DNA of 64,000 bases from Candidatus Hydrogenedentota bacterium (GCA_034408725.1 JAWXCN010000182.1:1-64000); one strand, 5' to 3'. Shown: positions 1-64,000, numbered from the stretch's first letter. Translations and numbers: made by a program. Notes: generated from the sequence alone by a model not told the origin.

Positions 1-156
1 ACGTATGTATATGTGTCTAGCCTGCCACTTCCTTCGAGCGTAAAGTTCCGCAATAAGCTGAAAGCGCGGTTCAGCCACGTAAGCATGTCCCGCATCGTAT
101 GGCGGAATGTTCCGCCAGCAATCGTCGTTTGCGGCCGAAAGTAGTCCGGCGCTCGA

Positions 157-2781
157 TTACGCGTTCCATTTCAACGCAAGCAGTGTTATGTCATCGTGCC
201 GAGGCGCCCTGCCCGAAAAAGCATTCACGTCGTCGAGAATGAGCTTGGTGGTGAGTTGGGCGTTGTGGCTGTTCACGCGGCCCAAAACGTTGATCAAACG
301 TGACTCGTCGTAGAGGTTGTGATCGGCGTCCATCGCCTCCGTTACGCCGTCGGTATATATCACGAAACAATCGCCGTGGGTAAGATAGAGTTCGCCTTCC
401 TTGTACGCGGCATCCCCGTCGATGCCAAGGATTAATCCGCCGTAGGCTTCCATTTCCCTGACGCTGCCTTCCAAGGATACGAGGAACGGTGGGGGATGCC
501 CCGCGATGCTGTAGACGATTTTTCCGGACGAGATATGCAACACGCCGTAGACCATTGTGACGAAAAAGGCCGTTTCATTTTCCTCGCTCAACTGACGGTT
601 CAACTGGGTGAGGCAGTCCGCGACCGACGCCGCTGAACGGGCCGACGCTTTGAGAATGGTCAGCGTCATCGCCATCACCAGTGCGCCCGGTACGCCTTTT
701 CCCGAAACGTCGCCGATTGCGAATGCCAGGCGGTCGTCATCCAAGAGGTAGAAGTCGAAGAAGTCGCCGCCGACGTCGGTGGCGGGGACCATTTCGGCGT
801 AGATTTCAAATTCGGAGCGTTCGGGAAACGCCGGGAAGTGTTGTGGAAGAAACGATCTTTGGATGGAACGCGCGAGTTCCATTTCGGTTTGAATCTGGGT
901 CAGCCGTTCTTTCATTTGGTGTGCGCGTTTTTGCTCCGTGAGATCGCGCACGAATGCGGTGAAAATGCTTTGACTGCCCTGATTGGCGACAGACACAGAG
1001 AATTCGGCGTAGAATTCGTCGCCGTTCTTCTTTTTCGCAAGCACTTCCTTGCGGGTTGTGCCGCTTTGGGTTCGGCGGAACTCCAAAAATTCCTGCGCGA
1101 CTTCGGCGTACAGCGCGCGCGGAACGATCAACTTTATCACCGGTTGGCCAATGGCTTCGCCGCGCGTATATCCGAACGTTTCCTCCGCGCTTTCGTTCCA
1201 CCCGATGACATTCGCCATTTCATCAGTGATGATCACCGCATCAAGTGCCTTTTCAAGGACCAGCCGGTTGCGTTCTTCACTCTCACGAAGGCGCACTTCT
1301 GCCGCGTTCCGCTCGTGGGCCTCGAGCGCCAGCGCAACGAAATCCGCCAATGACGCCGCGAAATACTCTTCGTCGGGATGCCATTCGCGCGCCGGGCCGA
1401 CGTGCTCATTGCACAAGATGCCGCCGAGGCGCTGTCCCATGCGAATTGGGGCGTCCAGCATGGAGTTAATATTCAATGCGGTGAGATACGATTCTGAGAA
1501 TTCGGAGGTGCGCGGGTCCTTGTGGGCGTCGGACGCTGCGATGATCCGGTTTTCCGCGAGCGCTTTGAAGTAGGAAGGGTAATCCGCGCGCGTGAGGAAA
1601 GCGCCATCGGCGAAGTCACCCGTTGCCGCGTTATAGAGACAGATGCAACGAATCCGCGAATTTCCTTCTTCGAGAAGCCAAACACTCGCGCGCTCGACCT
1701 CGAGCGTCTGAACCGCCGCGGACGTAATCTGTCGTAGCGCATTTTCCAGATCGCCTTTTCCGATGGCGTCACTGCGGGCAAGCGTCATCAGGAGCCGGCT
1801 TTGCGTGGCCATCCGGTCCCGGCCGCTTTGCAATATATTTTCCACGCGCGCGCGCGATCCGACTTCCTGTTCGAGTTCTTCATTTTTACTGCGCAGTTCC
1901 GCGGTCTTGCGCGCGACCTCCCGGCGCATTAACGCACTCGCCGATATTGCGGAGACGACGCCCAGAAGGCCGAGTCCCAATGCCCACGGAATCCACCACG
2001 GCATCTCTTCGGGCATGACACGCCCCAGCCAACGGTCTACGGCGCGATTATAGGCGGAATCCGGGTCGCGCTTTTGTTTACGCAGATTGCCGTCAATGGC
2101 GTCTCGGATCTCCGCGTTCTTCCCTTTGGGAAACGCTATTCGCACCTGGATCGGATCGAGCACGATGGGGCTGCGCCGCACACCGTAGGTGCTTTCCAAT
2201 CGCAGTCCGGCGATGCGGCTGAACAGTCCCGCATCCACACGGCGGTGTTCGACGGCCTGCATCGAGTCCTTGTAGTCGTCGAATTCAACGTAGTTTGCGG
2301 TAATTCCGAAATCGCCGAGCAACCTTTGCAACGGTAGCGCGTGTACGTCGTTGCGCATCACCGCGATGGTCTTTCCCTCCAAATCCGGTATAAACCGCAT
2401 GTCGGAACCGGGCTGTGTGTAGATTTGTGCCCAGGTCGAGATGATGGCTTCCGATGAAAAATCCATCTTTTCCGCGCGCTCTTCGGAATAGCCGATATCG
2501 AGCAGCAGGTCGATTTCACCCCGGTCCAGCCGTTCCAGGCATTCCTGCCAGGTTCCGAACACGTACTCGATCTCCCAGTTTTCCTGCTGGGCAATATCGT
2601 CGAGGACGTCGACTTGCAACCCCGCGGCCTTGCCGTCCTGATCGAGAAAGACCATGGGCTGGTTCTCATATATCCCCGCGCCTACATGTATTGGTTGGGC
2701 GTGCGCGATGTGCGTGGCGCATATGCATGCAGCAAGCAAGGTGTGGAAGTGCCACAGGGTACTCATGGCCTGTTGCTCCAT
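157..2781 (-). CDS. Sensory PP2C-family (SpoIIE/RsbU-like) Ser/Thr phosphatase: periplasmic solute-binding domain, TM, GAF, PAS, PP2C
   Basis: Signal peptide; family-3 SBP-like N-terminus (GLQVDVLDDIAQQENWEIEY); TM helix; GAF (SMLDAPIR..GILCNEH); PAS; PP2C motifs VGGDFFD, IGDVSGKG, YTDGVTEA, DDIT. Confidence 0.9.
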   Translation of the reverse strand: MEQQAMSTLWHFHTLLAACICATHIAHAQPIHVGAGIYENQPMVFLDQDGKAAGLQVDVLDDIAQQENWEIEYVFGTWQECLERLDRGEIDLLLDIGYSEERAEKMDFSSEAIISTWAQIYTQPGSDMRFIPDLEGKTIAVMRNDVHALPLQRLLGDFGITANYVEFDDYKDSMQAVEHRRVDAGLFSRIAGLRLESTYGVRRSPIVLDPIQVRIAFPKGKNAEIRDAIDGNLRKQKRDPDSAYNRAVDRWLGRVMPEEMPWWIPWALGLGLLGVVSAISASALMRREVARKTAELRSKNEELEQEVGSRARVENILQSGRDRMATQSRLLMTLARSDAIGKGDLENALRQITSAAVQTLEVERASVWLLEEGNSRIRCICLYNAATGDFADGAFLTRADYPSYFKALAENRIIAASDAHKDPRTSEFSESYLTALNINSMLDAPIRMGQRLGGILCNEHVGPAREWHPDEEYFAASLADFVALALEAHERNAAEVRLRESEERNRLVLEKALDAVIITDEMANVIGWNESAEETFGYTRGEAIGQPVIKLIVPRALYAEVAQEFLEFRRTQSGTTRKEVLAKKKNGDEFYAEFSVSVANQGSQSIFTAFVRDLTEQKRAHQMKERLTQIQTEMELARSIQRSFLPQHFPAFPERSEFEIYAEMVPATDVGGDFFDFYLLDDDRLAFAIGDVSGKGVPGALVMAMTLTILKASARSAASVADCLTQLNRQLSEENETAFFVTMVYGVLHISSGKIVYSIAGHPPPFLVSLEGSVREMEAYGGLILGIDGDAAYKEGELYLTHGDCFVIYTDGVTEAMDADHNLYDESRLINVLGRVNSHNAQLTTKLILDDVNAFSGRAPRHDDITLLALKWNA

Positions 2782-2877
2782 TTCGTCCGGGCGAGCAAAA
2801 GGCCCGTAGTTCCACCGGTGGTATGTGGCGGGTCAACAATAACGAGATTCATTTCTTACCATGCCACGTGTGTTTAG

Positions 2878-2893
2878 GGCGACTTCCATGCCA
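2878..2893 (-). promoter_or_regulatory. Possible sigma54 -24/-12 promoter for the phosphatase
   Basis: Minus strand reads TGGCATGGAAGTCGCC: GG-N10-GC spacing, but TCGC instead of TTGC. Confidence 0.4.
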
Positions 2894-3123
2894 TAGCCCC
2901 AGATGCCGTTTCAATACTGTAGCAAAATGAATGCATTTACCAAATGGAGCCGCAGGTCATTTCTTTCATATGTAGGGATTGCGACGCGCGCTTGAGAAAC
3001 AGCCAAAAAATACGAAACTTGACCGAGTGTTGGTTGAATTGTCGCAAAGGGAGGTACCGTAAAACGACCGAGTCGTGCCCTTAAGCAGCAGCTTCACAGT
3101 AGGTTATGGCGGGCGCAGGTTTA

Positions 3124-3139
3124 CGGCACAAGGTTTGCT
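3124..3139 (+). promoter_or_regulatory. sigma54 -24/-12 promoter
   Basis: CGGCACAAGGTTTGCT matches YGGCAC-N5-TTGCW, ending ~45 nt upstream of the GTG at 3183. Confidence 0.7.
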
Positions 3140-3182
3140 CATTCCTAATCGAGGGATTGGAACAACGCAGGGAGGGTGAATC

Positions 3183-3455
3183 GTGAGACAGTTTATCGGC
3201 GGATTGCTTCTAGGGGCCGTGATGACCCTTGTGGCCGGAGCGCTGATTGGCCCGGAAATTACGCTGTCAAACGTTGCTTCCGGCAATGATGGTCTTGGCC
3301 AAGGCCGCTACGATTTCCAGATTGAGGAGAAAGACGGCGTAATTTGTTACGCATTGATCGATACCGCTGAAGGCATCGCAACCGTACGCAATGAAGACGG
3401 CACAACCATCACCGTGACCGCGCCGCCCGGTATGGAGAACCCGCCGCCTGAATAG
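3183..3455 (+). CDS. Small exported/membrane-anchored hypothetical protein
   Basis: GGAGGG RBS before the GTG, hydrophobic N-terminus, sigma54 site upstream. Confidence 0.75.
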   Translation: MRQFIGGLLLGAVMTLVAGALIGPEITLSNVASGNDGLGQGRYDFQIEEKDGVICYALIDTAEGIATVRNEDGTTITVTAPPGMENPPPE

Positions 3456-3500
3456 TCAATGCCGGGGCCGTGCCGTATACTTCATCGCGTGCGTAACGAG

Positions 3501-4340
3501 ATGCAGAATACGTTTTGGACGAGGGCACGGCCAATCGTTGCTCGCGCCGGGTTCCTCGCGCTGCTGCTCGCGGGAGGAGGATTGACGGTGTTATATGCCT
3601 TCCAAGAGGCGATGCTCTTTCCAGCCAGCCGGGATGTATGGCGCGTACCCTCAGACGGGCCCTATCAGTGGCAGTATGACGAAGTCCAACTCCGTGTTGG
3701 CGCGGAAAATACTCATGGCTGGTTCATTCCGCGGGAAAATGCGGCGGGCGTCATTCTCTTCTCACACGGAAACGGCGGAAACATTGCGGATAGACTTGAA
3801 CATTACGCGATGTTTCGCGATCTTGGATACGCTTTGTTTGCGTACGACTATGGGGGCTATGGAAAAAGCACCGGAAAGCCGTCGGAACAGCGTTGCTACG
3901 AGGATATTCGCGCTGCGTGGAAGTACCTCACGATAACGCGCGGGCTATCTCCCGACTCCATCGTATTGTACGGGGAGTCTTTGGGCGGAGGAGTGGCTTG
4001 TGATCTCGCGGCGGAAGTGAAACCGCGCGCAACAATTTTGCAGAGCACGTTTCTATCCGTCACCAGGCGCGCACAAGAAATTTTTCCATTTCTACCCGTG
4101 CGATGGCTCCTGAAACACCGCTTCGACAGCGATTCCAAGATAGGGCGGTTGAATGCGCCGCTGCTTTTGATTCACAGCCCTGAAGACACGATTGTCCCGT
4201 TCCATCATGGTCGCGGCTTGTTTGATCTCGCGCCCGAACCGAAAACATTCCTCGAACTTCACGGGGACCACAATGAATGCATTTACGAAAGCGAAGATGA
4301 ATTTCGCGACGGAGTGCGCGCATTTCTAGATGCCTTGTGA
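3501..4340 (+). CDS. Alpha/beta hydrolase (ABHD17/BEM46-like), membrane-anchored
   Basis: HGNGGN, YDYGGYG.S.G.PSE, nucleophile GESLGG, EDTIVP, GDHN; start at ATG 3501 preferred to 3459. Confidence 0.9.
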   Translation: MQNTFWTRARPIVARAGFLALLLAGGGLTVLYAFQEAMLFPASRDVWRVPSDGPYQWQYDEVQLRVGAENTHGWFIPRENAAGVILFSHGNGGNIADRLEHYAMFRDLGYALFAYDYGGYGKSTGKPSEQRCYEDIRAAWKYLTITRGLSPDSIVLYGESLGGGVACDLAAEVKPRATILQSTFLSVTRRAQEIFPFLPVRWLLKHRFDSDSKIGRLNAPLLLIHSPEDTIVPFHHGRGLFDLAPEPKTFLELHGDHNECIYESEDEFRDGVRAFLDAL

Positions 4341-4387
4341 AGCCCGAAACGAGCGGAACCGGTTCGAGGCCGTTGTGTTCCCTGAAG

Positions 4388-5209
4388 ATGGCGCGACGAT
4401 TCTTTCCAGCACTGGCCGCCGTTGCGTTTTTAATCGCGGCGGCGCAACCACTCATTTACGGCTATCAGGCCCAGCTTGTTTTTAATCCGGGACACGCGGC
4501 GACTCCGACGCCCGAGGACCACGGTTGGACGTTCGAGGACGTCTGGTTGGATGTGCGATGGCGCGAAACGCATGCCTGGTACATCCGGGGAGAAAACTCT
4601 CGAGGGGTGGCCCTGTATTCGCACGGCAACGGAGGCAGCATCGCAGACTGCCTTGAGGACATAGCCGTGTACCGGTCACTTGGATTCGATCTGTTTGTCT
4701 ACGACTATGGCGGGTATGGCTTGAGCACGGGCCAGCCATCGGAGTACCGATGCTATGCGGATATTCGCGCGGCGTGGAAGTATCTGACGGAATCGCAGGG
4801 ATACACTCCTGATCGGATTGTTCTCGTTGGGCGATCACTGGGGACGGGGCCAGCATGCGAACTCTCGGCAACTGTACGGCCCGCGGCGGTGGTGCTTGAA
4901 AGTTCGTTCTACTCGATTGCCAAGTCCGCGGAGGAAGAGTTTCCAAACAATCCATTGCGATACTTGCTTTGGCACAAGTTCGATAACGCGGCAAAGGTCA
5001 AGGACTTTTCGGCCCCGACCCTGTTTGTGCATGGCGAAGAGGACGATGCGAACCCAATCGAGCACGCCGAATTGTTGTTTGACGCCACAGCCGGGCCGAC
5101 GCAGTTTTTAGCGTTGCGTGGTGGTCATAACACCGCCTATTTGATCGAGAGGCAACGCTATGTGGATGCGTTGCGCGAGTTCTTGGATAGCGCGATGAAC
5201 CACGAGTGA
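4388..5209 (+). CDS. Alpha/beta hydrolase, tandem paralog of the preceding gene
   Basis: HGNGGS, YDYGGYG, GRSLGTG, GGHN; start could also be GTG 4337. Confidence 0.9.
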   Translation: MARRFFPALAAVAFLIAAAQPLIYGYQAQLVFNPGHAATPTPEDHGWTFEDVWLDVRWRETHAWYIRGENSRGVALYSHGNGGSIADCLEDIAVYRSLGFDLFVYDYGGYGLSTGQPSEYRCYADIRAAWKYLTESQGYTPDRIVLVGRSLGTGPACELSATVRPAAVVLESSFYSIAKSAEEEFPNNPLRYLLWHKFDNAAKVKDFSAPTLFVHGEEDDANPIEHAELLFDATAGPTQFLALRGGHNTAYLIERQRYVDALREFLDSAMNHE

Positions 5210-5363
5210 GACTTCCGCCACGAAGACCGTCGAAAACTGCGAAACTCTCTCATAATGGAACCCGCCGGGCGCTCGATCCACGGTCGAGCATTGTTAGCGC
5301 GATATGTCTGTGGTAAACTTCCCGCATTCCTCTCTTGGTGCAAAAGTGTGGGGCTAAACAACG

Positions 5364-6464
5364 ATGCTAACTCTCGATAAGATTCTTGCCTATGCGGTGA
5401 AGAACGGCGCCTCGGACGCGCATCTCACGGTCGGAAGTCCACCGGCAGTGCGTGTGGACGGTTCCATTCGCTTTATCCGGGACGTGGAAAACCTGACGCC
5501 GGACGACACGCTCGGTTTTCTCGACATATTATTGTCCCCCGAAAAGAAGCAACGGTTTCTGGACACCGGGGATGCAGACCTTGCGTTCAGCATGCCGGGG
5601 CTGGGCCGTTTTCGTGTGAACGTGATGATGCAGCGCGGCTCGGTTGGCATTGTGATGCGCCACGTGCGCGGCAAGATTCTGGACTTTGGCCAGCTCAACC
5701 TTCCGCCGGCGATGGAGTATGTTTGCCGCATTCCCCGCGGATTGGTGCTGGTGACGGGGACGACGGGTAGTGGCAAATCCACCACGCTGGCTTCGATTAT
5801 CGACAAGATTAATCAGGAACGGCGGTCACATATTGTGACGCTGGAAGACCCCATAGAATTTTTGCATCAAAACAAGAAAAGTATTATCAGCCAGCGTGAA
5901 GTTGGAATCGATACGAATAACTTTCACACGGCCCTGCGGGCGGCGATGCGCGAAGATCCCGACGTGATTCTCATCGGAGAAATGCGCGATGCCGATACAT
6001 TCCAGGCGGCAATTTCCGCGGCCGAAACGGGCCACCTTGTGTTCTCGACCCTGCACACGACGAACGCGATGCTCACGGTTGACCGGATTATCGATTTGTT
6101 CCCGTCAAGCCAGCACGGGCAGGTACGGTCGCAATTGTCGTTGCAGTTGCGTGGATGTATCGCGCAGCGCCTGCTTCAATCCAAGGACGGCGAAGGCCGC
6201 GTGCCCGCGATCGAGATCATGTTCAACACGCCCGCCATCGCATCGCTCATCAAGGAAAACAATCTCAAGGTAATTCCCAACGCCATCGCCGGCGGCAAGG
6301 AAGACGGGATGCAGACCTTTAACATGAGCCTGGTGGATCTCGTCAAGCGGGGATTGGTGTCGCAGGACGAAGCCGAATGGAACTCGGACAACCCGGATGA
6401 ATTGAAGATGAACCTGCAAGGCATCTTCCTCAGCCAGGGCCGCGGCGGAATTTTGAAACGCTGA
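5364..6464 (+). CDS. pilT: Type IV pilus retraction ATPase, PilT/PilU family
   Basis: Walker A GTTGSGKS, EDPIE, QREVG.D, REDPDVILIGEMRD, TGHLVFSTLHT, GMQTFN; AIRNLIRE variant AIASLIKE and a C-terminal extension (PilU-like). Confidence 0.9.
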   Translation: MLTLDKILAYAVKNGASDAHLTVGSPPAVRVDGSIRFIRDVENLTPDDTLGFLDILLSPEKKQRFLDTGDADLAFSMPGLGRFRVNVMMQRGSVGIVMRHVRGKILDFGQLNLPPAMEYVCRIPRGLVLVTGTTGSGKSTTLASIIDKINQERRSHIVTLEDPIEFLHQNKKSIISQREVGIDTNNFHTALRAAMREDPDVILIGEMRDADTFQAAISAAETGHLVFSTLHTTNAMLTVDRIIDLFPSSQHGQVRSQLSLQLRGCIAQRLLQSKDGEGRVPAIEIMFNTPAIASLIKENNLKVIPNAIAGGKEDGMQTFNMSLVDLVKRGLVSQDEAEWNSDNPDELKMNLQGIFLSQGRGGILKR

Positions 6465-6468
6465 TTTT

Positions 6469-6654
6469 TTAGGGCGTCGCGATCGCGCGGTTATTGAAAA
6501 GGCCTGGAGCGGCCGCCACGTGATTGCGTTGTTGGATTCCGATGAAGTCCTTTTCGTTTTGCACGAACGCATCTACTATTTCCGGTTGGAAGTGGGTACC
6601 GCGGCCTTCCAGGAGGATGGCCTTGCTTTTTTCGTGCGAGAATGCGTCTTTGTG
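6469..6654 (-). pseudogene. Orphan 3' end of an HD-GYP domain gene
   Basis: HKDAFSHEKSKAILLEGRGTHFQPEIVDAF matches the HD-GYP C-terminal pattern YK.A.SHE....I..G.GTHFDP..VDAF; the HD and GYP motifs are absent. Confidence 0.7.
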
Positions 6655-6846
6655 TTGATTCGCCTGGTTCGTGCAGTGCAATTGGACGTTCGAGCCGTTG
6701 ACGATGGTCCAGTTGCCTGGCATTGCCACGCTTGTGCCGGGAGGGGTCACGAGTATGCTGCCTTCGCCGTCTTGTTCCATTGTGATGACACGGTACGTGA
6801 GCGAGCCGCCGCTGGAGGCTTCAGCGATGTTGGAAGTAATCGAAAG
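6655..6846 (-). pseudogene. Fragment resembling a beta-rich surface-protein repeat (InlB B-repeat-like), in frame with the HD-GYP remnant
   Basis: Frame reads *LSITSNIAEASSGGSLTYRVITMEQDGEGSILVTPPGTSVAMPGNWTIVNGSNVQL and opens right after an in-frame stop next to the repeat at 6852. Confidence 0.35.
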
Positions 6847-6851
6847 TCAAT

Positions 6852-6904
6852 AAATAGGTGACTGTCCCATATTTGCGCTAAATCGTAGTTTGTCCCATCA
6901 ATTC
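6852..6904. repeat. REP-like family B (core GGTGNCNGTCCC), one good and one degenerate copy
   Basis: AAATAGGTGACTGTCCCATATTT (6852-6874) and AAATCGTAGTTTGTCCCATCAATT; inverted near-copy at 17346-17366. Confidence 0.6.
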
Positions 6905-6936
6905 CCTGTGAGAAAAAGTAAGAACCGGTTTCAATA

Positions 6937-8418
6937 TTACTTATTACGATTGAATATATCTGGTAGCTCAGACCGAATTGCCGATTTTGATTTTAGAAAG
7001 TAATTTTCGTCAAACGACGCTTTGAGTATTCGAATCATTTTTACGCCTGCCGGAGTATTGGTTAATACTTCGGCTTGACTCACTGTATCAACGATCAGCT
7101 TATTTATTGTCGCTTGTTCAGGTGTGCGCGCGTAAGGGTCGCCCCCCATGGCGCCCCATATGGCAGTTAATCCGCATTCTCGAATATTCGGGTCTTCGTT
7201 TAACATAAGCGTGAAAATGAACTCCCGTAACAGATTCAAATCAGCTTGAGATGGAGTGTTGTCAGGGGAAGGTCGAGAGGGCCAGCGATTTATCCCATAT
7301 GCAATGCCCTTTAAAACATTCACGTCGTTGATATTTTTGAAGGTAGCAACTACATCTGGCATTTCCAATTCGGCTAGTATAAGCGCGGCACAGTATGAAG
7401 AGTGGTTTAGATCTGCAGGAAACTGGGATATTCGATTTGCGGCAGCTTTGGCGACACGAGGAGTGAGAGGTAGCGCTGCAGTATATATTTTCTCGAATAA
7501 AAGCAAATCTGCTTCAAGATTCGGCACCCCATTTTCCAAGTAATTGGCAAATGTACTCAGTATAAGATCGGGATGTTTTTTGGCCACGCCAAGAAGTCCA
7601 CGCGCGCATGTAATCTGCACTTCGGGTTCCTCACGTTGAATCCCTGATCCTAGCAGCGATATGCAGTCGAGGCTATCGGTAAGGGGTGGAACTGTCAATG
7701 CCGCGTATGCGTTCAATCTTGTTTGCGGATTGAGAACAGGCGGGGAACGATCAAGCCAATCCTTGATCTTAGCAACAAGCTCCTCCGTGCCAAATTCTGT
7801 GGCAATATCTGCAATATCGGACCGGTCAAGTCTGGGTAAAGATATGACTGCCCATAGTTCTCTATCTATCGGTGACGTGGGAACAAATGGCATTGTTTCT
7901 TCGTCCAAACCGAACTCCCGGTTAATCATATTTCTCGCGGAATCCGAAAATGTTTGTTCCGCTAGCGCCTTGCGGATAGCCGCACGTACTTCATAGCGCA
8001 TTCCGGCAGGAGCGTATTTCAACCCCCATGCGCAGGTGACTCGGGTCATTTCTGACGATTCATTCAACCCCTTCAGCAATGCGGCTGCGGCAGCAGGATC
8101 GGATGCCACCTTTTCATGTCTCAGAAGGTCGTAGGCCTTATTGCGAACTTTGGGATCTTTAAATTCAGGGGATGAATCCAGCCAACTTGTAATGTGCTTT
8201 ACTAATTCCGGGACGTCTCGAGTCATATCTTTGAGCTTGGGAAAGAATGAAGTCTTGCCTACAAGTTTTTGTCGTATTTGTTCAAAGATGTCTGTCTGCT
8301 GCGCGGAACTGGCCGATGCACTCCCCTGCGGCATAGGTGCGTCGCTCATGCCAAAAAAGATCATGGAAGACATCACTACAAAAGCACAAGCACCAGACTT
8401 TGGTTTGAAGGAAAGCAT
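6937..8418 (-). CDS. Secreted/membrane-anchored alpha-helical (HEAT-like) hypothetical protein with an internal duplication
   Basis: 493-aa ORF, visibly AT-richer than its flanks, hydrophobic N-terminus, two copies of ELV..I..WLD.SP....P..R..AY...TCA.GL. Confidence 0.8.
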   Translation of the reverse strand: MLSFKPKSGACAFVVMSSMIFFGMSDAPMPQGSASASSAQQTDIFEQIRQKLVGKTSFFPKLKDMTRDVPELVKHITSWLDSSPEFKDPKVRNKAYDLLRHEKVASDPAAAAALLKGLNESSEMTRVTCAWGLKYAPAGMRYEVRAAIRKALAEQTFSDSARNMINREFGLDEETMPFVPTSPIDRELWAVISLPRLDRSDIADIATEFGTEELVAKIKDWLDRSPPVLNPQTRLNAYAALTVPPLTDSLDCISLLGSGIQREEPEVQITCARGLLGVAKKHPDLILSTFANYLENGVPNLEADLLLFEKIYTAALPLTPRVAKAAANRISQFPADLNHSSYCAALILAELEMPDVVATFKNINDVNVLKGIAYGINRWPSRPSPDNTPSQADLNLLREFIFTLMLNEDPNIRECGLTAIWGAMGGDPYARTPEQATINKLIVDTVSQAEVLTNTPAGVKMIRILKASFDENYFLKSKSAIRSELPDIFNRNK

Positions 8419-8439
8419 TGGTTGATTTCCTGTTCTCCG

Positions 8440-8661
8440 CTATTGTGATAGCGGAAACTGTATATCGACGTTTACATCCATTGGTGCTGCTAAATTCAGA
8501 ACAGTACCCTCATTTTCGCAAACGTCATACTGATATATAGCTTGATCGTTAACGAAAAGTTCATGCCAAGGAAAGCCGTCGTGAGCCCCGGCGAATGGGA
8601 ATACTACACCCTCTTCGGTCCATTTTACGCAAAACCCCAAACACAGCAATACAGAAACCAG
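8440..8661 (-). pseudogene. Truncated 3' end of a gene with a DUF3238-like domain
   Basis: GAHDGFPWHELFVNDQAIYQYD...L..PM resembles the DUF3238 HDGFP.HE motif (recalled, not searched); in-frame stop just upstream at 8662-8664. Confidence 0.5.
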
Positions 8662-8773
8662 TCACCCAATTGTTCATGCACCAACTCTGGTGCGTTGGAG
8701 TCGCATTTATACTCCGAGCTGTCAATGGATTATATTTGACTAAATAGGGAATAGAGAACGCAGTCGAAGGCAG

Positions 8774-8942
8774 CTATCTCCCAATAATCTTGCGCAGAGT
8801 ATCGATATGGCGCGGGATGGCTTCTTTGGGGTTTTCGTCGTCTTCGTATTCGAGCACAAGGTAGCCTCGGTAACCCGCGTCTTGCAGGATGCGTGCGACG
8901 CGGGCGAAGTCGGCTGGTTCTTTTTTTCCCGTTGGGTTGGAC
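8774..8942 (-). repeat. Duplicated 3' end of the sugar-phosphate isomerase gene (direct repeat with 16265-16432)
   Basis: 169 vs 168 bp; manual alignment gives 7 substitutions and 1 extra C; encodes ...KKEPADFARVARILQDAGYRGYLVLEYEDDENPKEAIPRHIDTLRKIIGR*. Confidence 0.95.
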
Positions 8943-8969
8943 CAGCGCGCGGGGACGCGCGCCCTCCCG
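8942..8969. repeat. REP-like family A copy (CCAGCGCGCGGGGACGCGCGCCCTCCCG)
   Basis: Exact reverse complement of 61157-61184; internal GCGCG hairpin. Confidence 0.9.
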
Positions 8970-9102
8970 CATGCCCGTGATTCGACTATGAATACGACTA
9001 AAACGAGCATTGAAGGCCGTATTGCACCCGATGCGTCGCTCAATGTTTGCGGCATCGACGAAACCGGACGGATATGCATCGCGCTTACGACCTTGCTCTC
9101 CG

Positions 9103-9132
9103 TTGACATTGCACGTTACAATGCCATAGCCT
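9103..9132 (+). promoter_or_regulatory. Candidate sigma70 promoter with a dyad operator in the spacer
   Basis: TTGACA (9103-9108), 18 nt, TAGCCT (9127-9132); imperfect palindrome CATTGCACGTTACAATG at 9107-9123. Confidence 0.5.
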
Positions 9133-9585
9133 ATGATTGTGAATCACGTTATACAAATTACGTTGACGATCCTACTTGCTGTAACCCACGCGGCGGTACT
9201 TCCGGTTCATGTGGCAATCGATCACCATCGTGTTATGCCCCACGAAACCGGGACCGGCAGTCTGACGCATGAACATGACCATGAAGATGGTCTGACTCAT
9301 CACCACGACGATCATGACACGGAAAAGCCGGGTCGGCCTGATAGTTCCGGCGTTTCAGAACACGACTTCCCGGATCAAAATGATGTCCATGCTCACAGCG
9401 TTACGGATCACAGTCTTTATCGAGACCGATCTGGCAGTATTCATAACATACTGCCGACCCTGATTCCCGTTCTGGATCGGCTGGTTTTTACGAAGCCATT
9501 TCAACCGATTGAAGTCAGGGTCCCCCCGCCGATATCGGCGCCATGCCTCAGTTTCCCTTCCCTCCGCGGACCCCCATTTTGTTAG
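9133..9585 (+). CDS. His-rich leader protein with an N-terminal hydrophobic segment and C-terminal RGPP (candidate arrest peptide)
   Basis: HEHDHEDGLTHHHDDHD tract; ends ...SFPSLRGPPFC*; first ORF of the efflux operon; start may be GTG 9139. Confidence 0.7.
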   Translation: MIVNHVIQITLTILLAVTHAAVLPVHVAIDHHRVMPHETGTGSLTHEHDHEDGLTHHHDDHDTEKPGRPDSSGVSEHDFPDQNDVHAHSVTDHSLYRDRSGSIHNILPTLIPVLDRLVFTKPFQPIEVRVPPPISAPCLSFPSLRGPPFC

Positions 9586-9684
9586 CACTTCGCGAGTTGT
9601 TGCTAGCTTAATTCCTGGGTGTCAGCGTTCCCGCGCTTCTTGCCGTGGTGAACCCGCGCCTATTCGCTTGACGAGAGGAACCAC

Positions 9685-11136
9685 ATGCGGTATATCTGCC
9701 CAGCGGGGATCATTGCTCCGAGCCTGTTGCTCATTTTTGCGGGCTGTCAACATCTACCGCCTCGGCCCCTGAACCTGCCTGAAATCAAATTGTCTCTCAA
9801 GGAACGCCCGGTGGATGTGGCGCCGGTCCGTGCCTACGCGGATGCCCTCGCAATAGCGTCGGCGGAATCCGTTCCAACTTTTGATACGAGCGATGGGCTT
9901 AACTTGAACGAAGGTCTGGCGGTAGCGCTTTGGTACAACCCGGACCTGCGAATCGCCCGGATCGAGATGGAGCAGGCAAGTGCTATTGCACAAACCTCGG
10001 GGCGATGGGTGGATCCGGAACTGAACGTCTCGGGTGGCCGGAAGGAAGTGACAGAGAATACGACTGAATCGGTAACCGTAGGACAGGGCGAGGGGGAAAA
10101 GACCTATACCTGGGATGTGCGTAAAATCGCGCGCTCGTGGATTAGTATCGGCTCCTTGAGCATTACCGTCCCGGTTTCCGGCCGGCTGCGCGTCGAGAAA
10201 AAACTTCACCAGTCCGAATATTATACGCATATCCTGCGCGTCGCCGAAGCTGAGCTATTCGTGTTGGAGGAAGCGCGCAATGGCTGGGCGCATTGGAGCG
10301 CTTCTCAAGAACGCATCAAGTTACTGGATGAATATCTCGCACTCCTTGGCCGCTTTGCCCAGACGGCTGAGTCGCTCGCGAAGGTGGGCGAGCTACCATC
10401 GTCCAACGCGCGGCTCTTTATGATCGAACAAATGCGCAAGGAAGCCGAACGCGACCGTGAGCGAGCCAACGAGGCGGAGCGGCGTGTATCCCTCTTGCAG
10501 ACGCTTGGACTGCTTCCGGATGCCGCCGTCGAGCTTGTTCCCCAGTTGAGCATCGTGTACCCGCCAGAAGTTGACATTCTCGCGTTGGACGAGCACCCCA
10601 CCATTAAACGTGTTCGCGCGGAGTACCAGAGCGTTGAGGATCGGCTCAAAGTGGAACTCCGAAAACAATATCCCGACTTGACATTTTCACCCACTTACAC
10701 CGAAGAGAAAGACGAATCTTCCTTCGTGCTGGGATTCGGGTTCCCCTTGCCTGTCTGGAATGCGAACAGACAGGGTATCGCAGAAGCGGCCGGCGCGCGC
10801 GATATTGCCCGCGCGAAGTTCGAGATGGAGTATCAGCGATTGATTGCCGAAGTTGCGCAAGCGCGGGCCGCTCTGGCGGGGAGCCGCGCGCAACGCACGC
10901 GTCTTATGGAATCGGTAGTGCCAGTTATTGACCAACAAATGAGCGAAGTGCTGGCCCTGATGAACGTCGGCGAGGTCGATATTCTCCTCCTTTATGAAAC
11001 GCTTACTCAAATGCTGGAAACCCAAAAAGAACTATTGAACGCCGCATTGGCGGAAGCGCTCGCGGTATCGCGGCTTGCCGCCGTGGTCGCGTCAGACGCA
11101 ACGGCCATTTCGGCGAGCGTGGAGGTCGAGCATTGA
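9685..11136 (+). CDS. Outer membrane efflux protein, TolC/CzcC family (lipoprotein)
   Basis: Lipobox FAGC, ALWYNPDLRIAR, QYPDL, PLPVWNANRQGIAEA; GAGAGGA RBS. Confidence 0.9.
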   Translation: MRYICPAGIIAPSLLLIFAGCQHLPPRPLNLPEIKLSLKERPVDVAPVRAYADALAIASAESVPTFDTSDGLNLNEGLAVALWYNPDLRIARIEMEQASAIAQTSGRWVDPELNVSGGRKEVTENTTESVTVGQGEGEKTYTWDVRKIARSWISIGSLSITVPVSGRLRVEKKLHQSEYYTHILRVAEAELFVLEEARNGWAHWSASQERIKLLDEYLALLGRFAQTAESLAKVGELPSSNARLFMIEQMRKEAERDRERANEAERRVSLLQTLGLLPDAAVELVPQLSIVYPPEVDILALDEHPTIKRVRAEYQSVEDRLKVELRKQYPDLTFSPTYTEEKDESSFVLGFGFPLPVWNANRQGIAEAAGARDIARAKFEMEYQRLIAEVAQARAALAGSRAQRTRLMESVVPVIDQQMSEVLALMNVGEVDILLLYETLTQMLETQKELLNAALAEALAVSRLAAVVASDATAISASVEVEH

Positions 11137-12503
11137 TCATACAAATCAATCGGCGGCGGCTGTTCCTGGCAGTGGCCGTTCATATGTCCAGTCTCGCGAC
11201 GGGTTGTGCGCCGCCGCAATCTGATCAATCGCAAGTTGCGCGGGTGGATGCAGCGTCCGCGCAGATGCCTCCACCAAAGGGCGGGATACCGATTCCGCCC
11301 GCAGTTCGCGATAACCTCGGCATTACCTTTGCACAGGTACAGCAGCGTGTCGTGGCCGAGACCAGGCGCGTGCCAGGTCAATTCGAGTTACTTCCGACAG
11401 CGCGCCAGGAATATCGCGCAGTTCTCGGTGGCCGGATCGACCTTCAGGTTGAACAATTCCAGACGGTCAAGGCCGGTGAAGTGATTTTCACGATTGATTC
11501 GCCGCAATGGCGTCAAGTTCAGCACGAAGCGGTGGAGGCTGAAGGTGATATTACCATGGCGCAAGCCGGGTTGGAAGTGGCACTCGCTCGCCGGAAGGAA
11601 GCTCAATCTTCAATGGAGAGGCAAGAAGAACGCCTTCAGAACCTTTCCTCGGTAAATGTCCGCAACGCGGAACTGGAATCGACAGTTTCCATATTGCGGA
11701 ACAGCCTGCCCCGGCTCGACGCGGAAACACGCGCACTGGAAGCGGGGCTGCGCGAGGCCCATGAACACTACTCGTCCCGGCTTAACGCGCTTTCATCGGT
11801 AACGGGTTTTTCCATCGAGGAGCTACGTGAACGAAACGGAGTGGATGCAGTGTGGCGTTCAATTTCCGTGCTTGCTGTCCGCGCTCAATACACGGGCATT
11901 GTAGAAACGCTGGCAGCGAACGACGGCGGGTGGCTGGAAGAAGGAAAATTGGCATTGACGATACTTCGCCCCGAAAAAATCCGCTTTCGTGCCGAGGCTC
12001 CACAGTCCGATATCACGCTTTACCGCGAGGGGCAGTTGGCCAGCATCGTGCCACCGCAGGGCAGCAGCGTGGATATGCAGAGCGCCTTGTCCGGCGGGTT
12101 GGCGCTTGGACTTACCGCGAATGAGCGTGACCGGACACTGTCGCTCTACGTCACTCCAGACACAATTGCACCTTGGGCCAAGGCTGGCGTTGGCGGGTTT
12201 CTGGAAGTCACTCTGACCGATGAGGCCCCCAAACAATGGGCCATTCCCGCGTCGGCGGTTATTCAGGATGGACTTGAACATGTTTTCTACCGGCGAGACC
12301 CAAAGGATCCGGATCGTGCTCTTCGCGTGCTGGCAGACCTCGGCGCAAGCGATGGACGATGGATTGCGCTCAAGAGTGGCGTGAAGGAAGGCGACGAAGT
12401 CGTCCTCGACGGCGTCTATGCATTGAAACTGACAAGTTCGGGACAACAGGCTCCGCCCGGATACCACTATCACGCCGACGGCGGGTTGCATAAGAACCAC
12501 TGA
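11133..12503 (+). CDS. RND periplasmic adaptor subunit, CzcB-like
   Basis: Lipoyl-like halves around a coiled coil, AIPASAVIQDG, SGVKEGDEVV.DG, His-rich tail GYHYHADGGLHKNH; start uncertain (TTG 11133 or ATG 11184). Confidence 0.9.
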   Translation: MIIQINRRRLFLAVAVHMSSLATGCAPPQSDQSQVARVDAASAQMPPPKGGIPIPPAVRDNLGITFAQVQQRVVAETRRVPGQFELLPTARQEYRAVLGGRIDLQVEQFQTVKAGEVIFTIDSPQWRQVQHEAVEAEGDITMAQAGLEVALARRKEAQSSMERQEERLQNLSSVNVRNAELESTVSILRNSLPRLDAETRALEAGLREAHEHYSSRLNALSSVTGFSIEELRERNGVDAVWRSISVLAVRAQYTGIVETLAANDGGWLEEGKLALTILRPEKIRFRAEAPQSDITLYREGQLASIVPPQGSSVDMQSALSGGLALGLTANERDRTLSLYVTPDTIAPWAKAGVGGFLEVTLTDEAPKQWAIPASAVIQDGLEHVFYRRDPKDPDRALRVLADLGASDGRWIALKSGVKEGDEVVLDGVYALKLTSSGQQAPPGYHYHADGGLHKNH

Positions 12504-12514
12504 GAGAAACACGC

Positions 12515-15500
12515 ATGTTGAAGAAACTAATAGCGTTTTCCCTCGATAATTCGGCCCTCGTTCTGATACTGGCGGCGATGGTCGTCGGTCTGTCGGTGTT
12601 TTCAATGATGCGCATGCCGGTAGACGTGTTTCCCGAGCTCAACGCGCCAACCGTGGTCGTGTTGACGGAGGCTGGTGGCTTCGCCGCGGATGAAGTCGAA
12701 CAGTACGTCACCTTTCCAATCGAAAGCGCCGTCAACGGCTTGCCCGGTGTGCGGCGCGTGCGAAGCAGCAGCGCGATGGGGCTGAGTCTTGTCTGGGCGG
12801 AATTCGATTGGGGTACTGATATCTACCGCGCGCGGCAGGTTGTGAGCGAAGGTATGGCCATCGTCCTTGAGCAATTGCCGGAACAGGTGCATGCGGAGAT
12901 AGCGCCGATCACGGGCATCACCGGCGAGATAATGCTCATGTCGTTGTCATCGCCGGAAGGCGTTTGGTCGCCGTTGGAGTTGCGCGCTTTCGGAGAATTT
13001 GATCTGCGCCAGCGCCTTCTCGGCGTCGCAGGAGTGGCGCAAGTGGTCGCCATTGGCGGGGAATTACCTGAATACCAGGTAAATATCCGGCCGGACGCAT
13101 TGCGCCTCTATGACCTATCCGTGGAAGATGTGACAAGGGCAGCCGCCCAAGCCCACAGCACCGCGAGCGCCGGATATCTCGCCAACGTGCAAGGCATCGA
13201 AATTCCACTACGTCAGGCCGCTCGTGTCCGTTCGGAGCAGGACATCAAGGACACTGTTCTGAAATATGACGATGGAAGTCCTGTTACCATCGGTCAGGTG
13301 GCGGACGTAATACTGGCGCCGGCTCCGCCTCGCGGTACGGGTGGGTCAAAAGGCAATCCCGCGGTCGTTGTCGGAGTAAAGAAGGCCCCCTTCACCAACA
13401 CGCTGGAAATCACGAAGAATATTGATAGGGTACTCGACGATCTCCAAGCGGCATTGCCCCAGGGCGTCGAACTCGATCGGCATGTGATGCGACAGTCCGA
13501 ATTCATTACCCTGTCAATCACGAACCTGCTCCATGTCCTGCGGGACGCCGCGCTCTTCGTGGCGGTCGTGCTGGTGCTTTTCTTGCTCAATGTCCGCACT
13601 ACCCTGATTACGCTCACCGCAATTCCGTTGTCTATTGCCGTCGCGATGCTCTTCCTCGATTGGATCGGAATGACCATCAACGTAATGACCCTTGGGGGCC
13701 TGGCGATTGCAATCGGCGAGCTTGTGGACGACGCCATCATTGATGTGGAAAACGTGTATCGAAGGCTGGCGGAGAATGCGCGTCTACCAGAAGAACTTCG
13801 CAGGCCGAAGGTCCGCGTTGTTTTCGAGGCCAGCAATGAAATTCGATCTTCGGTGGTATTCGCTACAATAATAATCGTTGCGGTGTTTGTCCCGTTGCTC
13901 TTTTTGCAAGGCATGGAGGGCCGTTTTTTCCAGCCCATGGGGCTGGCATACATCGTGTCAATTCTTGCCTCGCTCCTCGTTGCGCTCACGGTCGTGCCGG
14001 CTCTATGTAAGCTACTGTTGAGCACGGACATGAAACACGCGGAACAGGAAGGAGCGCTCGTTCGCTGGCTCAAGCGCGCCTACGAACCTCTTCTTAGGTT
14101 AGCCCTTCGCTTTAACGTCGCGGTATTGGCCTTCACCGCGATGGCCACTGTTGCCACGCTCCTGCTCGCTTCGACCTATGGCAGCGACTTCCTGCCCGAA
14201 TTTAACGAGGGCACGTTCACCGTATTTACCGATGCCCCGCCGGGAACGTCGCTTGAAGAGAGTGATCGGATGGTAAAAGGTGTTGAGCGGCGAATGTCGG
14301 AAATAGAGGGTGTAAACGCCGTCGTGCGCCGCACGGGCCGGGCCGAGCGGGACGAGCATGCACACGGCGTGAACCGAAGCGAAATCGTTGTCACGGTTCA
14401 TCCGGGGCACACCAAGGGAAAAATCCGGCGCGAGATCGACGCGGTGCTGAAAGACGCGCCTTCCATCAGGACCGAGGTGGGCTCGCCCATCGGACACCAG
14501 CTTTCTCATGTGCTGTCCGGAACCCAGGCTGCGATCGCCATCAACGTGTTCGGAAATGATCTTGATACGCTCCGACAAATTGCGAAGGAGATCGAATCCG
14601 CATTGCAAGACGTGCCCGGGGCGCGAGACATACTCGCCAACCGGGAAGCGGTAGTCGAATCGCTCCCCATCCGCTATCGTCACGAGGATCTCAGACGTTG
14701 GGGCCTCACGCCCGCGGGCGCGGCGGCGCAAGTGGAAACGGCATTTAACGGAGTCACGGTCGCGTCCGTCAATGAAGGCGTCCGCCGCTATGAGATTATT
14801 GTGCGCTTGCATCCGGACAGCCGCGGAAACATCGAAGACGTGCGGCAATTTCTGCTGATCGGACAGGAGGGGGCGCAGGTGCGCCTCGAGGAAATCGCTG
14901 ACATAGGACCGGAGAACATGGCGCTCGGCATTCAACGGGAAAATGGACGGCGGAAGGCCGTGGTCTCGTTGAATGTTGCGGATGGATTTAATACCGGCGA
15001 CCTTGTCGCGCGTGTCGAGGATGTGGTAACTCCAATCGTTCAGAAATATGGCTACAGCGTCACGTACGGCGGACAGTTTGAGGCGCAACAATCCGCAAGC
15101 CGCGCCATCTACCTGATGGGCGCCTTCGTCTCGGTGGTTATCCTCGTGCTTCTCTCCAGCGCGTTCGGCTCCACCCGCGCCGCCGTACTCGTAATGCTGA
15201 ACTTGCCGCTCGCGCTCATCGGCGGGATTGTCGCGATTTTCCTAACCGAAAGCGATAATATTTTTACGAACTTCATCGCCCTGTTCGGCCTCGGCGCGTA
15301 TCAGGCCCCGGTCATTTCCATCGCGAGCATGGTTGGTTTTGTCACGCTTTTCGGTATTGCCGTTCGCAACGGGATTCTGCTCGTCAATCACTATGCCCAC
15401 CTCATGCGAAATGAAGGCAAGGACTTCGAGCAGGCCATCGTGCAGGGCAGCATGGAGCGGCTCATCCCGATTCTCATGACAGCTCTCACCGCGATACTTG

Positions 15501-15703
15501 GACTTTTTCCCATTGCGCTCGCCAAGGGAGAACCGGGCAGTGAACTGCTCGCCCCGTTAGCGATCGTGGTTCTTGGTGGTTTGGTCACGTCGACTTTTCT
15601 CAATCTTATCGTTATTCCGGCTGGGTACTATCTCCTTTTCCGGAATAAGCCACTACAGTTTAAGACCGGCACGGACATGGTGTCCGAGCCGGAGCAAACC
15701 TGA
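12515..15703 (+). CDS. czcA: Heavy-metal efflux RND permease, CusA/CzcA family
   Basis: PVDVFPEL, MTLGGLAIAIGELVDDAIIDVEN, FLPEFNEG, GRAERDEHAHGV, RLIPILMTAL; 1062 aa. Confidence 0.93.
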   Translation: MLKKLIAFSLDNSALVLILAAMVVGLSVFSMMRMPVDVFPELNAPTVVVLTEAGGFAADEVEQYVTFPIESAVNGLPGVRRVRSSSAMGLSLVWAEFDWGTDIYRARQVVSEGMAIVLEQLPEQVHAEIAPITGITGEIMLMSLSSPEGVWSPLELRAFGEFDLRQRLLGVAGVAQVVAIGGELPEYQVNIRPDALRLYDLSVEDVTRAAAQAHSTASAGYLANVQGIEIPLRQAARVRSEQDIKDTVLKYDDGSPVTIGQVADVILAPAPPRGTGGSKGNPAVVVGVKKAPFTNTLEITKNIDRVLDDLQAALPQGVELDRHVMRQSEFITLSITNLLHVLRDAALFVAVVLVLFLLNVRTTLITLTAIPLSIAVAMLFLDWIGMTINVMTLGGLAIAIGELVDDAIIDVENVYRRLAENARLPEELRRPKVRVVFEASNEIRSSVVFATIIIVAVFVPLLFLQGMEGRFFQPMGLAYIVSILASLLVALTVVPALCKLLLSTDMKHAEQEGALVRWLKRAYEPLLRLALRFNVAVLAFTAMATVATLLLASTYGSDFLPEFNEGTFTVFTDAPPGTSLEESDRMVKGVERRMSEIEGVNAVVRRTGRAERDEHAHGVNRSEIVVTVHPGHTKGKIRREIDAVLKDAPSIRTEVGSPIGHQLSHVLSGTQAAIAINVFGNDLDTLRQIAKEIESALQDVPGARDILANREAVVESLPIRYRHEDLRRWGLTPAGAAAQVETAFNGVTVASVNEGVRRYEIIVRLHPDSRGNIEDVRQFLLIGQEGAQVRLEEIADIGPENMALGIQRENGRRKAVVSLNVADGFNTGDLVARVEDVVTPIVQKYGYSVTYGGQFEAQQSASRAIYLMGAFVSVVILVLLSSAFGSTRAAVLVMLNLPLALIGGIVAIFLTESDNIFTNFIALFGLGAYQAPVISIASMVGFVTLFGIAVRNGILLVNHYAHLMRNEGKDFEQAIVQGSMERLIPILMTALTAILGLFPIALAKGEPGSELLAPLAIVVLGGLVTSTFLNLIVIPAGYYLLFRNKPLQFKTGTDMVSEPEQT

Positions 15704-15717
15704 CCAAGGAGTCGAAC

Positions 15718-16158
15718 ATGCACCGGACACTTGCAACCCTCATCGTGATCACTACCGTTCTTGCCGGATGTGGCGATCAGCAGCCAGCCGCACCCGCCGC
15801 GTCCACGCCGCCTGCTCCCGCTTCCCAGGGTAAACTCGCAAACGTTCCGCCGATGCGCAACTTTGCGCCCGTGAAGATTGGCCCTTACGACGTCCAGCCC
15901 ATGTTTGAAGAGGAGATCGTAGATGGCCACTTTAACATTCGGACCAGTGGAGGTGACGTAAAGGCCGTGCGGATATGGGTAGGCCCCGAGGATGCCACCG
16001 GCGTCATGGTAGTCAAGACCGAAATCGAGAACGACTACAACCACGGCCATGTCGAAGTTCCAAACCCAGTTCCTGCCGACGCGAAACTATGGATCGAAAT
16101 CGAAACTACAGCCGGCGAGACGCATAAGGGCAGCACCTTGCTGAAGCAGGCCGTGTGA
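15718..16158 (+). CDS. Lipoprotein, last gene of the efflux operon, possibly metal-binding
   Basis: AAGGAG RBS, lipobox LAGC, Pro/Ala linker, YNHGHVEVP. Confidence 0.85.
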   Translation: MHRTLATLIVITTVLAGCGDQQPAAPAASTPPAPASQGKLANVPPMRNFAPVKIGPYDVQPMFEEEIVDGHFNIRTSGGDVKAVRIWVGPEDATGVMVVKTEIENDYNHGHVEVPNPVPADAKLWIEIETTAGETHKGSTLLKQAV

Positions 16159-16264
16159 GGTCGACGGGGTAAAGATAGGGCCAGCGATCAATTTACTGTG
16201 TTTCGGCCAACCGAGCACTGTAGTCAATCGTCTCTGGCGCAACGCACCGATGCTAGCTCCAGAT

Positions 16265-17194
16265 TTATCTGCCTATAATTTTGCGCAGAGTATCGATATG
16301 GCGCGGGATGGCTTCTTTGGGGTTTTCGTCGTCTTCGTATTCGAGCACGAGGTAGCCTCGGTAACCCGCGTCTTGCAGGATGCGCGCGACGCGGGCGAAG
16401 TCGGCTGGTTCTTTTTTTCCATTGGGTTGGACGGAGACTTTGATCTGCGCGTTGACGGTGTAGGGTGCGATCTGGGCCATGTCTGCGTAAGGGTCGGGCG
16501 TGTGGAAGTTTCCACCGTCGAAATTCACGCCGAACCACGGTGATTCTTTCACACCTTTGATGATACGCAGCATGTGTTCGCCGGTGGCGGTAATGCCGCC
16601 GTGGTTTTCGAGCGCGAGCACGACACCCTTTTGCGCGGCATAGTCCAGAGATTCATTGATCGCGCTGATGCAACGCTCGAGCGCGGCGTCTTCGGTGTCG
16701 CCTTCGGGAACTTCACCCGCAAAGATGCGGATAACAGGAGCGCCCAAGAGCGCGGCGTGGTCGATCCACTCGCGGGTCATGCGAAGTTCTTCCTCGCGTA
16801 TCGGGCCTTCGGGCACGCAAAAGTTGTTGCCGATGGCCGTGCCGGAAATGTCCAGACCCAGCCGGAACGTGAGCTGCTTTAACTGGAGCAGGTATTCCGG
16901 CGTAACCTCCGCTGGAAAATAGTAGGAGGTGGGCTCGCACCCGTCCAGATTCAGTTCCGCGCAGTACCGCACGAAATCTTCGAGATTCATGTCCGCCTTC
17001 GCATACTCCTCCGCCGGCGCGCGATTCGGCAGCATCCGGTGGAATGAATACGCCGCAAGACTGAGTTTCATGTAAGGTCCGTGCACGCGCTCCACCGGCG
17101 ACGCCGCCCGCGCGCCCTCCGGCAACAACGCCCCCGCGCCCAGGGCCGCAGCACCAGCAATAAACGAACGCCGGGAAAGTTCGGATAATGACAT
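16265..17194 (-). CDS. Tat-exported sugar phosphate isomerase/epimerase (xylose isomerase-like TIM barrel)
   Basis: SRRSFI twin-arginine signal; ALENHGG, VNFDGGNF, GYRGYLVLEYE. Confidence 0.9.
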   Translation of the reverse strand: MSLSELSRRSFIAGAAALGAGALLPEGARAASPVERVHGPYMKLSLAAYSFHRMLPNRAPAEEYAKADMNLEDFVRYCAELNLDGCEPTSYYFPAEVTPEYLLQLKQLTFRLGLDISGTAIGNNFCVPEGPIREEELRMTREWIDHAALLGAPVIRIFAGEVPEGDTEDAALERCISAINESLDYAAQKGVVLALENHGGITATGEHMLRIIKGVKESPWFGVNFDGGNFHTPDPYADMAQIAPYTVNAQIKVSVQPNGKKEPADFARVARILQDAGYRGYLVLEYEDDENPKEAIPRHIDTLRKIIGR

Positions 17195-17345
17195 GGAAAG
17201 TTTCTCCTCGATGACTGATGTGAAAGATAGCGGTCATCGTAGCGGGGGAAAGCACGGAATACAACGCGATTGGCTATCAAGGTGGCTTACTCGACGAACA
17301 TTCCTTCTTCTTCAAGTAACTCGAAAGCCAACAAAAAAGGGCACT

Positions 17346-17366
17346 ATATGGGACGGGCACCTATTT
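17346..17366. repeat. REP-like family B copy
   Basis: ATATGGGACGGGCACCTATTT is the reverse complement of 6852-6872 with 2 mismatches. Confidence 0.6.
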
Positions 17367-17417
17367 GGCATTCTATCTCGCGCGGCCGACCGGGAGTGGT
17401 TTTTGCTGATTTGCATG

Positions 17418-19193
17418 TTATCGTGTCGCAATGGGAATCTTCCAATAGCCCTCGACACATTCTTCCAGTTTTTTAAGACACGCGGTCGCTTCCGGGGTAA
17501 CAGGGCCGTAGTGCATTTTTGTGAAGTATTTGTACGCGATCGCGTAGGCTCGGGCGGATTTTGCATCGTATGCGCTGACCCGTTGGACGATCTCCGGAGT
17601 TTCGCGGAGGCGCGTTTCTTCATCCATGTATTCGAGCACTTTCAGGGCAAAAGCTGGATCCTGTTTCCAGTTTGCGTAGGCGTATTGTGCATCTTTTGGA
17701 AGGGTTACCGGAGTGCCACGGGTTCGGAGCGCTGCGACAGCGTAGATTGCGTCAAGTTCAGTCCCGTTAATCAAACAATCAGCGAGAATTGACTCATCTC
17801 CAGATATGGGGTTTGATTTAATGTAATGAACGATGTTTGTTCTGAAGTGGGGATATTTTTGTATGAGTCTTGAATAATTCTTGAAAAAGTATCGCAGATT
17901 TTGTTTGATGAATTCATCATTCATCATTGATGAAACTACTTGAGAAGCTGCAAACGTATCACGTTCCAACGATTCGCGGAGAATTCTGTATTTGAACTTG
18001 CTCTCCGATTTCGGAACAAACCCTATGAGCCGCACGGGATAGAGGACGTTTTCCCGCTTTCCTGCTTTCTTGGACACCAAAATCCGTTGTCGAGCCCAGT
18101 TCAGCGCAGCAGGGTCGCCGGTTTCGATGTAATACTGAGCAGCCGTCAGTCGGACTTTGTCGTCTTCCGCTTTGTCGTCCGCAATATCGCGCAATTCGTT
18201 AGCGTGGCTGGATGCGTTGGTTTTCAACCATTTTCGCGCATCGGGATATACCGGCGCGTAATAATCACCTCCAGAAACTTCCTGAGCGGCAGCTTCGACA
18301 TAATTGTGTACGCTTTCAAACGTTGAAACAGTTTTGTATTGCGGACGCGGTTTCGGACGTGGAGGAAGCGGGGACATCGCGCTATTTTCCGCCCACCATG
18401 CTTTCCAGCGGCGCGCGGCGGCAGCGTACTGATTATCCGTCATGGTATATTCCAGCGGTATTGAAACCGCGGTATTGTAGCGCAAGATGGCGGGAATGTT
18501 ACCATCATTTCGTGATGGACGATACGGTAGGATTTCGAATAGCGCGTCAAGCCCTTCATATCGGCCCACCTTCGCGGCGGATGTACATATACCGGCGTAT
18601 CGATGCACATAAAGCCACATGCTTTTCTCTTCGGTAATGGCGCGGCGCACTACATCCTTCTCGGAAAGGATAACTTTTATGGTTGCAGTTGCAGCCAATG
18701 AAGGGTCCATTTCAATAAGCGCCGATGCGCACCCCGCGCGCAAGATCATTAGTTGTTCCGCCGCAACATCCTCCCATGCCTGCCATGAATACTCTAGTAG
18801 AGACGACATGGCAATTCTCATGTACAGATCGTCGAGTAGTGGCTTTGGCAGTTGATTTACCATTAAAGAAGCGAGCAGTGGAGCAGCTTGTGTTGACTTG
18901 GTACTGCTTAGGACAGACACACAGTGGGCGTAAAGCGCCCAGCGCAAATACGGCATTCTTGCTTCGCAGTAATACGAGTCCCGAACAGGAGCAGAGATGT
19001 CTTGTGGAAGACCGCTTTGAAGATATTCCATCAGCGATGCTGAATCGACTTGTAGACCGACATTCGAGAGTATCGCCGCCGGGTCTTCCATGCTTGCATG
19101 AGCGCAAGGAACAAGAAGCGCAATGACGAACCCTAATCCTTTTATGGTCCGGCGACGGAGTTCTTTTAACTCTGCCATTTTTATCCCCTGCAA
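17418..19193 (-). CDS. Secreted alpha-helical (HEAT-like) hypothetical protein
   Basis: 591-aa AT-richer ORF; signal peptide ending AHA; RRWKAWWAEN motif typical of HEAT-repeat proteins; start probably MAELK. Confidence 0.8.
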   Translation of the reverse strand: MQGIKMAELKELRRRTIKGLGFVIALLVPCAHASMEDPAAILSNVGLQVDSASLMEYLQSGLPQDISAPVRDSYYCEARMPYLRWALYAHCVSVLSSTKSTQAAPLLASLMVNQLPKPLLDDLYMRIAMSSLLEYSWQAWEDVAAEQLMILRAGCASALIEMDPSLAATATIKVILSEKDVVRRAITEEKSMWLYVHRYAGICTSAAKVGRYEGLDALFEILPYRPSRNDGNIPAILRYNTAVSIPLEYTMTDNQYAAAARRWKAWWAENSAMSPLPPRPKPRPQYKTVSTFESVHNYVEAAAQEVSGGDYYAPVYPDARKWLKTNASSHANELRDIADDKAEDDKVRLTAAQYYIETGDPAALNWARQRILVSKKAGKRENVLYPVRLIGFVPKSESKFKYRILRESLERDTFAASQVVSSMMNDEFIKQNLRYFFKNYSRLIQKYPHFRTNIVHYIKSNPISGDESILADCLINGTELDAIYAVAALRTRGTPVTLPKDAQYAYANWKQDPAFALKVLEYMDEETRLRETPEIVQRVSAYDAKSARAYAIAYKYFTKMHYGPVTPEATACLKKLEECVEGYWKIPIATR

Positions 19194-19303
19194 ATAACCT
19201 TACTATTTAATCCAGGCGGGACGTTTCTGGTTGCATATCTGGCTTATTTTTAAGCGTTGGGGTGTCGCGATGCTTTTTACGGTCCAAACACCGCGCTGTC
19301 ATT

Positions 19304-19675
19304 TCATTTCTTCTTTGCCGCTTGCCGCACCCTGAATTTGACTATCCGGCTGATCAATTCGACTGGGATCGGTTGGTCGAAAGGAAATTGGACGGTGCCT
19401 TTGCCGCCGTCGTAGACGGAGAGTTCTTCTTTGAATTCATCCACACCGCGTGGGGCGGGGTAGAGTCCGATGTGGTTTGTGAAAGCGGCGAAGTGAATCA
19501 GATTTTTGCCGTTTAATTTGAAAGTGGGTATTTGGTAGCTGATGGCCTCTTCGGCTGTGGGTGCGGCTTTTTTAATTGTCGCGCGGATTTTTTGCATTTG
19601 TTTCCGCACGTCACTCGGGACCCGGGCAATGTATTCATCAATGTTCTTTGGGGTATCCGTCGATTTGGTTTTCAC
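19304..19675 (-). CDS. DUF1801 / YdhG-like protein
   Basis: IDEYIA..., AEEAISYQIPTF, HFAAFTNHIGLYP, KGTVQFP; GTG start at 19675. Confidence 0.9.
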   Translation of the reverse strand: MKTKSTDTPKNIDEYIARVPSDVRKQMQKIRATIKKAAPTAEEAISYQIPTFKLNGKNLIHFAAFTNHIGLYPAPRGVDEFKEELSVYDGGKGTVQFPFDQPIPVELISRIVKFRVRQAAKKK

Positions 19676-19807
19676 GGCCTGAAGTCTCCGGGTTGCTGGC
19701 TCAAGTGTAGAACGTTTGGCGTATTTTACCAACTATCAATACAAGAATTTGTGCAATACAAGCGGCCTCACTATGATCATCTGGTTTTTCAACGAGGAGA
19801 AGGTCCG

Positions 19808-21376
19808 ATGGGGATGAACCGTTTGCATCGTCGCGAATTTTTGGGCTTTAGCGCGGCGGCACTTGCTGGCGCGACGTTGGCCGGGGTTACGGACCGGACG
19901 GACGCTCCACTTGCCCCGGATTCGCTGGCGTTTGCATCGGCGCTTGAAGTTGCGCGCGCTATTCGATCCGGTCAGGTTTCGTCGCTCGAAATCACCGAGC
20001 ATATGTTGCAGCGGATTGAAAAGCACAATCCGGGGATTAACGCCGTTGTGACGGTGTCGGGCGAACTGGCGCGAACGATGGCGAAGGCAGCGGACGAAGC
20101 TTTGGCGCGGGGTGAATGGTGGGGGCCGTTTCACGGGGCGCCATGGCTGGTGAAAGACACGTTTGAAGCCGAGGGTTTAAGAACCACGGCTGGTTCAGTT
20201 GAATTAAAGGACTACGTTTCAAAGAGTGATGCAGTCGTGGTTGATCGCATGCACCGGGCCGGCGCGGTGTGCCTGGGAAAATCAAACGTGCCGTTGTTTG
20301 CCGCTGACATGCAAACGTTCAACGAGGTTTTTGGAACAACGAACAATCCGTGGAACACGAAGTTATCGCCCGGAGGTTCTACGGGGGGAGGGGCGGCGGC
20401 GTTGGCCGCGGGTTTATGTTATTTGGCGCTGGGCAGCGATATTGGCGGGTCCATACGCAATCCATCCCATTTTTGCGGCGTCTATGGCCATAAGCCGACG
20501 TATGGGATCGTGCCGACGCGCGGAGAACTTGCATCGCTGCCGGACGCGCAGCCCTATCCGCCAGACCAATTATCGGTATCCGGGCAGCTTGCGCGTTCCG
20601 CGGCTGATCTCCGCGCGATGCTCGAGGTAATGGCGGGGCCGGATGAGGCAGACGCGCTCGCGTACACATGGCGGCTGCCCCAGGCGCGCGGGTCGTCCAT
20701 TCGCGATTTCCGCATCGGGTATGTTCTGGACGATCCGCTGTGCCCTGTGCGGCCTGAGGTAAAGGCGAAACTGGACGAAGCGGTGGCAGCGTTGCGCAAA
20801 GCCGGGGCGAAGGTCGACGAAGGATGGCCGGAGGGGATTGATGTGCAAGCGCAGTATGGCACGTACGCCTACCTGCTGCTCGCATCGTATGCGGAGGCGT
20901 TGTCAGACGAAGAAGCGGCGAAAATAAGGGAATTGGCGAAGGGGAGCAACGTGGATTTGCTGACGATGCGGGCGCGCGCGTTCACGGATCGGCACAACGG
21001 GTTTGCAATGGCGAGTCGCGACCAGATGCTGCATCGCGCGGCATGGCTGTCCTACTTCAAGACGCACGACGCGTTTTTACTGCCGACTGCGTTTACGGCG
21101 GCATTTGAACACGTGCAGACCGAGCCGCTGGAATTTCGATCAATTACTACCCCGGAGGGGGCGCGGGCGTATACGGATTTATTGTTCTGGATATCGTTCG
21201 CGACGATGACCGGTTGCCCGGCGACGGTTGCGCCAGTGGGGTTGGCGGCGAACGGTTTACCGGTCGGCGTTCAGATTATGGGTCCTTATATGGAGGACGC
21301 CACGCCCATCGCCCTAGCGGGTCATCTCGCTGAAATTGCCGGAGGGTTCGTGACACCTCCTGGGTATGGCGTATAA
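19808..21376 (+). CDS. Tat-exported amidase (amidase signature family)
   Basis: RREFL signal; KD, GGSTGG, GSDIGGSIRNP Ser-cisSer-Lys triad, GLPVGVQI. Confidence 0.92.
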   Translation: MGMNRLHRREFLGFSAAALAGATLAGVTDRTDAPLAPDSLAFASALEVARAIRSGQVSSLEITEHMLQRIEKHNPGINAVVTVSGELARTMAKAADEALARGEWWGPFHGAPWLVKDTFEAEGLRTTAGSVELKDYVSKSDAVVVDRMHRAGAVCLGKSNVPLFAADMQTFNEVFGTTNNPWNTKLSPGGSTGGGAAALAAGLCYLALGSDIGGSIRNPSHFCGVYGHKPTYGIVPTRGELASLPDAQPYPPDQLSVSGQLARSAADLRAMLEVMAGPDEADALAYTWRLPQARGSSIRDFRIGYVLDDPLCPVRPEVKAKLDEAVAALRKAGAKVDEGWPEGIDVQAQYGTYAYLLLASYAEALSDEEAAKIRELAKGSNVDLLTMRARAFTDRHNGFAMASRDQMLHRAAWLSYFKTHDAFLLPTAFTAAFEHVQTEPLEFRSITTPEGARAYTDLLFWISFATMTGCPATVAPVGLAANGLPVGVQIMGPYMEDATPIALAGHLAEIAGGFVTPPGYGV

Positions 21377-21564
21377 GCCTTGCGTTGTACGAGGCCGTGG
21401 GTGCAGACTAACATTCGCCGGAAATCAAAAACGCAAATGTGAGTGTCTGGAACAAAAGGTGATCTGGTCGTACATGCTCATTCAGTGCATTTTTATATTT
21501 ATTGTATCCGTCGTATTCATTATCCGTGTCCAACTTCATTCTCGAGCATGGCTGGGAGGCCCAA

Positions 21565-22710
21565 ATGTCCACACGTATCATCCGCACCTTGTTTTTTCTT
21601 TCGTGCATTCTCATGGGAGGGCTTTGGACAAACTACATCGTTACGCAATGGAATGATCGTGTCCTTCCGCAGGCGTTGACGGCGGAGGACATTGCAAAGG
21701 CGGTAGGCGATCCGAATTCGGCGAAGTTGAGTCCGCAGGAGCGGATGCGGCGAATCGACGAGCGGCTTATCCCCGCGCGAGTCGTTCCGTTTCTGGTGGT
21801 TGGTGGCGGCGTTATTGGGGCGCTGTTGGCCGCGGGGGTAATTGTCGGGCTTCGCTTTATCACGCAGGAGGCGTTCGAGCGCTTCTTTCCCGCGCTGGTG
21901 TCCGTGGTGCTTGCAATGGCGACGGGGTGGTTTCTGGCGTGGTACATCTTGCAGCTCTGGGAAACGGAAGACCAGACCATGCAGCTATTCCTGCAATTTT
22001 CGCTGGTGCTGGTGTTTGGGTTCATCGGAGTCAATCTTGGTTTGACCCGCGCGTCGAACTGGGAGTCGCTGGTGAAGGCGGTGAGCCGGAAGCCTTGGGA
22101 GGGCCGGAACCCGAAGCTTCTGGACACGAGCGTAATTATTGATGGGCGAATCGCGGACGTATGCAAGTTTGGGTTTCTGGAAGGGGCGATCATTGTGCCA
22201 CGATTTGTGTTGCGCGAGCTTCAATCGATAGCGGATTCTTCCGACATGCTGCGCCGCGCGCGGGGGCGCCGTGGTTTGGATATTCTGAAGCAATTGCAGG
22301 CGCCCGAGAGCAACGTGAAGATCGAGGTGATCGAAGACGATGTCGAGCAGGTGCGCGATGTCGACGGCAAACTTGTCGCGCTTGCGAAACTGATCGGCGC
22401 GAAAGTGGTAACCAACGATTTGAACCTGTTCAAGGTCGCGCAGATCGAGGGTGTGCCGGTACTAAATCTTCACGAATTGGCCAATGCGCTAAAGACGGCG
22501 GTGTTGCCGGACGAGCATATGCATGTGCGGATCGTGCGCGAGGGGAAGGAAGCGCAGCAGGGCGTGGGATATCTCGACGACGGCACGATGATTGTCGTGG
22601 ACGGAGGGCGGGACCATATCGGGCACAACGTCGCGGCGACGGTGACGAGCGTTCTTCAAACGTCGAATGGGCGGATGATTTTCACCAAACTGCAATCCGT
22701 TCTGGAATAA
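21565..22710 (+). CDS. yacL: PIN/TRAM domain membrane protein, YacL-like
   Basis: TM helices, LLDTSVIIDGRI, RGRRGLDIL, TNDLNL, QGVGYLDDGTMIVV; GGGAGG RBS. Confidence 0.9.
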   Translation: MSTRIIRTLFFLSCILMGGLWTNYIVTQWNDRVLPQALTAEDIAKAVGDPNSAKLSPQERMRRIDERLIPARVVPFLVVGGGVIGALLAAGVIVGLRFITQEAFERFFPALVSVVLAMATGWFLAWYILQLWETEDQTMQLFLQFSLVLVFGFIGVNLGLTRASNWESLVKAVSRKPWEGRNPKLLDTSVIIDGRIADVCKFGFLEGAIIVPRFVLRELQSIADSSDMLRRARGRRGLDILKQLQAPESNVKIEVIEDDVEQVRDVDGKLVALAKLIGAKVVTNDLNLFKVAQIEGVPVLNLHELANALKTAVLPDEHMHVRIVREGKEAQQGVGYLDDGTMIVVDGGRDHIGHNVAATVTSVLQTSNGRMIFTKLQSVLE

Positions 22711-22719
22711 CCGCGCTGA

Positions 22720-23409
22720 ATGCGAACGCAACTGCTGATTCCCGCGGCAGGCATGGGAACGCGTCTTGGCGCGAGCCAACCCAAGGCGCTTGTCAATCTT
22801 GCGGGCACGCCACTATTGGTCCACACGCTTCGCAACTTTCAGTCACTCGACCTGATTCGTGATTGCCTCATTACTGTTTCCGCGTCAGCAAGAGAAGCGT
22901 ATGAGAAGTGTCTGGCCGCGGCATTTCCTGACCATGCATTTGAACTGGTTGACGGGGGCAATGAACGGCAAGATTCGGTATTGAATGGATTGGCTGCGCT
23001 TCATCGAGACACGGAACTTGTTATTATTCATGATGCGGCGAGGCCATTTGCGCCGGCGGACGCGATTCGCGGGTCCATTGATGCCGCGGGCGAATATGGC
23101 GCGGCGACTGTCGCGATACCAGCGGTGGACACCGTATTGGTCGCGGATGAATCCGGGTTTCTCGATAATACCCCGGATCGCAGTCTGTTGTGGGCGTGTC
23201 AAACGCCGCAGACTTTTCGCGTCGAGGTCATTCGCGCTGCGCACGATGCCGCAAGGCGTGCGGGCCGCATGGCGACGGACGATGCCACGCTCGTGCGGCT
23301 AAACGGGGGACGCGTGAAACTGGTGATGGGTTCGCCATTGAATTTCAAAATCACTACGCCGATGGACATGAAAGTCGCACGTTGCGTCCTCGATGGAGTA
23401 ACTGAATGA
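22720..23409 (+). CDS. ispD: 2-C-methyl-D-erythritol 4-phosphate cytidylyltransferase
   Basis: [10 protein letters not shown]...[34 protein letters not shown]. Confidence 0.95.
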
Positions 23410-23882
23410 TTCGCGTCGGAATTGGATATGACTTGCACAGGCTGGTCGATGGACGGCCGCTGGTGTTAGGTGGCGTGACAATTCCTTTTGAACGGGGATT
23501 GGATGGGCATTCTGACGCGGATGCGTTGTCGCACGCGATTACGGATGCGCTTTTGGGGGCAGCCGCGCTCGGCAATATCGGCCAATTGTTTCCCGATACG
23601 GACGTGAAATTCAAGAATGCAGATAGCATCGCGTTGTTGGAACACGTTGTCGGATTGCTTCGGGAAGCGGGCTGGCGGGTTGTGAACGTGGATTCGAATG
23701 TCATTGCGCAAAACCCGCTAATGAATCCGCATTTGGGCGCGATTCGCATGCGGCTGGCGGAAACCCTGTGCATTGCAGTGGAGTGCGTATCGGTTAAAGC
23801 CAAGACCAACGAACATGTCGGCCCGGAGGGACGGGGCGAAGCAATCAGCACGAATGCGGTAGTCTTGATTGAGCATGACTGA
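23406..23882 (+). CDS. ispF: 2-C-methyl-D-erythritol 2,4-cyclodiphosphate synthase
   Basis: [34 protein letters not shown]. Confidence 0.96.
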
Positions 23883-23903
23883 TCGGATATTTGTGGCTAT
23901 ATC

Positions 23904-24635
23904 ATGAAATTCCGTTTGGATGCCATCGTCGCGCGGCAGGCGAGTGTTTCCAGGACGCAGGCACAGGGAATGGTGCGCGCGGGCAAGGTCCTTTCGGTGA
24001 ATGGTGAAGTGCTCGACAAGCCCGCGCTCATGGTAGACCAGGAAATCGAACTCGTCATTCACCATGACGCGGCATTTGTAAGCAGGGGCGGGGAAAAACT
24101 CGCGGCCGCGTTGGATGCGTTCCAATACGATGTTGCGGGGCTTATTGCCATTGACGTTGGCGCGTCAACCGGCGGGTTCACGGATTGCCTGTTGCAACGT
24201 GGCGCGGCGCGCGTGTACGCGGTTGATGTTGGGTATGGGCAACTCGCGTGGAAATTGCGGACCGATCCGCGCGTCATCGTGATGGAGCGCACGAATATCC
24301 GTCATTTGAAGGCCAATTCCTTGCCGGAACAGGCAATTTTCTTTACGGCGGATTGCTCGTTCATCTCATTGAAGCTTGTGCTGCCTTCACTCAAGACTTT
24401 GCTCGGGCCGCGTGCGCCGGGTATCGTATTGATTAAGCCGCAGTTTGAAGCCGGGCGGGAAAACGTGGGGAAGAAAGGCGTCGTGCGCGATCCGGACGTA
24501 CATCAAGCCGTCATTTCGGCTATCCGTGAATCCGCGGGCCGCATCGGGTTTGTGCCGGGCCGTGTAATACCATCTCCGCTATTGGGACCCGCCGGAAACC
24601 GCGAGTTTTTGCTCGAACTGACGAACACCGATTGA
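23904..24635 (+). CDS. tlyA: TlyA family RNA methyltransferase
   Basis: S4 domain, [38 protein letters not shown]. Confidence 0.95.
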
Positions 24636-24637
24636 TC

Positions 24638-26308
24638 ATGCTTGAACTGCTCCGCATTCAAAACTACGCGCTAATAGAAGACCTCGAAGTCGAATTCTAT
24701 TCGGGGTTCAACGTGCTCACCGGAGAAACCGGCGCTGGCAAGTCAATTATTGTGGGCGCGCTGAACCTGATTCTGGGTGCCCGCGCGTCCAGTGATACCG
24801 TCCGGGACGGCGCGGCACGCGCGACGATTGAGGCCGTGTTTCGTTTGGTCAAACCGAGCCGCCGGCTTCAGGCGCTGCTTGAAGAATATGGCGTCGAACT
24901 GGATAACGGCGAGTTGCTGCTGTCGCGACTTATTACGGCCGATGGACGTAGCCGCGCTTTTGCCGGAGGCACACTACTTCCCCTCAACCAGCTTGCACAA
25001 TTTGGGGATGAACTGGTTGATCTTCACGGACAGCATGAACATCAGTCATTGTTTCTACCGGAGAGGCAGCTTGATCTAATAGATGGTTTTGCATCAGTGG
25101 AAAAAGAGACTGCTCGTACTGCTGAGCTCGTGGGAGAGTTGCGCGAGGTTGAAAAGCAAATCGCCACACTCGAATCCGACGACCGCGAACGCGCGCGCCG
25201 TGTTGAGTTTTTGAAATTCGAAGTCGCCGAAATCAATGCAGCAAACCTTCAGCCGGGAGAGGAAGAAGACGTTCGCGGGCGGCGCAATCTTATTACCAAT
25301 TCGGAGCAAGTTTACACGCTCGCCACCACGGCGTACTGTGCGCTTTACGAAGGCGATAGCGACACGGCGATTGATCAAATGGACGCAGCGCTGCATGCCA
25401 CTGCCCAGTTGGAAGCGATTGATCCGCAGTTCCGTTCGTTAAGCGAAAACCTGTTGGCATTGCGTGCAGGCGTTGCATCTGTGTCGGAGGAGATACGGGC
25501 CTACACACAAGCCGCGGAATATGACCCGAATGAACTAGATTCGTTGAATCGCAGATTGTCTCAACTTTCCGATCTCAAACGAAAGTTTGGTGATTCGGTG
25601 GACGCCATCCTTGCGTATCGGGAAAAGTCGCAGAACGAAATTTCATCATTCGAGCATCGGGCCGATCTGCTAATTGAACTGACGGAGAAGCGCGGCGCGT
25701 TGCTTCGGGCCGCGGAGTCCGCGGCTGGCACGTTGTCCGCGAAGCGGAAAGCCGCGGCGCTTCGGCTGGACAAGAAAGTGACGGCCGCGCTTCAAGACCT
25801 TGGAATGAAAGGCGCGGCTTTCGAGTCGCGGTTCGAGTTGATAGCGCTTCAGCGCAACGGCATTGATCGGATTGAGTTTTTGTTGTCCGCGAATCTTGGG
25901 GAACGACCGAAACCATTGCGCCAAGTCGCTTCCGGTGGTGAAGTTTCACGCATCATGCTGGCCATCAAAACGGTGCTCGCGTCCGCGGACAAGATCCCAA
26001 CGTTGGTGTTTGACGAAATTGACGCAGGCGTGGGAGGAGTGGTCGCCAACAAGATTGCGGCGCGGATGCAGGAACTTGCGCGGACGCATCAAACGATTTG
26101 CATCACGCATCTGCCGCAAATCGCGGCGGCGGCTAGAAACCATTTTACGGTAGAAAAATCAACGGTGAAAGGGCGGACTTCGACACGCTTGCGCAAGGTT
26201 GACGGAGAACCGCGCATTCATGAAATCGCCCGGCTGCTTGATGGATCGCTCACGGATGTGAGCATCCGGCACGCCGCGGAACTATTGCAAAAGACGGCGA
26301 CAGAATAA
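24638..26308 (+). CDS. recN: DNA repair protein RecN
   Basis: TGETGAGKS, HGQHEHQ, ASGGEVSR, FDEIDAGVGG, ITHLPQIAA. Confidence 0.96.
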   Translation: MLELLRIQNYALIEDLEVEFYSGFNVLTGETGAGKSIIVGALNLILGARASSDTVRDGAARATIEAVFRLVKPSRRLQALLEEYGVELDNGELLLSRLITADGRSRAFAGGTLLPLNQLAQFGDELVDLHGQHEHQSLFLPERQLDLIDGFASVEKETARTAELVGELREVEKQIATLESDDRERARRVEFLKFEVAEINAANLQPGEEEDVRGRRNLITNSEQVYTLATTAYCALYEGDSDTAIDQMDAALHATAQLEAIDPQFRSLSENLLALRAGVASVSEEIRAYTQAAEYDPNELDSLNRRLSQLSDLKRKFGDSVDAILAYREKSQNEISSFEHRADLLIELTEKRGALLRAAESAAGTLSAKRKAAALRLDKKVTAALQDLGMKGAAFESRFELIALQRNGIDRIEFLLSANLGERPKPLRQVASGGEVSRIMLAIKTVLASADKIPTLVFDEIDAGVGGVVANKIAARMQELARTHQTICITHLPQIAAAARNHFTVEKSTVKGRTSTRLRKVDGEPRIHEIARLLDGSLTDVSIRHAAELLQKTATE

Positions 26309-26321
26309 ATCAGGAGCTTTC

Positions 26322-27701
26322 ATGCGAATTACGTCTTATGGTGCGGCCGAAACCGTCACTGGCAGCAAGCACCTTCTTGAAGCAAATGGCAAACGCGTTT
26401 TGTTTGACTGCGGCATGTTTCAGGGCGCGCGAAAGGAATCGGAGCATCGCAACCGCGAACTTCAGTTTGATCCCAAGTCGCTCGATGCCGTCGTTGTCAC
26501 ACACGCGCATATCGATCATATTGGCCTGCTGCCAATGCTCCCAAAGCACGGTTACGAGGGACCCATCTTTTGCACCCCCGCCACGCGGGACCTTTGCGCG
26601 ATCATGTTGTTGGACAGCGCGCATATTCAGGCGCGCGACGCGGAGTATCTTTCCCGCAAGCAACGGGCCTTCGTCGCGCCGCTCTATGACGACCACGATG
26701 TTTACGACACCATGTCGAAGATTGTCTCGCTGCCGTACAACATGCCGCTGGAAATCGTTCCTGGAATCCGCATTACTTTTCGCGAAGCGGGCCACGTATT
26801 GGGGTCCGCGATGGTCATGGTAGAGTGCCGGGAGAATGGCGTCAGCAAACGGTTTCTTGAAGGCGGCGACCTGGGCCGGAAGAACATGCCGATTCTTCGC
26901 GACCCCTGGGACCCGGAGGATGCCGATGTCGTGATGATGGAGAGCACCTACGGGAACCGGGAACACGATCCGATCGAGTCAATGGATCAGAAGCTTGCGC
27001 AAATTGTGAAGGACACCGCGGGGCGCGGCGGGAAAATAATTATTCCGAGCTTTGCTTTGGAGCGGGCACAAGAAATCGTGTATGCACTACGGCGATTGGA
27101 AACCAATGGAGACCTTCCCAAACTTCCGGTATTTGTCGATAGCCCGATGACGGTAAACATCACCGAAGTATTCCGGCTGCATTCCGAAAGTTTTGATGAC
27201 GAGATTCGCTGGTTCATGTCGCAGGAAGGCGATCCGTTTGTACTTCAGAACATAAAGTATATCCGCCGCGTGGAAGATTCGATGAAATTGAATGATCTCC
27301 GGGAGCCGGCCATCATCATTTCAGCGTCGGGGATGTGCGAAAGCGGGCGCATACTGCATCATTTGCGCAACAACTGTCACGACGAACGCAATACGATTCT
27401 GATAGTGGGGTTCCAGGCGAAGAATACACTGGGAAGGCGAATCGTCGAGCGGGAGAAAGAGATCAAAATCTTTGGGGTCATGCGTCCGTTGAATGCTGAA
27501 GTTAAGGTGCTCAATGGATTCAGCGCGCATGCCGGGCGTGCGGAACTGATTGCATTTGGACAACGTTTCAAGACTTGCGCGGAACACGTGTTGTTGGTGC
27601 ATGGCGAACCGGAAGCGATGGGCGCATTGAAGTCCGCGTTGGAATCCACGGGCCAGACCAATGTCTCGATTCAGAAGGAAGGCGTGCCGCTGGAGTTTTG
27701 A
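26322..27701 (+). CDS. MBL-fold metallohydrolase with beta-CASP/RNA-specificity domain
   Basis: THAHIDH, AGHVLGS, MESTYGNR, ASGMCESGRILHH, FSAHA, LVHGE. Confidence 0.92.
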   Translation: MRITSYGAAETVTGSKHLLEANGKRVLFDCGMFQGARKESEHRNRELQFDPKSLDAVVVTHAHIDHIGLLPMLPKHGYEGPIFCTPATRDLCAIMLLDSAHIQARDAEYLSRKQRAFVAPLYDDHDVYDTMSKIVSLPYNMPLEIVPGIRITFREAGHVLGSAMVMVECRENGVSKRFLEGGDLGRKNMPILRDPWDPEDADVVMMESTYGNREHDPIESMDQKLAQIVKDTAGRGGKIIIPSFALERAQEIVYALRRLETNGDLPKLPVFVDSPMTVNITEVFRLHSESFDDEIRWFMSQEGDPFVLQNIKYIRRVEDSMKLNDLREPAIIISASGMCESGRILHHLRNNCHDERNTILIVGFQAKNTLGRRIVEREKEIKIFGVMRPLNAEVKVLNGFSAHAGRAELIAFGQRFKTCAEHVLLVHGEPEAMGALKSALESTGQTNVSIQKEGVPLEF

Positions 27702-27717
27702 GTGAGCATGCGTGCAC

Positions 27718-27763
27718 GGGGACAGCCACCGGCAACATAAACCCGTTGCCGGTGACAGTCCCC
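27718..27763. repeat. Inverted pair of family B repeats forming a 19-bp-arm hairpin between convergent genes (possible terminator)
   Basis: GGGGACAGCCACCGGCAAC-ATAAACCC-GTTGCCGGTGACAGTCCCC, 2 mismatches between arms. Confidence 0.75.
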
Positions 27764-27791
27764 TGAAATCGGCAGCTACTTGTTGAAGGTG

Positions 27792-29456
27792 TTATCGTGT
27801 TAAAACGTCATGCAGAAGGTCGAGTTTTTCCGCAACACTCCGCGCGCGGGTGCAAAGGCTCTTGTAGATGTCGAGGGTGCGTGCGGCGAGCAACGCCGGG
27901 TCCGAGCCTTCAAGGTTTTCGCGGTCGAATCGCGCGGTGGCGACGAGGGGTTTGCACGACGAATGAATCTCGGCATAGACGCGGAGCTCTTCATCCAACG
28001 CCATGAGCATACTCACCAGATGCTTTGCCTGCCGCATTTCTCCGGGCCGTCTGAGCGTGTCAATAAGTTCCCGCGTAATTGTTTCACCTCTGTCGCCAAT
28101 ATTCGCCAGGCCCGACAATGCGTCATTTAGCGTGGACCAGCAGGCGCTATCCGCGGGTGCTGCGTAGTGGTTTGCAAGATTCTCCAGACAGTCGCGTTCA
28201 ATCTCATTGGTCGATTTTCCACGGAAATCTTCGAGCCACATTGGACGATACGCCATTCGCACGATGTCCGAATGGGTGGCATTGCGCCGTGCGACTGGAT
28301 ACCACTGTAGACAGCCATCCGGCGCGAATTCCGACCGGAACACTTCCACGCCTTCGAGAGGGACCATCGCGACAGGCACATCGTCCTTGCTGACGACAAA
28401 CTCAACCGCACTTGCGACATGGCTATCGGTAATGAGGTGTTCTGCACCTGCATCGCGTCCGCGTAGGTCCGAGCGGCCTACGTCTTCGCGTGCCAACTCG
28501 ACTGCATAATGGCCGGCGCCGTAGGGACCTGTTTCGCGAAAATGAACGTAGCCAACAGAAACCAAAACAATGGGACATTGCACCGCGGCGGCGATGTGCA
28601 TGGTTCCTGTGTCGTTGGTGACGAGAACTCGAGCGCGCTTCAGTATTGCGGCCAACTGGGGGATCGTCGTTTTACCAAACAGATGCGCCGCGACGCCGGG
28701 CGCGTGGCGTTCGAACTCGACGCCCAATGCGGCCTCTTCGCTGACGCCCAGCAATACAATGCGGGCGTTGTTTCGGGCGACCAGTACCTTTGCCAGCGCC
28801 GCAAACTGTGCTTCCGGCCAGCGCTTGTCGCGATCGCTGGCGCCCAGTTGGAAACATACGACGAAGCCGTCATCGCCGATACCGTTTGCGGCCAGGATCG
28901 ACATGGCCTCAGCATGTGCTACGGCATTAACTTCCAACACCAATCCGTTTGTAACAGGAGGGGATTGCATGAAATGGCGAAACGAGTCGCAAAGATTTAG
29001 ATCATTCGCTTCCCGGTGCAACACGCTGGTGATGAAATAATTCGGGCCACGCCCCCGCCACACATAGCGCCAGTCCTCGCTGAGGTGCGCGCCAATGACT
29101 TCCGGTATGCCCGCCAGCTTGAGCAGCATCGCGGAACAAAGGCTGTGTGTACAATTGTACGCAATGTCATAGCGTCCTTCTCGCAATTGCGCGATATAGG
29201 CGTCGGTCTGGCCGTAGACTTTCAATAGCCGGTCGGGGTCGTCACTTTGGAGGTCACGAAAAACTTCGTCTTCTTCATGGACCAGTATGTCATTGATGTC
29301 CGGATTGCATTCCGCGATGGACTTGCCCATGCGCCGGACCATTACGGTTATATGAGACTCTGGTTCGCGCTGCTTGAGCGCGCGGATCAACGGCGACGTT
29401 TGAAGCACGTCGCCCATGCGCGTCATCTGCGCAACGAGAATCCGTTTACGCGCCAT
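27792..29456 (-). CDS. GT9 (heptosyltransferase-like) glycosyltransferase with a C-terminal helical extension
   Basis: RMGDVLQ, QLGASDRDKRWP, GKTTIPQL, VTNDTGTMHIAAA, ETGPYG. Confidence 0.88.
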   Translation of the reverse strand: MARKRILVAQMTRMGDVLQTSPLIRALKQREPESHITVMVRRMGKSIAECNPDINDILVHEEDEVFRDLQSDDPDRLLKVYGQTDAYIAQLREGRYDIAYNCTHSLCSAMLLKLAGIPEVIGAHLSEDWRYVWRGRGPNYFITSVLHREANDLNLCDSFRHFMQSPPVTNGLVLEVNAVAHAEAMSILAANGIGDDGFVVCFQLGASDRDKRWPEAQFAALAKVLVARNNARIVLLGVSEEAALGVEFERHAPGVAAHLFGKTTIPQLAAILKRARVLVTNDTGTMHIAAAVQCPIVLVSVGYVHFRETGPYGAGHYAVELAREDVGRSDLRGRDAGAEHLITDSHVASAVEFVVSKDDVPVAMVPLEGVEVFRSEFAPDGCLQWYPVARRNATHSDIVRMAYRPMWLEDFRGKSTNEIERDCLENLANHYAAPADSACWSTLNDALSGLANIGDRGETITRELIDTLRRPGEMRQAKHLVSMLMALDEELRVYAEIHSSCKPLVATARFDRENLEGSDPALLAARTLDIYKSLCTRARSVAEKLDLLHDVLTR

Positions 29457-31230
29457 CAAACAGCGCCAACAATTGTTCGGCTGACGTCCGGAGTTCTCGC
29501 AGGTAGGCAAAGACCCCCTCGGGATGCGAGAGGGGCGTGCCCATGACCGGAATGAAATTATTCAACGCGGTTTGGGAAAATAGCGTATTGGGCGGAAGGG
29601 TTGAGAGATAACGTCCCAGTGGAGATTCTTTTCCCGCCCGCTCCGCCATTTCCGAAACGGTGCGTTGGACGCGGACGCCTTTCGCCAACATTTGTCCGGC
29701 GAACAAAGACGTGAGGTTGTCGAGCATTTGCTGGGCGCGATGGGTGTATGTGTGTTCGCGCAGCGCACGGTTGCGCGCATTATCGGCCAACACGCGGCGC
29801 TCGTCCGGCGCTTTCAGAAAATGATCGATGAGTGTTCGGCACTGTTTAAGGTCGCGGTATACAGGCAGCTCCGATTCAAAATCAAAGAAGTTGCTGAGTC
29901 CGTTACAGGGATCGCAAATCTGGAAGCCTCCGCAGGCGGCGATCTCAAACACGCGGGGGTTGACGGCATCGCAGCGCGGGTCTACGCCGGAATGCGTTGC
30001 ACTGGAGTGTAAATTCAAATTGATGGACGCGCCCGCGACGATCTTCGCGAATGTTTCGGGTGTGAAACGCTCTTCAGGATGGGAGAGAAATGGTTGCAAT
30101 TCGCGCGCGTTCCATTCCGTCCCCCAGATTCTGAGGTGATAGTCGGTGAGGCCCAGAAGAAACTGGCTGCGATTGTTGTATCCGGCGCCGGCAAAGGCGA
30201 CTTCGCATCCGAACTCATTTTGATCAGCATGCGAAAGTTCGACCGGTTTGTGCACGTCCGGATCACAACCGGTTTGCACAAGGGTATGGCGCCGGCACCC
30301 GGCTTCTTCCAGTTTCAACTCGAACTCACCGGGTTGAAGGTGAAAGAAACAATCGTATTCGCGGCAAACCTGCCGCCAATACGGCATGTGCCGCCAGTTT
30401 TCCACGAACCAGAAGGCTGAGACTATATTTTCTTTGCAGAGTCGAGCGGGGAACGATGGTCCTACCGGCGCCTGTGCCATCACGATGCAGATATTGGGCG
30501 CAAACTCGGCGACTTGCGCGTAGGCCCATTGTTCGAGCACGTTCGCGAGTAACGATCCAAGTTGTCCCGATGCGTTCTTCGAGCGCACAGTGCCAGTCAC
30601 GCGCTGGTACAAATCCCATGCATCGCTGGTATCCACGAACAGTGTGCGATGGCCCAGATGTTCAAACGCGCGGGCGAGGTACGAAGCAATTGGCAGCGAT
30701 CCGCCGTACATGGGTCCGACGACGGCGACACTAAGCGATTTACTGACGATCTGGATACTAGCCACATGTCGGCGCACTGCCGCGACAACTTCGGGATGCA
30801 ATCGTTCAGTCGGCGGATGGACCAGAATCTGCAAATCTGCACGGGTGAGCTTCAGAAAATCTGAATCAGCAATCAACTGGTCCGGGTCTCCAATCGCCAG
30901 CATTACATCGCTGTCAGCGAGTGCAGACTCGATAGCAATTTTCGCGACGCAGCGATCAGGTTCAAAAATCGTTACCCGGTAGCCACGCGCAATCAACTCC
31001 GCAACGTGATACCCGCACCCGATACCGACGACCAAGACGGCGCGTACTATGGATGATAGGCCGGCGTCATCGATAAGCCGCGCGGCCTCTTCGCGAGGCC
31101 TGTACCGGCTGTGAAGGTAAACGCCCTGCACGCGCGCGGTAGTTTCTCCGCTTTGAGCGCGCTCCGTTTCAATGCCTTCGCGCAACGGCTCCGTGGCGAG
31201 GTCCGGCGCCCACGCACGCACAGATTTCAC
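29446..31230 (-). CDS. Glycosyltransferase: Maf-like N-terminal domain plus CgeB-type GT
   Basis: YLHSRYRPREEA and VGIGCGYHV at the N-terminus; VAFAGAGY.NR, INLNLH, NPRVFEIAACGG, EHTYTHR. Confidence 0.85.
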   Translation of the reverse strand: MKSVRAWAPDLATEPLREGIETERAQSGETTARVQGVYLHSRYRPREEAARLIDDAGLSSIVRAVLVVGIGCGYHVAELIARGYRVTIFEPDRCVAKIAIESALADSDVMLAIGDPDQLIADSDFLKLTRADLQILVHPPTERLHPEVVAAVRRHVASIQIVSKSLSVAVVGPMYGGSLPIASYLARAFEHLGHRTLFVDTSDAWDLYQRVTGTVRSKNASGQLGSLLANVLEQWAYAQVAEFAPNICIVMAQAPVGPSFPARLCKENIVSAFWFVENWRHMPYWRQVCREYDCFFHLQPGEFELKLEEAGCRRHTLVQTGCDPDVHKPVELSHADQNEFGCEVAFAGAGYNNRSQFLLGLTDYHLRIWGTEWNARELQPFLSHPEERFTPETFAKIVAGASINLNLHSSATHSGVDPRCDAVNPRVFEIAACGGFQICDPCNGLSNFFDFESELPVYRDLKQCRTLIDHFLKAPDERRVLADNARNRALREHTYTHRAQQMLDNLTSLFAGQMLAKGVRVQRTVSEMAERAGKESPLGRYLSTLPPNTLFSQTALNNFIPVMGTPLSHPEGVFAYLRELRTSAEQLLALFDGA

Positions 31231-34200
31231 GGCGATGCTTCCCGTATTCGCGCGAGCAACGCATTCGCTTGTGCATGTTCAGGCTGTAACATTAGCAGGG
31301 TTTCGAGGCGCTCAACGGCTTCCAGCGGGCGGTTGGCTGCGTGCAACAGTTCCGCGAATCGATATCCAGCATCGGTGTTGCCGGGGTATGAATCGACGTA
31401 GCGTTGCACCACGGTGAGCGTTGGCTCGAACGCCGCAGTCCTTTCCGCGCAATCAAGAAGCCGCAGGACGACAGCGGCATTATCCAGTCGCGCATCAAGG
31501 GCGCGGATGAACCACTTCATGGCCAAATCCCATTCACCGTCCGACAGGGCGATCAAACCCAACCCGCCCAACGCGCGATCATGTTCCGGGTCTGTTGCGA
31601 GCGTTCTCTGCAGATGTTGTTCGGCTTCGACATTTTTCCCGGCTGCAACCAGAACGAGGCCCAGTTCCGCCACAACGTCCACATCGTCGGGCGCGAATGA
31701 AAGCGCCTCGGCATAAAGGGCAGCGGCCTTGTCCAACTCTCCCATCCGCGCCATTGCTTTTGCCATGATCCGCTTCTGATCGCGCAAATTGACGTCGCGC
31801 GCTTCAACGGCAAACTGATATGCCGACTGAAAATCCTGATTATCCAATGCATGACGCGCGTCGGCTAGCCTGTCCATCCCCGGCTTCGCCGCGACGACGA
31901 GGTACTGGTAGACCAACAAGTCCTGGTATTCGGCGTCATCCAGCGGCCCGAGGGTCAACTTTCCGAGGCGCAAGCAACCCCGTACATCACGCGGTAATTC
32001 CTTCGGCGGCCACATCGACAGCGGCTGAAGTTTTAGAACTTCCAGTCCAGCGTCGTGGACGAGTTGCGCCATGTCTGGCGCACAGAAAAAACGTAGATGG
32101 GTTCGATCCATGATTCCGGCATCTTCGTACTGCCACCGTCCGTTGGCGTGCATCATAACGGTCTGCCAAAACCGGATATTTGGAATGCTCATGACGATTA
32201 CGCCATCTCGCGACAGCACGCGCGCAACTTTTTTCAATGCTGCCGCGGGTTCGATGAGATGTTCGAGCACGTCTCCGAATACGACGCAATCGAAATATGC
32301 GTCGTCCCACGGCAGTTCCATATTTTCGATGCTGCCGTAAATCGCATGATCGAGGTGTTGCTTTGCAATGGTAAATGCGCGTTCAACGACTTCGATGCCG
32401 CATACCTCGCGCGCGCCACGGTGCTTGAGGGCTAGCCCGAATTCGCCGCCGCCACACCCGCAATCCAGAATACGTTGCGCCCGCAACGGGACGTGGGCCT
32501 GCAACTCGGGCCGCGGCGACCGGTAGTATCCACCGCGATTGAAGCGTGATTCGCCGATCAATCCCCCGAGCGCGCCGATCGATTCCATAACCATCAGCGT
32601 TATTCTACGCGCGCGTTCCCGATACGTGTGTTCGCGCAACACGAGGGATTTTCCCGCGGTGGCAATGCGTTCGCGGGCGGCATTATCAGCCAGATACTGT
32701 TCGATTCGGCAGAGCAAATCCGTGTCATTCCGGTAGACCACCAAATGCTTGCTATCGACGAACAGGTCTTCCAATCCATCGGCCTCATCCGTGATCAGCA
32801 ACGCGCCAGACGCCATAGCTTCGAATACCCGCATATTGATATCGCGCGCAGCGCTGATATTCACGACGATTTTGGCTTGTGCATATATGCGGGCCATTTC
32901 TTCCGGCCAGTACTTGCCGAACACGACGTTTGGGAATCGTTCGCGCACAGCATCCAGCAATCGTTTTCGGCGGTCGTTTGGATCATTTGGAATGCTTCCC
33001 ACGAAAGCAACGTCATAGATGCGATCCATGGGGCCAACGTTGTGGAGGCCCGGTGAACAGCCCAGCGGCATCCATGCGACGTTCGGTACGCCAGCGCGGA
33101 CGAAGTCGTCAAGCCGGGATTTCTGCGCCAGAAACGTGAAGTTAAACCGGCGGGTCATGGCGAGGCGCTGATCAAAGGCGCAGTGCGTATCAATGACATA
33201 GGCGACCCGCGGAATCGATACTAATTCGAGGTCCGGCGGAATATCGTCTACACCGGAATCGACCCACAGATACAGCGACGGATCGAATCCGGTTGGGAGC
33301 GAGGCGAAGACGTCGGATACTGGCCCATCGATTTCGCGAGGAAAATCGTGGACATGCTGAACAGGCGGAGGCCCGTCGAATCCCCAATCCCGGACCAACG
33401 CATCAGGCACGCGCGCGCCAGTGGTCAGTACGTTCTGGTCCTCGCGTAGCGCGCGCTCGAAATAGCGGGCTGTGCTGAATGGCGAGGAACAATATTCCAG
33501 CACGACATTCAGGCGCGGTATGACTTCGAGGTCCTGTTTTCGATGCGTGGGCCGGCCGTTGTGGCGTTCAATGGCCTGCTCGATTGTTGTGCGCCACTTT
33601 TCGACGAACGCATCCATTGGAAAATGCGACGCAACAGTTTCGCGGCCACGAGCGCCGATGGTTCGCGCGAGGTCGCGGTCTTCCAATAGCGACCGAATCC
33701 GCGTGCGGAGCACGTCCGGATCACGTGATGTGAATCCGTCAGTGCCATCGGTAATAGGCGAGGTGGCGTTCGCCAATGAAACCACCGGCATTCCACAGGC
33801 CATCGCTTCGAGCATGGCGAGGTTGTATCCGTCCTCGAAGGCTTCGCGGGTCACGTGCAGCAGACATCGCAAACTCCGGTAACACCCGAGCAAGTCTTCA
33901 AAGTCGCGTGACGGGCGCGCATTGGGCATCGCGCCATCCTCGCCGACGATACGATTGGGAAAATCGGCGCAAACCTTTTCCTGAAAATCAACGTCAAACA
34001 TAAGGTCGCGTGTTCGCATCGCATTGCCTACGCGCAAGACTTCCTTTGTGTCGCCCGTGTACCCGCCATATGCATCGGCGTCGATTCCGGGAGGGATAAC
34101 GGCGCCATCCAAACCGTAGTCACGCCGTTTCGATTCGGAAATGAAAACGAACGAAAACTTTTCCCGCAACCGCGCCAGCAATTTTTCGTATGCCAGTTTT

Positions 34201-34532
34201 CCCTGTTCTTGATCGCCCGACACGGTAGTTTCGAGGAAGGTGCGCCTGTTGTGGCAGACCAAGATGCAGGGCACTTGTGCATCGATAATGTTGGCGGCGT
34301 TCATTTCATTGTGAGCGATCACGACATCGTATTTGCTGGCTCGCAGATCCTGCCGCCAGATTGTTTCTTCGGCAAATGCAATATTGGGAGGAATCGGCCG
34401 GAATTTGGTTTGCCAGGCCCGCGCGTAGGGCGGTTTTTCGTACAAACCGACGGTGATGCGAAGGCCTGCCTTCGCCATCAGACAGAGGTAGGGTTCGTGA
34501 AAGTTGAATGTGAGAACGTGCGGACTGGTCAT
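31227..34532 (-). CDS. Multidomain glycosyltransferase: GT4 + CgeB-type GT + SAM methyltransferase + TPRs
   Basis: LEAMACGMPVV; INMRVFEAMASG..HTYRER; LDCGCGGG, DVLEHL, DRTHLRFF; C-terminal TPR-like helices. Confidence 0.9.
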   Translation of the reverse strand: MTSPHVLTFNFHEPYLCLMAKAGLRITVGLYEKPPYARAWQTKFRPIPPNIAFAEETIWRQDLRASKYDVVIAHNEMNAANIIDAQVPCILVCHNRRTFLETTVSGDQEQGKLAYEKLLARLREKFSFVFISESKRRDYGLDGAVIPPGIDADAYGGYTGDTKEVLRVGNAMRTRDLMFDVDFQEKVCADFPNRIVGEDGAMPNARPSRDFEDLLGCYRSLRCLLHVTREAFEDGYNLAMLEAMACGMPVVSLANATSPITDGTDGFTSRDPDVLRTRIRSLLEDRDLARTIGARGRETVASHFPMDAFVEKWRTTIEQAIERHNGRPTHRKQDLEVIPRLNVVLEYCSSPFSTARYFERALREDQNVLTTGARVPDALVRDWGFDGPPPVQHVHDFPREIDGPVSDVFASLPTGFDPSLYLWVDSGVDDIPPDLELVSIPRVAYVIDTHCAFDQRLAMTRRFNFTFLAQKSRLDDFVRAGVPNVAWMPLGCSPGLHNVGPMDRIYDVAFVGSIPNDPNDRRKRLLDAVRERFPNVVFGKYWPEEMARIYAQAKIVVNISAARDINMRVFEAMASGALLITDEADGLEDLFVDSKHLVVYRNDTDLLCRIEQYLADNAARERIATAGKSLVLREHTYRERARRITLMVMESIGALGGLIGESRFNRGGYYRSPRPELQAHVPLRAQRILDCGCGGGEFGLALKHRGAREVCGIEVVERAFTIAKQHLDHAIYGSIENMELPWDDAYFDCVVFGDVLEHLIEPAAALKKVARVLSRDGVIVMSIPNIRFWQTVMMHANGRWQYEDAGIMDRTHLRFFCAPDMAQLVHDAGLEVLKLQPLSMWPPKELPRDVRGCLRLGKLTLGPLDDAEYQDLLVYQYLVVAAKPGMDRLADARHALDNQDFQSAYQFAVEARDVNLRDQKRIMAKAMARMGELDKAAALYAEALSFAPDDVDVVAELGLVLVAAGKNVEAEQHLQRTLATDPEHDRALGGLGLIALSDGEWDLAMKWFIRALDARLDNAAVVLRLLDCAERTAAFEPTLTVVQRYVDSYPGNTDAGYRFAELLHAANRPLEAVERLETLLMLQPEHAQANALLARIREASP

Positions 34533-34554
34533 TGCTTCGTCAGAACCGTCCGGC

Positions 34555-35175
34555 TTATTTCAAGCCTGCTTTTTCCCGCAAGAGCGACGCGATGCCCGCT
34601 TCATGTTCCGCGCGCGGCGCGAGTTCGTATTCCAGCAAATCGCCGAGCAGAATCAGGTCGCCCGATTCCAATGCTCCGGCTGCTTCGGAAAGAATCGTGT
34701 TCAACTCTTTGTGCGCCGCGGCAAGTGGCCGGCCATTGTAGGGCATCGCGTCGATTTCGACACCCAGCGCGTGCGCGATCATTGCCTGCCTGCCCTTAAC
34801 GTGCGACCAAATCCCCGCGAGTTGCTGGAAGGGCTCATATCCCGACTGCGGCTCTGCGCCCTGAAATACCCGCGCAAGCTCACGGCAGACGGTGGGCAAT
34901 TCCGGCAATACCGATTCCATTTCCGCGAGCGCGTCTTTGACGAGCTGTGAGGTTTGCTGAGATTGAATATCAAGACACTGGACGGCGTCTATTGGTTTGC
35001 CTCCGAGCGCTTCTACCAACCGCGATGAATCAATCGATTCGCCGTCCAACGAAACAGAAACAATAGAGCGATCCTGTTTTTGTAGCCATTCACTGACGGA
35101 CGCCAGCGCGTCCATCACATCCGCCGGGGCAGTGGCCAACGCAAAATCCTTCTTACCGTCTACAACGACATCCAT
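34555..35175 (-). CDS. Helical hypothetical protein of the kind found in flagellar glycosylation loci
   Basis: Ends GDLILLGDLLEYELAP; lies between csrA and the glycosyltransferases. Confidence 0.75.
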   Translation of the reverse strand: MDVVVDGKKDFALATAPADVMDALASVSEWLQKQDRSIVSVSLDGESIDSSRLVEALGGKPIDAVQCLDIQSQQTSQLVKDALAEMESVLPELPTVCRELARVFQGAEPQSGYEPFQQLAGIWSHVKGRQAMIAHALGVEIDAMPYNGRPLAAAHKELNTILSEAAGALESGDLILLGDLLEYELAPRAEHEAGIASLLREKAGLK

Positions 35176-35211
35176 GTCATCGTCCCCTTTGCCGCGTCTT
35201 GAGTCTGCACA

Positions 35212-35433
35212 TTACGAAATAAAGAAACGTGAAATATCTTCGACCTGCACAGGCGCCGCGGCTTGCGCGTTTTCCGCTTGTATGGCCTCGTATATTTCCT
35301 GCCGGTGAACTGCAACGGATTTCGGCGCCACGATCCCTATTTTCACCTGGTGTTCTTTCAGATCGAGGACTTTCACAACGATGTCGTCTCCGATCATGAT
35401 GCTCTCGTCTTCTTTACGCGTGAGTACGAGCAT
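35212..35433 (-). CDS. csrA: Carbon storage regulator CsrA
   Basis: [16 protein letters not shown]...[24 protein letters not shown]; Asn55 present. Confidence 0.96.
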
Positions 35434-35881
35434 GCGATGCCTCCGTCCCGGATTGTGCCCGCGCTTGCGCAAGATAGAATTGTATTGGGTATGTGCTGCG
35501 TTCGAGGATGCTTTGTTTTCCCAAGCGGTGTTTTTTGCAGATCAACACGGGTGCGCGCATGTTTGTGCGAATCTGGGCCGGATTGTGCGGCACGACGACG
35601 AGGGTGAAGATTAGCAGTTCCGAGGTAGAGGCCACTGCCAGCTCCGCCAATTCCTGCGGGCGCAAATCAATTTCATACTCGGGCATGACCGTGCGCGGAT
35701 CGATTAGAATGAACGCCAAATCACCTGAATCTGTCGATTGGAGCCAAGTCAATTGTTCGCTGGGTCCTGGCAACAGGATGTAGCGGCGAAATTCCTGGAA
35801 TCCCAGGATAGGCTGCGTGAAAGTAATCACGTCAGCGGGAGCAATGGCCAGCTTTCCGAAGCGAGTAGTTTCGAGAATCAT
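35414..35881 (-). CDS. fliW: Flagellar assembly factor FliW
   Basis: TTRFG, ITF..PILGF, WLQS....LAF...DP, TNMRAPV; overlaps the csrA start. Confidence 0.92.
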
Positions 35882-36027
35882 CCACGGCCTTTCAGTTTGA
35901 GCACATCTCAATCAGTATGCACGAATTGATTTCATACCGCAACATCTTGGGGTAGTCAGAAGAATTATTCGATGCGAACCTTGAAGGATAATATTTACGA
36001 ATACTGTGTAAATTATAGATTATGCTG

Positions 36028-36056
36028 TTGACATTGCTTGTACCCTATGCTACATT
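36028..36056 (+). promoter_or_regulatory. sigma70 promoter of ileS
   Basis: TTGACA-17 nt-TACATT with extended -10 TG. Confidence 0.75.
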
Positions 36057-36090
36057 CCCCGCCTTAAATCGCGGCTCTGAGTACCGATCC

Positions 36091-38904
36091 GTGCAATCCG
36101 TCGAAAAAAAATCCCCTGCGCCCGGCGCGGAGTACAAAGACACGGTTTTGTTGCCCAATACCGCCTTCCCGATGAAGGCAAATTTGACGCAACGGGAACC
36201 GGAAATTCTTGCGCGTTGGGAAGCGATGAATTTGTACGCCCGCATGCGCGAGACGGCGGCGGGCCGCCGCAAGTTTGTACTTCACGATGGACCGCCGTAT
36301 GCGAATGGGGAACTGCATTCGGGGCATGCACTCAACAAGTTATTGAAAGACTTTGTCGTTAAATCCCGTCAGATGTCCGGCATGGACGCGCCGTATGTCC
36401 CCGGATGGGATTGTCACGGGTTGCCAATCGAGCACAAGGTTGCCACGGATCTGGGCAGTAAGGCGAAAGCGATGTCGCAGGTGGAAATCCGCCAGCGTTG
36501 CCGCGCGTTCGCGCTTAAATATGTTGATATCCACCGCAAGGATTTCAAGCGGCTTGGCGTTTCGGGAGAATGGGACAATCCTTATCTCACGCTGGATCGT
36601 GAGTACGTCGCGACCATTATCCGCGTCTTTGCGGAAATCTATGAGAGTGGCGCGGTCTACCGGGGCCTCAAGCCGATATATTGGTGTCCATCGTGCGAGA
36701 CGGCGCTTGCGGAGGCCGAAGTGGAATATGCGGACAAGACCTCGCCCTCAATCTATGTAAAGTTCAAGGCCGAATCTCCCGTTCCGGGAGTGAATGGCGA
36801 CGTCTATTTCGTGATATGGACGACGACGCCTTGGACATTGCCCGCCAATCTCGCGGTGAGCGTTCACGCGGATTATGATTACAGCGCGATCAAAGTGGGG
36901 GAGGAGACGTACATAATGTCGTCATTCCTCGCACCCGCGGCGCTGGAAGCCTGCGGCATTACGGATTATAAAACCGTCGCGAAATTTACGGGCAAGGACC
37001 TCGAAAACCTTACGTACCGTCACGTGATTTTTCCAGAAAAAATATGTCCCGTGCTTCTTGGCGAGCACGTGACGCTCGAGGCCGGCACGGGGTGTGTCCA
37101 CACCGCGCCCGGTCATGGTCACGAAGACTATGTTGTTGGCAACAAATATGGAATCGCGCCGTTTTCCCCTGTCAACAAAAGCGGCGTATTTACCGCGGAA
37201 GCAGGTTCCTATTCGGGACAGCATGTATTTAAGGCCAATCAACAAATTGTCGCCGATTTGAAGTCAGGCGGCGCGTTGCTGGCGCATCATCCGTACCAGC
37301 ACAGCTATCCCCACTGCTGGCGGTGCAGCGGTCCCGTTATTTACCGCGCGACACCGCAATGGTTCATCAACATGGACCACGATGGACTGCGAACGAAGGT
37401 GCTCGCGGGCATCAATCAAGTCCAATGGATTCCCGAGTGGGGCAAAGAGCGCATTTACGGCATGGTCTCCCAACGACCCGACTGGTGCATCAGCCGGCAA
37501 CGGGCGTGGGGCGTTCCGATTCCTGTTTTCTATGGCAAGGAAAGCGGAGAAGTGTACGCGACGCCGGAATCGTTCAAGCGTATTGAAGAGCTTGCGCTTT
37601 CGGCGGGTGACGGCATTGATCGGTGGTTCGATTCGCCGACCGAGGCATTGCTGCCTCCTGGCGCGAAATGCACGGTGTCCGGCGAAACAGAATTCGTTCA
37701 CGAGAAAGACATTCTCGACGTTTGGTTTGATTCGGGGACGAGTCATAGGGCGGTATGCGAGCTGCGACCCGGCCTTGCGTGGCCGGCGGATTTATATCTC
37801 GAAGGCAGTGATCAACACCGGGGCTGGTTTCAATCCTCATTGATTCCCGCTGTCGCGGTGAAGGGCGCGCCGCCATATCGCGCGGTGTTGACGCACGGGT
37901 ATGTGGTCGATGCGGATGGCAGGGCCATGTCGAAGAAGCTGGGCAACTATATTACGCTCCCGGATCTTTTGAAAAAGTACGGCGCGGATATTGTCCGGCT
38001 CTGGGTTGCAAGCGAGAACTACCGGCAAGACGTGCGTATCTCGGATGAAATCCTCACGCGCCAGCAGGACTCGTATCGCAAGTTCCGAAATACGATCCGG
38101 CACATGCTCGGCAACGTATCGGATTTTGGGCCGACCGATGCCGTGGCGTATGCCGATTTATGGGACATCGACCGTTGGGCGTTGCACCGGATGCAACTGT
38201 TGAAGGAGCGGGTTCTGAAAGCGTATGCGGACTACGAGTTCCATATTGTTTATCATTCCCTGCATAATTTTTGCACGATCGAGATCAGCTCGATCTATCT
38301 GGATGTTCTGAAGGACCGGTTGTACACATTTGCAACGGACTCGAAACCGCGTCGCGCGGCACAGACGGTCATCTCCGAACTGCTTACCGATTTGTTGCAA
38401 CTTCTCGCGCCGATTCTGGTTTACACGGCAGACGAAGCGTGGGGGTATCTACCGGATCACCTGCGGACAGCGCAGAGCGTCCATTTGACCGCGTTTCCCG
38501 CGGTGAAAGCGGACTATGTTTTTCCGGCCGAAACGGCCGGTGATTGGGATGCGCTTCTGCGCATCCGCGCGGTCGCCTCGAAGCAACTCGAGGACGCGCG
38601 GCGCGCCGAGATGATTGGCTCTTCGCTACAGGCGTCGCTTCGCATTACGCCTCTGAACGCCGAGGCGGAGCAGGTACTCGCGAAGTATGAGGGCCTGCTA
38701 TATGACCTGATGATCGTGTCTCATGTAGTAATTATGCCGGTGTCCGCCGACGTTAGCGGCGCCGATGAACCGGTGGTGGTGACCGTCGCGCCAGCGCCCG
38801 GGAAAAAATGTACCCGGTGCTGGCACATCCGCGAAACGGTCGGCTCGGTTTCGGGCCATCCACTACTGTGCCATGTCTGCGCAGAACAATTGGGAGTTGG
38901 TTGA
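36091..38904 (+). CDS. ileS: Isoleucine--tRNA ligase (type 1, C-terminal Zn finger)
   Basis: LHDGPPYANG, GWDCHGLPIE, WTTTPWTLP, GTGCVHTAPGHG, DWCISRQR, EGSDQHRGWF, CTRCW..LCHVC; GTG 36091 preferred because ATG 36022 lies upstream of the promoter. Confidence 0.96.
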   Translation: MQSVEKKSPAPGAEYKDTVLLPNTAFPMKANLTQREPEILARWEAMNLYARMRETAAGRRKFVLHDGPPYANGELHSGHALNKLLKDFVVKSRQMSGMDAPYVPGWDCHGLPIEHKVATDLGSKAKAMSQVEIRQRCRAFALKYVDIHRKDFKRLGVSGEWDNPYLTLDREYVATIIRVFAEIYESGAVYRGLKPIYWCPSCETALAEAEVEYADKTSPSIYVKFKAESPVPGVNGDVYFVIWTTTPWTLPANLAVSVHADYDYSAIKVGEETYIMSSFLAPAALEACGITDYKTVAKFTGKDLENLTYRHVIFPEKICPVLLGEHVTLEAGTGCVHTAPGHGHEDYVVGNKYGIAPFSPVNKSGVFTAEAGSYSGQHVFKANQQIVADLKSGGALLAHHPYQHSYPHCWRCSGPVIYRATPQWFINMDHDGLRTKVLAGINQVQWIPEWGKERIYGMVSQRPDWCISRQRAWGVPIPVFYGKESGEVYATPESFKRIEELALSAGDGIDRWFDSPTEALLPPGAKCTVSGETEFVHEKDILDVWFDSGTSHRAVCELRPGLAWPADLYLEGSDQHRGWFQSSLIPAVAVKGAPPYRAVLTHGYVVDADGRAMSKKLGNYITLPDLLKKYGADIVRLWVASENYRQDVRISDEILTRQQDSYRKFRNTIRHMLGNVSDFGPTDAVAYADLWDIDRWALHRMQLLKERVLKAYADYEFHIVYHSLHNFCTIEISSIYLDVLKDRLYTFATDSKPRRAAQTVISELLTDLLQLLAPILVYTADEAWGYLPDHLRTAQSVHLTAFPAVKADYVFPAETAGDWDALLRIRAVASKQLEDARRAEMIGSSLQASLRITPLNAEAEQVLAKYEGLLYDLMIVSHVVIMPVSADVSGADEPVVVTVAPAPGKKCTRCWHIRETVGSVSGHPLLCHVCAEQLGVG

Positions 38905-38907
38905 GCG

Positions 38908-39276
38908 ATGAACAAGAAGGACGCGAAGAAATACGAGAAGCTGCTGCTCGACGAGCGCGATCGCTTGAGCACGGGCATCAAGCGACTCGAGGAAGAAACG
39001 TTGTACCAGCCTTCCACCGATCAAACCGCGGACATCGCGAGTTATGCAGAGGTGGGTACCGATAATTTTGAACGGGAAACCGCGCTGAGCATTGCAAGTG
39101 GCGAGGCGGTGCGCCTTCGAGATGTAGCCGATGCGCTGGAACGGATTAAGGAAGGCGCGTTCGGCGACTGCGAAGGTTGCCAGAAACCAATCAACCCGAA
39201 ACGGCTTGAGGTCTTTCCATCGGCCCGTTACTGCATCGAGTGCCAATCCAAGATCGAAAAGCACGGCTCGCTGTAA
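38908..39276 (+). CDS. TraR/DksA C4-type zinc finger protein
   Basis: Coiled coil, GTDNFERE, ALERI..G.FGDCEGC..PI..KRL..P.ARYCIECQ. Confidence 0.92.
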   Translation: MNKKDAKKYEKLLLDERDRLSTGIKRLEEETLYQPSTDQTADIASYAEVGTDNFERETALSIASGEAVRLRDVADALERIKEGAFGDCEGCQKPINPKRLEVFPSARYCIECQSKIEKHGSL

Positions 39277-39285
39277 GCAAGACTG

Positions 39286-40152
39286 ATGCATCCAGTTTTA
39301 CTGAATCTCGGACCGCTACCACTCCACTCCTATGGGTTGATGCTTGCGCTCGGTTTTTTGATCGGATTGTTTTTCGCCCGCAGGGAGGCCCCAAAATTTG
39401 GGCTTAACCCGGATAACCTTTCCGACGCGGCGTTTTGGTTGCTCTTACTGTGCATCGCGGGAACGCGCCTGCTGTTCATTATCATGTTTCCCGAAGATTT
39501 CTCGTGGCGAAATCCCGTTGGATGGTTCGCAATCTGGCAGGGAGGACTGGTTTTTCAGGGTGCCATTCCGCCCGCAATCGTGTTTCTAATATGGTGGTGC
39601 CGGCGGCATAAGCTGGGTTTCTGGAATGTCGCCGACCTTGCCGTTCCCTGGCTTGCGCTTGGACATAGCATTGGAAGATTAGGCTGTTTCCTCAATGGAT
39701 GTTGTTATGGTGCGCGAACGGAACTATTTTGCGGCATGTCCTTTCCCCGCGTGCCCATGAATACGACCGAGATTGCGACGGGATCGCCAGTTTACATCGA
39801 TCACGTTCGGCATTTCGGGTTGAACCCGACAATCGACCAGTGGTCATTTCATGTCCATCCAACCCAATTATATAGCAGCTTAGGTTTGCTTGGGCTCTGT
39901 TTATTATTAATTACACTAAGAAAGTATTGTCGTCCATTCCACGGTTCGACAGCCGCTTATTATTTCGTTTTTTACGGTATAGGCCGGTTTTTCATTGAAG
40001 AACTCCGTGCGGACCATAATCCGGTCCGTATATTTGGGTTGTCTGATCAGCAGGTCTTGTCCGTCGCGGCAAGTGTTATCGGGTTAGTGCTCTGGATCGT
40101 TTTGTACCAGATGAAAAAGCGGTACATGACTCGTAAGTCGGCTGCGAGCTAG
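39286..40152 (+). CDS. lgt: Prolipoprotein diacylglyceryl transferase
   Basis: MHPVL, SYGLM, WQGGLVFQG, GRLGCFLNGCCYG, HPTQLY, RFFIEELRAD. Confidence 0.94.
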   Translation: MHPVLLNLGPLPLHSYGLMLALGFLIGLFFARREAPKFGLNPDNLSDAAFWLLLLCIAGTRLLFIIMFPEDFSWRNPVGWFAIWQGGLVFQGAIPPAIVFLIWWCRRHKLGFWNVADLAVPWLALGHSIGRLGCFLNGCCYGARTELFCGMSFPRVPMNTTEIATGSPVYIDHVRHFGLNPTIDQWSFHVHPTQLYSSLGLLGLCLLLITLRKYCRPFHGSTAAYYFVFYGIGRFFIEELRADHNPVRIFGLSDQQVLSVAASVIGLVLWIVLYQMKKRYMTRKSAAS

Positions 40153-40208
40153 CGATTCGGTTTTTGCTGCCGGTGGATGCAGTCGTGCATTGACATTGAT
40201 TGCAAATC

Positions 40209-40254
40209 TGTTTCATTTGAAACACTTGATTTTCTGAACGGTCTCTGATACACT
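40209..40254 (+). promoter_or_regulatory. Palindromic operator next to a sigma70 promoter of the XylR-like gene
   Basis: TGTTTCATTTGAAACA (TGT-N10-ACA, perfect 7-bp arms) at 40209-40224; TTGATT-17-TACACT at 40226-40254. Confidence 0.65.
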
Positions 40255-40277
40255 TTCCAACGCTTGGGGGAATCATC

Positions 40278-41951
40278 ATGATCAAGCGTCCTACCCGTCT
40301 CAGTGCACAAGTTTTTCTTGAATTGCCGCCTATTTTAGGCCATTACCTTGAAAACTCCCGGTCTTCCTGGATTGAGAGCAACCCCTCTGCGGGCAAGGTG
40401 ATGTTTATGGGGCGGCCCGGTTTTTTTGAGGACCATGAGTCTGCTGCCGTCCAGCGACGGCAGCTTCTGAGTTCTTTTGGCCGCGATCGCACCCGGGCGG
40501 TCTACTATCGAATTGGTTTTGAACAGGGTCGCCGTGACGCTCTGCGTCACCTGGAGCAATATGATGGGAATGTGCGGCTTGCGCTCCAAGCGGCAATGGT
40601 ATTCTCACAGATGACGGGAAAACTGTTCGCTGACGCAGTCCGTTTTGAGTTTGATCTTGAGTCAAATACACTTTACCGGGAAATGACACTTCCGAACTCA
40701 CCGGAAGCCGGCGTTCACCGTCTTGCGACAACCGACCCCGCAGATTTCGTATGTTGGAATAGCTGCGGTTACATCTCGGGGCATACCAGTGAAATTATCG
40801 GCCGACAGGTGCTGGCACTGGAAAAGACCTGCATTGCGTCTGGAAAGACGCCGTGCCGGATTATCGCCAAGTTTGACCCGGAATGGGGCGAAGAAGCGGC
40901 TTGGGCGAGAAACGCGCTTAAGGGCGAGAACATAGACTCTGAAATGAGTGAGCGGGACGGGCAGCTCGCGCATCACAAGGAAGCGGCCAGCCGATCAATG
41001 GCCGCACTCAACAGTTTGAACCGCCGCCTCAAGACGGACCTGCTCATTGACAGCCTCGTTGCCGAATCCGAAAACATGCAGCCGGTCATTCGCAGGACGC
41101 GCCAGGTAGCGCAGTCGGACGTGCCCGTGCTGATGGTTGGCGAACCGGGCACGGGCCGGGCGACATTGGCGCGCGCGATTCATTTCGCCAGCAGCAGAAA
41201 GTCTGGACCCTTTGAAATCGTCGATTGCCGTTCGTTGGCCGCGTCGCTACTTGTGCAGGAATTGGCGGGATTCGAGGCGGGCGCATTTCTGGGCGCGTCG
41301 CGCGGACACACCGGCGCGCTTGCGCGCGCGCACCGAGGCACGATTTTCTTTGATGACATAGCCCAACTTTCGACTGAAGCGCAGGGATTGGTGCTGCGAG
41401 TATTGGAAGAAAAAACCGTCATGCCTCTTGGCGCGAGCGAACCGGCGAAGGCTGACGCGCGCGTCATTGCCGTGACACAAAGCGATCCGCTGGCGTTGGT
41501 GGCCGCAGGCAAACTGCGCGAAGATTTATATTATGCAATCGCGATCGGCCGGCTGGATGTGCCGCCGTTACGAGACCGGCTCGATTGTATTCTTCCGCTC
41601 GCGCATGGATTCATGGCAGAAGCCCGCGAACGTTATGATCGGCCTGCTGCCCAATTCTCAACGGAGTTCAAACAAGCCCTGCTCGATTGCGCGTGGCCGG
41701 GGAATCTTCGCCAGCTTCGCAATACGATTGAACATTCCGTTGTGTTTGGGCCAAACCGCGAGCTGGGAATTGAAGACTTGCCCGAGGAAATCATTTCGTT
41801 TCGTTCGGTCCGGCCGAGCCAGGAGCTAACACCCGACGTGCTCAGGGCAATGTTGAAGCGCACGCGTGGCAATCGTTCGGAGGCCGCGGAACTGCTTGGC
41901 ATAGGGCGCACGACGCTGTGGCGGCTGATGAAACGTTCCAACATTGATTGA
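40278..41951 (+). CDS. XylR/DmpR-like regulator (XylR_N/V4R + AAA+ sigma54-interaction + Fis HTH) with degenerate catalytic motifs
   Basis: V4R CW..CGYISG...EKTC..G..PC; WPGNLRQL; GNRSEAAELLGIGRTTLWR. Confidence 0.9.
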   Translation: MIKRPTRLSAQVFLELPPILGHYLENSRSSWIESNPSAGKVMFMGRPGFFEDHESAAVQRRQLLSSFGRDRTRAVYYRIGFEQGRRDALRHLEQYDGNVRLALQAAMVFSQMTGKLFADAVRFEFDLESNTLYREMTLPNSPEAGVHRLATTDPADFVCWNSCGYISGHTSEIIGRQVLALEKTCIASGKTPCRIIAKFDPEWGEEAAWARNALKGENIDSEMSERDGQLAHHKEAASRSMAALNSLNRRLKTDLLIDSLVAESENMQPVIRRTRQVAQSDVPVLMVGEPGTGRATLARAIHFASSRKSGPFEIVDCRSLAASLLVQELAGFEAGAFLGASRGHTGALARAHRGTIFFDDIAQLSTEAQGLVLRVLEEKTVMPLGASEPAKADARVIAVTQSDPLALVAAGKLREDLYYAIAIGRLDVPPLRDRLDCILPLAHGFMAEARERYDRPAAQFSTEFKQALLDCAWPGNLRQLRNTIEHSVVFGPNRELGIEDLPEEIISFRSVRPSQELTPDVLRAMLKRTRGNRSEAAELLGIGRTTLWRLMKRSNID

Positions 41952-41991
41952 TGGTTTCGCCGCTAGCGGTGAGTATTGTGAGAGGATTTTC

Positions 41992-43926
41992 GTGTACGCC
42001 AATTGCATCCGCATTGTAAGTTGCCTGTGGCTTGCCGCGTGCGCATACGCAGACATGCGCGTGCTGGTTACGGGAGAGGCCCCGTTCGCAAGTGTGAGCA
42101 TCGTGGACGGGGATGTGCCTGTATTCACGCCAATAAATGGGGCTAGCCTGCACATCATCACCCCTTCCCTGGATGTTCCCCTACCGATCACCGAAATCAA
42201 CACGAGTGACGGCGCTATGAATATCGTGCATGAATTGCTGGACGTTTACACGATAACGCAGACGTTTAGTCAACGTACTCCGAATCTGATTCAACGGACG
42301 GTAACGGTGACCGGCACGAACGACCTCCGATACGTGCTGGATTTCGGATGGCGTGCGGAGCAGGACGGCGCCTTGTACTCATTTACAGGTGAAGAACCGG
42401 AAACTAAAACTTACACTCCGAGTTGCAGCGGGCCGGAATTTGGCGGCGGATCTCATCAGACTTTTCCATTCGTGGGGTATCTCCATGCGGATATGCTGTA
42501 TGGATTGATCGGCGACACTCCCGGTCTTTGGGAGAACCGGTGTTTCATGTCATTCGACACAGCCTCGCGCGCATTGCACCTCGCGAACGGCGACGGCTCG
42601 GCGAAGCGCGTTATCAGCATTCCGCGTGAATTGGACGCGACGACGGTGTACCGGGCCACGTTCGATGGCTGGCAACATCTTGAAGCGGGGGAGACGCAGA
42701 CCTACACGACGTGGCTTTTTTCGTCGCCGGCGAAAACGCTCTACGATGTTCAAATGGGCGCACACACCGGCCTGGCAAATGCAAAGGGCTGGAACAACTC
42801 GGCGCTCGAAGCGATCCTCCGCAATACTTCGTACATGCTTCTACGGCGCAATTTGTTGCGCCCCGAATCCGACTATCAATTCATATCCGGCGTTGGGTAC
42901 GGATGGAAGCAATGGGTCACCGATGGGTTTTACATGAGCCGCGGCCTGGATGATCCCAAATACGACGCGGCTGCGTTCAACGCAGTATTTTACGACAGAA
43001 TTGCGTATGAAGATAATGCACAGTACTACTTGATCTGGGCGGTGCTCGTGAAACGCGCGGGTGGCGACATCGACATGCGCACGGTTGATCGCGCATACCA
43101 TTTCATGCGCGCAAACGAACGCGACGGACTGTTCCAACCGCCGCGATTGAAACCGGACCATAAAGGGTTTCGCACCTACCACGATTTACTCGAATACGAG
43201 GACGGCGACACGCCATCGTCGAATCAGGGGTTTCATTGCGGCGCGCTGTTCGCCGCGCGTGAGTTGGGCTATGCCATAACCGACGACGAAATTGCGCGAG
43301 CCAAGTCTGGCTACGCGCGCATGTTTAATGTTGATGGCGGGTATATGCAGACGAGCCTGATGCAACCGCACCATATTGGCCAGGATTCATTGTATGGCGA
43401 AGTGCTTACGTATGCGGTGTTCGGCGAAAAATTATTGCCTGATGACATCGTGAAGAAACATCTTGAAACAACGATGCGCATTCAATCGCCCTACGGCATG
43501 CGCGTGATTTCCAAGGCCAACGGCGAGCTGCTCGAAGGCCATTCGGGAGTTTATGTTTTCGGCGGATCGTGGTTTCTCAATGACTCCGCGAACTACCTTT
43601 GCGGCTTGATCCATGGAATGGATCCGCAATGGGTGGATGATCAACTCGTTTGGCGATTGGAAAAGGAACTCGCGCACATGCCAGCTTTCCACGAGTCGAT
43701 TAGTACGGTGAACGGCCAGCCGCACGGTCATCATTTGTATTCGTGGAATTCCGGCTATCACTGGCTGCGTAAGGAAGTCCTGAAACGCTTGAACCATACC
43801 GCGCCGGATGCCGTGGAACAACGACTCGACGTGCTATTGGGCGTGACACGCGCAGACGGTTATCTCGTAGTCGACAACGCGGCCACTGGCACGCTACGCA
43901 ACGCGGCGAATGCAACGGCGAATTAG
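41992..43926 (+). CDS. Secreted hypothetical protein, possibly (alpha/alpha)6 glycosidase-like
   Basis: Signal-like N-terminus from GTG 41992; beta-rich first half; TYHD, NQG and GGSWFL motifs in a helical second half. Confidence 0.75.
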   Translation: MYANCIRIVSCLWLAACAYADMRVLVTGEAPFASVSIVDGDVPVFTPINGASLHIITPSLDVPLPITEINTSDGAMNIVHELLDVYTITQTFSQRTPNLIQRTVTVTGTNDLRYVLDFGWRAEQDGALYSFTGEEPETKTYTPSCSGPEFGGGSHQTFPFVGYLHADMLYGLIGDTPGLWENRCFMSFDTASRALHLANGDGSAKRVISIPRELDATTVYRATFDGWQHLEAGETQTYTTWLFSSPAKTLYDVQMGAHTGLANAKGWNNSALEAILRNTSYMLLRRNLLRPESDYQFISGVGYGWKQWVTDGFYMSRGLDDPKYDAAAFNAVFYDRIAYEDNAQYYLIWAVLVKRAGGDIDMRTVDRAYHFMRANERDGLFQPPRLKPDHKGFRTYHDLLEYEDGDTPSSNQGFHCGALFAARELGYAITDDEIARAKSGYARMFNVDGGYMQTSLMQPHHIGQDSLYGEVLTYAVFGEKLLPDDIVKKHLETTMRIQSPYGMRVISKANGELLEGHSGVYVFGGSWFLNDSANYLCGLIHGMDPQWVDDQLVWRLEKELAHMPAFHESISTVNGQPHGHHLYSWNSGYHWLRKEVLKRLNHTAPDAVEQRLDVLLGVTRADGYLVVDNAATGTLRNAANATAN

Positions 43927-44165
43927 CGCGGCACCCACAGAATCGGATGGCCATTGAAATGTTGGCCGGCGGGTGGCGCGTCGCGCTGCACCCAGGCCGG
44001 AAGTTTTCCATTGGCCTTCTGTTTGTCGTAGAACACCGGCCACCACTCAGCCGGCAGACGGATCGTTTCACCCGGACCGAGGCGGGTCGCAGCATCCCAC
44101 GCGGCCCGTTCCACGACATAGCGCACCCGATCGATAGGCATCAATTCAAAAGCAGTTTTACCCAT
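43923..44165 (-). CDS. Small hypothetical protein (80 aa)
   Basis: GGAG RBS before ATG 44165; stop overlaps the convergent gene's stop. Confidence 0.6.
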   Translation of the reverse strand: MGKTAFELMPIDRVRYVVERAAWDAATRLGPGETIRLPAEWWPVFYDKQKANGKLPAWVQRDAPPAGQHFNGHPILWVPR

Positions 44166-44494
44166 GGTGTGTTGGCTCCCATTCCGCACCACAATACCGT
44201 ATTTATTACGTTTTTGGAAGACCCTGATTCATTTTTTTTGGCGTGAACCGGTGTCCAGACTACGCAAAGTGTTGCAACTGCGAGAATGAAATACCGAAAT
44301 AGGGCAGGATGCTTTCAACCCGGAGGGCGGGAAAATCTGAAACTCGCCGTTCCCCTGACGCGGAATCCTGAGGGTAAAATCGTCCTTCAATTATCCGGGT
44401 TCTGTTTTTGCGGGAAAGAGAATTCCCCGCCAATTGCATTTCTTGGTTAAACTTTGTTCGTGGGGGATGATAAAGAAGTCATGGGTGGGTAAGC

Positions 44495-45778
44495 GTGACG
44501 TCCGGCTCATTCTATAAAGCCGTCTGGCGCTGGCATTTTTATGCCGGCCTTTTCTCGATGCCGTTCTTGCTCTTACTTTCGGCAACGGGCGCAATTTATC
44601 TATTCGACACACAAATCGAGGAAATTCTATACAGGGAGTATTTTTTCGTTGCGCCCGCATCCACCCGCGCACTGAGCCTTTCTGCGATACGCGCGGCGTC
44701 GCTGGGCCTAGGGGAGGGAGAAAAGCCCATCACGTATTTCCCTCCCGCCGCGCCGGACCGATCGTCCGCGTTCACGATTCTGAACGAGAGAAACGAGATT
44801 CGAAACGTATACATAAATCCGTACACGGGTACCGTGCTTGGTTCGATTTCAGGCAACGAGCGGCTCATGTTTACGATCAAGCGGCTTCACAACCTCGAGA
44901 TTGCCGGGGTGATCGGAAACAGAATGGTCGAGTGCATTGCGGGATGGGCGATGATTCTATTTATTTCCGGCGTCTACCTCTGGTGGCCAAAATCCATTCG
45001 CGATGCAGTGCGCGTTCGCGGCGGGCCCGGGCAACGAAGTTTCTGGCGCGACTTGCATCGTGTCGCCGGTATCGCGGCGGGCGGCGTGATTTGTTTTCAG
45101 GCCGCGACGGGGTTGCCGTGGTCGGGCGTCTGGGGGGATTTCCTGCGAAGGGGGATCGAGGCTGCGGGCCAGGGGATTCCTCCATTGGTGCGCGATGACC
45201 GGCCCGAGTCGATTCTACCGCGGAGTGAAGCTGCCTCCTCCGACATTGGTTTGGACAGGATAGTCGCCTTTGCCGAAACACTTGGCATGCCGCCGGGCTA
45301 TGGCGTATCCATTCCTTCGACTCCGCAAAGTGTATATACGGCAATGACTCTAACGCCGGACGATCCAGCGGATCAGCGGGTTATTCACTTCGACCGCTAT
45401 TCTGGAGAAGTGATCGCCGATATCGGATTCCGGGAGTATGGCGGCGCGTCGAGGCTCGTTGAATTGGGAATGGCTGTCCACATGGGAAACTATTTTGGAA
45501 CGGCGAACCGGCTTCTCATGCTTGCCGCATGCATCGGCGTTTGGGTGCTTGCGGCGACAGGGATCGTGATGTGGTGGAAACGGCGGCCGAAGAGCGGCGG
45601 TCTCGTCACGCCACCACAGCCTGAGCGGCGAGAAGCGCGTGCGGTGTTTATCGTCACAGTGATCATTTCGCTGTTGTTCCCGCTGACCGCTTTGTCGCTT
45701 GTGATGCTTGTCGTAGTGGACCGATTCGCGCTCGCGGGATGGGGCAGACTTCGAAATGCCCCTCCTCGCGCATCCTAG
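44495..45778 (+). CDS. PepSY-associated TM helix domain protein
   Basis: WRWHFYAGL, VYINPYTG.VLG, RDLH, TGLPWS, DRYSGE, HMG.YFG..N, MWWKRRP. Confidence 0.92.
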   Translation: MTSGSFYKAVWRWHFYAGLFSMPFLLLLSATGAIYLFDTQIEEILYREYFFVAPASTRALSLSAIRAASLGLGEGEKPITYFPPAAPDRSSAFTILNERNEIRNVYINPYTGTVLGSISGNERLMFTIKRLHNLEIAGVIGNRMVECIAGWAMILFISGVYLWWPKSIRDAVRVRGGPGQRSFWRDLHRVAGIAAGGVICFQAATGLPWSGVWGDFLRRGIEAAGQGIPPLVRDDRPESILPRSEAASSDIGLDRIVAFAETLGMPPGYGVSIPSTPQSVYTAMTLTPDDPADQRVIHFDRYSGEVIADIGFREYGGASRLVELGMAVHMGNYFGTANRLLMLAACIGVWVLAATGIVMWWKRRPKSGGLVTPPQPERREARAVFIVTVIISLLFPLTALSLVMLVVVDRFALAGWGRLRNAPPRAS

Positions 45779-45945
45779 CGGAAGACCAATAACCCGAACT
45801 CAAGGCTCTCACCCGATACGCCGCTACACACCGTCAGAATTCCTGCTGAACAGGTTGTATATCGGTTTGTATAATCTTTTTACGATTCCCTGACAACTCT
45901 GCGCCGAGCGAAGGATAGACTGGCAAAATAGGAGGTACAGGAAAA

Positions 45946-46332
45946 ATGAAAACCCTACTCAAGTTTGCCGCAGTGATCAGTTCCTCATTACTCGTCGCGG
46001 GATTTGTAATGTACCGTGCGAGCACACGGGCAGATGCAACGCCACCCGATAAGAGGACTGGGGTAACGTATTCCCTCGGTTCGACGCCAACACTCATGCC
46101 AGGGTCGAAGAGCGCAATGCCATTTCCGTCACAACCTGCAAACGCGCAAGCCGGCGCGGAGCAATCGCGCACGCTATGGCACGGCACAAAGAGTGGCGCG
46201 GTTGCAAGACCTGCTGATGTGCCATTGAACAGTTTGGAAAAGGAAAACTCCGTTGAAGTGAATTCATCGCCGGGTCCCGTCCAACTCCTTCCCGGATCGA
46301 AGTCGATGGTGATTCGCGGGGAATCGCAATGA
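45946..46332 (+). CDS. Membrane-anchored/exported low-complexity protein with three G(S/T)KS motifs
   Basis: AGGAGG RBS, N-terminal hydrophobic helix, LMPGSKS / LWHGTKS / LLPGSKS. Confidence 0.8.
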   Translation: MKTLLKFAAVISSSLLVAGFVMYRASTRADATPPDKRTGVTYSLGSTPTLMPGSKSAMPFPSQPANAQAGAEQSRTLWHGTKSGAVARPADVPLNSLEKENSVEVNSSPGPVQLLPGSKSMVIRGESQ

Positions 46333-47156
46333 ACGGCGTGTCGGCACTGCTGCTGTCCAGCGCGGCAAGTTTTCTATTTCTCTTCCTCGTGTTCCGGCCC
46401 TTGGAAACGGCATTCCCCGCGAAGACGGGCCAGCGTTTTTTCCGTCCAGAATGGTGGACGGACCTCTGCTTCTTTCTGGGACAATACCTGTTGTGGAGCG
46501 GTGTCGTCATAGGCATGCTGACATATTTTGGCGGCGGGCTGCGGGCGATGCTTCCCATCGGGTTTCGCGATGCCGTTGCGGGGCAACCGTGGTGGCTTCA
46601 GGCAGTGGAAGTAGTGTTGTTGAGCGATCTGGTGGTGTATTGGGGCCATCGTATTCAACACCGCGTGCCGGTGCTGTGGCGTTTCCACTCGATTCATCAC
46701 AGCGCGGAACATCTCGACTGGCTCGCCGCGCACCGGGAACATCCGGTGGATACCGTGTATACCTTGGGGCTGATCAATTTGCCCGTGTTCTTCCTGGGAT
46801 TTCCAATGGAGACGTTGGGAGGCCTGATTGCGTTTCGCGGCATTTGGGCGATCTACATTCACTCGAATGTGCGATTGCCGATTGGGCCGTTGCGTATGCT
46901 CATTGGCGCGCCCGAATTGCATCACTGGCATCACGACCGGGACCGGCATGCGGGCAACTATGCGAACATATCGCCGCTGATGGATGTGCTATTCGGAACA
47001 TATCAGTGCCCAGATCGCGAACCCGAACGGTTTGGCATCAACGAGCGCATTTCGCGAAGTTATTTCGGGCAGATGATCCATCCGTTCCGGGGAACAAGAG
47101 TTGAATTGGATACTGTGGAATTCGATCGAACGCGCCGTGAACCTACTCCGGGTTAA
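46329..47156 (+). CDS. Sterol desaturase / fatty acid hydroxylase family di-iron enzyme
   Basis: His boxes HRIQH, HSIHH, HSN, HHWHH; ATGA overlap with the upstream gene. Confidence 0.92.
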   Translation: MNGVSALLLSSAASFLFLFLVFRPLETAFPAKTGQRFFRPEWWTDLCFFLGQYLLWSGVVIGMLTYFGGGLRAMLPIGFRDAVAGQPWWLQAVEVVLLSDLVVYWGHRIQHRVPVLWRFHSIHHSAEHLDWLAAHREHPVDTVYTLGLINLPVFFLGFPMETLGGLIAFRGIWAIYIHSNVRLPIGPLRMLIGAPELHHWHHDRDRHAGNYANISPLMDVLFGTYQCPDREPERFGINERISRSYFGQMIHPFRGTRVELDTVEFDRTRREPTPG

Positions 47157-47210
47157 GCCCGGCTGGTTCGGCGATCATGCAAATTCAGAATCCGAAGTGA
47201 GCACGTCCTC

Positions 47211-48518
47211 CTAAATCTCCACCGCATCGGCATGAGACGTTGCATGGAGCCGCAGCACCGCGCTGCGCAAGGTGCTTTGTGTCAGACCGAGAATGCGCAA
47301 CGCTTCCGTGCAATCGGCTTCGAGGTTGCGCTCCATTTGGACGATATGATGGGCCAGCGCGGTCACCGCGACGGTGTCATGCGATTTCGGCGCGCTTTCG
47401 GGCGTATTCATGAAGCGGATCGTGTTCAGCACCGGTTCGGGCAGACCCCAGGCCGCGGCAAGCTCGGACCCGGCGTCACTCTCCGTAATTCCATACAATT
47501 CCAATTCACGTTGACGGCGCAGGCCGGCGGGATGAATGTTGAAAACGTCGGGATAGTTTGCGAAATCGAGATGGAGCAGGGCGAGCGACCCGATGCTGTG
47601 CAACAAGGCCGCTTCGTAGATGCCTGGCGCCGCGACGTTCGCGTAATTCTTTGCGATGTTCCCCGCGGTTTCCGCTACTGCCACGGCAGTCTCCCGCCAC
47701 GCGGTGTACGTGGGTTCAGCGAAGCGTAGCTGTGTATCGAAAGTGGTTAGAGACTGGACAGTTTCAATCACGGCGCTCAGTCCGAGAATGCGGATGGCGT
47801 CGTGCCGGTCTACGATCTGTCTCCTGCACGTCCACTCCCGCGCGTTTGCAGTCGCGAGCACATGGGCCAACGCGATAGGGTCGCGGGACAAGATGTTCGC
47901 GGCGCGTTCCGCGTTGATCCCGCCTACACCTCCGAGCATTGAGAATCGGCCTTTGGTGTGGCGGGAAATCGGAAGTGACTCCAAAGCACGAACTCGGGAA
48001 AGGGTCTGCTGCGCGTTTGTTAGGGCTGAATTCTTGGATGGGGCGGGACTACTCGATCGCCCGACGGTTTGAACCGAATTCAATATCTCATAATCCAAGG
48101 GATACATGGTATGCGCCGCTTCGCGAAATTCCTTCGCGCGGCACAACACAGGTTTGACCCGGAGTCCTGTCAACGTCTCGGCAGCCTGGATACCCTCGAT
48201 GTCAAACGGATAGACCATGACGACGGTGAGCAGGCGGCCAAGCCGATCGACCGGGAGCATTTCATGTTTCAGAACAAGGTCGCGTGGCAGCAAGTTGGCG
48301 ACGTGATCGGAGACCTTGCAGTTGACGGGATTGAATGCAGGCACGCCACGCCGCGCGAGAAAGCGGTAAAAGTCGTCCGGGGCCAGCGAACCCATCTCCA
48401 CGAGAATGCCGACTGTTTTTCCGCCCCGGCTTTGCTGATATTCGAGGGCCTGAGCCAGTTGGAATTCACTGATAAGATCAGCTTCGACAAGCAAATCTCC
48501 GACACGCGTGCATGACAT
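47211..48518 (-). CDS. MshEN/T2SSE_N + HDOD domain signalling protein
   Basis: RVGDLLVEADLISEFQLAQALEYQ (MshEN-like); VVMVYPFD...TGLRVKPV; HDOD DP..LA.AN, AIRILGL, LLHSIG, WGLP. Confidence 0.82.
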   Translation of the reverse strand: MSCTRVGDLLVEADLISEFQLAQALEYQQSRGGKTVGILVEMGSLAPDDFYRFLARRGVPAFNPVNCKVSDHVANLLPRDLVLKHEMLPVDRLGRLLTVVMVYPFDIEGIQAAETLTGLRVKPVLCRAKEFREAAHTMYPLDYEILNSVQTVGRSSSPAPSKNSALTNAQQTLSRVRALESLPISRHTKGRFSMLGGVGGINAERAANILSRDPIALAHVLATANAREWTCRRQIVDRHDAIRILGLSAVIETVQSLTTFDTQLRFAEPTYTAWRETAVAVAETAGNIAKNYANVAAPGIYEAALLHSIGSLALLHLDFANYPDVFNIHPAGLRRQRELELYGITESDAGSELAAAWGLPEPVLNTIRFMNTPESAPKSHDTVAVTALAHHIVQMERNLEADCTEALRILGLTQSTLRSAVLRLHATSHADAVEI

Positions 48519-48574
48519 AGCCTGGTCCTCTCACCGGTGATATTCACCTTTGTTGAGCGCGCTGGAGCTTGGAG

Positions 48575-48590
48575 TGCAACAACCGCGCCA
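48575..48590 (-). promoter_or_regulatory. sigma54 -24/-12 promoter for the MshEN-HDOD gene
   Basis: Minus strand TGGCGCGGTTGTTGCA, ~57 nt upstream of the ATG. Confidence 0.7.
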
Positions 48591-48866
48591 ATTCCCGATA
48601 TGAGAGGGCGCATGCGACTAATGTCACGTATGGCAAGGGTTTTCATCCGATCCTGAACAGCACATTCTCGGTGACAGGAGAAATTTATATCGGCAAGTTG
48701 TCACTCCTGAATAACAATTACTCGCCGGAGCGCATGATTGCGCGAATCAAAGCCGTGGTTAGATCGCAAATGGCTTGACGATTCTTTTTTCCTCAATGCG
48801 CGCCATGATAAACTGACGCGTTTATGTCGCGTTTCCATGACGCGCAGATTTCAGGGAAAGACACCG

Positions 48867-49973
48867 ATGCCGTTTGAACAGTTAGACCGCACAAAAGTTA
48901 TGTGTAAGCCTTTGGCCCAACGGGCCAATAAGGTGCATATCGAAAGCGATCATGTTTCCCCCGGGACCCAACCCCGCCCACTGAATGAAAATGCCCAACA
49001 CATCGTTCGTGAGATTGTCGAGCGCCTCAAACACGCGAAAGACAAAGGCGCGTCGCGCATGCTTACCTTTGGAGCGCACGCGATAAAGAACGGACTCGGA
49101 CCCGTTTTTGCGAAACTCATCGAAGAAGGTTGGATAACGCATCTCGCGACGAATGGCGCCGGCATTATTCATGACTGGGAATTCGCGTACCTCGGACACA
49201 GCAGCGAAGACGTGCGCGCCAACGTGACGAAGGGAGAATTCGGAACGTGGGAGGAAACGGGCTTCTACATCAATCTTGCGATTCTCGCTGGCGCGTTCAA
49301 CGGTTTCGGGTATGGAGAAAGTGTTGGGGCGTTGGTCGAAAACGAGGGATTGGAAATTCCATCTGAAGCCGAGCTCACGGACCTTGTGAAGTTTCACGTT
49401 GAGTCCGAACCTGACCGTGCGGCGGCGGCGGCGGACTTTTTGTCCCACGTGCGGAGTTTTGGTCTTGAAGCGGGCTGGATGTCCGTGCCGCATCCGTTCA
49501 AGCAGTACGGATTGCAAAGCGCAGCGTACCGGCTCGGAGTGCCGTATACAGGGCATCCCATGATAGGACACGACATTATTTACGTGCATCCGATGAACAA
49601 TTGCGCGGCGATTGGCCGCGCGTCGCAACGTGATTTCCTTTCGTTCGCGCAGAATATATCCAAACTCGAGGACGGCGTCTACATTTCGATTGGTTCGGCG
49701 GTGATGTCGCCGATGATATTCGAGAAGTCATTGTCCATGGCGCAAAATATCGCCATTCAAGCGGGAGGGCATATCGACAATCATTTTATGGCGATTGTGG
49801 ATTTGGCGGAATCGCACTGGGACTGGACCAAAGGCGAACCGCCTGCCGATAATCCCGACTATTATTTGCGATACAACAAGACCTTCGCGCGGATGGGCGG
49901 GACCATGCGATACTTGTCGGCGGACAATCGCGATTTTTTGTTGACGCTTGTTCATGCTTTGGAAAACGGATGA
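48867..49973 (+). CDS. Conserved hypothetical protein, deoxyhypusine-synthase-like fold
   Basis: GAHAIKNGL, THLATNGAGIIHDWE, G.FGTWEETG, IGHDII, GSAVMSP; start MPFEQ. Confidence 0.75.
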   Translation: MPFEQLDRTKVMCKPLAQRANKVHIESDHVSPGTQPRPLNENAQHIVREIVERLKHAKDKGASRMLTFGAHAIKNGLGPVFAKLIEEGWITHLATNGAGIIHDWEFAYLGHSSEDVRANVTKGEFGTWEETGFYINLAILAGAFNGFGYGESVGALVENEGLEIPSEAELTDLVKFHVESEPDRAAAAADFLSHVRSFGLEAGWMSVPHPFKQYGLQSAAYRLGVPYTGHPMIGHDIIYVHPMNNCAAIGRASQRDFLSFAQNISKLEDGVYISIGSAVMSPMIFEKSLSMAQNIAIQAGGHIDNHFMAIVDLAESHWDWTKGEPPADNPDYYLRYNKTFARMGGTMRYLSADNRDFLLTLVHALENG

Positions 49974-49979
49974 CACTTC

Positions 49980-50639
49980 GTGCCCACGCTTAATTCTATT
50001 GAACAAACGATTCTCGACGGTATGCTGGCCCGCAGGCCAGACCTGAAACATTGCGCGGACTCCATCGTATTGTTGCACGACAGACTTGTCCGGATGTACG
50101 ACGCCGGCGGAAAGCTGCTGGTGTGTGGAAACGGCGGGAGCAATGCAGATGCCATGCACATTGCGGGCGAGCTATGCAAAAGCTTCGAGCGAAAGCGGAC
50201 CCTGTCGGTATCGTTCGCGAAGAAACTGCGGTCGCTGCCTTGTGGCGAGGAGCTTGCCAATCACCTCGAGTCCGGTCTCGCGGCGATACCACTCGGATTT
50301 AACGGATCGCTGAAGACGGCTGTAGAAAACGATATTGGATTGCGCGATATTGCGTTCGCGCAGGAAGCGATGGCGCTTGCAAAGCCAGACGACATTATTT
50401 TAGGCATATCGACGTCCGGGAATGCGACAAACTGCCTGATGGCCATGTCGGTGGTGAAGGCGCTGGGCGGTACGACGGTGTCGTTGACGGGTCCCCGCGG
50501 CGGCACAATGGCGGGGTTTGCCGATATAGCGATCAAGGCCCCGGGCGATTCGGTGAAGGTTATTCAGGAAGCGCATCTCGTGCTTTACCACACCATCTGC
50601 GCGATGATTGAGGCGCACTACTTCCCAGAGCCGCGGTAG
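49980..50639 (+). CDS. SIS-domain phosphoheptose isomerase (GmhA)-like protein
   Basis: CGNGGS.ADAMHIAGEL, ISTSGN, IQEAHLVLYH. Confidence 0.88.
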   Translation: MPTLNSIEQTILDGMLARRPDLKHCADSIVLLHDRLVRMYDAGGKLLVCGNGGSNADAMHIAGELCKSFERKRTLSVSFAKKLRSLPCGEELANHLESGLAAIPLGFNGSLKTAVENDIGLRDIAFAQEAMALAKPDDIILGISTSGNATNCLMAMSVVKALGGTTVSLTGPRGGTMAGFADIAIKAPGDSVKVIQEAHLVLYHTICAMIEAHYFPEPR

Positions 50640-50640
50640 C

Positions 50641-51372
50641 TTATTCGGAGGCTGGCTTCTTCTCCGTGATGAGCACCGGGGCGCCTTCCGGCACCAGCGC
50701 AAACACTTCGATGACATCGGAGTTTTTCATGCGTACACAGCCTTGTGAGGATGGCGTGCCAATCTTCTCTTCTTCGTTGGTGCCGTGGATGTAGATGTAC
50801 CGGCTGTAGGAGTCTACATTTCCGCCAAGATTCTTGCCCGGTTCATAACCGTCAAGCCACAGAATGCGTGTCAGAACGAGGTCCTTCTTTGTGGATTGAC
50901 CCGGCTTCCAAACCTCTTTCGTTGCGACTGCTCCACGGAAGACCTGTCCGATGGGCGCGCCATCGCCGACTTTTCGTTTTACGTTATGCCAGCCCAGAGG
51001 TGTTTTTTGGCTATTCATTGCCGAGCCGGCACCGTTCTTTGCAGTAGCGCAAGCCCCTTGCCAGACGATGGTGTTTGCCTGGATTATCCGGAGGACTTGC
51101 TCATCGACCGACACCCAGACCGCGAGTCCGTTGCCGGCCCATTTTTCCCAGTTCTGTTCGGCAAGGTACGAATTCTGATCACCGGTCAGGGATGTGGTCA
51201 CGGATTCACCTTCTTTGGGCGCGTGCGCGGCGGCGCTGCCCGGTGAGGCGGTCACAGTGTTTGACTCCGAGTTCGCTCCGCCAAATGGCATCGCGGCATA
51301 CAGAAAGATGGCTGCACCAACGAACGCGCCTGGGCCCGCAACCGTCCGTGCAAAAGCAATGGGGGTTCTCAA
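50641..51372 (-). CDS. L,D-transpeptidase (YkuD family)
   Basis: TPLG, TRILWLDG, IYIHGT..E..IG.PSSQGCVRM. Confidence 0.92.
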   Translation of the reverse strand: MRTPIAFARTVAGPGAFVGAAIFLYAAMPFGGANSESNTVTASPGSAAAHAPKEGESVTTSLTGDQNSYLAEQNWEKWAGNGLAVWVSVDEQVLRIIQANTIVWQGACATAKNGAGSAMNSQKTPLGWHNVKRKVGDGAPIGQVFRGAVATKEVWKPGQSTKKDLVLTRILWLDGYEPGKNLGGNVDSYSRYIYIHGTNEEEKIGTPSSQGCVRMKNSDVIEVFALVPEGAPVLITEKKPASE

Positions 51373-51510
51373 TCAGTCCTCCGGAAAGTTCTCACACCAA
51401 TTACACCATGCGCGCCAAAACAGGGCTGCGACGAAACAAATATGATAGCATACACCCGCGTCCGGGTTCATCCGCGCCGCAAGCCAAAAAAAGGGAGGGG
51501 TAGGGGAGCG

Positions 51511-52554
51511 ATGTTGAGGAAAATCGTGGCAGGAATCATTCTGGGGATTGGAATTTCGTATAACACTATGGCAGACACCGCGTTACATGAAATCACGGCT
51601 GCGGCACAGGGCTTTTTGGCGTCGCTCACCGCTGAACAACGCGCAGCCACTGTACTGCCTTTCAATTCGGATGAGCGGCTCAACTGGCATTACGTGCCAA
51701 AGGTGCGGCAAGGCATTTCGATCAAGGCATTAACGCCGGAGCAGCGGGACGTTGCGTTGGCAATTTTGAAGACTGCATTGAGCGCGCAGGGATTTGAAAA
51801 AATAGAGACCATTCGGAGTCTGGAAGATATATTGCACATCTTAGAAGGCGGCAAAGGTGCGGCACGGGACCTTGAACTCTACTATTTCACACTATTCGGC
51901 GAACCCTCGGAAAGTGGGAATTGGGGGCTACGCTACGAAGGACACCATCTTTCGCTGCACTGGACGATTGTTAACGGTCAGATTGTATCTACCCTTCCTC
52001 AATTCATGGGATCGAATCCTGGTGAAGTGAAAAGCGGACCCAAGCAAGGGACGCGGCCTTTGAGCGCGGAAGAAGACCTTGCGCGCGCGCTCGTCACGTC
52101 ATTGGATGAAAAGCAGCGTGCCGAATGTGTTTTGCAGCAAGCAGTCCCGGCAGACATTATCACTGGCGCGTCGCGAGAAGCCGCGATCGAGGGGCACGTC
52201 GGATTGGGATATGGCGCGATGACGGCCGATCAACAGGGCTTGCTGATCAGTCTGATCCAGGTACTCGCGGATGTTCAGCGAAAGGAACTCGCCGAGAAGC
52301 GCGTGGCGAGCCTGCGCGAGGCCGGGATCGAGAACATCAAGTTCGCATGGATTGGAGGATTCGAGAGAGGGGAGAAACACTATTACCGCGTGCAGGGCCC
52401 GACTTTCGTGATAGAATATGACAACACTCAAAACGACGCGAACCATGTTCATGTCGTTTGGCGGGATTTTCAGGGTGATTTCGGCATGGACGTTTTGAAG
52501 AAACATTATGTGTCGCACGCCGATACGGCCCATCCGCGGGAACACAAACACTGA
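51511..52554 (+). CDS. DUF3500 domain exported protein
   Basis: WHYVP, ALSAQG, YYFTLFGEP, WGLRYEGHHLSL, YYRVQGPTFVIEYDNTQNDANHVH.VWRD. Confidence 0.88.
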   Translation: MLRKIVAGIILGIGISYNTMADTALHEITAAAQGFLASLTAEQRAATVLPFNSDERLNWHYVPKVRQGISIKALTPEQRDVALAILKTALSAQGFEKIETIRSLEDILHILEGGKGAARDLELYYFTLFGEPSESGNWGLRYEGHHLSLHWTIVNGQIVSTLPQFMGSNPGEVKSGPKQGTRPLSAEEDLARALVTSLDEKQRAECVLQQAVPADIITGASREAAIEGHVGLGYGAMTADQQGLLISLIQVLADVQRKELAEKRVASLREAGIENIKFAWIGGFERGEKHYYRVQGPTFVIEYDNTQNDANHVHVVWRDFQGDFGMDVLKKHYVSHADTAHPREHKH

Positions 52555-52561
52555 GCCGTCC

Positions 52562-53482
52562 GTGCCGGTATTGACGCGACGTTCGTTGGCCGCGCTGTTG
52601 TGGGTTATTGGCGCGGGTGTTTTTGCGGCATTTGTCGTGGTTGTGGGTTGGCGTCCGATTGCGGATGCACTCGCCAACGCGCACGTGGGCAAACTGACGG
52701 GGATGTCGCTTGTCACCGTTGCCGCGCTCTGGTTGCGCGTGTATAAATGGCGCATCGCATTGGGGCCGGCGCCCGGCGCCATTCCCTTATTTTGGATGTC
52801 GAAGGCGGCGGGGGAATTCTCTCCCGGACGCGTGGGCGAGTTATCACCGCTGTTGTTGAAGCGCTACCGCACGCCGCGCATTGCGGCGTGGATCGTGTTA
52901 GATCGCGTGTTGGAAATGACGGCCACGATTGGACTTGGCGTGGCGGGTATCCTATTGATACGTGTGCCCAACCAAACTACTGCGATTCTTGCCGCATCTC
53001 TGATCTCTTTCTCCATGCTGGCCGCGCTCTACCTGATGTCGAAGCGTGCATTGTTCGAGTGGTTGGCGGCGTGGGCTGGCTCGGAATCCCGAATCGGACG
53101 CGCCTTGCTATTTTTCGCGGAGGCCGGCTCTGAAATACGCGCATTCAGGGGCGCCATGCCCGGCGCGATGGTGATTACGCTGATTGCAGGATTCGCAGAT
53201 GTTTGGGCGGGAATGTTGTTGTACTCCGCATTCGGGACACACGTTTCGTTTGCCCTAATGGCGGCGGTAAAAGGTCTCCACGCCATCACGAGTGCCATTC
53301 CCCTCACCCCGAACGCGACCGGTGTTCCCTATCTCACCGCGGCGGTATTGCTGCATGAAGTTGGCGGCGTTTCCTCCGAAGTGCTGATCGCGGCAATTGC
53401 CGTTGCGGTAGCGATTACCAATATTGTGTTCTGGTTATCGGCGCTGGCGGCAGCGCCTTCGTTGCGCTCGGCGAATTTCTAA
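52562..53482 (+). CDS. Lysylphosphatidylglycerol synthase TM / flippase-like membrane protein
   Basis: Multiple TM helices, R..KW, PGRVGEL, DRVLE, PLTP..GV; start uncertain. Confidence 0.82.
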   Translation: MPVLTRRSLAALLWVIGAGVFAAFVVVVGWRPIADALANAHVGKLTGMSLVTVAALWLRVYKWRIALGPAPGAIPLFWMSKAAGEFSPGRVGELSPLLLKRYRTPRIAAWIVLDRVLEMTATIGLGVAGILLIRVPNQTTAILAASLISFSMLAALYLMSKRALFEWLAAWAGSESRIGRALLFFAEAGSEIRAFRGAMPGAMVITLIAGFADVWAGMLLYSAFGTHVSFALMAAVKGLHAITSAIPLTPNATGVPYLTAAVLLHEVGGVSSEVLIAAIAVAVAITNIVFWLSALAAAPSLRSANF

Positions 53483-53488
53483 AGGTTT

Positions 53489-53520
53489 GTCGCCGAAGGC
53501 GCGTGAACGCCTCCGGCGAC
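53489..53520. terminator. Hairpin between convergent genes, possible bidirectional terminator
   Basis: GTCGCCGAAGGCG-CGTGAA-CGCCTCCGGCGAC followed by TTCGTTT. Confidence 0.55.
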
Positions 53521-53540
53521 TTCGTTTCCCCCTGCAACCG

Positions 53541-53711
53541 CTAGAAAACAAGCCAGAATACAACCCCAATCATGATGGTAGAACCCAAGACCATTTTCGA
53601 GATTGCGCCCCAATCGAGTTGTGACTCCGCGCGTGACCGATGACCGAGTCGTTGCGCGGTGGTGTGGGTGCGGTGGCTGATCTGCTGACGGCAACTTGCG
53701 TGCGTAACCAT
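53541..53711 (-). CDS. Unannotated 56-aa tail-anchored membrane protein
   Basis: MVTHASCRQQISHRTHTTAQRLGHRSRAESQLDWGAISKMVLGSTIMIGVVFWLVF*; GGAGG 8 nt upstream; own sigma54 promoter. Confidence 0.72.
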   Translation of the reverse strand: MVTHASCRQQISHRTHTTAQRLGHRSRAESQLDWGAISKMVLGSTIMIGVVFWLVF

Positions 53712-53790
53712 TTCCTTATCCTCCCTCTAAGCCTTGCGCTCCTTCTTTTGCGCTGGCTTTGATTCCCAATCCCGTTGTCGCATTAGATAG

Positions 53791-53806
53791 AGCATGTGTC
53801 GTGCCA
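53791..53806 (-). promoter_or_regulatory. sigma54 -24/-12 promoter of the 56-aa gene
   Basis: Minus strand TGGCACGACACATGCT (GG-N10-GC). Confidence 0.7.
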
Positions 53807-53932
53807 ACAAGGGGAGTGTGCGCTATCGCATTTAATGGAAAGGAGTTGGCCTGGGAGGTTAGTTTGCGAGGTGCGGTGTGGGCAGATCCGCGTTTAGAAA
53901 CTGAACAAGTTAAAGTAAAGTAACTGTACAAT

Positions 53933-55324
53933 TCACGCCTGTGCGTGCGTACTGTCGCGGAAAACAACCCGTTCGACTGCGCGAACAGCCGACACAACGC
54001 AGTCATTCAGTCCAACTCCGCGATAAGCGTTCCCAGCGAAAACCAGGCCGGGGTTGCGATTCTCCGCGGCTTCGATGGCTGCCAACCGGCCGCCGTGCCC
54101 GAGTGTATATTGCGGGATACCGCGTGCGTGCCGAAAGACCTGTGTAAGTAGAGGTGCTCCGGAAATACGGAGAAGGGAATGCACCTCATTGCGCACGACG
54201 TCCATGAGTTGTTCGTGGTCAAGTTCTAACGCACTAGGGTCAGTCGCCCCTCCGATCATCGTCCGGATCAATACGTGATCGGCGGGCGCTTCGTGTGGAA
54301 AAATCGATGATGTCCACAAACACCCAAGCGTGCGCTTGCCTTCCCTTTTCGGGACGAGGTATCCGAATCCTCCGAGTGGATGATCGACTTGCTGACGGGT
54401 GTAGGCAGAACATACAACCGTGATGCCCGCGTATGGGATGGCTTCGAGATTTGTAGCGGCCTCGCCGTCTAAGGACGCCAACAGCGCCGCGGCACGGAAT
54501 GCAGGTATCGTCACGACGACGTACTCTGCGTTAATGGAGTGTCCCTGCCCGGTCTTAATTTGATACGAACTACCGATGCGTTCGATAGTCTGCGCGGCAT
54601 CCGCGATCAGGACACGGTCTCCCAGTGTGTTGCTGGACGCTTCCGCGAGATACCCCATCCCTCTGCGAAAGGATGTCAATACACCGCCCGGCCCCATGCT
54701 GTCTCCAGCTCGCGAATTCCTTTTCTTTGCGAACATTCCACGTAGCAGTGAGCCGTATTCGCGTTCCAGGGCCGCGATGCGCGGAAAGCAATCGACCATC
54801 GACAACTCTTTCGCGTCGCCACCATAGACGCCACTCGCCATGCAGGACACGAGGGTGTCGGCGGCTTCCGGACCGAGTCTGCGTGCCGCAAAACTCCAGA
54901 CGGTCTCAGGATCGTTGCCACGTTTGCGGGACACAAGGGGCTCTCGCATAAGGCGCAGACGGCCGGACAATGACAATAGGGGACTCAGCAGGAACGCGGG
55001 CGGTTTCCGGATTTCGATGAGCGCATTATTCTTGAGAATGAATCGCCGTGCCGCCGATTCATCGGCGCGCACCAGTTCGCCACTCAATCCCAATTCGTCA
55101 ATCCATTTCAAAGTCAATGGTTCACGGTCTAGAAATCCGTTTGGGCCCCAGTCGAGGCAGAATCCGTCCACGATATCTGTTCGCGCGGCGCCGCCGGTGG
55201 CGTTGGCCGCTTCAAGCAGAAGTACGCGGGTGCGTCCGAAAAATTCACTAAGGTAGTGGGCGGCGCAAAGGCCCGTGATGCCGCCGCCGAGGACGAGTGC
55301 TTTGCATTCGTATCGCATTACCAA
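53933..55324 (-). CDS. hemG: Protoporphyrinogen/coproporphyrinogen oxidase (HemY-type)
   Basis: LGGGITGL, GPNGFL, SGVYGGD..LS, GFGYLVP, IPQYTLGH, GNAYRGVGLNDCV. Confidence 0.93.
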   Translation of the reverse strand: MVMRYECKALVLGGGITGLCAAHYLSEFFGRTRVLLLEAANATGGAARTDIVDGFCLDWGPNGFLDREPLTLKWIDELGLSGELVRADESAARRFILKNNALIEIRKPPAFLLSPLLSLSGRLRLMREPLVSRKRGNDPETVWSFAARRLGPEAADTLVSCMASGVYGGDAKELSMVDCFPRIAALEREYGSLLRGMFAKKRNSRAGDSMGPGGVLTSFRRGMGYLAEASSNTLGDRVLIADAAQTIERIGSSYQIKTGQGHSINAEYVVVTIPAFRAAALLASLDGEAATNLEAIPYAGITVVCSAYTRQQVDHPLGGFGYLVPKREGKRTLGCLWTSSIFPHEAPADHVLIRTMIGGATDPSALELDHEQLMDVVRNEVHSLLRISGAPLLTQVFRHARGIPQYTLGHGGRLAAIEAAENRNPGLVFAGNAYRGVGLNDCVVSAVRAVERVVFRDSTHAQA

Positions 55325-55394
55325 ACCATTTGTAAATAGGAAGTGTCAGTTACGGGATCACACGACGCCTCGTATACTATAGCTGAACCTGGGA

Positions 55395-56594
55395 ATGGGC
55401 AAACCACCCGTCGTGTTGGAACAAAATATGAGCGACAACTTTTATCCCGCACCGCCTTCAGCTCCGCGCAACAAATATTTTTTCATCGCCGTGCTGGTTG
55501 CCCTCGCATTGACAGGAGGCATGGGAGTTGGCTACGCGCTTGCACGGTCCACGTGGCGCGCAGACGGCGAGCCGCTTGCAACCACCCTGACGAATACGAA
55601 CGGCGATGCGGTATCCAACTTATCCGCTACGGCACGCGTATCGAATCTTCCGGCCGGCGAGTTCCGGCCCAAGCAGGAAGAAGGGACGCTGCTGACGTAT
55701 CGATTGGACGCGGAGATCGCGGGCGGGGGGACGGAAGCGGGAGAATTTTCCGAAGTGTATATGAACTTCGGAAGCGATGTGTCTTTGTATACGAAGCGCG
55801 TCGCTCCGGATGGCAGCGCGGACCTTAGGTTTACATTCGAGAACACGGGGCTTGCGGGCACGTTTTTCGACAGCCCGTTCGAACTGCGGTTCAGCAACGC
55901 GGTGCAAACCACGGACAACACGGACACACCGGCTGGCGCGCCGGAAAACCCGCAGACGACGTTTTTGTCCGAACCCATAGAAATGCGGATTGGCCCGGAC
56001 GGTGAGGTGCTGGCTATCAGCAACCCATCATCGTTGAAGGACATGTTGGGAACAATCGTGACGGTGCCGCAACTGACTTTTCCCGAAGGAGAACTGGCGG
56101 AAGGCAGACAATGGGTCACACATCTGTCGCTGCCCGTGCCCGGGATTGCAAACGCCGTCGATACACAGATTGTGAATACGTTTGTTGGCGTTGAGCGAAT
56201 GGGGGAGTATGAATGTGGCGTCGTCCGGCAACATCTCGGTGCAACGGAAGTAGACACCCAGGCTTCAGCGCCTTCGGGGCCAAATGAAGAGCCCATGTTA
56301 TTCAGCGTGCCGCTCTTCGATCTGACCGGCGAGAACTTGATCTATTTCGATACGGCGACGGGCCGGCTTGTCCACGCGACGCTCGATATGAAATTTGAGT
56401 TGCGCATCAAGGAGCAACTGGGCGAGGCGGGAAACTTGCTTCAACAAATACTTCCGCGGTTATCCGGCGAAGAAGGCGCTGAAAACATTGACGACATCTT
56501 GTCGCCGGAAGGAAAGCCTGATTTGATGGACCTGTCGCTGGACATTGATGGCGCGTTCTCCCTGGTGAACGACGGTCCGCCACTCCCCATTTGA
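55395..56594 (+). CDS. Membrane-anchored periplasmic beta-rich hypothetical protein
   Basis: Single TM helix then an acidic beta-rich domain (FPEGELAEGRQW, YFDTATGRL); start may be ATG 55428. Confidence 0.8.
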   Translation: MGKPPVVLEQNMSDNFYPAPPSAPRNKYFFIAVLVALALTGGMGVGYALARSTWRADGEPLATTLTNTNGDAVSNLSATARVSNLPAGEFRPKQEEGTLLTYRLDAEIAGGGTEAGEFSEVYMNFGSDVSLYTKRVAPDGSADLRFTFENTGLAGTFFDSPFELRFSNAVQTTDNTDTPAGAPENPQTTFLSEPIEMRIGPDGEVLAISNPSSLKDMLGTIVTVPQLTFPEGELAEGRQWVTHLSLPVPGIANAVDTQIVNTFVGVERMGEYECGVVRQHLGATEVDTQASAPSGPNEEPMLFSVPLFDLTGENLIYFDTATGRLVHATLDMKFELRIKEQLGEAGNLLQQILPRLSGEEGAENIDDILSPEGKPDLMDLSLDIDGAFSLVNDGPPLPI

Positions 56595-56601
56595 CGTCTG
56601 C

Positions 56602-58089
56602 TTACCGGTACTGAGACGCCCAATGTTCCATGCGCTGGTCTTCGTGCTTCATACGCCAGCGCAACATTCGCTGGCAAAATGAAGCAACCACGCCGGCGTA
56701 CTTCTCATTTTCGGCGAGGTTGACGTGTTCTCCGGGATCGAGTTGGAGATCGAACAGCAGCGGTGGCAGCGATTGCGCGCCAAACTGGACGTACTTGTAT
56801 CGATCGTCGCGAATGACCCACAGGACGCAGGCGTCCGGGTCTTCGTCCAGAAGACCATCATATTTCCCGCGAAAATCATATTCGAAATGTACCGAAGCTT
56901 TCCCAAATGACTCGTCGGGCGAGTGAAGCGCAGGCAACAGACTTGTGCCTTGCACACGGTCCGGTACGGGAACGCCGAGATATTCAAGAATTGTTGGCGC
57001 AATGTCAATCGATTCGCACAATCCACCAAACTGAGTGCCTCGCGAGCCATCTGCATTCGCGGAAGGATCGCGGATAATTAGGGGAACCCGCATGGTCTCG
57101 TCATAGAAATGGCCTTTGTCGAGAAAATAGTGATCGCCAAGATACTCGCCGTGGTCCGAGGTAAACACGATGAGGGTGTTTTTTCCCTGGCCCGTGGCTT
57201 TCAGTGTTTCCATGATCCGGCCGATGTTTGCGTCCACTTCCGAAATCATTCCGTAGTAGCAGGCGCGGGTTTCGCGCAAATCACGTTCCGATTCAAGTTG
57301 CGGGCATGACCGTGCCATCTGAAGGTACGGGTGCGTTGGGTTGTGTTCTTCCGCGCGCCGGTTTGCAGATGGCATACGTGACGCCTCGTACATGGCGTGG
57401 TACGGAGCGGGACAAATGCGCGGAGGGTGCGGCTTGATGAAGTTGACGCTCGCAAACCAACCCGCGGATGTCTGCCCGCTAATGTAATCGCACGCCTGGT
57501 CCGTAAGAAAACGGCATTCACTATCCTCGTGCGCATACAACGCGGGGAAATGAAGAGGAAGATGAGCGCCCAGACCTTCTTTCGGCACATCATGCGTAAC
57601 CGTAATCTCCGGACCGCACAGGTGATCCGGATAGCCCTTTGCGCGGAGACTCTCGAAATATTGCGGTGAATGGTATTCGTGGTTGTAGATATGATCGAAG
57701 CCCGGCAGAAAATTGGAAAAACTCAACGAAGTTTTTCGTGGATCATCAGGAGGGAGTTCGCCAGGATCGAGCGAATAGTCGTTGTATCCGAATATCGCAG
57801 TGCGAAACCCCGCTTCCTTAATCTTGAGTGCAGCGTTCTCATTGGCGTCGCTAAGTGGCGTGTAGTTGTTCACGGCGCGTGTTGAACACATGTACCTGCC
57901 GGTGTAAATGCACATCCGGCTCGGTCCGCACGGACTGGTCTGCACAAAACACCGTTTGAACAGCACGCCGGATTCTGCCAATGCGTCGAGATTTGGCGTA
58001 TTGATGATCGAGTTTCCGCCGGCGCCCAAGCAGTCCCAGCGGAACTGATCAGCGATGATTAAGAGGACGTTTCGCGCCGGGGCGATCAT
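56602..58089 (-). CDS. Sulfatase-family hydrolase, phosphonate monoester hydrolase-like
   Basis: DQFR, TPNLDAL, formylglycine motif CGPSR...TGRY, KPHPP, SDHGEYLGDH, LPPLLFDL..DP.E. Confidence 0.9.
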   Translation of the reverse strand: MIAPARNVLLIIADQFRWDCLGAGGNSIINTPNLDALAESGVLFKRCFVQTSPCGPSRMCIYTGRYMCSTRAVNNYTPLSDANENAALKIKEAGFRTAIFGYNDYSLDPGELPPDDPRKTSLSFSNFLPGFDHIYNHEYHSPQYFESLRAKGYPDHLCGPEITVTHDVPKEGLGAHLPLHFPALYAHEDSECRFLTDQACDYISGQTSAGWFASVNFIKPHPPRICPAPYHAMYEASRMPSANRRAEEHNPTHPYLQMARSCPQLESERDLRETRACYYGMISEVDANIGRIMETLKATGQGKNTLIVFTSDHGEYLGDHYFLDKGHFYDETMRVPLIIRDPSANADGSRGTQFGGLCESIDIAPTILEYLGVPVPDRVQGTSLLPALHSPDESFGKASVHFEYDFRGKYDGLLDEDPDACVLWVIRDDRYKYVQFGAQSLPPLLFDLQLDPGEHVNLAENEKYAGVVASFCQRMLRWRMKHEDQRMEHWASQYR

Positions 58090-58099
58090 GCGAAATCGA

Positions 58100-58600
58100 T
58101 TAGCGCCGGCGATCAGGAGAAGGCAATAAATCTGAACGATACGTTACACCCGCAATTTTTAGTTGATCACCCGATCCCGAAAAAGCGAATTCTACTGTGG
58201 CGGGGCCATGCTCGAATTCCGCATCGTACAAAGCCTGGGTCACGACGCCGGACCGATCCGATTCGACACTAATTCCCCGCACGGTTTTAATCTGGTATTG
58301 CCCAAGTGTCCGGCGCACGGCGCTGGACGTGCCGAGAAAGTCTTCCGCGCTGCTGACTTCTGCCAACGAAGGATGCGCATCCGAATAGACTTGCGCGAAA
58401 TTGCCCGTGTTATACGACACGAAATAGTCATCGACCGCGGGTTCGACGGCATAGTCGCCGATATGCAGAAGAAGGTAGATAGATCCAAAGAGGAGCACCA
58501 CGATCGAGAGCCCGCCGACAATACCCGCAAACAACCAACTGATGCCTCCTCTCCGGCCATCAGCGCGCACTGCTCTTACCGTTTCGAGATTTTCAGTCAT
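58100..58600 (-). CDS. Single-TM hypothetical protein (DUF4019/DUF3887-like)
   Basis: GGAAGG RBS before MTENL; TM helix; YDAEFEHGPA. Confidence 0.72.
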   Translation of the reverse strand: MTENLETVRAVRADGRRGGISWLFAGIVGGLSIVVLLFGSIYLLLHIGDYAVEPAVDDYFVSYNTGNFAQVYSDAHPSLAEVSSAEDFLGTSSAVRRTLGQYQIKTVRGISVESDRSGVVTQALYDAEFEHGPATVEFAFSGSGDQLKIAGVTYRSDLLPSPDRRR

Positions 58601-58650
58601 CTGCCTTCCTTGCAAGTACCGAAGTGACACCAGTAGAAGATACGCATTCT

Positions 58651-58925
58651 TTAACCTATTTTCCAGGAACACACCGCACTGACTTGTCGTGCATTACCCG
58701 TGAATACCGAAGAATACTCCCACCCCCAGGCAAGATTATCTTCGTTGGCGATGCCCAGGTAGTAGGTTTCGCCCGCAGTGAGGGCAAGGGGATCGAGCAG
58801 GAGCTCGTAGTAGTATTCGTCCATCGCGTCGAAAACGATGTCATTTCCTGTATCAACGTGTGTTTTGGCACTGCGATCGATCGTTTAGACGAGATTGAAT
58901 TCGTCGTCGAAGATCTACAGTGAAT
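58651..58925 (-). pseudogene. Degraded paralog of the adjacent PEP-CTERM protein
   Basis: Reads *IFDDEFNLV*TIDRSAKTHVDTGNDIVFDAMDEYYYELLLDPLALTAGETYYLGIANEDNLAWGWEYS, aligning with DSGLNNTIVFDEYNYVMNIDPLDLSANTTYWLSIVND...WFWSFS. Confidence 0.75.
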
Positions 58926-59144
58926 GGTGCAAACTGGTTTCAGGACGAAAACGAATTTCTGGCAGGTCCTGGCGAATTTGCCCACCAAATCACCGGTCCT
59001 GGCGGCCCCGCGGTAAAATTTTTCCGTATTCATTAGTCACTGCTGACAAACCCTTGTCTAAATGTTTGAGCAGTTTTTTTGTCAATAGATTACTCAATTG
59101 TCGTAACTTACTGGTATTTATAGTTTTGCAAAATACACCCAATG

Positions 59145-59160
59145 TGGCCCGAATCTTGCG
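59145..59160 (+). promoter_or_regulatory. sigma54 -24/-12 promoter of the PEP-CTERM gene
   Basis: TGGCCCGAATCTTGCG; IHF-like TAACTTACTGGTA at ~59104 and dyad elements at ~59012-59071 upstream. Confidence 0.75.
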
Positions 59161-59239
59161 CATCCACTATGCGTTGTACCCGCTACTTTTGGGGCACAAA
59201 TTTCCGGACTTGTTGAGCAGTAGAAAAAGGAGCAGGGTT

Positions 59240-59872
59240 ATGCGGTTGAAAGTGGGTTTCGTTGCCATCCTCATTGGGGTTCTCCTCTCGGGGTCAGCGG
59301 GCGCGAGTGTTATTTACGATAACGGGGCGTCTGTATTGAACTTTGGAGCCCTCGGCTCTTCTGGCCTTTTCCCAGCCGCCGACAATTTCATTTTAGCGGA
59401 AGGCTTCACAACGATTACTGACATTCATTGGTCGGGCTTCTACCTAGAGGGTGCGCCGTCCGACAGTTTCACCGTCTATATTTATGGAGATGACGGTGGT
59501 TCGCCCGGCGCCGCGCCGTTACACACGTTAACCGATACGGTCGAACGCACGGACAGCGGGCTAAACAACACCATCGTTTTCGATGAATACAATTACGTAA
59601 TGAATATTGACCCGCTTGATCTGTCCGCCAACACGACGTACTGGCTTTCCATTGTCAATGACACCGGCGAAGAGTTGTGGTTTTGGTCGTTTTCGGATTT
59701 AGAGGACGGCGATGCCCATCAGAAAGCCGTTTCGGCTTGGGTCGACCTTGATGTCGAGCTGGCATTTCAACTCACGGATGATGCCGTCGTGCCGGAACCG
59801 GCCTCCATGACGCTGCTCGGACTTGGGTTGGTCGCGTTCGCGGTCCGCCAGCGCTATCTGCGCGCGCGCTAA
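59240..59872 (+). CDS. PEP-CTERM sorting domain protein (210 aa)
   Basis: AAGGAG RBS, signal peptide, C-terminal VPEPASMTLLGLGLVAFAVRQRYLRAR. Confidence 0.93.
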   Translation: MRLKVGFVAILIGVLLSGSAGASVIYDNGASVLNFGALGSSGLFPAADNFILAEGFTTITDIHWSGFYLEGAPSDSFTVYIYGDDGGSPGAAPLHTLTDTVERTDSGLNNTIVFDEYNYVMNIDPLDLSANTTYWLSIVNDTGEELWFWSFSDLEDGDAHQKAVSAWVDLDVELAFQLTDDAVVPEPASMTLLGLGLVAFAVRQRYLRAR

Positions 59873-59896
59873 CGATCTTTGATCTTGTTATCCTCG

Positions 59897-59924
59897 CCGC
59901 CTCCCGTCCGGGAGGCGGTTTTTT
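59897..59924 (+). terminator. Rho-independent terminator
   Basis: CCGCCTCCC-GTCC-GGGAGGCGG-TTTTTT. Confidence 0.85.
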
Positions 59925-59994
59925 CCCTTCGTTGGACGCAAGTTTTGAAGCGCACCATTCGCAGTGCCGGGAAGGTGGCGGAAACTTATCTGGT

Positions 59995-60300
59995 TTAGTC
60001 GGGAATCTCGATTTGGATGTCCTCACCTTCGACATGGACCCTGTACCGGCATACGCCATCTTTCGGGTCTTCGTCGCAATGTTTTACGTCAAACGACCAC
60101 CCGTGCCATGGGCAGGTGACTTCCGTGCCGTCCATCCATCCATCGGACAGAGGTCCGCCGGCATGGGGGCAGGCATCGCTAATGGCGTGAAAATTTCCGC
60201 CAACATTGAACAGCGCGATTCGATGGTTCCCGCAGGTAAAACATTTGGCCTCGCCAGCGGGAACATCGGATCGTGTGCACACGGTAACAACTTCGGTCAT
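59995..60300 (-). CDS. Rieske [2Fe-2S] ferredoxin (NirD/dioxygenase ferredoxin-like)
   Basis: CPHAGGPL and CPWHGWSFD. Confidence 0.92.
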   Translation of the reverse strand: MTEVVTVCTRSDVPAGEAKCFTCGNHRIALFNVGGNFHAISDACPHAGGPLSDGWMDGTEVTCPWHGWSFDVKHCDEDPKDGVCRYRVHVEGEDIQIEIPD

Positions 60301-60491
60301 TTCGGCTATAACTCCATGTTTCAAGCGAGGGTGGGCGGCAAGTCTAACGGGGGGTTAGGCCAACTTCAATATCGACTCACGGAATCCGCAACTGGAATCA
60401 GTAACGGTTTATATGGTGTTATAGGGAAGACCACCCATTTTGAGAAGGTTCCATCCATTTTGGATGCCAACGAGAGGAAGGAGTTCCGCAA

Positions 60492-61094
60492 ATGCCTTAC
60501 ACATTGCCGGCGTTGCCCTATGGTTTTGACGCGCTGGAACCGCACATCGACGCGAAGACGATGGAAATCCACCACGGAAAGCACCATCAGGCGTACATCA
60601 CCAACGTGAATGCCGCACTGGAAGGGACTGGGATGGACGCGCACCCAATCGAGGAGGTGCTGAAGAACATCAAGGATGTACCGGAAGCCAAGCGCCAAGC
60701 CGTAATCAACAACGGGGGTGGGCACGCGAACCACACGTTATTCTGGCTGATTATGGCGCCAAACACCGGTGGCAAACCCGGCGGCGCGATGGCAAAGGCA
60801 ATCGACGCCGACCTGGGCGGATTCGACAAGTTTCAGGAGGACTTCACCAAGGCGGGTGCAACGCGGTTCGGCAGCGGATGGGCGTGGCTCGTTGTGAACA
60901 AGGACAAGAAGCTCGAAGTCCTCAGTACCGCGAATCAGGACTCACCCCTGATGCAGGGTCTCACGCCGATCCTCGGTATGGACGTGTGGGAACATGCCTA
61001 TTATCTCAATTACCAGAACCGGCGGCCCGACTACATGAAGGCGTTTTTCAACGTCATCAATTGGCCGAAGGTTTCGGAGTTTTACGGCGCATAG
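60492..61094 (+). CDS. sodA: Superoxide dismutase, Mn/Fe family (Mn-type signature)
   Basis: [39 protein letters not shown]. Confidence 0.96.
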
Positions 61095-61156
61095 TATCAC
61101 CCGATTTGGCGCGCGGTCAGCACGCGGAACGCGTGTTGCCCGCGCCGCCTTTTTAT

Positions 61157-61238
61157 CGGGAGGGCGCGCGTCCCCGCGCGCTGGATTGCTCGTGGTCCGC
61201 TTGCGATTTGGCCGGCGCGCGGGGACGCGCGCCCTCCC
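61157..61238. repeat. Inverted doublet of REP-like family A (REPIN-like)
   Basis: CGGGAGGGCGCGCGTCCCCGCGCGCTGG (61157-61184) and CCGGCGCGCGGGGACGCGCGCCCTCCC (61212-61238). Confidence 0.9.
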
Positions 61239-61302
61239 TTGACGAAAGCGGCGGCAAACCTTCATGCTCTATGGCAACCTATAGTTCATCTTGGAGTGCA
61301 GC

Positions 61303-62538
61303 ATGCCCAACCCTCTTCCATTCACCAACGTAGACCGCCGCGCATTTCTGAAAACGGCTGCGCTCAGTCTCGCGGGCGCGACAGTCAGTGTTGCCGCCGT
61401 AGCGGACGCCATCGGCGAAATCAAACCCTGGGAGCGAGGTACTGACAAGAAAATCCGAATCGGTATCGTGGGTGGAGGTTTCGGATGCTCGTTTCATTGG
61501 CATCAGCATCCCAATTGCGTCGTCGAGGCCGTCAGCGATCTGATCCCGGAACGGCGTGATCGCCTGATGCAGGTCTATGGATGCGGCAAATCGTATGAGT
61601 CGCTCGAAAAACTGGTTCTTGATCCGAATATTGACGCGGTTGCCGTTTTCACGGGCGCGCCAGACCATCCTCGCCACACTATTGCTTGTTTTGAGGCGGG
61701 CAAGCACGTGATCAGCGCGTGTCCAGCGTGTCTGACGCTCAAAGATGCTGATCGTCTGAGGGACGTGAAAGAACGCACCGGTCTGAAGTACATGACGGCC
61801 GAGACGACTTATTTTCGGTGGGAGACAATGACCGCGCGGCGCATGTATGCGGCGGGAATGTTTGGGGACCTGGTTTATACGGAAGCCGAGTATTATCACC
61901 CCATGCGGCCTGAAGAGCGCGAGGCTCTTTGGTATCGGGACGGAAAACGCACCTGGCGGTACGGATACGCGCCGATGTTGTATCCGACCCATTCCACGGC
62001 ATTCCTGGTGGGCGTCACGGGGGAACGGCTCGCGAAAGTTTCGTGCGTTGGATGGGGCGACGACGAGGCCGTTTTGAAAGACAACGCGTACAACAATCCC
62101 TATTTCAACGAGACCGGCATGTTCATAACCGATAGTGGCAAGCCTTTCAGGTGCAACGTCGGGTGGAAACTCCACGCGCACGGGGAGCGCGCGCAATGGT
62201 TCGGGACCCAGTCTGCGCTGTACATGGGCGGTTCAGGAGGCCAACCGTATTCGATGCAACTTCCGGACGAGCATATCACCGAGGTGCCGGATTATTTCCC
62301 CATGCTTCCCGAATCAATGCGTAAAGACACGGGCCACGGTTCTTCGCATCCGTTCATTACCCATGAATTTGTCACGGCGCTACTCGAAGATCGGGAGCCG
62401 GCCACGAACTTGTACGAAGCGCTTGCGTTTTGTGTGCCGGGGATCGTCGCCCACAAGTCCTCGCGCAAAGGCGGCGAACAACTCAACATACCAAGTTTCG
62501 ACACCGGGAGGGCGCGCGTCCCCGCGCGCCTTTCGTAA
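61303..62538 (+). CDS. Tat-exported Gfo/Idh/MocA family oxidoreductase
   Basis: DRRAFLK signal, IRIGIVGGGFG, AGKHVISACPA, YPTHS, GHGSSH. Confidence 0.9.
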   Translation: MPNPLPFTNVDRRAFLKTAALSLAGATVSVAAVADAIGEIKPWERGTDKKIRIGIVGGGFGCSFHWHQHPNCVVEAVSDLIPERRDRLMQVYGCGKSYESLEKLVLDPNIDAVAVFTGAPDHPRHTIACFEAGKHVISACPACLTLKDADRLRDVKERTGLKYMTAETTYFRWETMTARRMYAAGMFGDLVYTEAEYYHPMRPEEREALWYRDGKRTWRYGYAPMLYPTHSTAFLVGVTGERLAKVSCVGWGDDEAVLKDNAYNNPYFNETGMFITDSGKPFRCNVGWKLHAHGERAQWFGTQSALYMGGSGGQPYSMQLPDEHITEVPDYFPMLPESMRKDTGHGSSHPFITHEFVTALLEDREPATNLYEALAFCVPGIVAHKSSRKGGEQLNIPSFDTGRARVPARLS

Positions 62539-62654
62539 TCGAAGACCGCACCCGTAGACGCACGCAATCGGAACAGTGCGCGGGTACGCCAGTGTTTCCT
62601 CACGGGAGACTCTATCCGCAATCCGAATAGCGCGCGGGGGCGCGCGCCCTCCCG
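62505..62654. repeat. Second inverted doublet of REP-like family A
   Basis: 62505-62530 and 62629-62654 (one mismatch); the first copy lies inside the oxidoreductase 3' end. Confidence 0.9.
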
Positions 62655-62655
62655 T

Positions 62656-63708
62656 TTATATCCTGAAGAGTCTTATTTCGTGCGTGTTATTTGGTGTTGC
62701 GACCTCGGCGTAGATATAGAATTGATCGTCTACGCGTACCCAACTCGAGTAGCGAAAGGTGCTGAAATGCTCGTTCGGAGTCGGGCTTACCGCGAGCGGG
62801 GCGTCCGTGGTGAGTTCGATTATGTGATGAAGGTCGAAAGTGTAAGCCAGGCCGGTGGAGATATTATACACCGGGTCATACCACGATGACTTGGAGCCTT
62901 CGTATACGAACAAGTACCCCGCGCCGGTCGGAACAACGCACGACGGCCGGACAAAAAAATCGTGCCAGCCGGACAGTTCCATGATGGGTTCATAAGGGTT
63001 GCCAACCGGCTCCCAGGTTTCGCCGTCCGTGCTGGTAAAATGAAAGATGCGCTCGTTCTTGCGGACATATCCGATCACGTAGCAATGGTACGCGCCTTCG
63101 GCATGGATGATGACCGGGTCTTTATATTCGACGGGAGGTTGGTCGCGTTCGTAAGTTTTTTCGCGCGGAGCGATAACAGGCCTGGCAGATTGGGCGATAA
63201 ATTCGCACGGTGAGCCGGCATCGTCGAATTTAATGATGCTCCAGGGCCCTCCCTGCCAAGGCCCGCACGTGTACAGCTTGAATTTCTGAGTGGCCGGATC
63301 GATGAGTAGCGCGGGGCGTTCGAAACCGGGGATAGGAACGTCTTCACGCTTAATTGAGAAATCTTTGTGAAACGTTACGCCGTCTTCGCTTCGAAGCAGC
63401 CGTATCTCGTAGCCACGAAGTCCGCGTTCTCCCTCGCCCGAGCGCATGCGGCACGCCATCCAGAATATGCCGTCCTGATCGCGAACCGCCGAGGGTGCGC
63501 CAGCCCACCATTCCGGCATGTCCTTGTCGGGTTTGACGACCACATGGCCTGGCTGCGCGAGTTGCCGGGTCAATGCGCCATAGTTCATGCCGGCAACCGG
63601 ACGGCTCAAACGCGGTTGTTCGCCGTGTGCTATGATCGTGACAAAGAATAGTATGATCGTGTGGAACAAAATGGTGTGGATAGCCAATCGAATACTCATG
63701 GTGTTCAT
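62656..63708 (-). CDS. Secreted five-bladed beta-propeller glycosidase-like protein (GH43/32/130 clan-like)
   Basis: Signal peptide, WAGAPS, SEDG..F, ERPAL, KDPVI, STDGETW, FRYS. Confidence 0.75.
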   Translation of the reverse strand: MNTMSIRLAIHTILFHTIILFFVTIIAHGEQPRLSRPVAGMNYGALTRQLAQPGHVVVKPDKDMPEWWAGAPSAVRDQDGIFWMACRMRSGEGERGLRGYEIRLLRSEDGVTFHKDFSIKREDVPIPGFERPALLIDPATQKFKLYTCGPWQGGPWSIIKFDDAGSPCEFIAQSARPVIAPREKTYERDQPPVEYKDPVIIHAEGAYHCYVIGYVRKNERIFHFTSTDGETWEPVGNPYEPIMELSGWHDFFVRPSCVVPTGAGYLFVYEGSKSSWYDPVYNISTGLAYTFDLHHIIELTTDAPLAVSPTPNEHFSTFRYSSWVRVDDQFYIYAEVATPNNTHEIRLFRI

Positions 63709-63762
63709 CCCCTGGAATATGGCAATTCTATCATCTTCAAGTTTGCATCGAGGAAGAAAAGC

Positions 63763-64000
63763 ATGTGGCCAATCGCTTTTCGGCTGAATCCTATTCTATT
63801 CCCCATCCTTTTTTTGGTTTTTGCGTCTTCGTCTGACGTACGAGCTTGGGAGGCCGCAATTGTCACCGATGATGCAAGCCGGCTCAACCAGACTCGCGTC
63901 CACGAAATATGGAACATTCCAACCGATCCCGTCAAAGCAGAGGCGCAGTTAAAACAACTATTGATTCGCGCAACAGCGGAAAACCTTCCAGTATCCATCG
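63763..64000 (+). CDS. FAD-binding oxidoreductase, N-terminus only (runs off the window)
   Basis: MWPIAFRL...DDASRLNQTRV...EAQLKQLLIRATAENLPVSI resembles the lead-in to the VSIAG.RHSMGG motif of FAD_binding_4 enzymes. Confidence 0.6.
   Translation, partial: MWPIAFRLNPILFPILFLVFASSSDVRAWEAAIVTDDASRLNQTRVHEIWNIPTDPVKAEAQLKQLLIRATAENLPVSI

Follow-up and report, generated by a model that had tools for sequence, protein, structure and literature searches.

A candidate leaderless arrest-peptide leader heading an RND efflux cassette in Candidatus Hydrogenedentota

How is a metal-type RND efflux cassette regulated when no regulator gene accompanies it, and its first cistron is a small His-rich ORF that ends two codons after an R-G-P-P motif? 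This question is raised by a 64,000-nt stretch of DNA from a Candidatus Hydrogenedentota bacterium (GCA_034408725.1, JAWXCN010000182.1:1-64000; here 'the window' for the whole stretch). A sequence-only reading of the window had proposed a metal-sensing ribosome-arrest leader, describing a first ORF with an N-terminal hydrophobic segment, a dense His/Asp/Glu tract and the C-terminus SLRGPPFC*, followed by a spacer of ~100 nt; the sequence bears out this description, with a spacer of 99 nt. The same reading had noted that the islet encodes no regulator, and indeed its ORFs comprise the leader, an OEP protein, an HlyD-type adaptor, an ACR_tran permease and a small lipoprotein; at 10 related loci, the largest ORFs on the upstream side likewise yielded no regulator. 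Based on sequence comparison across its family, we consider it rather likely that a cassette of five genes begins, on a leaderless mRNA, with this ORF and that its product is a regulatory nascent peptide, an arrest leader of RAPP/RGPP type akin to CruR and CutF. The features on which the argument draws are collected in Table 1.

Table 1. Positions of the leader, its parts and the surrounding features, counted from the first letter of the window
Feature	Position	Strand	Basis or remark
Direct repeat, 155 nt, bracketing the cassette	left 8775..8929, right 16266-16420	.	copies 97% identical
Promoter-like region adjoining the leader ATG	9093..9132	+	sequence pattern
Leader ORF, 150 aa	9133..9585	+	first cistron of the operon; ORF reading and family conservation
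N-terminal anchor helix, residues 2-32	9136..9228	+	ends in conserved H-V-A-I-D-H, residues 26-31, nt 9208-9225
His/Asp/Glu-rich tract, predicted disordered, residues 31-93	9223..9411	+	composition and low pLDDT
C-rich, G-poor leader 3′ end, candidate rut-like stretch	9526..9585	+	base composition
R-G-P-P codons CGC GGA CCC CCA, putative arrest site	9565..9576	+	then 2 codons (FC) and TAG at 9583-9585
Small predicted hairpin with the leader stop codon in its 5′ arm (GUUAGCAC / UUGCUAGC), doubtful	9581..9607	+	MFE
Spacer, 99 nt	9586..9684	+	SD GAGAGGAA at 9673-9680; czcC-like ATG at 9685
Outer-membrane factor, czcC/cusC-like lipoprotein	9685..11136	+	Pfam OEP, 98 bits
Periplasmic adaptor (membrane-fusion protein)	11133..12503	+	Pfam HlyD_D23, HlyD_3; NCBIfam RND_mfp and CzcB/NccB, both under cut-off
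RND permease, heavy-metal-efflux type	12515..15703	+	Pfam ACR_tran, 816 bits; TMH IV = AIGELVDDAIIDVEN
Conserved lipoprotein, 146 aa, fifth cassette gene	15718..16158	+	homologues in leader-bearing genomes

A leader family with an invariant C-terminal motif

The leader ORF gave no match to Pfam or NCBIfam, DUF2946 included. Its RGPP motif occupies residues 145-148 of 150, and the region between anchor and motif contains 13.0% His and 16.5% Asp plus Glu. AlphaFold2, run with 21 family sequences, predicted a helix at residues 2-32 with pLDDT of 89-97 over the first 30 residues, and placed residues 31-120 at pLDDT of about 50-57; as the model is confident for helix 2-32 only, the leader peptide is not a folded protein. 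The charges on either side of the helix point to an N-in/C-out orientation, with the N-terminal flank net acidic in none of the 21 sequences and the C-terminal flank acidic or balanced in all of them.

The family pool, combined from several searches, comprises 33 distinct sequences, of which 32 carry a C-terminal R[GA]PP (23 RGPP and 9 RAPP, the only variants seen), far more than chance would give. The tail after the motif is exactly two residues long in 29 of the 32 motif-bearing members. When 1.84 billion representatives were searched exhaustively with phmmer, all 12 non-self matches ended in RGPP followed by two to three residues; a profile word search returned an R(G/A)PPLA(C) ending in six of seven non-self matches, and family member P0021 ends in RAPPRA. 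Across 135 genomes of the phylum there were 17 matches, 15 of them with the motif, the two others being the weakest matches. In the 21-sequence alignment, with a mean column identity of 29%, the only invariant columns are R, P and P. The R-G/A-P-P codons vary synonymously between loci, and we therefore take selection to act on the peptide. The residue before the Arg is Leu in 26 of the 32, and the other upstream tunnel residues are not conserved; RAPP/RGPP by itself is no guarantee of arrest, as upstream tunnel residues matter. Conservation across the family rules out a chance ORF. The sequence-only reading had proposed comparing the ORFs that precede homologous czcC genes, and these retain the anchor helix, His motifs and an R(A/G)PP beside the stop codon; the reading's assignment of the leader to the ApdA/ApdP/CruR class of arrest peptides appears to fit, the motif being conserved at the amino-acid level.

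Beyond the motif, H26, H31 and a PHxH column are nearly invariant in the 21 sequences, and the anchor helix ends in H-x-A-x-x-H across the family. The PHxH column stands 62 residues from the Arg of the motif in 10 sequences, 57 in six and 63-66 in five, and its distance from the anchor varies from 48 to 80. There is no conserved Cys column in the alignment, the middle region holding from 0 to 7 Cys. In the window's own protein, VHAHSVTDH (9385-9411) is a remnant of the family motif G-x-P-H-x-H..H-x-H-S..D-H, in which the P-H-x-H core reads P-D-Q-N with both His lost, and this counts against reading the leader as a sensor.

The leader family was found in one small phylum only, and a search of genome contigs with the window's leader found no relative. 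Look-alikes in a protein atlas, to be taken as leads only, scored 0.96-0.97 and belong to clusters in Nitrospirota, Nitrospinota and Bacteroidota, one of which carries DUF6769 on 35% of its members.

It is conceivable that the ORF instead encodes a working pump accessory, a membrane-anchored His-rich periplasmic protein that binds metal or acts as chaperone or regulator in a CzcI-like role, with the C-terminal L-R-G/A-P-P-x-x as a protein-level signal (e.g. for docking or proteolysis) and no translational switch. His-rich disordered proteins are able to bind metal, the His motifs of the family are conserved, its length is constrained to 129-185 aa, and the place of the gene does not change within a cassette that holds a conserved periplasmic lipoprotein as well. 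CzcI, moreover, lies upstream of czcCBA and is described as having no Pro motif (PMC9973294). We nonetheless regard an accessory of this kind as unlikely: the arrest core supplies the only invariant residues and occurs only as the two strongest arrest variants (PMC12992588), AlphaFold2 shows no folded domain, and the fixed distances from His motif to arrest motif and from arrest motif to stop (two codons) are hard to explain in a mature protein. The roles of accessory protein and arrest leader are not exclusive, and the peptide may be stable with a function of its own.

The cassette and the putative start of its transcript

Synteny ties the leader to the pump. A czcC homologue directly follows the leader in all 14 related loci that have downstream DNA, after a spacer of 76-111 nt in the 13 loci measured, and of 41 relatives, a czcC match better than 1e-100 occurs in five genomes, the very five that have a motif-bearing leader. 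The 146-aa lipoprotein is present in all five leader-bearing genomes searched (identity 41-68%); in four of them it shares contig and strand with the leader and follows it at a distance of ~6.5 kb. Its AlphaFold2 model (pLDDT 68.5) has H. pylori CrdA as best PDB match (E = 1.3e-4, TM 0.47/0.60), and a periplasmic metal-binding protein is possible. The repeat that brackets the cassette is the duplicated 3′ end of a xylose-isomerase-like gene (16265-17194, minus strand).

The name CzcCBA, used for the pump in the sequence-only reading, proved loose. The permease scores 681.9 bits against TIGR00914 (CusA/CzcA), below the cut-off of 701.45, and its TMH IV reads AIG-ELV-DDA-IID-VEN and so departs from DFG-x3-DGA-x3-VEN, given as the TMH IV signature of HME1/2 (PMC3637150). 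Judged by these signatures, the permease is a heavy-metal-type RND protein of undefined subgroup.

The nature of the downstream genes bears on the possibility that the leader arrests translation without sensing metal, either monitoring Sec/YidC/SRP capacity or the state of the envelope (in the manner of SecM, MifM, VemP or ApdP) or acting as a constitutive pause that sets translation-transcription coupling. Most characterised RAPP-type peptides do monitor protein localisation (PMC12992588; PMC10987492; PMC7897499), an anchor helix in N-in/C-out topology would suit release by translocation pulling, and the PHxH of the window's copy is degenerate. The genes that follow, however, encode a metal-type RND pump and not Sec or YidC, a P-type ATPase gene lies next door in divergent orientation at 3 of 10 related loci, and nearly invariant His at fixed spacing from the motif suggest a ligand site; altogether, arrest unconnected to metal strikes us as quite improbable.

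The leader appears to lie at the very start of its transcript. Immediately upstream, TTGCTC (9093-9098) and TACAAT (9117-9122) are separated by 18 nt, with 10 nt from the latter to the ATG, and an overlapping alternative pairs TTGACA (9103-9108) with TAGCCT (9127-9132). A pattern of TTGNNN-N16-18-TANNNT-N4-10-ATG was found at 14 of 15 family loci vs 114 of 41,267 ATG triplets (0.28%) in 60 contigs of the window's own genome; a stricter sigma-70 scan of 8700-9800 returned no sites. As the promoter-like sequence adjoins the ATG in 14 of 15 loci, the leader ORF would head its transcript, and under either promoter reading this position implies an mRNA that is leaderless or nearly so.

Spacer RNA and possible routes from leader to pump

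If the ribosome stalls in the leader, the arrest would be passed on to the pump genes, and two routes were weighed. The sequence-only reading had suggested a hairpin in the spacer that hides part of the czcC Shine-Dalgarno (SD), and by this route a stalled ribosome would melt the helix between 9612-9627 and 9665-9680, as for SecM/secA or CutF/cutO. The complementary words do exist in the window (TTCCT/GTCAGCG at 9612-9627 with CGCTTGAC/AGGAA at 9665-9680); the hairpin did not hold up. It is absent from the minimum free energy (MFE) fold of 9540-9700, the very segment that had been singled out for folding, which is itself unremarkable (z = -1.32, with 20 of 200 shuffles folding as well). Its outer helix has a pair probability of 0.00 in 9540-9700 and of 0.014-0.021 in the spacer alone, and RNAalifold found no conserved pairs in 13 loci, a weak negative given the poor MAFFT alignment of the spacers. 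The 5′ arm also begins 36 nt past the end of the A-site codon at 9576, farther than the footprint of a ribosome halted at RGPP extends.

A related arrangement, in which the SD pairs with sequence under the footprint of the stalled ribosome, was assessed in ensembles for the same 13 loci and was strong in four, partial in three and absent in six. The strong four are L017, L019, L024 and L031, where the predicted partners of the SD are CCUCC-like arrest-site codons, which speaks for unmasking in those loci. A SecM-like closing helix from the arrest codons to the SD was attractive in single folds; we rejected it on these ensemble counts and on the outcome of blocking the footprint, which raised SD accessibility by more than 0.15 in none of the 13 loci. 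The SD is already ~40% unpaired on average. An SD-shielding stem-loop does operate in CutF (bioRxiv 10.1101/2025.02.05.636593), but for the present leader we hold SD unmasking through the proposed hairpin to be very improbable.

Other RNA elements were sparse. The small hairpin that contains the leader stop codon has comparable counterparts in 11 of 15 loci in local folds, with apparent compensatory changes, yet it is doubtful as a real feature: the mean local z is -0.95, and a 7-mer complement test gave P = 0.0014 vs P = 0.12 for an MFE-pairing test, in relatives that are not independent. Rfam 15 covariance models gave no match at E <= 1 in 8700-10000 and none at gathering score in 10 related loci, and no intrinsic terminator-like site was found in the spacer. 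There is no demonstrably conserved RNA feature able to transmit an arrest, and this counts against the arrest-leader reading.

The second route is shielding of the transcript from Rho, and here base composition is informative. In the last 60 nt of the leader the excess of C over G is +22% in the window; all 15 of 15 loci show such an excess, ranging from +13 to +33% with a mean of +24.6, vs about 1% locus-wide. This skew is in part expected from Pro/Ala/Leu-rich coding. At third codon positions, C3 is 0.45 and G3 is 0.25 vs 0.37 and 0.31, a modest excess (Fisher p = 0.005, with relatives that are not independent). The C>G bubble at all 15 loci, the presence of a Rho gene in the genome and the long untranslated spacer make this route possible, and Rho-type coupling seems more plausible than SD unmasking.

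Proposed mechanism and relation to known systems

The mechanism that we infer for an arrest leader, from stalling and metal binding to polarity and coupling, would run as follows. The N-terminal helix would anchor the peptide N-in/C-out, and the His-rich unstructured middle would be threaded towards the periplasm during synthesis. As the ribosome reaches R-G-P-P, two codons short of the stop, peptide-bond formation would stall as it does on RAPP/RGPP arrest peptides, the P site putatively holding Pro147 and the A site Pro148 by analogy to the CruR toeprint (PMC12992588). Among arrest cores, RGPP and RAPP are reported to be the most robust and versatile: EF-P does not relieve them, proteomes are depleted of them, and they are over-represented close to the C-terminal ends of small membrane or secreted proteins whose genes precede others (PMC12992588). 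Since the distance is fixed at 57-66 residues, the His motif would at that moment lie outside the exit tunnel, probably at or beyond the exit of the translocon. Metal bound by the His motifs would then alter the rate at which the arrest is released. On the assumption that polarity follows from the function of an efflux pump, metal would prolong the arrest, as in CutF and in contrast to CruR, and the arrested ribosome would sustain expression of the downstream genes, in our preferred reading by shielding the C-rich leader 3′ end from Rho as in CruR, rather than by unmasking the SD.

Among known systems, SecM of E. coli resembles the leader in having a C-terminal Arg-x-x-Pro core a few codons from the stop, a nascent chain engaged with Sec and an arrest thought to control the next cistron. 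The core of SecM is RAGP, joined to a long upstream arrest sequence, and it controls secA via an SD-sequestering hairpin, in a context unrelated to metals; the present leader differs in its RGPP/RAPP core, in having no supported SD hairpin and in preceding a metal-pump cassette.

CruR of Bordetella pertussis (Bp2923, DUF2946) is likewise the small first ORF of a metal-homeostasis operon, whose product starts with a signal or hydrophobic segment, has little structure in its body and keeps a metal-ligand motif at a conserved distance from the C-terminal R-A-P-P adjoining the stop; the 3′ region is likewise richer in C than in G, and the spacer is long, at 162 nt in CruR and 76-111 nt in the present family (PMC9426467). 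Unlike CruR, the present leader would rely on His instead of CXXC, its mRNA would be leaderless, and the downstream genes encode RND efflux in place of a TonB-dependent importer, so that the metal response would be opposite in sign. Of the features of the DUF2946 class, the leader has the proline motif, the first position in the operon and the long spacer, and lacks a conserved CXXC/CXXXC. None of the 21 family members matches DUF2946 (PF11162) at E <= 1, nor does the window's protein at E <= 0.1, and hhalign against the genome's own DUF2946-like RGPP ORF gave a probability of 1.9%.

CutF of Rhodobacter capsulatus is alike in that a nascent sensor, exported during its translation, would stall in response to metal and thereby activate a gene for detoxification; Cu-induced stalling is described as switching on a detoxifying oxidase (PMC9973294; bioRxiv 10.1101/2025.02.05.636593). 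CutF is reported to stall on PPP in an EF-P-dependent manner and to melt an SD-shielding stem-loop, whereas the present family has RGPP/RAPP and no supported SD-shielding structure. CutF-like proteins, as surveyed in PMC9973294, include SilD, CusD and CopL, have the OEP gene of RND efflux systems as their commonest downstream neighbour and comprise some His-only clusters. Set against the CutF-like rules of that survey, the leader agrees in the position of its PP and in its neighbours; its 150 aa lie at the edge of the '<150' filter, relatives reaching 185 aa, and its N-terminal segment is anchor-like. As RND outer-membrane genes are what CutF-like ORFs most often precede, an arrest leader ahead of an efflux pump is not novel, and the novelty implied by an 'efflux-side version' in the sequence-only reading falls away: CutF and the CutF-like survey already cover this ground (PMC9973294; bioRxiv 10.1101/2025.02.05.636593), and no new principle is involved.

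The ApdA and ApdP peptides, the ApcA variants and seven peptides of Streptomyces lividans have an arrest core identical to that of the leader in the identical place, close to the C-terminal end of small secreted or membrane proteins whose genes precede the ones they regulate (PMC12992588). The leader has two of the marks of arrest peptides of the RAPP/RGPP type: a core close to its C-terminus, and the make-up of a small membrane protein whose gene precedes its putative target on the same strand. It differs from the ApdA/ApdP group in its unrelated N-terminal sequence and downstream genes, and while arrest has been demonstrated there, here the assignment is sequence-based. In S. lividans, two of the seven peptides contain conserved Cys/His and are encoded ahead of metal-related genes, and the words 'efflux', 'czc' and 'RND' do not occur in the main text of that paper (PMC12992588). 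CzcI of Cupriavidus metallidurans, compared by description only, is also a small ORF directly upstream of czcCBA-type genes and a suggested metal-sensing regulator (PMC9973294); it differs in the reported lack of a C-terminal proline motif.

More tentatively, and with doubts that outweigh our confidence, the leader may be a His-based nascent-chain sensor, unrelated in sequence to DUF2946, that acts as the sole regulator of its RND cassette. The 57/62-residue ruler would place the sensor just past the tunnel and SecYEG, so that the ribosome would read periplasmic divalent metal and gate Rho-dependent polarity on a leaderless transcript, in convergence with CruR and CutF; the pump would then be the first arrest-controlled RND metal pump.

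If the arrest leader is confirmed, an independent His-based family would join the short list of nascent-peptide metal sensors, now CruR and CutF, and ~150-aa 'hypothetical proteins' ahead of such pumps would have to be read as regulatory leaders in annotation. With its invariant RGPP/RAPP, two-codon tail, fixed ruler and leaderless start, the family would offer a clean natural data set on the path by which ligand binding reaches an arrested ribosome. Confirmation would also bring an RND pump for metal efflux under this kind of control, in an uncultured phylum that has been little studied.

The leader family and its C-terminal motif

On the strength of its conservation in relatives, the leader ORF is a real, conserved gene. 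The sequence-only reading had described an ORF with a His/Asp/Glu-rich middle and an RGPP ending, and these features are indeed present (see table). No Pfam or NCBIfam model matched the leader, and a word-based search with it matched only itself. In four related genomes, an ORF of like build lies upstream of each czcC orthologue, with the C-termini SLRGPPSC*, YLRGPPVC*, APRAPPLA* and ALRGPPLA*. Exhaustive phmmer comparison with 1.84 billion representatives gave 12 non-self matches, all ending in RGPP plus 2-3 residues, and profile word searches added 8 proteins, 7 of which end in R(G/A)PP plus 2-3 residues. The tail of the eighth, P0003, is apparently frame-shifted. A profile search of 135 genomes of the phylum matched 17, with the motif in the 15 better matches and lacking in the 2 weakest (E = 1.8e-4 and 7.5e-3). 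In these searches, family matches were confined to this one small phylum.

Pooling gave 36 records, or 33 distinct sequences, with RGPP in 23, RAPP in 9 and neither in 1. The proposed check on ORFs upstream of czcC homologues was thus borne out: the anchor helix and His motifs are kept, and R(G/A)PP stands near the stop in 32/33 family sequences. PP is followed by two residues in 29 of these 32, by three in 2 and by five in 1, and Leu directly precedes the motif Arg in 26 sequences. In a 21-sequence alignment the mean column identity is 29%, and no column other than R145, P147 and P148 is invariant. The motif codons vary synonymously between loci, and it is therefore the peptide that is conserved, not the RNA. 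P0003, the sole family member to lack the motif, comes from a single 1.5-kb contig; its final residues are apparently the neighbouring frame of the usual ...ALRGPPLA* ending, which suggests a frameshift or an error in sequencing.

AlphaFold2, run on the 21-sequence alignment, was confident solely for a helix at residues 2-32, with pLDDT of ~50-57 for residues 31-120. The N-flanks of this helix carry K/R in 16/21 sequences and are net acidic in 0/21, and the C-flanks are acidic or balanced in 21/21, which suggests an N-in/C-out anchor. Near-invariant His residues are H26 and H31 (H-x-A-x-x-H, at the outer helix end) and those of a G-x-P-H-x-H motif. The latter lies 62 residues from the motif Arg in 10/21 sequences, 57 in 6/21 and 63-66 in 5/21; its distance from the anchor ranges from 48 to 80. 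In the window leader P-D-Q-N replaces P-H-x-H, with VHAHSVTDH retained.

A TTGNNN-N16-18-TANNNT element ends 6-10 nt upstream of the leader ATG in 14/15 loci, against a background of 0.28% of ATG triplets. The window leader has two overlapping candidates; a stricter promoter scan of the window region gave no site. Since the element abuts the ATG, the leader is the first cistron, and its mRNA is probably leaderless, judging from promoter position.

In a protein atlas, language-model look-alikes of 9133-9582 (~150 aa, score 0.96-0.97) belong to unnamed clusters of Nitrospirota and Nitrospinota and to a Bacteroidota cluster in which 35% of the members carry DUF6769. Other phyla may have analogous leaders.

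Cassette genes, neighbours and pump class

Features of the leader cassette, its surroundings and related loci
Feature	Position	Strand	Remarks
Leader ORF	9133-9585	+	150 aa; start MIVNHVIQITLTILLAVTHAAVLPVHVAIDHH; His/Asp/Glu-rich middle; C-terminus ...FPSLRGPPFC*
RGPP codons of leader	9565-9576	+	stop at 9583-9585
Spacer, leader to czcC-like gene		+	99 nt; carries GAGAGGAA at 9673-9680
Outer-membrane lipoprotein, OEP-type	9685-11136	+	next gene after leader
HlyD-type adaptor	11133-12503	+	cassette gene
ACR_tran permease (RND)	12515-15703	+	cassette gene
146-aa lipoprotein	15718-16158	+	last cassette gene; no Pfam family
Direct repeat, left copy	8775-8929		155 nt, copies 97% identical
Direct repeat, right copy	16266-16420
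Truncated duplicate of TIM-barrel gene 3' end	8774-9109	-	contains left repeat copy
Xylose-isomerase-like TIM-barrel gene	16265-17194	-
P-type (E1-E2) ATPase, related locus L021	1-1407	-	divergent from leader
P-type (E1-E2) ATPase, related locus L023	2014-3423	+	divergent from leader
P-type (E1-E2) ATPase, related locus L026	3-1298	-	divergent from leader

A czcC homologue (36-100% identity) directly follows the leader in 14/14 loci whose downstream DNA extends for 1.2 kb or more; the fifteenth locus compared ends 90 nt past the leader stop and is outside this count. Spacer length ranges from 76 to 111 nt among the 13 loci for which the czcC start could be placed. Among 41 relatives, czcC is matched at better than 1e-100 in 5 genomes, the same 5 that have a motif-bearing leader, presuming that the phylum search included those 41 genomes. 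The terminal lipoprotein occurs in 5/5 leader-bearing genomes searched; in 4 of these it shares contig and strand with the leader and lies ~6.5 kb downstream of it. As it is kept downstream in leader-bearing genomes, the unit is a five-gene cassette.

This lipoprotein (61-68% identity, one paralogue 41-43%) is more conserved than leader or czcC, and its position is always the cassette end. Its model is a beta-sandwich (pLDDT 68.5) whose top match is CrdA, a copper-resistance determinant of Helicobacter pylori (E = 1.3e-4, TM 0.47/0.60). From this match, the lipoprotein may be a metal-binding partner in the periplasm, and Cu/Ag could perhaps be the cassette substrate.

The 'CzcCBA' label of the sequence-only reading is loose: on the CusA/CzcA NCBIfam model the permease reaches 681.9 bits, just under the cut-off of 701.45, and its TMH IV departs from the HME1/2 form. 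This helix reads AIGELVDDAIIDVEN, i.e. AIG-x3-DDA-x3-VEN, where the HME1/2 signature is DFG-x3-DGA-x3-VEN (PMC3637150); the first Asp of the proton-relay signature is substituted.

That the islet encodes no metal regulator was confirmed among its genes, and in 10 related loci the largest ORFs upstream of the leader included none either. In 3/10 of these the largest upstream ORF is a P-type ATPase, which may be a metal exporter that shares its promoter region with the leader.

The cassette is patchy in the genus (2/5 genomes) and flanked by a direct repeat. A contig of depth 6.6 from one public DNA run connects 16280 to 8790, i.e. cassette end to start; a circular form could explain it, as could a tandem copy or an effect of assembly at the repeat.

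RNA signals and the proposed mechanism

The reading with the best support is that the leader would act as an arrest peptide. Among arrest cores, RGPP and RAPP are described as the most robust and the most versatile, refractory to EF-P and depleted from proteomes, with enrichment at the C-terminal ends of small proteins, either secreted or in the membrane, that precede other genes, metal-homeostasis genes included (PMC12992588). We infer stalling, metal binding, polarity and coupling for this leader as follows. By analogy with CruR and CutF, metal bound to His motifs in the nascent chain would slow arrest release, and the arrested ribosome would keep the pump genes expressed.

Coupling had been proposed to run through a hairpin (9612-9627 with 9665-9680) hiding the czcC Shine-Dalgarno (SD). 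The complementarity is present and begins 36 nt past the A-site codon, but the suggested in silico fold spoke against the hairpin: it is outside the MFE structure, and its pair probabilities are <=0.02. Across 13 loci, RNAalifold gave zero consensus pairs. Single folds showed a closing helix between arrest-site codons and SD, substantial in 4/13 loci only and rejected, and a hairpin containing the leader stop codon, thermodynamically unremarkable (mean z = -0.95; P = 0.0014 in one test, P = 0.12 in another, which it failed). Blocking the footprint of a stalled ribosome in silico raised SD accessibility in 0/13 loci, the SD being ~40% unpaired irrespective of blocking. Rfam gave no match in the window region, nor in 10 related loci. 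Over the final 60 nt of the leader, the C minus G difference lies between +13 and +33% in 15/15 loci (mean +24.6 vs ~1% locus-wide); third codon positions are also C>G skewed (Fisher p = 0.005, the relatives not being independent). Rho is encoded in the genome. Because of these RNA-level data (SD opening 0/13, C>G 15/15, Rho), shielding of the C-rich stretch from Rho would be preferred to SD unmasking.

Relation to known arrest-peptide leaders

In working mode the family would resemble CruR and CutF. CruR illustrates that a leader can sense metal via a motif at fixed spacing from RAPP, and controls Rho termination from a C>G region (PMC9426467). CutF has the opposite polarity to CruR: periplasmic Cu lengthens the stall of the co-translationally exported chain, turning a detoxifying enzyme on (PMC9973294; bioRxiv 10.1101/2025.02.05.636593). 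In contrast to DUF2946 proteins, the family has no CXXC motif; the DUF2946 Pfam model matched 0/21 members at E <= 1, and the family is unrelated to its own genome's DUF2946-like ORF.

That genome has a second small ORF on another contig (L034:1448-1798, -), of 116 aa with a hydrophobic N-terminus, a His-rich stretch, the end RRGPPSL* and a sub-threshold DUF2946 match (17.7 bits). It lies upstream of a prepilin-type/pseudopilin-like (DUF1559-like) protein with the His-rich tail HEASHGHEH, and may be another arrest-leader system. A similar pair on a further contig (L035:1480-1887, -) has a leader ending in ...RPRDPPVFPIFS*, without RGPP/RAPP.

The rule-based definition of 'CutF-like proteins' in PMC9973294, as given there, would largely cover the family. 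In that survey, the neighbour found most often downstream is an OEP gene of an RND efflux system. The class includes SilD and CusD, some of its clusters have His-only motifs, and CzcI is described as lacking the proline motif (PMC9973294). The words 'efflux', 'czc' and 'RND' are absent from the main text of PMC12992588. Literature on arrest or uORFs with czcC, RND or heavy metal yielded nothing beyond PMC12992588, PMC9426467, PMC9973294, bioRxiv 10.1101/2025.02.05.636593 and PMC3637150; the supplementary lists of PMC9973294 and PMC12992588, outside this scope, might name such neighbours, or even members of this family. The family thus appears distinct in being His-based and leaderless, the underlying design being known already. 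Given the CruR/CutF design and the survey of RND neighbours, it would therefore add to a known kind.
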